Below are positions 1-37,504 of a DNA stretch of 37,504 bases, in pieces. The first letter of the stretch is position 1; each line of letters opens with the position of its first letter. A program made the translations under genes and the position numbers. The stretch spans positions 1 through 37,504 of the forward strand of contig NW_021835894.1 in NCBI RefSeq assembly GCF_006345805.1, given 5' to 3'. The notes beneath the pieces were generated by a model. That model had not been told where the DNA came from, did not search any database, and saw only the letters and a list, made by a program, of their open reading frames with translations. This stretch comes from Octopus sinensis (taxonomy: Eukaryota).

Positions 1-258
1 ATACATACATGCGTACTAGACACATACCTACACATATGCATAAAAAAGCCCACATGGACTTTCCTTTCTCTGGATGGATTTTTTCCTTTCTCCTCTTTCT
101 GGCGAAGAACTAAACCCCAAACGCCAAAAAGAACCCACTCTTTTTGGCACCATTCTGAGTGTCAAGCTAGTATATTCCGTAAGTCGTTTCTTTTATTTTG
201 TTATTGTTATTTTTAATGTTCGATGGTGAAATTATTAATGTTCAACCTGTAATAATGC

Positions 259-272
259 TATATATATATATG

Positions 273-368
<96 letters not shown>

Positions 369-397
369 GTGTTGTGTGTGTATGTATGTATGTATGC
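259..397. repeat. (TA)n then (TG)/(TATG)n microsatellite
   Basis: Read directly from the sequence. Confidence 0.95.
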
Positions 398-1097
398 ATC
401 ATATGATTTTCATTAATATTTTCCTGATCATTGTCAAATTTCCGACGAACATTTTCTATATATTTTACGAATCTATGAAAAACATTTCCCGTGTGTCATG
501 CTAATAATCCGATTCTACAAATCCAAAAGATTTTTTTTAAATATAGCAAATTCTTAATTTGGCATCGGTTATTTTACTTAAATACCAACATTCAACAGAT
601 TGAGCCGCAGACGTATAAACAAGCAACACACGGTGCAGAATAAGACGAGGCGTGGACAAAATGTAAATCTCTTGTTTTTGTTCAACGACCAGAAGTAGTT
701 AGATATGGAAAGTAATACCTGTTATATTTCAATGATGTTTACTTCATGATAAGAATCAGGTGAATAAACAACTTGGCTAGCATATAAGGAGAACTGAAAG
801 AACAAAACAAGACGAAGAGTGAAGATTTTTTTCAATGAATGTTTTACCATTGTGATTTACTGCCTGACAAGATTAATCTTACATGTGTAACACAAACAAA
901 AATAAAAAAAGGTTCACTGCAAGAGTTGCTATATTTAAATTTGGAAGCACAAGAAAAAAAATTGCTTAAGGAATGAATGATGTATAAGAATAACTGCCTG
1001 CTTCAGTTGTTTAGATTTATTTCAAAAGGTGATGAGGGTACGATTAAACGGCCCGATTTATGTGTGTGTGTTTGTATATACATACCATACATCACAT

Positions 1098-1139
<42 letters not shown>

Positions 1140-1219
1140 CACATATCACATCTATATATACATATCTATACATTATACATAAATGCATACACACATAACA
1201 TATATAATATATATATATA

Positions 1220-3700
1220 TCTCCCGCTCCCTCCTCCGCGCCACCATCCGCTCCACCCGCCCCCTCCTGACTCCCTCGACCATCAACTCCCCAGGCCCAC
1301 CTCCTCTCTCCGCCCTCTGCCCTCCACTCTCACCCAACCTATCCTCCGCTTCATTCTTAATCTCAACCACCAACTCTACAACTACCTCACACACACAAAA
1401 AACAAAACTCCACCTCCTCCTCACCCCTCACCCCCTTCCCCATCCTCCCCCACTGTTCCCCCTCCTTCGCACCTACGCCACCCTTCCCCGGACCCACACA
1501 CCCCCCACCGTGACCTTCCCGCCTACCAACCATCTTCACCCAACCACCCCTACCCTCCCCTTCACACCCCTGTGCACCCCCTCCGCCTGCCCTAGTCCTC
1601 CCCACCACCCCGCTTCCTCGCGCTGTTGTCACTATAACCCCCCAACCTCCCCCTCTCCGCCGCTGAGCGCTCCCTCCTCAGTAAGGGTCTCCGCTTCACG
1701 CCACTCACGCGCCACTGTGATGAGTTCGAGACTCGGGCGGACGTCAACCTGTTCCTGCCGCCTCAAACTTTGCGCATACTACCACGCGTCCCCGCAGCGT
1801 CACAACAATCAGGATTGCCTTTTGGAGCTGGGGCGTCGTCCATCCATCTGGACGCCGCCCCCAGGCCTTTCAGTAGCCTAGATTCGTTTGTACATGACTG
1901 CAACGCTTTGGTCCACCGTTTCAACTTTGAACCAAGACCCCGCCGAGCCAACCTCACTCGGGCCGAATCCATTGCCCTTCGCCACCTCCTCCGCCGACGT
2001 GATGACATTGTCATCAAACCGGCGGACAAAGGCGGGGCAGTGGTAGTGTGGCGCGCGAACCTATACAGGGAGGAAGCGCTCAACCAGCTTCAAAATCCCC
2101 TCTTCTATCGCCTCCTCCCCTCCGATCCCACCTCCTCCTACCAACAGCGAGTGTCCTCCACCATCCGCGACCTCATCTCCTCCTCCGCTCTCCCCCCCCC
2201 GCCACCAACCAACCTCATCGTCCGCACACCCCGCACCTCCAACATCTACTTCCTTCCCAAGATCCATAAACCCTCTAATCCTGACCGTCCCATAGTCTCT
2301 GCCTGTAATTGCCCCACTGAACTCATCTCCCTATACCTCGACCGCATCCTGTCCCCCTTAGTCGCAGCCCTCCCATCCCACATACACGACACCAACCACG
2401 CCCTCCGTCTCTTCAATTCCTTTTCCTTCCCTTCCAGCCCCTCACACCTCCTCTTCACTTTAGATGTAAAATCCCTGTACACAGTGATTCCCCACAATGA
2501 CGGTCTCCTAGCCCTCCAATACTTCCTCGACTGTCGTCCCGACCCCACCCCCAGCACCCCCACCCTTCTCCGTTTGGCTGAGCTCGTCCTCACCCTCAAT
2601 TGCTTCATGTTCGCCGGGGAAACGTACCAACAGGTGTCCGGGGTCGCGATGGGAACTAGGATGGGCCCCAATTTCGCCAATCTCTTTCCCGGCTACATTG
2701 AGGCCCAAGTGTTCTCCCAGTTCTCTGGGCCGACCCCCGAACTATACGGTCGCTATATCGACGACTGCGTAAGTGCCACCTCCCTTTCCCGTGAACTTCT
2801 CTGCCAATTCATCTCTTTCCTTTCCAACTTTCACCCCTCTCTTCAATTCACCTCCACCATCTCCAACACCTCTGTCAACTTCCTTGACATCTCTCTCCGC
2901 ATCGATCACCCCTCCAACTCTCTCTCACCACCACCGCGTTTGTGCAGCCGCGACCACGATTTCGAGACCCAATCTCAATACCTGGCCCGCATGTTCAGAC
3001 TCCGAGGTTACCCACCCATACTCCTCTCTGATGCCCTCACCCGCGCCCGTCGCATCGACCGCACTACCGCCCTTTCTCTTTCCCCCCCCCCCCCCCACCC
3101 CACGCACCCCCTTCTCCCCCCTCCTTTTCACCCCTCTACCCTACCCCTTCGTCGCAAGATACTACGTGCCTTCCGTCGCCTCCAGCTTGATCCCACCACC
3201 CGCCCCATTTTCCCTAACCCACCCCTGTCCTCCTTCAAACGAGCCCGCAATCTGCGTGACCTCCTGGTCCACAGCACCCTCTCTCCTTCCCCCTCAGCCC
3301 CACACGGATCATTCCCTTGCTCTAGATCCCGCTGCAACACTTGCCCCTTCATCACCAACACCACCGCTGTCACCGGCTCCAACCAGCATACTGTACGCAT
3401 TAGGCACTCTTTTACGTGCACCTCGTCTGGCCTTATTTACTGCATTAAATGCAACCTATGCGGGATGCTGTATGTTAGGACAGACGGGACGCCGGTTGTC
3501 CGACCGTTTCACTGAACATTTGAGGGACGTTCGCCTACACTCTTTTTCTCCCGTCGCACGCCACTTCCGCTCGGCCGGCCATTCCTAGATGACATCTCAG
3601 TGTTTGGTCTCGCCCCCCACAATGGTCGCCCACTTTCCAGGCTCCACTTGGAGCAACGCTACATCTTCACCCTACAACTACCACCCCACACGGACTTAAC
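1220..3700 (+). mobile_element. Penelope-like retroelement (PLE), 5'-truncated, RT + GIY-YIG endonuclease, several frameshifts
   Basis: N-terminal PLE-type segments are read across frameshifts (AVVT..PNLPLSAAERSLLSKGLRFTP at ~1620-1710; CRLKLCAYYH at ~1776-1805). RT motifs: DDIVIKPADKGGAVVVW, YFLPKIHKP, LFTLDVKSLYTVIPH, YQQVSGVAMGTRMGP, YIDD (2754-2765), VNFLDISL. The GIY-YIG region reads CNTCPF...CTSSGLIYCIKCNLCGMLYV/GQTGRRLSDRFTEH...VARHF...EQRYIFTLQ/TTTPHGLN, with frameshifts at ~3477, ~3587 and ~3675. It begins right after a (TA)n run. Confidence 0.95.
1770..3515 (+). CDS. Longest open frame of the PLE ORF: Penelope-type reverse transcriptase plus the first half of GIY-YIG (no true ATG; the frame is entered and left by frameshifts)
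   Basis: The 581-aa ORF in the track carries all core Penelope RT motifs, including YIDD. It starts at a TTG in mid-domain and leaves the endonuclease frame at an extra A (3477). It is probably not a functional CDS as assembled. Confidence 0.85.
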   Translation: MRILPRVPAASQQSGLPFGAGASSIHLDAAPRPFSSLDSFVHDCNALVHRFNFEPRPRRANLTRAESIALRHLLRRRDDIVIKPADKGGAVVVWRANLYREEALNQLQNPLFYRLLPSDPTSSYQQRVSSTIRDLISSSALPPPPPTNLIVRTPRTSNIYFLPKIHKPSNPDRPIVSACNCPTELISLYLDRILSPLVAALPSHIHDTNHALRLFNSFSFPSSPSHLLFTLDVKSLYTVIPHNDGLLALQYFLDCRPDPTPSTPTLLRLAELVLTLNCFMFAGETYQQVSGVAMGTRMGPNFANLFPGYIEAQVFSQFSGPTPELYGRYIDDCVSATSLSRELLCQFISFLSNFHPSLQFTSTISNTSVNFLDISLRIDHPSNSLSPPPRLCSRDHDFETQSQYLARMFRLRGYPPILLSDALTRARRIDRTTALSLSPPPPHPTHPLLPPPFHPSTLPLRRKILRAFRRLQLDPTTRPIFPNPPLSSFKRARNLRDLLVHSTLSPSPSAPHGSFPCSRSRCNTCPFITNTTAVTGSNQHTVRIRHSFTCTSSGLIYCIKCNLCGMLYVRTDGTPVVRPFH

Positions 3701-3759
3701 ACAGCCCCCTCCTCTTGAGATCCGCTTTTTTTTTCGTTTCCCGGATACACCACCCACAC

Positions 3760-6270
3760 ACACCCACCACCTACCTCCACACGCCTGTTCACACACACAC
3801 ATACGTAGACCCATCTACGTACATACATTCACACATTAATCACACACACTTATAGACATACATGCACACACTAACATACAAACCAACATGCACTACAAAC
3901 CACACATACATACATACACCACCACATACATACTACACACACACACACACACACACAGACATACATACACACATACATACACACATACATACGCACATAC
4001 ATACACACACACTCACACACACACACCGCACGTACATACTTCACACACACACACATGCACACATACATGTAGGCACACAATTACATACATACCCACACAT
4101 GCACACCCTTACACTGAATGCACACACACATACACCTTTTTGCATCCAGGCAGCCCCCCTCTTTTCTGCTTTCCGGTTTTGGCTGATGGATCCTCGGTTC
4201 CCGCGTAGCGGGGCGTTCGAGGGCCTTTGCGCTCGCGCGCCTTGGCGCGCGCTGGGGGCTTGGTCGGGCTTGGGCTTGGGCTTGGGGGCTTGGGCTTGCG
4301 TTGTATTGCTTGTGCGTTGTGTGCGTGAGCGCGCTTCGTGTGTGTGGGCTTGCTTCGGATGTGCGCGTGCGTATGTATGCATACATACCCACACACTCGC
4401 ATGCATCCCCACCCACATACATACACGCACACCTACTCACACACACACATACACACACACACACACATACCCGCACACACACACACATACATACGTACAC
4501 ACACATACCTACTTCAGACATACACACACACAGACATACACCCATACACTCACACTCACACGCATACACACACACACATACACACGCACACGTACACATA
4601 CACACACACACACACCTACATACATACATTACACTTGTACACACACACACTTACATTCATACACACACACACCTACACAGCCATACCTCACTCAGACACA
4701 CACACCTACCTACATACACACACAAACACACACCCATACATACATACATCTACACACACGCGCCTACACACATACATACACACATACATAAACACACACA
4801 CATACACATACACACACATACGCACACACACACATACATACATACAGCCATACACATACACACACACATACCTACATACTCCTATACGCACATACATACA
4901 CACAGACATACACACATACACACTCACACAAACATACACACACACATACTTACACACACACTCACCTGCACGCGCACACACATGCATGACAAACACCCAT
5001 ACACTCACACTCACATACGCACACACCAACATAAACACGCACACACACACCTACACTCCCACACACATACACACGCACCTACATACACACACGCATACAC
5101 TCGCACACACACGCATACACACATACTTTACACACGTACACACACACCTACATACACATGCATACACACACACACACAAACATGCACGGACACACCCAGA
5201 CATACATACATACACCATATACACACGCCACACACCTACATACACACACATATACACACGACCCCACACACCTACATACACACACATACATACACACGGA
5301 CACACCCATACATACGCACATGCATGCATGCATGCACACGCGCACACCTACACGCAACCACACACACACACGCACGTACACATACATACATACACACACA
5401 CATATACATACACCCATACACATACATGCATCCTACACACACATACATACACACTCACACATACATACACCACACAACACTCACTCACACACCTGTATGT
5501 ACGCGCACACACATGCATATACACACACTTCCACACACCCACACGTACATACATACACACTCATACACATACACACACACACACACGGACATACATCTAT
5601 GCACACACAATATACACACATACTCACATACATTCATCGGACACACACTGACCCCAGACATACACACAGACACACACACACATCCACACACATACAACTT
5701 TACGCGCATACTCGCAGGCGCGCGCACACACGCGCTTGCGCCGGTTCGCGCACGCATACGCGCTGCATGCACCTCGCTCTTGGACCCGACGAGACCTCCC
5801 GCTCGTTCCTGGGACCGTCGCTTGTCGTTGGGTTTTCCCACGCCCGTCTCCGCGGGACCACTCTTCCATCTTCCCCTCAGCTGGAGTCCTTTTTCCTTAA
5901 CCCCCCCTTTTTTGTTACACACACGCGCACACATATACACACATTGCTTAAATATATACATTACTCTTACACACATTCAATCTACTCGCCATTAATACTA
6001 CCACGACACTGGACACACACACACACTACTACTCAACACACGCTGGCACGCTACATACGCCCCACCCCTTCCCCTCCCTCCCTTCCTCCTTCCTTCTTTT
6101 TCTTACTACTGACCACTGTCTGCTATGCCTACTACTGTCTCGCCCTACCTCACACGCCTACACACAGACGCACACACTAACACTACATATATTTTTTTGT
6201 TTTTTTTATCTCGCCTCACACACACACATACACACACGCACACGCACACACTCACACATACACACACATC
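3760..6270. repeat. ~2.5 kb degenerate (CA)n/(CATA)n tract with non-repeat islands at ~4135-4300 and ~5770-5915
   Basis: Read directly; it is the source of the His/Thr-rich and Val/Cys-rich pseudo-ORFs. Confidence 0.95.
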
Positions 6271-6289
6271 TGTTGCGTTACCAACCTTG

Positions 6290-6570
6290 TCTCCACTCTT
6301 TTGGCTTTAAAAACCTACTTTGCTCTTGTTATCGTAAACATCCGGCTTTCACCATGTGTAACTCGTAAACACCAGTCGTTTTTTTCTCTATCTCCTGTTG
6401 CCCGCTTTGGGATCTTTCTTTCCTCTCTCTTCCTTCTTTATGTTTCCGACGAAGAGCTCCGCTCGAAACGTCATATCTTCCTGCTTCCATTTCCTGAGCG
6501 CCTATTAATAATAATACTGTAATTGTTCCATTGTTGTTGTTTTTTTGTTTTCCCGTTTGGATTAAAATTA
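6290..6570 (+). mobile_element. PLE-type 3' tail/pLTR-like segment with a minimal hammerhead motif, ending in (TA)n
   Basis: Homologous to 19536-19790. Both share GTTTC(C/T)GACGAAGAG, TTCCTG(A/G)GCG, AATAATACT, and a terminal TTTGGATTAA followed by (TA)n. Confidence 0.6.
6446..6472 (+). ncRNA. Minimal type I hammerhead ribozyme motif, degenerate (U4->C)
   Basis: CCGACGA-A-GAG-CTCCG-CTC-GAAAC-GTC has a CUGANGA-like core, a 3-bp stem II, GAAA, a palindromic ACGT stem III and a GUC triplet. Stem I is poor. Confidence 0.6.
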
Positions 6571-6622
6571 TATATATATATATATATACATACATATATA
6601 TATACACACACATACATCTATA

Positions 6623-7016
6623 TACTCTCTCTTTTTACTCTTTTACTTGTTTCAGTCATTTGACTGCGGCCATGCTGGAGCATCGCCTTTAGTCGAGCAA
6701 ATCGACCCCAAGACTTATTCTTTGTAAGCCTAGTACTTATTCTATCGGTCTCTTTTGCCGAACCGCTAAGTTACGGGGACGTAAACACACCAGCATCGGT
6801 TGTCAAGCGATGTTGGGGAGACAAACACAAACACACAAACATACACACACACATACATATATACGACGGGATTCTTTCAGTTTCCGTCTACCAAGTCCAC
6901 TCACAAAACTTTGGTCGGCCTTAGGCTATAGCAGAAGACACTTGCCCAAGGAGCCATGCAGTGAGACTGAACCCGGAACCATGTGGTTCGTAAGCAAACT
7001 ACTTACCACACAGCCA
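6623..7016 (-). mobile_element. tRNA-derived SINE (Octopus OK-type), near full length
   Basis: Reverse complement of the copies at 19127, 22733 and 28314. It has an A-box-like TGGCTGTGTGG, a B-box-like GGTTCAGTCTC, an internal microsatellite and the tail ...ATGACTGAAACAAGTAAAAGAGTA. Confidence 0.9.
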
Positions 7017-7230
7017 TTCTTTTACTTGTTTCAGTCATTTGACTGCGGCTTTGCGAGAACACTACTGTGAATTGTTTTTGCCAAACAATTCGACTTATTT
7101 TTAAGCCTAGAACTTATCCTATTGGTCTTTTTGCCGAACCGCTAGGTTACGGGGAAGTAAACACACCAACACCGGTTGTCAAGCGTTGACGAGTGAGGGG
7201 ACAAGTACATACACAAAGACACACACACAG
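7017..7230 (-). mobile_element. 3' half of a second OK-type SINE
   Basis: TTTTACTTGTTTCAGTCATTTGACTGCGG...GCCGAACCGCTAGGTTACGGGG...GGTTGTCAAGCG matches the 3' half of the same family. Confidence 0.8.
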
Positions 7231-7313
7231 ATATACCATAGATATAATTATATTCATATATATATATATATATATTCATATATATATATTCATATATATA
7301 TATAATATATATA

Positions 7314-7359
<46 letters not shown>

Positions 7360-7437
7360 ATATAATATTAGGGAATAAATCCAAATTTACAGGGAAAAAA
7401 TCAGATTTAGGATTAATCCAATTTTATAGTAAAATAT

Positions 7438-7581
7438 TATAAAATATTATTAGAGACAAAACCACTATTTTGCAAAACAAACAAGGAAAGACTTAATCAA
7501 TACATAAAATTTTATGTATTGATTAAGTCTTTCCTTGTTTGTTTTGCAAAATAGTGGTTTTGTCTCTAATAATATTTTATA
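7438..7581. repeat. Perfect 144-bp palindrome with no spacer (centre between 7509 and 7510)
   Basis: Arms were checked base by base: TATAAAATATTATTAGAGACAAAACC...CAATACATAAAA|TTTTATGTATTG...GGTTTTGTCTCTAATAATATTTTATA. Confidence 0.95.
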
Positions 7582-7597
7582 TATATATATATATATA

Positions 7598-8057
7598 TAA
7601 TGAAATCCGTAGGAAGGATAACACCGAGAACAAAGAAAAAAACCCCACAATATGGCAGAAGCCATAGTCACTCATAATAAAAGGGAATACTGGTGGAATG
7701 TCTCAGTGAATATCTCAATAAAATGAAAGCACAACAAACCTGATATAATGATTTGAGATAGAGAAGAGAAACTGTGCACAGGTGTGGAAATTAGCTGCCC
7801 ATGAGATGTTAACATAAAGCTGAAAGATAAGTGACAAAGAGAACACCTATGCTGAACTATTGAGAAATCTGCAGTTACTCTGTCTAGATTACAAGTTCAG
7901 GTTTATACCTGCAATTATTGTGATATGTAACACACTGTCTAAATACCAATCTTGGGAAATTAGGCTTCTCAAAACCAGAAAGGAGAAGACTACAGATCCA
8001 ATCCATTACTGGAACTGAAAAAAACCTGTAAAACTTTCCAGAAGTTTATCATTTTAA
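7598..8057 (+). mobile_element. 5'-truncated non-LTR retrotransposon, restriction-like endonuclease (RLE) domain, R4/Dong-like; pseudogenised
   Basis: Translation across stops and frameshifts gives YNEIRRKD...HNMAEAIVTHNKREYWWNVSV...KHNKPDIMI*DREEKLCTGVEISCP*DVNIKLK...KENTYAELLRNLQLL...DYKFRFIP...FQKFII*. The PD...E.SCP pattern is the PD-(D/E)xK RLE signature. Confidence 0.8.
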
Positions 8058-8099
8058 TACATATGAGCATGTCTAAATATGTAGCTGTATGCATGAGAA

Positions 8100-8615
8100 T
8101 ACATACATAAAACATACATACATACATACATACATACATACATACATACATACATACATACATACATACATACATACATACATACATACATACATACATA
8201 CATAAAAACATACCATCTAGTTGCTGTTGAAATTTGAATGAAGTAGTCTTGGATCTAAATTAGAAACCGTTCTTTCTCTATTGGCAAGAAATCATGAAAT
8301 AAACTTAATAATGACATACATACACACATACACACATACATACATACATACATACGTGCATACGTACATACATACACACATACATACATACATACATACA
8401 TACATACATACACATATACATACATACATACATGCACATATACATACATACATACATGCACATATACATACATACATACGTGCATACGTACATACATACA
8501 TACACATATACATACATACATACACATATACATACATACATTCATACACACATACATACATACACACATACATAATACATACATACATACATACATACAT
8601 ACATACGTACATACA
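8100..8615. repeat. Two (ACAT)n tetranucleotide tracts (8100-8203, 8312-8615)
   Basis: Read directly from the sequence. Confidence 0.95.
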
Positions 8616-9101
8616 TAGCACAGAGATCTAGATCTAGATATAGATACATATACATACTCAATGTAGCCTATTAATGTTTTATTAGATTTCACATATTTCT
8701 TTCGCGATACTTTTTCTATTTATAGAGATACAGAATAAACATGAATTATCGTTAAAATCCAGAGAGCGTTTGCAGGTGTCAGTAAGTTTGGTTGCCGTAA
8801 GGAATGAAGGATTTATAAGTTTTGGGTGAAGAACCTCCAAAGTAGTCGAATGTAATGGCCGGCGTAAATAAAATCAAAAATTACGAGCCGGAAGTCGATG
8901 CAGAGCTAATTACGATGAAGGGAAACATAAAGAGTGAGTTGCTGGTTGTAAAGAAGAAGACGTCGGAAAAGAGTTTGGTAGGAGAGGTGGAGTGTTATCT
9001 TTGAATGGAAGTTGGTTGAATACATACAGCATACGTGCGTACATACATACCTACATACATACATACATACATAGATGCATACAGTTAAAAAACACATTAT
9101 A

Positions 9102-9977
9102 CAGGGTGTGTGAAAATAATTAGGCATAATAAATTGCTTATAGAATATTTAGCATCACTAAAGTCATGACGAAAATATTTTTAAGCATGGGGATTATTTT
9201 CAATGGGGATTTCTTATTGTCTTATCTCTTATTTTCCAGATGGCCGGTCGCTTGACTGTTCAGGAGCGAGCTAAGATAGCAGCGTGTTATGAAGTGTGGA
9301 ATTTAATTGTTTTGGTTCAGAGATGGTGGCATGCATGGACAGGTAAGCATGCAATACTGCGTCCGGAGACAATAAAAAATTGCCATGCAAAGCTGATGTC
9401 CACGGGCTCTGTGAACGATGCATGAAGAAGTGACCGTCCTACCACATTCCGATCAGCGGAGAACCACATTCCGATCAGTGGCAAGAGTGTAGAAAATGTT
9501 TAATCGCGGCCCGAAAAAAATCAATACGTTAAGCAACTCGTGAAAGTGGACTAACAAGATACAGAATACGTACGGTGTTGCATAAAGAATTGAATTTTCG
9601 TCCGTGGAAACCCCATTACGTGTAGGAGCTAAAACCTGAAGATGTGACCACAAAAGTCCAGAATTTCAGAACTCCAAGAAGTCCAGATATCACTCCATGT
9701 AATTTTTTTATCTGTGGGGTTACACAAAAGAGGTGGTGTTCAAGACAAAACCTCGCACACTGGAGGACTTGGTTCTCAAAGATATTCCAGACAACGTCCT
9801 TCAGAAGGTTGCTCATTCCATCCCTGGCCGTTTGAAGAAACTGGTCGAAATACGAAGATTTACTTACATTTTCCCATGTAATAAAGAGCACATATATCAT
9901 ATGTTTCAATAAATTTGTAAAACGAATATGGATTTTATTACCAATTTTTAATGCCTACTTACTTTTCACCCACCCTG
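9102..9977 (+). mobile_element. Internally deleted Tc1/mariner element (rosa/DD41D-like), with TIRs and TA TSD
   Basis: Left TIR CAGGGTGTGTGAAAATAATTAGGCAT; the right TIR reverse-complements to CAGGGTGGGTGAAAAGTAAGTAGGCAT. TA lies on both sides (9100-9101, 9978-9979). The N-terminal HTH-like peptide is MAGRLTVQERAKIAACYEVWN...KLMSTGSVND and the C-terminal is PRSPDITPCNFFICG. Confidence 0.85.
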
Positions 9978-10731
9978 TATACAAGCACAAGCAAAACGGA
10001 ATACGGACGCAGAAGGTCACCAAATATTCACATCAAAGCGATCAATGTTATCGTTGAAGGCCTGAAAATGCGTAGATCCTTCGGATGATAACTGATGGAG
10101 TTTATATATGTATATAGTTAAAAGAAGAAAAGAAAATGGAGATAAAGGAGTTAATTATTTATTCTTAACAAATTAGTCATCTTCGTTTCTTACAGCCGTT
10201 TCAATTAATACTCATAATTTAATTTAATCCCAATTTTGTACATTAAATTTGCATTTATGTGACATGGGAATAATTTCATCAGAGAAAAAAGATGCACATG
10301 TGGATGTTATAAGTGGACCTCTATGTTCATTTGAGCAGACTAAATGATATGGTTTATGAAGAAACTTCACAGTTCAACTTTCCGATATTGTAGAAATAAG
10401 TCCATAACTCCTTATGTGCAATCCTGCGTATTATCACATTCTTCAGATTATATCATTTATTTTGCTAATAGTAGGACTAATAGTAGGATAAAGATCCTTT
10501 CCTTGTTATACAGACTTATAGGGACTGTTTCTCGGAATCCCTGGCATATATACCACACACAGGACAGGACGCCAATCCATCGCAAATATACTCTATTTGC
10601 CAGCCGAGTGGACTGGTGCAGCGTGAAATGAAGTTTCTCTCTTTCTCTTTTCTGAAGAACATTATTATTATCAATAGACCACTACCCTGACCAGCAAGCC
10701 ACACGCTCCTCTCTACGTAGTACGAATGCGC

Positions 10732-10876
<145 letters not shown>

Positions 10877-11059
10877 ATCGTGAAGTATATTTGCCACCTA
10901 AACGTGGCTAACCTTAAGGGTCAATGATACTGTAGCCTGTACCCCCAGGAAGACATCTTCTCAAGCTGGCTGGAAGAAATGTCTTCCTGGGGCTACAAGC
11001 TGCAGTATCATTGACCCTTAAGTGTTAGCCACGTTTAGGTGGCAAATATACTTCACGAT
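10877..11059. repeat. 183-bp imperfect foldback (inverted repeat), related to the 24412-24836 foldback
   Basis: ATCGTGAAGTATATTTGCCACCTAAACGTGGCTAAC... versus ...GTTAGCCACGTTTAGGTGGCAAATATACTTCACGAT. The inner CCCCAGGAAGACATCTTCTCAAGCTGGCT resembles CCCCAGGAGACATCGTCTCCAGCTGGCT at ~24475. Confidence 0.9.
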
Positions 11060-11098
11060 GTCGTGCTGCTACTGTTTATATCTCGCTCAGAGATTTAT

Positions 11099-11163
<65 letters not shown>

Positions 11164-11337
11164 GTATATATATGTATGTGTATGTGTGTGCGTGTGTGTG
11201 TATATATATGTGTCTGTGTGTTTGTGTGTATGTGTGTACATATATTTATATATATATACGTATATATATGTATATATATATGTATGTGTATTTATATATT
11301 TTGTATGTGTATATTTATATATGTATATATATGTATA

Positions 11338-11394
<57 letters not shown>

Positions 11395-11460
11395 GACATA
11401 TGTATATATAGAGAGAGAGGGGAGAAGAGAAGGGGAGAAAAGGAGAGAGGAGAGAGATAG
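11099..11460. repeat. (TA)n/(TG)n/(AG)n compound microsatellite
   Basis: Read directly from the sequence. Confidence 0.95.
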
Positions 11461-11615
11461 AAGATTAATATCGTTCAACCGAATATTAAAGATATCTTTA
11501 TTTGAATAATAAAATTTAGAGGTTGTTACGGTTTTTCTTTGATTTCATGCGAACAAATGATTCTTCACTTATCATAAATTCTTGCAATTTACTCAATTAA
11601 CACTTTATAACATTA

Positions 11616-12947
11616 CTAGCAGAGATACCCGGCGTTGCCCGGTTTCATTCAATTGAAGAATTAGACTTTTCTGTTATATCTTCTGTAATGAACTGGAATA
11701 TCTATGTTTTGAATTTTATCAAAATTGCAGATGAGGGTTATTTCCCTCTTTACACACCCCACAAAAATTGTAATTGTGCCACATGTATCCCATACTACTG
11801 ATTTTTATGCGCATATTCCAAAATTCCAGTCTTATTGAACCTGTTAAAAAGATTTTGCTCCTGAAAAATGAAGGTCATGGAGCTCTAAAATGTGAGAATT
11901 AAGGCCCCTGTTGGGGGTGGATGTCTTAATGTCAACCAGAGAAGTTGAATTGTTGAAAATCTTTTTTAACTTGGGTCATATCTATTGTTTGAATTTCTTT
12001 GAAAGAGGAAATATATGTTCACTGGGTTTGTAAAAGAGAGCAAAGCTACAGGAAATCAAAAGACGAATGATCACAATAAGCATTCAGATACCCTACCCTA
12101 GTCGTTACCACTCCCAATGTAGGATTCGTCACCATCCAGGTGACAGGCACAGCCGTAAGATGCATTACGAATCTATAGCAATTGGAAGGGCGTGACCCAA
12201 CTGAAATCAACATTAACAACTGTGTGACGTGAGAGCTAAGGATAAATTGAAGTGTCACGTCTGGAGTTTGCAAATGACCACTATACTGATATGTAACTGG
12301 ACAGAATAAATTTAAAATCTATAACTGTCTTTGAATAACCAGTCACTCATCTGGGAAGGCCTTGAAATCAATGTTACCATCTGGGGACTATGTGTGACCG
12401 AGTGATAATAAAAAGACTGAAAGAGGTCTGCCATCAAATAACTTTACTCAACACTTTGCAACTGAATCAGTGGAGGCAAAGATGCCTCTCATTTACTTGA
12501 CAATTTATGCACCACATTGCAGAAATCACAATGTAAGTGTATGCCAAAGCAAACTGTTATACTGTTGTACCATTGAATTAGAAATAATGCCCAACTTTTA
12601 TGCTCGGGTAACCCTACAGCTTCCAAGAGCACAACTGTATTCGTTTTTGCTTAGATAAAATGACAAAATTATGGGTGTTAAGTCCCTATGGAGGGGTCTT
12701 TCTAACTTTGTAAGAAGATGAAATTTTATAAATATTACTTCATTTGTGTCTAATATCTATGGTTAAAATTTCATCAACAGCAAAAATATATGAATTGTCA
12801 TGGAGGTTGTGGCCCTTATGCATAGAATATAATTTCCAAATTTCATAAAGATCCATTCAGTACTTTTGACCTAGTTTTGGATCATAAAAGAAATTACTAA
12901 AATTTGGGAGTTAAGGCTCCCATTAGGGTGTTTTATATATAAATAGA
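11616..12947 (-). mobile_element. Non-autonomous Helitron-like element
   Basis: On the minus strand the 5' end is A|TCTATTTATATATAAAA (12947). The 3' end has a GC hairpin (CCGGGCAACGCCGG) followed by CTAG|T (11616-11619), giving an A|T target with no TSD. The 3' end is like that of 34780-35175. Confidence 0.65.
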
Positions 12948-13077
<130 letters not shown>

Positions 13078-13164
13078 CACACACACGTACAAAGATAAAT
13101 TGATAGGTACAAAAAAGTGGGCAAGCAAAAATATGAGCCACAGCCTAGTGCTATTTTATGTTGA

Positions 13165-13300
13165 TAAGCCTAGTACTTATTCTATTAGTTTGTTCTTGTG
13201 AAACCAGTAAATTATGTGGATGTAAATAAATGAACAGCAATTGTTAAGCAATGATGAGGGCGAAACACAGAGACAAAGACACACACATACACTTGCATAT
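13165..13300 (-). mobile_element. Degenerate OK-type SINE fragment
   Basis: AAGCCTAGTACTTATTCTAT...GATGTAAATA...TTGTTAAGCAATGATG resembles the SINE 3' half at 6727-6815. Confidence 0.55.
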
Positions 13301-13329
13301 ATACATACATATATACATACATATTCCAT

Positions 13330-14356
13330 ACGTTAACATGTCCAAGCCACCTCATACGTCTTTGTGTGAGGAGTGCAAACATGCTTGGTATTCCTGCTTG
13401 CTTGAGGACATCTTTGTTGGGGACATGATTCTGCCCTTTGATGCGAAGGATTTTCCGGAGGCAGCGCAGGTGAGAGATACTTAGGCGTCGTATGGCGTCC
13501 AAGTCTCACTTCCATACAGTAGAGTGCTAAGTACACATGCCTGGTAAATCTTCATTTTTGTGGTCTTGGTTAGCTTATTGTTGTCTTATGCCCGGTAGGA
13601 GAGTTTGGGCCATCGCAGCAGCTGCCTTGCCAATGCGGATATTGAGCTCAGCATCAAGGGATAGGTTGTAGGTGACGGTAGAGCCAGACTGGCTATTCTG
13701 ACAGATTTCCTGCCAATACCTATTTGCACAGCGTCTGGCAGTCAGTTAGTCAGTTGGGTTTTATTTCTTGCATTTCTGAGTTCTTCGAGTGATTTTGTAG
13801 AAGAATCACTCTTATATTGCATCAGAGCTGCACGCTTTGCTTCGATAACTGTTTCCAACTCTGAGAGCGCAGCACTAAACAAAATCTGGGTTTTGCCTTT
13901 CTCTCATGCCGAAAGTATCTATTGATGTGGTATACAAAGCTTCCGGGATATAATTCCACTTACTTTCAGCAGAGGAGGTTGGTCAGCTACTGAGGGCAAC
14001 CTTGATAGAAACAGCAAAACATTGTCGCAATGTAGGGTCCGAGGTTCTGGCAGTGGTCGGCCCATTTTCTTGGATTGATGGACGTTTTTAGGCAGAATCC
14101 TCACCCTGCTTTTATTAGTCAATGATCTGTGTCACAATCCGCGCTGTAGTAACTACGGATCAGTTGAACAGAATTCAAAAAGGATCTTCGTGTAATGATG
14201 AGATCCAACTGATGCCAGTGGTGAGATCTTGGATGTCTCCAAGATGCCTTGTGGGATGTCCTGTTGGCAAAGAACGCGTTAATGATGCACAGGTTATGGT
14301 ATGTGCAAAATTCAAGTAGTCTCTGACCATTGTCATTCATGTTAACAATACCAAAA
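13330..14356 (-). mobile_element. RTE-clade LINE relic: AP-endonuclease end + linker fused to the RT C-terminus (RT core deleted)
   Basis: FGIVNMNDNGQRLLEFC...SWRHPRSHHWHQLDLII...SADCDTDH (APE); VIEAKRAAL...ARRCANRYWQEICQ (linker). It then continues directly into GSTVTYNLSLDAELNIRIGKAAAAM...LLYGSETWT...HLRCLRKILRI...RRMRWLGHV (RT C-terminus). Confidence 0.9.
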
Positions 14357-14423
14357 CACATACACTTACATATATACATACATATATATACGATTGATTT
14401 GTTTCAGTTCCTGTCTACGAAAT

Positions 14424-14499
<76 letters not shown>

Positions 14500-14503
<4 letters not shown>

Positions 14504-16069
14504 AAGAAATCTTTCCCAACCGACCTCTTCGATCTTCTGTGATGTGATCTTTGCAGTGTGGGGTTGCGCATTGTCCTGATGAAACATCACTCGTTTTCGA
14601 CTCACTAAAGCGGCTCTTTTTTCCTTCAAAGCTTGGTTCAAACGCTCTAATTGCAGACAGTAGACTTCAGCATTGATTATGCATTAGGTGGTAACAATAT
14701 AAAGTGAATTACGCCTTTGCAATCGCACCAGATAGAGTAGAACCTTTTTCCCATGAAGTTCCCTTCTCGGTTGTGGTTGAGCCTTTTCCCTTTTACCAAG
14801 CCACTGTTTACGACGTTTACCATTTCGATAGAAAATCCATTTTTTGTCACCAGTCACAAGTCTATAGAAAAAGGGTGAAATGAGTTTGCGAGAATGGAGA
14901 GAAGAGCAAATGTCAACTCGGGATTTGCGGTTGCTTTCGGACAATACATGAGGCACCTATTTTCCAAGTTTAGGAATCTTTCCACGTTGTTGAAGATGAC
15001 GATGAACTGTTGTATGGTTTGAAGTAAGCTTTATTGCCAATTCTTCAACTGATAATGACGGATTTTCTTCAAGTAATGCCTCAAGGAGCTTATCATCAGA
15101 CTCAACTGGACCCTATTCGATCTTCATCTTCAATTTTGCAAACGATCACCTGCAAGTTCTTTCATTCAAGCACTTTCCCATAAACTGAGTGTATGTTTCG
15201 AGTCACTTCGGCTGCAGAGTTACCTTTATTATATTCATAAAGAATTATATGTGCCTTAAATGCTCCTTGGATACTTCCATGTTGAAGGGGTTTTAATCAA
15301 AGCAATTTTAGGGTGTCCACGAAGTTTGGGTGCATGGAATAAAATCATAACATAAACAAATATAAGAAATAATAATTTTCCTTTTTTACTTTTGTTTAAA
15401 TTAAAAAAAAAAAATATTTGCTTTTCAAAATTTATTTGTTATTTTTTCTACAGATGATCGAATGATGGATCTGTCTAAAGAAGAAAGAATCGAGTTAGTA
15501 GTATTAAGCCTTCCGAATTGGATTCAGCAGGATGGGGCTCCTACCCATTTTGCCACAACTGTTAGAGATTGGCTTAATGACGCTTTTCCTCTCTGGATTG
15601 GAAGAAGGGCTCATATGGAAAGGTCCCCTCGTTCACCAGACCTTTCTCCCCTTGATTTCTTTTTCTGGGGTATGTTGAAAGAGAAAGATTGCAATAAAGA
15701 TTACAGATTTAAAACACATGAGAGAACGCAGTGTGCTGAAATTGATGGCAATGTAGACTTATTTAATCAAGTTCACCTGCATTTTGCAAGGCGCATCAAG
15801 TTATGCATTGAAAAATGATGGAAATCACTTTGAAAATATTATTTATTAACATTATAATTAAATAAAATTGGTTTGTTTTAAAAGTATGTGTTAATCCCCA
15901 TGACTTTATGGACACTCTCTATTATATTGAAAACAAAATTGAATTAGTTTAAACGTACACAAATGCATAAAAATAACTTTTAATTGAATTAGACATTTGA
16001 AGATACTATTAAATTTCATTCAAATCTAAAAAAAAAGGTAAAATTGGACAGAACTGATTGGATGACTGC
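14500..16069 (-). mobile_element. mariner (DD34D-type) element relic; transposase pseudogene 14500-15280; 5' UTR interrupted by another transposon; 3' part lost at a (TG)n tract
   Basis: ATG at 15280 (MEVSKEHLRHI...), HTH remnants, *VPHVLSE (WVPHEL motif), VTGDKKWIFY, and MFHQDNAQPHTAKIT...GWE. The UTR continues past 15921 to a TIR-like end at ~16035-16069. Confidence 0.85.
15311..15919 (+). mobile_element. Internally deleted rosa/DD41D-like Tc1/mariner element nested in the mariner 5' UTR
   Basis: Degenerate TIRs (GGGTGTCCACGAAGT vs rc GAGAGTGTCCATAAAGT), with TA on both sides. The ORF MMDLSKEERIELVVLS is fused to WIQQDGAPTHF...WIGRR...SPRSPDLSPLDFFFWGMLKEK, with 40 residues between the last two catalytic Asp. 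Confidence 0.8.
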
Positions 16070-16824
16070 ATATATATAATCTATGATATTCTAGTAGGTT
16101 TCAAGTTTATGACACCTTGATATCTCATGTTATCTCATTTTATATGCCTAAGGCGTTTATTTTCTATTCTGGTTTTTATATATTTCTATACATTATATTT
16201 GTATCTATAATTTATTTTAAGCCGAAACATAATACGATCCTTGTACAAACGAAAGAACAAGTATGCCCTCTGGAACTTTTATCTTCCACTGGTGTTTGTA
16301 ATTGATGGTGATATGTGCGATGATTTTTGCGACTATCTTATATTTTACAGAGAAATTGGAAGCCCCGAATGTAAGCCACCACTTTATGCATAATGCAATA
16401 TTTATATAGTTCTATATTTCTAACTCAAATTCTGTCCTCAATAATTATAGATCTCTATTTCTAAATGTGATTCTTTTTCTTCTCGTTCAGTTTATAACTA
16501 TAACACGCATTCTTGTCTGTCTCTTGACAAAGCTTTTTTCTCCAGCGTTCACCACTTCACCTCGTTAGGGTTAAACAGCCCTTACCGAATATTTCACTGT
16601 CCTGTTTTTGTTAGCAGCTTTGACGTTCCACGTATCTCAAATTTTATTTAATTTGCTTTGGGGGAGCAATTGCTTTGACGAAGACTCATCTTGTTGCACT
16701 GCTCGCACTGCGAAGTAGGTAAATCTGCCAACAATGAGGAAGGGTTGTTTTTTTATGCTGCCATCACGCTATAGTTTTCAATATATAATGGAACCCAACC
16801 CAACTGTAATAGTGACACAAATGC

Positions 16825-17025
16825 CATAGCGTCGGCTGTGGGCCTGTGGCTGTGGACAGTCGCCTCAATGTCGCCCAGAGCGAGCTCTGGTCGACATAGC
16901 GTCGACTGTGAGCCTGTGGCTGTGGACAGTCGCCTCAATGTCGCCCAGAGCGAGCTCTGGTCGCCGTAGCGTCGACTGTGGGCCTGTGGCTGTGGACAGT
17001 CGCCTCAATACCGCCCAGAGCGAGC
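16825..17025. repeat. GC-rich 70-bp minisatellite, ~2.9 copies (units start 16825, 16895, 16965)
   Basis: Unit CATAGCGTCGACTGTGAGCCTGTGGCTGTGGACAGTCGCCTCAATGTCGCCCAGAGCGAGCTCTGGTCGA, with few differences between copies. Confidence 0.95.
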
Positions 17026-17149
17026 CCATCACACTACATGGACCCTAAGTAAGGCATGTGTAAAATTTGAATGAAATTGGTTGAGTAGTTCTCAAGTTTT
17101 AGGGAAACAGACAGACACACACACACATTCTCAGTTTTATGTATATAGA
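17026..17149 (-). mobile_element. 5' end of a Helitron/Helentron (DINE/Lep1-like) non-autonomous element; 3' end not located
   Basis: The minus strand begins A|TCTATATACATAAAACTGAGAATGTGTGTGTGTGTCTGTCTG. On the plus strand this is the typical ...AAATTTGAATGAAATTGGTTGAGTAGTT...ACAGACAGACACAC... block. Confidence 0.55.
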
Positions 17150-17821
17150 TAATTTACATTAATATGAAAGTATATTAATTATGGTTTACTTTAATTAAAG
17201 GTTAATTAATAAAGTGTAATAAGATGCCTTCTTTTAAGCAAAGTTGATATTTTATCCTTAATAAGAAGTTGCGTTTTAAGAAGTGTTTAAAGTGATTTCG
17301 AAAATTGAATAGATATGTGAGAACTTTAGGAACTTGTATAAAGAAAAGAGAAAATTCTGAAAGCCAGCCTCAATGAGTGTTAGCAATTTAATAGCATTGA
17401 AAATATTGCAATCTCAGGAATGGAAATAAACAGATGGATGTAAATTTCAGAGCCCAAATAATTTACCTGACTCATTTTAGGGTAAATACTTGCATGGTGA
17501 GGGGGCTGCTGTGCTCTCTCTTATTGCTAGAGTTGAAGTCTCATTAGTTTCAAGAGTTATCACAACCAGAGCTACTCGGGGCCAACCACCAATGTACATA
17601 ATGAAATTCCCGTATAACTGCACTAGCTTTGTTGAGTTAAAAATTGGGTAAAAGAATCCAATAGAATAAGCTTTATTGAGTTAGATTTTGTGAACTCTGG
17701 GCCAGATGTTTCTACCATGTTAGAAGTTTTTAATTTCAAGTTGGTTCAGATTTGGCTTTATCTAGATGGAGTAATTAAAAGTAATATCTAATATTCAAGA
17801 GTAATATTTCAATTTACTCAT

Positions 17822-17960
17822 GCGTGGCTATGTGGTAAGAAGGTTGCTTCCCAGCAGCATGGTGCACGGCTCAACCTTGAGAGTGGATTTGGTGGACGAA
17901 AGCTGATAGAAGTTGTCGAGTGTGTGTGTGTGTGTGTCTGTATCTGTAAGATTCCCGTCG

Positions 17961-18011
<51 letters not shown>

Positions 18012-18228
18012 TTATGTGTGTGTATGTCTGTGGGTGTGTTGCCCGCAACCGGAGTTGGTGTGTTTAGATCTCCGTAACTTTGCGGCAAAACAGACCGGTA
18101 GGATGAGCACCATGGTTTTGAAAAATGAACAAGTACTGGGGTGGACTCACTCAAGTAAAAGTTCTTTAATGCAGTGCCCCAGCATGGCCGCAGTCTTATG
18201 AATAAAGCAAGTAAAAAATAAAAGATAA
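17822..18228 (+). mobile_element. Diverged OK-type SINE with expanded internal (TG)/(TA) microsatellites
   Basis: Head GTGGCTATGTGGTAAGAAGGTTGCTTCCC, middle GAGTGGATTTGGTGGACG, tail CCCAGCATGGCCGCAGTC...AAGTAAAA. Confidence 0.75.
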
Positions 18229-19126
18229 TAGATTTTAATTATTGCTTTCAAAACCGTCTGAAGATATTTTCCTTAATCGTTGGTGTTATCTTTACAGTTT
18301 CCCTCGGCGATTCCATAACAATTCATTTTGCTTCTGTAAACTAAGATTCTTCATGGATTCGCTTTTTGAAATAGAGTCGAAAGGGCAGCTTAACGAAATC
18401 TATGGCAAATAAGATCTAAAAAGATCTAAAAGTGATCAACATGAATATAGGAAACGTTATTCTTGCTATTTTTGCGTCCGTTCGCTAAAGAAGAGGAACT
18501 TGCGTTTCAAATTGCAGGTAAACTTTATATCGTGTACAAAATATCTAACAAACATTCATAGAGCAGATATTGTGACTACAACGGTAACACTTTGGCGACA
18601 TAGCTTATAACTGATGTGTTCTAAATAAGCAGTACCCAACCTAATTTTGTTCCATGGGTCAGTTTCGTGCATGAAAATTTTACCACGGACTGGGAGAGTC
18701 ACACAATGAAGTACAACACAGTATAAATATATATAAAAAAAACAAAATGAGCGGTCATCTTCTGAATGTTTTCAGTTCTTGTTTCTCCCCTTCTTCTTAG
18801 CTCTCCTGTGTGACCCCTCTGTCCGCATATGCATAAATATATGCATATGTATTCTATATACCAAGCCCCAGTGTATTCATGTGTCTATTTGCATCGCTAT
18901 CTCCATATCCCGCAGATAGAGTGTAAGCTCAAAGCATTTGAGTACGACTACGTGTTTTCTATATCGCGCTTCTCTGGATCTCACAAGTTCACTTTGTATA
19001 TATACAGTAATCCCTCGCCATATCGCGGTTTATTGTTTAAGCTTATGTTGATCCTTCCGTGGTGTTGTTTTGCATTATAATAAAATAAATATATACAAAT
19101 TGTAAAAATAATTTTTTAAAATATAC

Positions 19127-19535
19127 AGGCGCAGGAGTGGCTGTGTGGTAAGTAGCTTGCTAACCAACCACATGGTTCCAGGTTCAGTCCCACTGCGTGG
19201 CATCTTGGGCAAGTGTCTTCTGCTATAGCCCCGGGCCGACCAATGCCTTGTGAGTGGATTTGGTAGACGGAAACTGAAAGAAGCCTGTCGTATATATGTA
19301 TATATATGTATGTGTGTGTGTGTTTGTGTGTCTGTGTTTGTCCCCCTAGCATTGCTTGACAACCGATGCTGGTGTGTTTACGTCCCCGTCACTTAGCGGT
19401 TCGGCAAAAGAGACCGATAGAGTAAGTACTGGGCTTACAAAGAATAAGTCCCGGGGTCGATTTGCTCGACTAAAGGCCGTGCTCCAGCATGGCCACAGTC
19501 AAATGACTGAAACAAGTAAAAGAGTAAAGAGAGTA
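19127..19535 (+). mobile_element. OK-type tRNA-derived SINE, full length
   Basis: Runs from AGGCGCAGGAGTGGCTGTGTGGTAAG...GGTTCAGTCCC (A/B boxes) to the tail GACTGAAACAAGTAAAAGAGTAAAGAGAGTA. Confidence 0.92.
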
Positions 19536-19785
19536 TTTTTTCAACTTCGGGGATTTTCACCTATCACGGTGGGTTTTGGAACGTAACAGCAGCGATTGTC
19601 GAGGGATTGTGACCGCGTGTGTATCGTTGGCGATTTTCTTTCTCCGTCTTCCCTTCCTTGGACCTTCCTTTTTTCTGTTTCTGACGAAGAGATCCGTCTT
19701 TCTTTCCTTTCCTGGGCGTCCAATAATACTATACTTGTTCCACGTCCTCGCGTTGTGTTTTCTCTTTGTGTTTTCATGTTTGGAT

Positions 19786-19790
<5 letters not shown>
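19536..19790 (+). mobile_element. PLE-type 3' tail with a truncated hammerhead core, ending in (TA)n
   Basis: CTGACGAAGAGATCCG at 19681 (GAAA half missing), TTCCTGGGCG at 19709, then TTTGGATTAAC and (TA)n. Homologous to 6290-6570. Confidence 0.6.
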
Positions 19791-19839
<49 letters not shown>

Positions 19840-20007
19840 ATAATATAATATAATATATATATATACGCCTACATACACATATATGTACATACATATATCT
19901 GTATATACATGCATATATGGGCACAGGACACCACGGAACATAAACATGAAATACGAAAAACGAAAACATAGAATACGAACTTTTTGCGAACAATATATAT
20001 ATGTATG

Positions 20008-20044
<37 letters not shown>

Positions 20045-20086
20045 CATAATTATTACATAAACAATACATATATAATAAATGCATAT

Positions 20087-20129
<43 letters not shown>

Positions 20130-20130
20130 A
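19790..20130. repeat. (TA)n-rich tracts with a short non-repeat insert (~19915-19992)
   Basis: Read directly from the sequence. Confidence 0.9.
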
Positions 20131-20199
20131 TGCAAAAATAATCTGGCAGAATGCGATGGTCATTAAAGCTGAAATAAAAGTTTAGAACTTATTCTTTCT

Positions 20200-20268
20200 G
20201 CGCAGCCCGGTACAAAATGATCTATGGCCTAGTACTGATCCGCGGCCCGGTGGCAGAGGAGCCCTATT
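20200..20268 (+). mobile_element. Possible terminal fragment of a hAT MITE
   Basis: GCCCGGTACAAAATGATC...CTGATCCGCGGCCCGGTGGCAGAGGAGCCCTA resembles common ...GGTCCGCGGCCCGGTGGTTGGGGACC... hAT ends. No partner end was found. Confidence 0.35.
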
Positions 20269-20324
20269 CTAAATAATATGTTTAAATTGCGAGCGTTGCT
20301 AAATTTTTCAACTACTGCTGCTAA

Positions 20325-20355
<31 letters not shown>

Positions 20356-20924
20356 GCAACCGCCGCTGCTGCTGCGGCTGCTTGAAACTGACCCATGACA
20401 TTTAAAAGTTAATTTCATATCGTGAGATCAAAATAATGTGATTGTCTTTGAACCTTTTTTTTTTCTTTTTTTTCAAATTTAAACACAAATAAAGGCTGGT
20501 AAAATGTCCCGCTAGATTTATACTTTCATCGAAGAAGGTTAGCATCTACTTTAAATGGGTTGTTTACGGAGAAGGAATCAGAAGAACCTCTGATATTTTA
20601 CGTTTTTCCTCGTCCGCTGAACTGTGTCTAATTGTCTCTTATAACATTTGTGATTGTGCGGAGACAAATGGCGACAGAGTTTTAGATTTATGGACGTGAA
20701 AACTTGTCCTTTATTGAACTCGTGTTATAAACGTCCAAAACTTTGATGTTTGTAATAAACAGACAGGTTTAATGGCTTCTGAAGCGAACAAAATTACCGT
20801 GAACATATCGGAGCTTCAACTAAAATGTTCTGTGTTTTATGAGACGCCGTGGGTTGATAAGACGAAGATCAAATAGAGGTAAGTCAAACAGTATTAAGAA
20901 TGATTGAAACATAAATACTTGAAT

Positions 20925-21091
20925 ATATATATGCATATAAATATATATATATGCATATAAATATATATATATATATATAATATATATATATATATGGAGA
21001 GAGAGAGAGAGAGAGATCCACCTACACACGTGTATGTATGTATTTATATATAATATATATATATATACACACCCACCCACACGTACGTGGG

Positions 21092-21158
<67 letters not shown>

Positions 21159-21192
21159 ACACACACACCCACATCACCCACACGTATGTGGG

Positions 21193-21228
<36 letters not shown>

Positions 21229-21280
21229 ATTGTGTGTGTGTGTGTGTGTACAGAAAGATGTGTATGTATCTATGTATGTG
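20925..21280. repeat. (TA)n/(AG)n/(TG)n compound microsatellite with a short internal duplication (CACACGTA(C/T)GTGGGTATATATA at ~21077 and ~21179)
   Basis: Read directly from the sequence. Confidence 0.9.
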
Positions 21281-21369
21281 TTCAGTTGGCGACTGAGAGT
21301 TTTCATTTAGAGAATTATCGATTTTGTACTTCAGCACAAGACTACAGTTTATGATTGATATTTATTTTA

Positions 21370-21490
21370 TAGGCCGAGGTGTGATTAAATGAAAGGACAA
21401 CTCTGGCAGAATTTGAACACAGGGATAATAAATAATTAAATAATATTCAGCCTTCGGTCTGGCGTCCTAACCTGTCTGCCGTTCCGACAC
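21370..21490 (-). mobile_element. Very degenerate OR-type SINE fragment
   Basis: ATGAAAGGACAACTCTGGCAGAATTTGAACACAG resembles the reverse complement of the OR-type B-box region. Confidence 0.4.
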
Positions 21491-21614
21491 CATCCAGAGA
21501 CAGACGATTCATAAAGCTTTGTATATATATTTGCATACAAAAATTTCAGTGTGGGGGAGGGGGAAAGTAAAATATGAAATATTGGAGAATAAATTAATGT
21601 GTGTTGAGATGGCT

Positions 21615-21785
21615 TGTCGTAGCAGTAGCAGCAGCAGTAGTAGTAGTAGTAGTAATGAAAAGCAGAAAATCACAATCGGGGACGAAGGGAAACAAATGAA
21701 ATTTTTTGAAGAGCTAAATATAAATACACATGAGAAAGAAGGAAGGAATGAAAGAAGAAATGAAAGAAAGAAAGAAGGAAGGAAG

Positions 21786-21827
<42 letters not shown>

Positions 21828-22171
21828 AATGCTGTCAGTAATATATTCCGTAGAAAGATGAATAATTACAATAATGATAACAGTAAGAATAATAATGATG
21901 GTGATGGTGATGATGATGATAATAAATGATGCAAAAATTAGTAAAACATGGGAATAGAGAGCGAGAGAGGAGAGAGAGAGAGAGAAAGAGAGGGAGAGAG
22001 AGAGAGAAGAGAATACTAACAAATATAGAAATAAATTTAATTGAAATGATGATAAAGATAATGAACTCATTTAAATTTTCATGAGGAGGAGGAGGAGGAG
22101 GAGGTGGAGGAGGAGGAGGTGGTGGTGGTGGTGGAGGGGTGGGTTTTGATGGTGATGATAATAACAACAGC

Positions 22172-22203
<32 letters not shown>

Positions 22204-22290
22204 TCTTTTTTACATAGGCTCAAAGCTTGAAATTTTAGGGGATTGGGCAAGAAGAAGAAGGAGGAGGAGGAGGAGGAAGAGGAGGAATAT
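21615..22290. repeat. Composite simple-repeat block: (AGT/AGC)n, (AAAG)n, (ATG)n, (AG)n, (GGA/GGT)n, (AAT)n, (AAG/GAG)n
   Basis: Read directly from the sequence. Confidence 0.9.
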
Positions 22291-22621
22291 TTAGGGAAAA
22301 AGAAAAATTTCTTGAATGATCATCGGAAAACTATTTTAGCAGTTTTAATAAAAAACGAACTGTTAGTAGAAGATTATTCAAAAAATAAATGTAGACACGC
22401 CGATGGTTTGTTGTGGGTTTTTTCGTAGTTTTTTTTTTTATGTTTAAAATATCTTCAAAGAATCATCTCAAAGAAAGCTTTTTAAAAATACTTTCTTCGA
22501 TAAAAAGGGATCAGAAGGACGACGAAATAAGATACACGTGCCAAAGTGGGATTATAATAGATGCTAAAGATTTATAGAGGAGATTATATGTTGTAAGAAA
22601 ATATGAAAATATATTAGAGAT

Positions 22622-22732
22622 GGCGGCGAACTGGCAGAATCTTTAGTAAACCGGGCAGAACGCTTAGTGGCACTTCCTCCATCATTACGTTGTGAGTTCA
22701 ATTCTCGCTGAGTTCAACTATGCCTTTCATTT
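22622..22732 (+). mobile_element. OR-type tRNA-derived SINE head, interrupted
   Basis: GGCGGCGAACTGGCAGAATC...GTGAGTTCAATTC...GCCTTTCAT matches the copies at 36730 onward. Confidence 0.75.
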
Positions 22733-23119
22733 AGGCGCAGGAGTGGTTGTGTGGTAAGTAGGTTGCTTCCCAACCACATTGTTCTGGATTCAATCCCACT
22801 GCGTGGCACCTTGGGCAAGTTTCTTCTACTATAGCCGCGGGCCAACGAAAGCCTTGTGAGTTGATTTGGCGGACGGAAACTGAAAGAAGCTTGTCGTATG
22901 TATATGTATGTTTTTGTGTGTGTCTGTGTTTGACTCCCCCACCGTCGCTTGACAACCGATAATGATGTGTTTACGTCCACGCAACTTAACGGTTCAGCAA
23001 AAGAGACTGATAGAATAAGTACTAGGCTTACAAAGAATAAGTCCTGGGGTCGATTTGTTCGTGTAAAGGCGGTGCTCCAGCATGGCCGCACTCAAATGCC
23101 TGAAACAAGTAGAAGAATA
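22733..23119 (+). mobile_element. OK-type SINE, full length
   Basis: Runs from AGGCGCAGGAGTGGTTGTGTGGTAAG to CCAGCATGGCCGCACTCAAATGCCTGAAACAAGTAGAAG. Confidence 0.9.
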
Positions 23120-24574
23120 GCTGTGATGATACAAACTTTGTTGGTGATGCATGTATTAGGTTGCTTAATGTGGAGATGAAGACGTTGAAGCTGTGAATGG
23201 TAAGAACAGAGATTTGTATGTCTCACACGTTTGTTCGCGAACACTTACAAGGCGATTAAGGCTAACACAGTTTAGTGAAACCCCTTTGAATGGAGGGAGA
23301 TTTAAGAAATACCAAGATTGAGAAGGGTTGGAAAAGACTGCATGAAATATATTTAGGAATCTGGGATTGGAGATTTTGTTTTGGAGCTCGGAAATTTTAA
23401 TGAGTTGTTAATCACTAGGCATGAGATTTTTGCAGGTATTTTTGCTTCTACATACAAAAGAATGTAAATTTAAATTTGTTGAACAAAATGTCCGTCTTTT
23501 GTGAGGTACCGAAGTATTATTAAAGGCTTCTTATGGTCCAATATTTTCTACTTGATTGCGAAATTATTTGTGTTTGGATAAATTTGTTTCTGCTCATCTT
23601 ACTGCGTTCGTGAGAGAATGAGTGTGTTTGTTAAATCTGGATTTGAATCTGTTGACTGTAAGTTGGCTATAACAATGGAGTATGGAATTGTTGGTGAGAA
23701 AAGTATCACAATTTATATTTAAACATGTTTATCCATTATTTCTCTATGCAACATAATTTTATATTTACGCAGAATACGCACATGTTTACACACTTGCTGC
23801 TATGAAAATATCTAAGAGGAGAAGAAAATGGACGGCTGTGTTGATCTAATCGCTTAACACACTTATTGCAAAAATACGATTCCCACTTGTTCTCATGCTT
23901 GTTTTTTTCTTTTCTTCGTGGCTTCCATATATTCCATATAGTCAATATATAAGGTGAAAACTTATTATTATATTTACAAAATTTATATATTTATGATTTT
24001 ATTCCCTTCGTGTGTTTGCTTTCGGACTTGAGTTCGCCTTCTTTTGTATAAATACTAAACGGCGACATTCGTATGAATTGATTCTCCATAGTTTCGACAA
24101 CAATGCCCGAAGCAATAATAGATTCCAAAAGTTCAAGCTCTATTTATGCTCGTTTTCGCAAGACTCGTTGAAAGTATTCTCCCAACACACACTTGAAACC
24201 ATTATCAAAGGAACCCCTTCCCAATTACAATTTGCCCCAAGCAAATATTCAACGATAAACAATTTAATATCTCCACTAAATGTACCAAGTCAATCCCATC
24301 TCCTAACTCATGGCGTATGACCATCCTTCAAAAACACAAAGATAGGGCAAGAACTTAGAAAATTATTTGTAAATCTCACAACGAGAGATATTCAGTAACA
24401 GTAATTTGTATTAAAGATTGTTTGCCAGCATAACATGGCAGTCCTGGTTTAGGACGAATGTTGCTGTAATTTAGCCCCAGGAGACATCGTCTCCAGCTGG
24501 CTATACGACACGATCTGTGTCCTTATATTTTCCAACAAGGGAATCTAGCAACCCCGCTCAGCTCAAAACAATAT

Positions 24575-24617
24575 CTGTGTATCGCGATTTCCTGGTTATT
24601 TCCCTTCGTCAGCACAG
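24575..24617 (-). ncRNA. Hammerhead-like motif (left arm of the foldback)
   Basis: CTGTG-CTGACGA-A-GGG-AAATAA-CCA-G-GAAA-TCGCGAT-A-CACAG. It has a perfect 5-bp stem I, a palindromic ATCGCGAT stem III and an AUA triplet. Stem II has one mismatch and there is an extra A/G beside the core. Confidence 0.55.
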
Positions 24618-24635
24618 GATAATTGTTCGGATATG

Positions 24636-24673
24636 CTGAGGAAGGGAAAGAACCCGGAAATCGCGATACACAG
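24636..24673 (+). ncRNA. Hammerhead-like motif (right arm of the foldback)
   Basis: CTGAGGA-A-GGG-AAAGAA-CCC-G-GAAA-TCGCGAT-A-CACAG. Stem II is intact but the 5' strand of stem I has diverged (ATATG). Confidence 0.5.
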
Positions 24674-25155
24674 ATATTCTTTTGAGCTGGGTGGGGGTAC
24701 TAGATTCCCTTGTTCGAAGATATAAGGACACATATCGTGTCGTATAGCCAGCTGGAGACAATGTCTCCTGGGGCTAAATTACAGCAACATTCGTCCTAAA
24801 CCATGACAGCCATGTTATGTTGGCAAACAATCTTTACTCCAGAGCAAGAACTCTTGAAAAATGCATCTACGCCATTTCCTATTTTTTGTCTTCGGTCACA
24901 TGGAAGAAACCTTCATGGTTCAACTGAAAAGAAGGCAGCAGAAGCAACGCATAGTGCGAGTAGAGAGCAAGACCAGGCAAGCAAGATATCTTGGTCATCC
25001 ACAGCATCCTTGTCCAAACTTGCCACTAGATTGAAGATAGTCACGGACGAGGGTCAGGTTGACGGTGCGCAACTCTTCACTTTAAAACGCTTCCGCACAA
25101 ATCCCCCACTATCCTTCGGGATGGCTATATGGTTCTTTGTTGCCCTCAACCGACA

Positions 25156-25286
<131 letters not shown>

Positions 25287-25620
25287 AAACAAAGTCAAAT
25301 GCGATACAATAAAATTAATTATTATCGCTGGTGTTCTGGGACACGCCATATATTATTCATATATAAGTACATTAAAAGGCGAAGTGTGTACCAGATACAC
25401 AAAAGCTGGATAAATTTAATGAGATGAAAATTAAAAACTTTTACAAACTTAGTTCTTCTTAGACTGCAGTTTCGCCTATTTCAGCAATAAAAATAATATT
25501 TATTTACTCAGGTAGGCTCTTCAGTAAGATTCCTGTTATTATGGGAAGCGCACATTAATAGAGGCACATGCGTCTATTAAATTGCTCTTTCTAAACTATT
25601 CAAATCACTGCGCAGACTCA
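25287..25620 (-). mobile_element. ~335-bp non-coding HHR-bearing element between two (TA)n tracts (PLE tail or retrozyme-like)
   Basis: Non-repeat block bounded by (TA)n on both sides, with no ORF, carrying a canonical HHR. Confidence 0.6.
25457..25529 (-). ncRNA. Canonical type I hammerhead ribozyme
   Basis: Minus strand: TCTTA-CTGAAGA-GCCTA-(34 nt)-TAGGC-GAAA-CTGCAGT-C-TAAGA. The core is complete (CUGAAGA/GAAA), with a 5-bp stem I, a 5-bp stem II closed by G-C, a palindromic ACTGCAGT stem III and a GUC triplet. Predicted cleavage is between plus-strand 25462 and 25461. Confidence 0.85.
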
Positions 25621-25898
25621 TATATATATATATAATGTACAGTTCCGTGTTAAAAAGTTCAACAAAAAAGTACCCCGTGTGGTGAGAGATAAATATTGTT
25701 TAGTTAAAGGACACAATACATATCCTTAAGTGCTACTAATAGTTTCATATGTTGAGAAATATCTAAAAAAAATTGGATAAGAGATGAGACGCGAAAAATC
25801 TTTGAAGGCAGCATATAGAAAATGCAGAAGATAAAAAAAAGTGGGGGGACGAAAACACAAGAACTAAAATGTAAAAAATATGTAAAAGGTATATATAT

Positions 25899-26137
25899 AT
25901 ACAAAATTTAAAGGACTGACCACTAAAAGTGGACGGTCAACATGCTAGATATAGACGTCAAATCGCTATTTTCCACAAAGAATATGTTCTCAAATAAAAA
26001 AAAATCAGCACGAACCAAAGCATGTGCTGAGTTTTTTTTTATTTGAGAACATATTCTTTGTGGAAAATAGCGATTTGACGTCTATATCTAGCATGTTGAC
26101 CGTCCACTTTAAGTGGTCAGTCCTTTAAATTTTGTAT
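25899..26137. repeat. Near-perfect 239-bp foldback (~110-bp arms, ~12-nt loop), TA-flanked, abutting (TA)n
   Basis: ATACAAAATTTAAAGGACTGACCAC...TCAGCAC-GAACCAAAGCAT-GTGCTGA...GTGGTCAGTCCTTTAAATTTTGTAT. Confidence 0.93.
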
Positions 26138-26264
26138 GTAAAAATATTTTAATCTTCGGATTTTTTTTAATATGCTAGGCCACTGGTTTTAATTGATTAA
26201 TATCAATTTCTACCCTTATTAAATTTTATATATATAGATACATACATTCCGTCAAAAATGTGCT

Positions 26265-26400
26265 CTGGTCCCTCTTAAGGATGAAAGACGAAGTCGACTC
26301 GTTGGCATTTGAATTCAGGACGTAAAATCGGAAGAAATGCCACAAATCATATTTTTTTTCGGGAGGGGTAAAAATTCTGCCATCTTGCCACAATATAATG
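26265..26400 (-). mobile_element. Degenerate OR-type SINE fragment
   Basis: GGATGAAAGACGAAGTCGACTCG...TTTGAATTCAGGACGTAAA is approximately the reverse complement of the OR-type head. Confidence 0.55.
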
Positions 26401-28289
26401 TATTAACATTAAAGTATGCAATATAAAATATTGATAGATGTATAATTCGTTACGTATCGATGAAGGGTTCAAATTCTGTTCTGCTCCTTGGCAAGACTAC
26501 CAGTCATGAATCTAAAGACACTTCATCAATGTTCCAATAATTGAGTCATTTACTAAACATAGATTATTCTAGAGAAATGGATGACCGCGATACGCTTGCT
26601 GTGTTGTTTCCGAAACTCATTTATTGAACCTAGATTCTTTGGCGTGTTTTCTTTTGTACACACGTAAGAAACATTATGAATAGAAATATTTGTCGAGAAT
26701 GTTCCGCCCCCCAATTCTCTTTCGTTTCTAATCGATTTCCATCAGGGAGCTGCTTTTTATGATTTACTTATTAAAGTCGATTCATATTCAAAATCTGTCA
26801 ATTAAATAGTGCCGAATGTTTCAGGATTTCTTTGATATTTCTCCATTTGCTCCGCACTCTCCGTGACTTGATCTGTTTAATAACAGCTTCTGACGTTATT
26901 TTGGCAGTAACCCGCAATTCAGTGACGGTATCGATTAAATAACTTTGCCTAATGTGTGAAGAACTTAAATGGAATTGTTTTGTCTGTGAAAGCAGAAAGA
27001 AATATCTACGTGGTGAAAGATTTCATTTATATAATGTGTTATAGTAAATTCTTTGTTCGTTTGTTTCATCAATGAAATCAGACCAAAGTACAGCCTCGTA
27101 CATAACTGATAATACAAGAACAATACAACCAAGCAGTTCCATTGATATTTTGGTAGATTCATAGAATTTTACGAGTTCTCAATAACAATGTACCGGTAGG
27201 TTTACGTAATCTATTTCTGAAGAAGATATTTTAACCAACTGCAATATTTTTCTTTTGTTTTTTTTTGGTATTCAGTTTTCAAAATAAAATTATCGAATAT
27301 TTTATATTTGGATTTCATCTTTTTAAAAACATTAACCCGAATTTTGATACTGTTTCTATATTTGATCGTGTCTTTCCTTTGATGTTTAAATGTTTTCCGA
27401 TATTATAGCAAGAAAAATGTATTTCAATATGGACAAGTTTTGGCATTAACGAAAAGACTATTCGTGTCAATGCTGCATCGGTACCTATTTGTAAAGTAGC
27501 TTTTCATTGAATCGATTGATTTATAGTAACACATAGAGCAGAATAATTAAAATGTATGTTCTTCAAAATATTATAATTTATATTTTTTTTATGGATACAT
27601 TTAGAATAGTATGTAACAAATCGAAAAACATTACTGATGCTTCTAAAATAAATATACTTTGATAAAACAGGAAGATAAGTTTTGTATCTAATCATACAAG
27701 ATGGCCGTTAATAAAAAAAAATAACTAACGCTACAAAAGGTATTCAATAATTGAAAACCCGTACAGTCGGAACTATTCTATCTCGAATAACAGTAAGTTT
27801 ACCAATCTTACACTTCATTAGCTTTTTATTAATTTGAAATTCGAGGTTATCTCCCATACCTTTCTTGTCCAGAATAAATAATTAAGCGAATAAAGGCTTT
27901 TTTTCATGTTCTTTACTATCATCTCACACCGTGTATAAATTGAATTATAACAATTCCTTGCTCACTAAATTATATTAGCTCTGACTTCAATAAAAGTTTA
28001 CTTTAGTTCATTAAAAACACCAGAATTATTATCGATATGTAAACAAATAAAAAGGAAAATGGATGGACCGACATAGAAGCTCTGTTGTAAAAGATCTCAA
28101 ATCAAATGTTATTCTCGATGCAGAAATATAATGCATCGTGGCTTTTCCACCTCAACCAGATCTGTTTTCTTCGATCTATTTTAAGTCTACCAAAGCATTG
28201 AACAACAAACCTTCAAATTTCAAACATCAAAGCATCATACATCAAACAACAAACAATCAATCGTAAACAACGCGTGAATATATACACAT

Positions 28290-28684
28290 AGGGGCAAGAG
28301 TGGCTGTGTGGATAGGCGCAGGAGTGGTTGCGTGGTAAGTAGCTTGCTAACCAACCACATGGTTCCGGGTTCAGTCCCACTGTTTGGCACCGTGGACAAG
28401 TATCTTCTACTATAGCCTCGAGCTGACTAAAGCCTTGTGAGTGGATTTGCTAGACGGAAACTAAAAGAAGCCCATCGAGTATATGTGTGTGTGTGTGTGT
28501 TTTGTCCCCCAACATTGCTTGACAACCGATGCTCGTGTGTTTATGTCCCGTAACTTAGCGGTTCGGCAAAAAGAGACCGATAGAATAAGTACTAGGCTTA
28601 CAAAGAATAAGTTGATTTGTTCGACTAAAGGCGGTGCTCCAGCATGGCCTCAGTCAAATGACTGAAACGAATTAAAGAATAAAA
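28290..28684 (+). mobile_element. OK-type SINE (28314-28684) preceded by a 22-bp stub of another head (28290-28311)
   Basis: AGGGGCAAGAGTGGCTGTGTGG is followed by AGGCGCAGGAGTGGTTGCGTGGTAAG...CCAGCATGGCCTCAGTCAAATGACTGAAAC. Confidence 0.9.
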
Positions 28685-28704
28685 GACATACATAGATACA
28701 CACA

Positions 28705-28760
28705 TGTATGTATGTATGTATGTATGTATGTATGTATGTATGTATGTATGTATGTATGTA
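28705..28760. repeat. (TATG)n microsatellite
   Basis: Read directly from the sequence. Confidence 0.95.
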
Positions 28761-28904
28761 TTAGTTACAAAAGTGAAACTAATACATTTTAGTTTTCTTA
28801 CCTTTATTTTATAGAGATTTTCACTCATTCGTTAATGTAGTGAATCGTGTATTTTTACACGTACAATTTTGTGTTTCTTTGTTTATGTATTTACATGAAT
28901 CTGC

Positions 28905-29936
28905 TTCACTGCATTCAAATGAGAGCAGTATTTGAGGACACTTTATTATCAGTATATTCCTCTCTTCAAATCAATTAAAAGGTTGTTTTTTTTCTTTCTG
29001 ATCCCCTATAGCAAATACAATGCTAATAAAAGAAATGAAAAGACATGCAGCCATTGTTGCCACATGTGCAAAACGCAATTCATCCAACGGTGAAATTATC
29101 CATTTGTAAAATCGTTGAGGGCCATTGCTAAAGGACTTAAGGTGTCAACAGTGGACTGTCAGGACTGTTGTGCATAAGGATATTTAATACCAGTTGTAGG
29201 TACAATGTAAAGCCAATTTATGTCTACAAAGACACAGGGAAACCATTTAATATGTGCCAAATTGTTGCTGAGCAAGTTGAAAACCCCTGGGAACATGGCA
29301 TGTGTTGGTTCTTCTGTAATGAGAAAAACCTCGAGTAAAACCAAAGGTCAAACAGACAAATGATAGGTGGTTTTCAGCAGACTTTTTTCTGAACCCCACA
29401 GAGTGATACACACTAAATTCCGGGCAAATGAGACGGTTTTAGGAGTAGTGGGTACCGATGGTCATGTCGTGATACATCATATCTTACCACAAGGTCAGTG
29501 AATTTATGCTGCTAAACTCGGCACCTCCCGATGTCCACGTACCACAAGAATGGATGTCAGACAATTTTTACAATCACGTAACACCGTTCGTGTCCTCCTC
29601 CAGACTCGCCAGATTTAAATCAAACGGACTTCTACGTTTGGTCCGTTGTTGAAAGGGAGAGTAATTGACATTCTCATATCATAGCTTCAGTAAAGGCTGT
29701 TGCTATCAAGACGAGCAATATAGACCATTTAGTGCCGGAATACCAATGATTCTGGTTCCACATTGAAGAAGTAGTGATCTAAGCTGAAGACGGATTCGTA
29801 GAATAACCTTATACGAAAGTTTATCGAGAACGTTTACACATTTTCTTTTACTAAAATACATTCGTTTTTAGATAGATTAAATTTGTTTTATAAAGTTACT
29901 GAACATGTCCTCAAATACTTTTCGTACCCAGTGTAT
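28905..29936 (+). mobile_element. maT/DD37D-like Tc1/mariner relic with a heavily mutated transposase (~29110-29815)
   Basis: Across frameshifts: KSLRAIAKGLKVS..., FFCNEK (FFSDEK motif), KVKQTNDRW, LGVVGTDGHV, PPDSPDLNQTDFYVWSVVERE, EAEDGF. The inverted match AGTATTTGAGGAC (~28927) / GTCCTCAAATACT (~29908) marks TIR remnants. Confidence 0.75.
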
Positions 29937-30006
29937 AATAGCTGGGTATACACAAATGTATTAATGGAATGCATAAAAACAAAAAGGCACTGATGATAAT
30001 TTAGAT

Positions 30007-30389
30007 CAATGGTTCTTAACCATTTCTTTGGCAGCGTCACCTTTTAAGTAACTGTGCCTAGCGCCCACCTCAGCGGCAAGTGAAGTAGCGCAACTAAATT
30101 TAACATGGAGGCAAGTTTATAAATTTTACTCTAAAAATGGATTGTGTAAGCTTTTAAAAGTGAAATGAAAAAAAAATTAACAAAGACAAAATTTGTAAAT
30201 TTATTTTATACATTGCAAGTTAATGACATCCTTGTGCCTGATGAGATCTCAGTTTTAATAACCATTATTAGTTTTATCATACATAATATAATTAGTACTA
30301 TAGGTAATGTTTACTATGTTAAATTTTGTTACTTCACCGCCTTCTCGACATGACCTTGGGAGCAATACCACCCACACCGAGAACATCTG
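30007..30389. mobile_element. hAT-superfamily MITE with 8-bp TSD
   Basis: The ends CAATGGTTCTTAACC...CCGAGAACATCTG are degenerate CAGTGGTTCTCAA-type TIRs. They are flanked by ATTTAGAT (29999-30006) and ATTTAGAC (30390-30397). Confidence 0.75.
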
Positions 30390-31445
30390 ATTTAGACCAT
30401 AAGAACCTCTCATTTAGACCATGTGTTTAAATAAGGTTTTCAGAATCAAGAATTCAATTAATGGATTGTTTGATGTATGTAAATATTAATACTTTTCTTT
30501 TTTTCGTTTCTGACATAAAAATACATAAACAGAAACACAGCAATTCTAGAAATAACTAAATAAGTTCCTTACCACAAGTAACTTCTCACGTAGTGTATCT
30601 ACGACGAGATTCAAACGAGAATAGCATCATCGACCCTATATTGTCCGATTGTTGTTAACTCATCGTTTCTGTTATTAGATTCAATGTTTCTGATATTAAA
30701 CACATGCCACTGTTCAAGCCAGATAAATTGCGTAGCGTTTCAACACAGATTAAATAACTGACGTGTGTGCGATAGACATTAGACAGGTGTTTGGCTGAGG
30801 TTAGAACGGTGATATTAAATCTGTGACGGACGGATACCAGAAATATTATATTCCAATCATCAGGTTTTCTTGCTGAATATACGGGCAGAATATCTGTTCT
30901 GACTGGTTTGCAGTGATTAATAAATCTCAAGTTTTTTTCCTTTCTTTTTGGGGGGTTTTTCTGCCATAAAACTATTCATTCACCCTTCACTCGAGATTCA
31001 GCCCCATTTGCAAAGTGGCCACTAACATATCATAAGCAATGAGCTAAGAAACTTTTATTAATTAAAATTGCATATTTTGTTGTGTATAGGGAGGGTCATT
31101 GCGCCAATATTAATTACACACGCACTGGTTCAATTCAACTCCTTTATTATTAGTCAATCGGTTAAATATCAAACTAACTATTTGATTGTTTGTTTAATTT
31201 GGTTAACCAGTCAGTCCCTTTTGTTTTTATTTGTTTGCTTTTTTGTGAAAGCTCTTTCATTGCTATTAGCAACCTTCTCAATTATTGTTTGCACATTTAA
31301 TTATCTTTTATTACATGTTTCAGTCACTTACCCGCAGCCATAATTGGGTACTGCTTTAAACTGCCTTGAAGGGGTTGAGTTGAACAAGCGATGAACAAGC
31401 GGGCGTCAAGCGATGATAGTGGAGACAAGCGCAATATATATATAT

Positions 31446-31486
<41 letters not shown>

Positions 31487-31490
<4 letters not shown>

Positions 31491-31690
31491 AGAGTTTACG
31501 AAAAAAACAAAAGGCGAAGACAGATGGTGTACAAAACAAACATATGTATTAGCCTAACGCTCAGGAATACAAAAAGTCTTTTACGTTTCGAGCCTACGCT
31601 CTTCTACAGAACGGGACACAGAAAAAAACAAGGAGAGAAACAAGGAGAGAAAAAATGTGTGTAGTGGCTAATGATCTATCATGGTGACTG
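31487..31690 (-). mobile_element. ~200-bp PLE-type tail between (TA)n tracts, carrying a variant minimal HHR
   Basis: It has the same layout as 6290-6570: pyrimidine-rich tract, HHR core, TTCCTGAGCG, T-rich tail, then (TA)n. Confidence 0.6.
31582..31609 (-). ncRNA. Minimal hammerhead-like motif, variant core (CUGUAGA)
   Basis: CTGTAGA-A-GAG-CGTAGG-CTC-GAAAC-GTA, with a palindromic ACGT stem III and a GUA triplet. A6 is replaced by U and stem I is only 2 bp in this copy. Confidence 0.5.
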
Positions 31691-31737
31691 ATATATATAT
31701 GTATATATATATATATACATATGTATGTGTGTTTATA

Positions 31738-31848
31738 CCATGGGCTTCTTTCATTTCCTGTCTACCAAATGCAGCCACAAGGCTTTGCTCGACCCAAGGC
31801 TGACACTTGCCCAAGGTGCCAAACGGTGGGACTGAACCTGAAGCGATA
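31738..31848 (-). mobile_element. OK-type SINE 5' fragment
   Basis: GGGCTTCTTTCATTTCCTGTCTACCAAAT...GACACTTGCCCAAGGTGCC...GTGGGACTGAACC. Confidence 0.75.
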
Positions 31849-31949
31849 TTCGGGTTTGCCTATTTTTGACTGACTCAACTCTCTACTTTCGTACCACCTC
31901 GATTCTTGCTGGCCTCTTGATTTTAATAGCTATAACTAGACGGAGAGGA

Positions 31950-31972
31950 GACAGACAGACAGACAGACAGAC

Positions 31973-32015
<43 letters not shown>

Positions 32016-32019
32016 AGAA

Positions 32020-32065
<46 letters not shown>
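31950..32065. repeat. (AGAC)n-(AAAG)n microsatellite
   Basis: Read directly from the sequence. Confidence 0.95.
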
Positions 32066-32067
<2 letters not shown>

Positions 32068-32659
32068 GTGGATTAGGAACGTACTGTCGTATTTGCACCT
32101 ATTTATCCACAGCGAGAACTTTTCCCTTTCACAAACTTCTGTGAATGACTTTGTTACGAGTTCGAATTTGCCTCAAGCATATTTGAACTGTTAATTAGTT
32201 TGCATTTATGTACATCAGTGCTTTCCGCTGTCACCCAGTATTTCATTTACAGCGCGTCGCTGAATAGCGCCACCATTCGTTGAACTATAACTGAAATAAC
32301 ATAAGAGAGACCTGTGTCAGGTCGCAGCGTTCTCATTTCCGGTATCTGCTGCAGAGGAGGAGATAAATACCCCGAAATTGATGTTGTAACTGACCTTCTG
32401 TATTTATTTGTCTAGAGTGAAAATTTTTCTTCGTACCAAATACAGTGAATAGCTTTTTTTACAGGTTCAAATATGCCTGAAGAATATCTGAACTAGGAGA
32501 AAGGTTGTTTTTAACCGTTACTATATTTGTGAGTGAGAGAAAATGACTGGAAAACGGATGGAGTGTGGAGGGGAAGTGATCGAGAGTGTGGCGCTGTAAC
32601 AGGCCGAAACAAGTGTTAATGGATGGATAAAATGATCAGAGAACAGGAAAAACAATACA

Positions 32660-33075
32660 CTCACACACAGACACACACACACACGCATACCAGACACAAA
32701 GACACACACAAACAGACACACACACATAGGTACACACACAAATATATGGTAATGTGTTTCTAACGTATATTTGTATGCATATCTGTAAGTAGATGTATAT
32801 ATGTGTGTGTATATATAAGCAGATAAGGAGACAGACACACAGTAATGTCCTTACGTAGAAAAACACTTATAGATATATGTGTGTGTGTGTATCCATATAT
32901 ATATATATTCGTATTTATGTGTTTATATATGTATATATTTATATGCATATACATATGTATTTGTGCATATATATATGTATATTTATATACATACATATAT
33001 ATATATATATTATATATATATATATATGCAAACACACACATGCATACATACATACATATATGCATACATACAAAG

Positions 33076-33124
<49 letters not shown>

Positions 33125-33390
33125 TAAGCCTCCAATATCCAAATGCACATATGTTAGTTCGGTGTTTATGTGGCAGACAGACAATTAGCGGAAATATTCT
33201 GTAATCTATTTATCAACAAAAATGTGTTGAAGAGACAGAAACTTCCATGTGTATGCACATGTGTATATGTGCGTGTGCGTATATATTAGTGTGTGAGTGC
33301 GTCCGTATTTGTGTGCGTGTGTATACGTATATGTATATGTCAGTATGTATGTGAATACGTGTGTGTTTCTCTGTCTGTGTTTGTTTGTGC
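32660..33390. repeat. Degenerate (CA)/(TA)/(TG) low-complexity region
   Basis: Read directly from the sequence. Confidence 0.85.
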
Positions 33391-33869
33391 GAGAACATTA
33401 AACTTTAATATTTAAAAATTTGGTAAAGCACGTTTCTCCCACTTCCGTTTCCATTTCGATTGGAATAATGTACTTTGTTAAGCACTTTAGTCTTTAGAAT
33501 TCCAGCCACAACATGAGGAATTGGTGCAAACAGAAGTCACGTTGAAATACAATGGTGTTATGTAATCTGTGAACCAAAATGGGTCGGAAGCGTCAGGTTG
33601 TGGGGAAGAAAAGTTCGTTCAGATACCCCTAAACCATCCCCTCACCGTGTTGCTGGGTTCGATCAGACTGGGCGGTCATCTCGGGCAAGTGTCTTCCATA
33701 GTAGCTGCGGGGCTTAAAGTGTTTTTTGCGGGGGGAAAAGGTAGATGGTAGATGTGCGAGATTAAGACAAAAGGCACATACACACACACATACACACATC
33801 TGCACACATACTCACACACATATACATACATACAAATATCTGTGAAGGAGTGCGCGCATACCTGTCCAT

Positions 33870-33878
33870 ATTTAGATG

Positions 33879-33972
<94 letters not shown>

Positions 33973-33997
33973 ATTTATATGTATATGTGTATATATA
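33870..33997. repeat. (TA)n microsatellite
   Basis: Read directly from the sequence. Confidence 0.95.
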
Positions 33998-34770
33998 TCT
34001 CTCTTATTATAAAAGGCAGATTTTATCTCCCTCCCTTTGTCAGTTATAGAAATCTACAATATAGGATTTCTTCAATTACAATTTACCTAGCATTTTTAAG
34101 AGTAGAATGCATCGGGTTTTGCCAGGTCCAGTTTTTAAAATTTAAACTCCAATTAAGCAAAATTTACAGAAAACTCACATTCTGGTGTGTATGTCAAATG
34201 CTTTTCTTAGTCTGGTTTACAGCACACGCAAACGCACACACACAGTGTGCAACGAATAAAGTGAAACTAGATGTAATATTTGTTTCTGTCTATCACGCTG
34301 ATAGATACATGAGTAAAATGTATGGCAAGCTAACAGATAAGAGTCAGTGAAAATGTTCTTGGAAGAGGGTAAATAGCGACAGAGTGATTTGAGGAAGACT
34401 AAACTGAAAGTATGAAACAGTGTTTATGTATAAACAGACGACACTTATATAAACCCTTTCGTTACCAAACCGCCCGAATTTACCTATTCATATTTAAATG
34501 AGAATATCAGAGTAAATCTCTTTAGTACATTCGTGAAAACACGTATTATACTTCGTAAACACTTCAAATACAGTTTTGTACAAAAATCGAAGTGTAATTT
34601 TAATTCCGTGAATTATGGGAGATTTTTTTCCGAAATTTGTTCCTATTGTGTTTTCAAAATTTGTAATTCTGACAAAAAATGGATACGAATTTCATTATAT
34701 CAAGCAGCGAGTCAGAATTCGAAGGATTTTCTACTGAAGACCTTCATAAATCTAACTCTATGACTGAAAA
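33998..34770 (+). mobile_element. Possible Helitron-like element lacking its own 3' end
   Basis: It starts A|TCTCTCTTATTATAAAAGGCAG, like the other Helitron 5' ends in the window, and runs into an A-tract and then the next Helitron. No CTAG terminus of its own. Confidence 0.35.
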
Positions 34771-34779
34771 AAAAAAGCA

Positions 34780-35175
34780 TCTTTATATAAGAGTGAAGTT
34801 GTGTGTCTGTCTCCTACGATTTAGATTCGTAACTACTCCACATTTTGCGGTGCAATTTTAACCAAAAGCGGGTATCTTATAGTCGTGATTCATATCGAGC
34901 CCTTCTGGGTATTAGCGCGCGTCTACGATGAGTCTACGATTTAAAAAAAATTTACCATCATATTTTTCCATTTTAATGCATTTTTTTTGCTTTTATATAA
35001 GGGAAGTAACTCTCTAAAAATATCTACGATGTGTCAACGATTTTTAAAAAAAATTTACCTTAATTTTTTTTCAATTTTTAATGCATTTTTTTGCTATTTT
35101 TTGGCTATAACTCTCTAAAAATGCTTATGTAGTTATTTCCCTTACAACCCGAGCAACGCCAGGCGATACTGCTAG
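34780..35175 (+). mobile_element. Non-autonomous Helitron, complete ends
   Basis: 5' end A|TCTTTATATAAGAGTGAAGTTGTGTGTCTGTCT. The 3' end has a hairpin-like CCCGAGCAACGCCAGG (35148-35163), then CTAG|T (35172-35175). A|T target, no TSD. Confidence 0.75.
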
Positions 35176-35504
35176 TATATATATATATATATACATATAA
35201 AAGGAATGACCACTAGGTGGATACCTAATTTGCTAAAGGTAGAGCCCATATGGTCTGACCGCTAAGAAAAATTGTTCTCAAGAAAATTCGGCAAACGCCA
35301 GAACGTAAAACGATCAAGACAAATGAAACGATACACAATGTAGTGATTAGTGACATACCTAGATTTCATTGTTACCATTTACATTGCGTAGATGTCTGCA
35401 AATCCTCAGTGTGACTGTCATGGAAAATATAAATCGCAGAACTATATATATACACACATATATATAATGTATATTTATGTTATGGTTACACGCACACACA
35501 CATA

Positions 35505-35528
35505 TGTAGTAGTAGTAGTAGTAGTAGT

Positions 35529-35564
<36 letters not shown>
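35505..35564. repeat. (AGT)n microsatellite
   Basis: Read directly from the sequence. Confidence 0.95.
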
Positions 35565-35565
<1 letters not shown>

Positions 35566-35701
35566 CGTGCGCCAATATTTCTTTGGCCCATATCGATTAG
35601 TACTAAAGCGCAATAGAAATTAAATGATTCTCCAGTAAGAGCTGAAAGGTGCAAAAGCATAAAAGAAAGTGTGTGTGTGTGTGGTGTGTGTGTGTGGTGT
35701 A

Positions 35702-35733
<32 letters not shown>

Positions 35734-36729
35734 TGTGTGCCTGCCTGCCTTTCGTCGCTAAATATTGACGAAGAACTTGAAAGATTGTTGAGAAACTCAA
35801 AAACGCAGTACTTTCTGAAAGAAGTCCTCTACGCTGTTTGTTCTGCAGACAGTTTCAGATACTCCCTTGTCATTCCCACCTGCCCAACATACATACGCTG
35901 AAACCAGTAATTATCGCGGGATAATGTTGTAATAAAACCCACCGACATTATTGTACACCAATCTATGATATAAAAACGAAAGAAAAAATTTTTGAAAACA
36001 AAACGAAGAAAGAACTTCAGTTCTGCTTCTTGAAATGGTAAAGGAGGGTGGAATGATTAAAATATGTTTATCGACTGGAGTGGTTGCAGCAAACACTGTT
36101 TGAACCGTCTGGAACGTCTGGAAGGTCATCTTTGGAATGTATTATGGATTGATTTACATTGAGCAGATGGATCACAAGTGTTGCTATTTTCGAAGTTCTA
36201 TTTTTGGTAAATATTCTAAAGCAGTTTATACATACAGAAAGCAGAGCAACGTTAAATGAATTTAAATGCAGAATTTCATCTCTGAGAGAACAGCATCGGA
36301 CAGCAGGGTTGGTATTTCGCTATCGACGTCGTCGTTGCTGATGTTGCTGCTGCTGCTGCTGCTGCTGTGCTGCTGTTGTTGGGTGGATTGTTAAAGCATC
36401 GAACGCATTCCTTTAGACATTTCTTCTGATTCTTAACACCCCGAGTTCAAATTCTTCTGAAGTCCACTACTTTTGTTTCTGCTACACCTGACATAAACGG
36501 GAAAATTCACTAAGAAAAAAATATAGCATGTGTGTGTGTGTGTGTGTGTGTCTTATGTGTGTGTGTGTTTGTTATATGAGTGTGTGTTGTATGTGTGTGG
36601 TGTGTGTGCGTAAACGCAGGTGTTGTGTGTGTGTGTGTGTTTTGTGCTTATCTCTGTCTGTGTGTCCATGTATACGTCTACTTGTATGTGTTTTGTAATA
36701 TATTTATTATGATTATAAACAATAATGAG

Positions 36730-37430
36730 GGCGGCAAGCTGGCAGAATCGTTGGCACGCCGGGCGAGATGCGTAGCCGTATTTCGCCTGCCGCTACGTTC
36801 TGAGTTCAAATTCCGCCGAGGTCGACTTTGCCTTTCATCCTTTCGGGGTCGATTAAATAAGTACCAGTTACGCACTGGGGTCGATGTAAACGACTTTTTC
36901 CCTTCCTCCAAAATATGAGACCATGTGCTTCCAGTAGAGTGGCGGTGAGCCGGCAGAATCGTAAGCACGACGGGCAAAATACTTGTCCGTCTTTATGTTC
37001 TGAGTTCAAATTCCGCCGGGGTCGACTTTGCCTTTCATCCTTTCGTAGTTGATAAAATAAGTATCAGCTGGGGACTGGAGATGATGTAATCGATTCGCCC
37101 CCTCCCCGTGACAAAATTTGAAACCGGTATAAATGTAGGTCTAAGGCGGTAAACTGGCACAATCGTTAGCACGCCGGACAAAATGCTTAGTGGCATTTCG
37201 TCCGTCTTTGCGTTCTGAGTTCAACTTCCGTTGAGGTTGACTTTGCCTTTCCTCTTTTCAGAGTCAATAAAAAAAGTACCAAACAAGCACTGAGTTCAAA
37301 TTCTGCCGAGGTCGATTTTTACCTTTCGTCCATATGGGGTCGATAAAGTAAGTACCGGTTGAGTACTGGGGCCGATGTAATCGACTTACTTCCTTCCCGA
37401 AATTGTTAGCCCTGTGTCAAAAATTGAATT
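36730..37430 (+). mobile_element. Head-to-tail cluster of four OR-type tRNA-derived SINE copies (starts 36730, 36941, 37145; partial at 37290)
   Basis: The first three have GGCGG..AGCTGGCAGAATCG-type heads (A-box-like). All four carry CTGAGTTCAA(A/C)TT(C/T) (B box) followed by GTCGACTTTGCCTTTCATCC-like sequence. Confidence 0.88.
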
Positions 37431-37504
37431 CCTTGATATACAACAAGAAACATAGTTACCGTTCATCTTTCGGAGATCATAAATCAAAGACTTATTGGAA
37501 ATAT

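What the first reader, a model, noticed from the sequence alone, without database searches (positions are those of the whole stretch)
24412..24836. Foldback whose centre holds two divergent, outward-facing hammerhead-like motifs with a non-canonical extra A/G pair
Seen: minus-strand CTGTG-CTGACGA-A-GGG-AAATAA-CCA-G-GAAA-TCGCGAT-A-CACAG (24575-24617) and plus-strand CTGAGGA-A-GGG-AAAGAA-CCC-G-GAAA-TCGCGAT-A-CACAG (24636-24673). One arm keeps stem I and the other keeps stem II, so their consensus is a complete type I fold with palindromic stem III and an AUA site, plus an extra A and G flanking stem II. Established: PLE terminal repeats carry HHRs and can be inverted. Inference: what looks like a TA-flanked MITE is a head-to-head dimer of an HHR-bearing retroelement tail. 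Read-through transcripts from either strand would carry a ribozyme and a ~200-bp dsRNA hairpin (a potential ADAR/Dicer substrate). The core variant may be undescribed.
Basis: partly seen in the sequence, partly recalled or inferred. Interest (0 to 1): 0.8.

Follow-up and report, generated by a model that had tools for sequence, protein, structure and literature searches.

The report
Inverted retrotransposon tails with decayed ribozymes
A 425-bp DNA hairpin in an animal genome is most likely a dead, back-to-back pair of short tail pieces from a Penelope-like retrotransposon, each starting with a worn-out hammerhead-ribozyme motif; this is a known by-product of how these elements insert and not a new ribozyme system.

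Summary
Positions 24412-24836 form a foldback with ~201-nt arms (90-92% identical) and a 19-nt spacer. The two hammerhead-like strings sit exactly where stated, at the centre, facing outward.

A PLE-style core like the plus copy's occurs in only 0.13% of shuffled windows. The layout matches genuine Penelope-like elements (PLEs) that I fetched. In L005, an inverted tail and the 5' repeat of an intact PLE form a 149-nt perfect foldback with the two hammerheads at its centre. L006 shows a similar junction.

I could retrieve no other copy of this family, so there is no consensus and no covariation test.

Three claims fail or shrink:
- The "extra A" is a published PLE hallmark, present in 19/19 reference motifs. 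Only the extra G is unusual.
- Covariance models of the hammerhead carried by this genome's own PLE clade do not recognise the motif (7.1 bits against 42-43).
- A read-through transcript cannot carry a ribozyme: the hairpin wins by 45 kcal/mol, and inverted copies cannot form the required dimer in cis.

Neither copy is intact. It is a new member of a known kind, of low to moderate interest.

The parts
24412..24836 (.). Whole foldback element (425 bp). Ends are TAAAGATTGTTTGCC... and ...GGCAAACAATCTTTA.
   Evidence: blastn self-match 24836..24412, 90.2%; hairpin -345.8 kcal/mol, z -31.6
24412..24614 (-). Left arm: a tail unit read on the minus strand (5' end at the centre, 3' end at 24412).
   Evidence: orientation taken from the hammerhead-like motif and by analogy with L005
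24615..24633 (.). 19-nt unique spacer (CAGGATAATTGTTCGGATA). It is probably the 5' continuation of the minus-strand unit and supplies 3 of the 5 nt of that copy's helix I 5' strand (24615-24617).
   Evidence: analogy with L005, where the 7-nt spacer is the 8-nt leader/helix I strand of the minus copy
24634..24836 (+). Right arm: a tail unit read on the plus strand, starting 2 nt upstream of its CUGA box.
24575..24617 (-). Hammerhead-like motif, minus copy: CUGUG / CUGACGA / A / GGG-AAAUAA-CCA / G / GAAA / UCGCGA / U-A / CACAG. Helix I has 5 bp, and the helix II closing pair is broken (G*A). The predicted cleavage site is between 24580 and 24579.
   Evidence: R2 model 7.1 bits, matching only helix I plus CUGACGAA
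24636..24673 (+). Hammerhead-like motif, plus copy: CUGAGGA / A / GGG-AAAGAA-CCC / G / GAAA / UCGCGA / U-A / CACAG. Helix II is an intact 3 bp, and helix I is only 2 bp because the unit is truncated at the junction. The predicted cleavage site is between 24668 and 24669.
   Evidence: chance 0.0013 per window; no score with R1 or R2
24344..24362 (.). Weak candidate target-site duplication, left copy (AGGGCAAGAACT-TAGAAAA). If real, 24363-24411 would be a 49-nt one-sided 'tail' extension.
   Evidence: local alignment score 23, shuffle P about 0.02; one-sided 30-40-bp tails are described in PMC8557442
24841..24860 (.). Weak candidate target-site duplication, right copy (AGAGCAAGAACTCTTGAAAA), starting 4 nt after the right arm.

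Best explanation
The foldback is a fossil of a single retrotransposition event by Penelope-like-element (PLE) machinery. Two short cDNA copies of a ~200-220-nt hammerhead-plus-tail unit were laid down head-to-head. Such a unit is the size and layout of a PLE pseudo-LTR, or of a PLE-dependent non-autonomous 'retrozyme-like' element. The 3' tails point outward and the 5' ends meet at a 19-nt junction.

Inferred mechanism: the PLE endonuclease/RT nicks and extends both target strands, so two reverse transcripts run toward each other. Each stops at or near the 5' edge of the hammerhead, which is either the 5' end of the template RNA or a template-switch hotspot, and the two are then joined.

By this reading the minus-strand unit kept its short leader, which gives helix I. 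The plus-strand unit is truncated 2 nt before CUGA, so helix I is lost. Since then the arms have diverged by about 10%, and the helix II closing pair of the minus copy has mutated.

The element is not a working ribozyme pair today. Any transcript through it folds into a ~200-bp hairpin that buries both cores, and inverted copies cannot build the dimeric helix III that this type of hammerhead requires. At most it is a generic source of long dsRNA.

Shown: the anatomy, the chance rates, the energetics, and the analogous structures in real PLEs. Inferred: the PLE origin of these particular arms and the two-strand priming mechanism.
For: 1. The plus copy has every sequence hallmark that PMC4209133 lists for metazoan PLE hammerheads: CUGANGA, one nucleotide between A9 and G10.1, G10.1-C11.1, GAAA, a palindromic loop 3, NUH, and a short helix I. 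Such a core occurs in 0.13% of shuffled windows.
2. The idealised motif's homodimer MFE is the classic double hammerhead, with an 8-bp intermolecular AUCGCGAU helix III.
3. Structural analogues exist in genuine PLEs. In L005, arms 2323-2471 / 2479-2627 (149 nt, 100% complementary, 7-nt spacer) are an inverted tail plus the 5' pLTR of an intact PLE (ORF 3001-5421). The hammerheads sit at the centre facing outward, the plus copy starts at U4 of CUGA, and the minus copy keeps its 8-nt leader. In L006, the plus copy starts 3 nt before CUGA next to an inverted copy. Inverted partners occur in 4 of about 11 PLE loci examined, and 2 of the 4 junctions lie at the hammerhead edge.
4. The literature agrees. 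An inverted 5'-truncated copy adjacent to the 5' end and a one-sided tail are described in PMC8557442. A PLE protein cleaves and extends both strands in PMC11167929. Animal retrozymes are reported as pLTR derivatives in bioRxiv 10.64898/2026.07.22.740005.
5. The genome is rich in PLEs. The window holds a PLE RT/GIY-YIG remnant at 1656-3689 and two PLE hammerhead-tail relics at 6435-6487 and 31566-31619.
6. There is no IR-DR direct-repeat signature of a long-TIR Tc1-like transposon in the arms, and the termini match nothing else in the window, including the mariner remnant.
7. There is a weak candidate 19-20-nt target duplication, offset by 49 nt on one side only.
Against: - No second copy of the family could be retrieved. 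Scans of metagenome, viral and prokaryote-genome collections with an arm 23-mer (metagenome and viral only) or the core pattern (all three) found nothing, and a protein-database probe with arm translations also found nothing.
- The arms share no significant sequence with any PLE tail examined or with the window's own PLE relics.
- Models of the local PLE clade's hammerhead do not recognise the motif. R1 reports no hit at E<=10. R2 gives the minus copy 7.1 bits and the plus copy nothing, against 42-43 bits for the true relics.
- The motif departs from all 19 reference PLE hammerheads: it has an extra G between helix II and GAAA, a 3-bp instead of 4-bp helix II, and a 6-nt instead of 2-nt palindromic insert.
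- Flush inverted-repeat ends with TA on both sides are what a Tc1/mariner-type MITE would show.
- Real PLE composite insertions such as L005 have a clear 12-bp target duplication (2313-2324 / 5650-5661). Here only a marginal one exists.
Confidence: 0.6

Rival explanations
1. It is a non-autonomous DNA transposon, a foldback or palindromic MITE of the Tc1/mariner type with a TA target duplication. Its arms are long terminal inverted repeats, and the hammerhead resemblance is a coincidence.
For: The inverted repeat runs flush to both ends, and both ends carry TA. The size (425 bp) and the near-complete self-complementarity are typical of hairpin MITEs. A mariner transposase remnant in the window shows that such transposons live in this genome. 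The motif fails both PLE hammerhead models, and neither copy is a complete hammerhead. There is no convincing long target duplication.
Against: A PLE-style core is expected in only 0.13% of 37.5-kb windows. For it also to sit within 2 nt of the inner arm boundary, facing outward, as in genuine PLE junctions (L005, L006), is a further coincidence that I estimate (no tool run) at a few percent. There is no IR-DR direct-repeat signature in the arms. The termini match neither the mariner remnant nor anything else in the window. TA flanks are also expected for PLEs that target TA-rich sites: the window's own PLE tails end in (TA)n, and TA-microsatellite targeting is described in PMC8557442.
Confidence: 0.25
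2. It is a living, undescribed hammerhead variant: a type I core with an A*G pair inserted between the catalytic core and helix II, and a 6-nt palindromic loop 3. It would cleave in trans-dimers or from single-arm transcripts that start at the centre.
For: The core boxes are intact in both copies, and two of the three differences between the copies fall at free positions (N7, loop 2). The dimer fold is thermodynamically reasonable. A mismatch at the base of helix II has a natural precedent, the U*U in axolotl HHR_Amex2 (PMC7229834). No extra 3' nucleotide of this kind was found in the papers consulted or in the 19 reference motifs, so the variant could be new.
Against: Each copy lacks one helix. 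Divergence within the motif (3/38) equals that of the arms, so there is no sign of constraint. The hairpin sequesters the core in any read-through RNA, at a cost of +45.5 kcal/mol. Only 19 nt lie between the arms, which leaves no room for a central divergent promoter. Even genuine PLE hammerheads cleave poorly in vitro, and cleavage is dispensable for insertion (PMC4209133, PMC11167929). There is no family evidence.
Confidence: 0.07
3. Whatever its origin, the locus now acts as a hairpin-RNA gene: a source of endo-siRNA or miRNA-like RNAs, or an ADAR substrate. This is compatible with either origin.
For: It forms a near-perfect ~200-bp hairpin, z = -31.6. The only Rfam matches are weak, below gathering score, and to miRNA-precursor hairpin models.
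Against: There is no evidence of transcription. The Rfam scores (28 and 26 bits) are far below gathering (142 and 57) and reflect generic hairpin shape. The arms have drifted by 10% with stem-breaking changes, and no compensatory changes are seen between the two arms in the small local hairpins.
Confidence: 0.08

Closest known systems
Penelope-like element pseudo-LTRs with minimal type I hammerheads (Cervera & de la Pena 2014, PMC4209133), in the complex tandem/inverted insertion structures described by Craig et al. 2021 (PMC8557442)
   Same: Shared features are the CUGANGA and GAAA boxes, one unpaired nucleotide after A9, G10.1-C11.1 (plus copy), a palindromic helix III/loop 3 implying dimer action, a short helix I, a hammerhead followed by a ~150-170-nt tail, and a head-to-head arrangement with the hammerheads next to the inversion junction (L005, L006).
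   Different: No PLE ORF is attached, and there is no sequence similarity to any PLE tail examined. Helix II has 3 bp, against 4 bp in the 19 reference motifs and 6-8 bp in the published min-HHRs. There is an extra G between helix II and GAAA, and the palindromic insert is 6 nt instead of 2 nt. Covariance models of the clade's hammerhead do not detect the motif.
Animal non-LTR retrozymes and amphibian satellite type I hammerheads (PMC7229834; bioRxiv 10.64898/2026.07.22.740005)
   Same: The unit size is about 170-400 nt. The type I hammerhead has a single A-U pair in helix III capped by a palindromic loop and is active only as a dimer. A mismatch at the base of helix II is tolerated in HHR_Amex2. 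These elements are thought to be pLTR-derived and mobilised by PLEs.
   Different: Retrozymes are direct tandem arrays that give circular RNAs. Here the two units are inverted, a geometry that cannot yield unit-length RNAs or a cis dimer, and no tandem copies are seen.
Palindromic/foldback MITEs of Tc1/mariner type (TA target duplication)
   Same: It is about 400 bp, almost entirely self-complementary, has TA at both ends, and has no coding capacity.
   Different: It contains a PLE-style hammerhead core exactly at the inner arm boundary. It lacks IR-DR repeats, and no matching transposase-bearing parent or second copy is available.

Membership tests
Hammerhead ribozyme (class level) | Conserved core boxes C3-U4-G5-A6-N7-G8-A9 and G12-A13-A14, with the A15.1-U16.1 pair and H17 | tested here: met
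   Both copies have CUGANGA, GAAA, the A..U pair and A17. However, an extra G lies between C11.1 and G12.
Hammerhead ribozyme (class level) | Three helices I, II and III around the core in one molecule, or in a dimer | tested here: inconclusive
   The plus copy has a helix II of 3 bp and a helix I of 2 bp. The minus copy has a helix I of 5 bp, but its helix II closing pair is G*A. Helix III exists only as an intermolecular 8-bp palindrome. Only an idealised chimera of the two copies has all three helices.
Hammerhead ribozyme (class level) | Match to curated covariance models (Rfam Hammerhead_1, _3, _II, HH9, HH10) | tested here: not met
   There is no hit at gathering score or at E<=10 on 24350-24900. 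This is weak evidence, because genuine PLE hammerheads in L001/L002 are also missed at E<=1, as are the window's own relics at gathering score.
Hammerhead ribozyme (class level) | Site-specific self-cleavage | not testable with these tools
   This needs in vitro transcription and cleavage assays.
Metazoan PLE-type hammerhead (PMC4209133 hallmarks) | One nucleotide between A9 and G10.1 | tested here: met
   An A is present in both copies, as in 19/19 reference motifs.
Metazoan PLE-type hammerhead (PMC4209133 hallmarks) | Conserved G10.1-C11.1 pair directly adjoining G12 | tested here: not met
   The plus copy has the G-C pair, but it is separated from G12 by an extra G. The minus copy has G*A. 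None of the 19 reference motifs has a nucleotide there, and G-C is invariant in 16/16 distinct sequences.
Metazoan PLE-type hammerhead (PMC4209133 hallmarks) | Palindromic 15.2-16.2 / loop 3 (dimer design) | tested here: met
   UCGCGA is flanked by A..U, giving the 8-nt palindrome AUCGCGAU. The homodimer MFE is a double hammerhead.
Metazoan PLE-type hammerhead (PMC4209133 hallmarks) | Family-level covariation in helices I and II | not testable with these tools
   No other copy of this family could be retrieved. For the reference clade, covariation is clear.
Metazoan PLE-type hammerhead (PMC4209133 hallmarks) | Location in the pseudo-LTR of a PLE (RT + GIY-YIG ORF) | tested here: inconclusive
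   No PLE coding sequence lies within 20 kb of the foldback. The geometry matches PLE inverted pLTR junctions, but no linkage was shown.
Hammerhead family of the window's own PLE clade (models R1/R2) | Significant score against a covariance model built from 6 (R1) or 19 (R2) hammerheads flanking homologous PLE ORFs | tested here: not met
   R1 gives no hit at E<=10 over the window. R2 gives the minus copy 7.1 bits (E 0.32 in 451 nt, with helix II and GAAA skipped) and the plus copy nothing. The true relics at 6435 and 31566 score 43 and 41.6 bits; both are among R2's training sequences, and their independent R1 scores are 28.5 and 14.1 bits.
Tc1/mariner-type MITE | TA target-site duplication flanking terminal inverted repeats | tested here: inconclusive
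   TA is present at both ends, but it is itself palindromic and part of the inverted repeat. No empty site or second copy is available to fix the boundaries.
Tc1/mariner-type MITE | Termini shared with a transposase-encoding parent; for ~200-bp TIRs, paired direct repeats (IR-DR) | tested here: not met
   The termini match nothing else in the window, including the mariner remnant. Outer-versus-inner direct repeats give P=0.10 and 0.90. The source genome itself could not be searched.

The most novel reading that the evidence does not exclude
The motif could represent an uncharacterised lineage of PLE or retrozyme hammerheads. In this lineage a purine-purine (A*G) step would be inserted between the catalytic core and helix II, and helix III would be a single A-U pair capped by a 6-nt palindrome. 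In addition, the recurrent placement of PLE inversion junctions at the 5' edge of the hammerhead (window, L005, L006) could mark the 5' end of the PLE template RNA, or a template-switch hotspot, during two-strand target-primed reverse transcription.
Probability: 0.12. Interest if true: 0.5.

Novelty: new member of a known kind. Interest (0 to 1): 0.27.

Why it matters
If the reading is right, the locus is one more example of the complex inverted insertions that PLEs leave behind. It also shows how such debris can pass for a TA-flanked MITE in repeat annotation. That matters for transposon classification in PLE-rich invertebrate genomes, and for anyone who mines genomes for ribozymes with descriptors.

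The practical lessons go beyond this locus. Rfam's hammerhead models miss genuine PLE hammerheads, while a small clade-specific model found two real relics in this window. A hammerhead-like core inside a long inverted repeat should not be assumed to fold.

The only part with discovery potential is modest: whether the extra G defines a real core variant, and whether PLE inversion junctions preferentially fall at the hammerhead's 5' edge.

Tried and rejected
1. Rfam at gathering score and at E<=10 gave no hammerhead, only generic miRNA-hairpin hits. I rejected this as evidence either way, because Rfam also misses true PLE hammerheads.
2. Searches for other copies all returned nothing: an arm 23-mer in metagenome and viral contigs; the core pattern CTGANGAAGGGN{4,8}CCNGGAAATCGCGAT in metagenome, prokaryote-genome and viral contigs; and concatenated conceptual translations of the arms against the 5.8-billion-protein database.
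3. Host identification failed. The best PLE ORF hit is 53% identical, from unnamed marine assemblies, and the best mariner remnant hit is 64% identical, from a mantis shrimp. A resemblance of 6620-6760 to an octopus SINE comes from memory only.
4. Pfam on the PLE and mariner ORFs returned nothing. Homologues nevertheless carry RVT_1, GIY-YIG, DUF8422 and HTH_animal.
5. There is no sequence similarity between the arms and PLE tails from L001-L005 or the window's own PLE-tail relics.
6. I considered a monomeric hammerhead fold. The motif alone prefers other pairings, and helix III cannot close as a monomer.
7. I considered an IR-DR Tc1-like MITE and found no direct repeats.
8. A literature text search for the core strings found only unrelated primers. 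Lunse et al. 2017 (PMC5785218) is not held, so its catalogue of PLE hammerhead variants could not be checked for the extra G.
9. P0057 (Littorina) was not on record for a locus lookup.
Full report
**1. What is there**

The window is eukaryotic in character: 38% G+C with dozens of microsatellites. Positions 24412-24836 form a 425-bp foldback. The ungapped inverted repeat is reported as 24407-24614 / 24634-24841, 208 nt and 92% complementary, with 19 nt between the arms. A gapped alignment and a blastn self-match give 24412-24836 at 90.2% identity, which are exactly the finding's coordinates. As RNA it folds into a nearly perfect hairpin (-345.8 kcal/mol, z = -31.6).

The two motif strings are present with no mismatch, at 24612..24575 (minus, preceded by CTGTG at 24617..24613) and at 24636-24673 (plus). 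Because they lie in the two arms of one inverted repeat, they count as one observation, not two. There is no other copy of the element or of its termini in the window.

**2. Is the hammerhead resemblance more than chance?**

Parsed as a type I hammerhead, the plus copy reads CUGAGGA / A / GGG-AAAGAA-CCC / G / GAAA / UCGCGA / U-A / CACAG.

Neither copy passes a full descriptor. The plus copy has only 2 bp of helix I. The minus copy has 5 bp of helix I, but a G*A mismatch at the helix II closing pair.

- A loose core descriptor is unimpressive. It occurs in 16.5% of dinucleotide-shuffled windows, and the window has an unrelated hit at 35353-35412(-).
[quoted passage not shown] The plus copy has all three. 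A descriptor that requires them matches only 2 of 1500 shuffled windows, or 0.13%. That descriptor also allowed an optional 3' bulge, added post hoc to admit the extra G; without it the window has no hit (0.07% of shuffles).
- The homodimer of the idealised motif folds into the classic double hammerhead, with an 8-bp intermolecular helix III, AUCGCGAU.

So the resemblance is probably not noise. It is, however, a resemblance in design, not evidence of conservation.

**3. What the literature changes**

Only the extra G between helix II and GAAA is unusual. The core insertions listed by Perreault et al. (PMC3088659) are elsewhere (2a/2b, 6a, 13a).

If the A and G are instead read as a mismatched first pair of a 4-position helix II, there is a near precedent. 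The abundant axolotl HHR_Amex2 family has a U*U mismatch at the base of helix II, and amphibian hammerheads have a 1-bp helix III capped by a palindromic loop (PMC7229834). The Lunse et al. catalogue of PLE variants is not held.

**4. Context in the window**

The ORFs at 1770-3515 and 2773-3588 are a frameshifted PLE remnant. tblastn maps 1656-3689 onto residues ~85-800 of homologues that carry RVT_1, DUF8422, HTH_animal and GIY-YIG domains. The best identity in the protein search is 53%, so the source species is not in the protein index. A mariner remnant at 15462-15818 likewise found no close relative.

**5. Real PLE hammerheads as a yardstick**

I fetched genomic loci of the PLE homologues (L001-L005, L008-L012). 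Searching for their hammerhead sequence also turned up two eukaryotic contaminant contigs in a 'bacterial' MAG (L006, L007).

All the loci carry a hammerhead just downstream of the ORF, of the form C[U/C]GACGA-A-G-NNN-loop-NNN-C-GAAA-CG-UC, followed by a tail of about 150 nt. Rfam misses the ones tested (L001, L002) at E<=1, so its silence on the foldback motif is uninformative.

The family is well supported by covariation. 96.4% of cells are paired, 4 of 7 pairs show compensatory changes, 0 of 500 shuffles reach the observed values, and helix II occurs as GGGC/GCUC, GGAC/GUCC, GACC/GGUC and GAGC/GCUC. One caveat is that the alignment was fitted to the model.

All 19 motifs have the extra A. 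None has a nucleotide between C11.1 and G12.

**6. Membership test**

A covariance model built from six of these motifs (R1) was searched over the whole window with filters off. It found two genuine relics that everything else had missed: 6435-6487(+) at 28.5 bits, E = 6.5e-6, and 31566-31619(-) at 14.1 bits. It did not report the foldback motif at E<=10.

A broader model (R2, 19 sequences) scores those two relics at 43 and 41.6 bits (they are among its 19 training sequences). It gives the foldback's minus copy 7.1 bits, and only by skipping helix II and GAAA. The plus copy scores nothing.

The arms also share no significant sequence with these relics or with any fetched PLE tail. The foldback motif is therefore not a member of the hammerhead family of the PLE clade that can be identified in this genome. 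If it is PLE-derived, it comes from another lineage.

**7.

In L005, an intact PLE (ORF 3001-5421) is preceded by arms 2323-2471 / 2479-2627. These are 149 nt long, 100% complementary, and 7 nt apart.

Base by base, the left arm is an inverted tail whose hammerhead reads leftward and keeps its 8-nt leader (cattcgct, which contains the helix I strand). The right arm is the element's own 5' pseudo-LTR, and it begins at U4 of CUGA.

That is the window's anatomy in every respect:
- two divergent hammerheads at the centre;
- a short spacer that belongs to one unit;
- one copy with helix I and one without.

The whole L005 composite is bracketed by a 12-bp target duplication, ATTATGATAGTG (2313-2324 / 5650-5661).

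In L006, a plus-strand copy begins 3 nt before CUGA next to an inverted copy, with stuttered helix II fragments at the junction. In L001 and L010, the inverted partner is truncated inside the ORF instead. So 4 of about 11 loci have inverted partners, and 2 of the 4 junctions lie at the hammerhead edge.

The literature fits this picture. [quoted passage not shown] Frangieh et al. show that a PLE protein cleaves and extends both target strands and initiates reverse transcription internally (PMC11167929). Together these offer a mechanism for two cDNAs that meet head-to-head.

**8. The MITE rival**

In its favour are the flush inverted-repeat ends carrying TA, the size of the element, and the lack of a clear long target duplication.

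Against it:
- the improbability of a PLE-style core sitting within 2 nt of the inner arm boundary and facing outward;
- the absence of IR-DR direct repeats, which a ~200-bp Tc1-like TIR would carry;
- the absence of any match of the termini to the mariner remnant.

TA flanks do not discriminate between the two readings, because the window's own PLE tails end in (TA)n.

A marginal 19-20-nt flank match, 24344-24362 against 24841-24860 (shuffle P about 0.02), could be a target duplication with a one-sided 49-nt tail. I treat this only as a lead.

**9. Function**

Folding shows that only the hairpin would form. Holding the plus-strand core out of the hairpin costs +45.5 kcal/mol, and the ensemble probability of its helix II is about 1e-12.

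The two copies are on opposite strands, so no single RNA contains two sense hammerheads. That excludes the cis dimer that a palindromic-helix-III hammerhead needs. Only 19 nt separate the arms, which leaves no room for a central divergent promoter.

The motif has diverged between the arms as fast as the rest of the sequence (3 of 38 positions against about 10%), and one of those changes breaks G10.1-C11.1. Single arms are only modestly structured (z = -2.1 to -2.5), like a real PLE tail (z = -2.3).

The element is best seen as inert debris that could, if transcribed, yield long dsRNA, as any long inverted repeat would.

**10. Verdict**

The MITE-plus-coincidence alternative keeps about 0.25.

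The 'undescribed core variant' reduces to a single extra G in a decayed, single-locus motif. This is a new member of a known kind, and its interest is low to moderate.

Noticed in passing
window 6435-6487 (+) and 31566-31619 (-): These are two genuine PLE-clade hammerhead relics (CCGACGA-A-GAGC-UCC-GCUC-GAAA-CG-UC and CUGUAGA-A-GAGC-GUAG-GCUC-GAAA-CG-UA). Each has a pyrimidine-rich leader, a shared TTCCTGAGCG, and a ~130-nt tail ending in (TA)n. Rfam and simple regexes missed them; the clade-specific models found them (R1 28.5 and 14.1 bits; R2 43 and 41.6 bits).
   Followed up: yes
window 1656-3689 (+), with 3791-6270: This is a frameshifted Penelope-like element remnant (RT + GIY-YIG; best homologue 53% identical). 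The hammerhead relic at 6435 is probably its 3' pseudo-LTR, separated from the ORF by a ~2.5-kb CA-rich microsatellite expansion.
   Followed up: partly
window 1656-3689 (+): The coding strand of the PLE remnant is 41% C, against 25-28% in six relatives and 17% in the rest of the window. Mismatches against relatives are enriched for T>C and A>C. The cause is unknown; it could be lineage composition or hypermutation.
   Followed up: partly
L003:3824, L004:5381, L004:8110-8170(-), L006:7304-7354(-), L009:5237-5287, L002:109-159, window 6435-6487: The normally essential U4 of the hammerhead core is C (CCGA; CCAA in L002) in 7 of 19 PLE hammerheads, while the rest of the motif is almost invariant. 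This suggests the sequence is conserved for something other than, or in addition to, self-cleavage.
   Followed up: partly
L005:2313-5661; L006:7247-7755; L001:1986-3612; L010:3246-6227: Four of about 11 PLE loci have an inverted partner copy. In two of them the junction lies within 0-8 nt of the 5' edge of the hammerhead, with an A-rich filler (L005 ~5521-5547) or stuttered helix II fragments (L006 upstream of 7596) at unit boundaries. This may be a template-switch hotspot or the 5' end of the template RNA.
   Followed up: partly
L006, L007 (GTDB record CBDDTI010000728.1 / CBDDTI010000622.1, 'MAG: bacterium'): Contigs of a metagenome-assembled 'bacterial' genome carry animal PLE hammerhead-tail units identical in core to those of L001/L005. 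This is eukaryotic contamination of the MAG.
   Followed up: no
window 15462-15818 (+): This is a mariner-type transposase remnant. The best relative is 64% identical, an uncharacterised protein of the mantis shrimp Oratosquilla oratoria. No terminal inverted repeats were recognisable.
   Followed up: partly
window 6620-6760 and 28288-28335: The sequence resembles, from memory only, a tRNA-derived SINE of octopus genomes. The host species could not be identified with the tools.
   Followed up: no
window 35353-35412 (-): This is a chance-level hit to the loose hammerhead descriptor (CUGAGGA ... GAAA, with a 27-nt loop 2 and no palindromic loop 3). It shows how easily relaxed descriptors fire.
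   Followed up: yes
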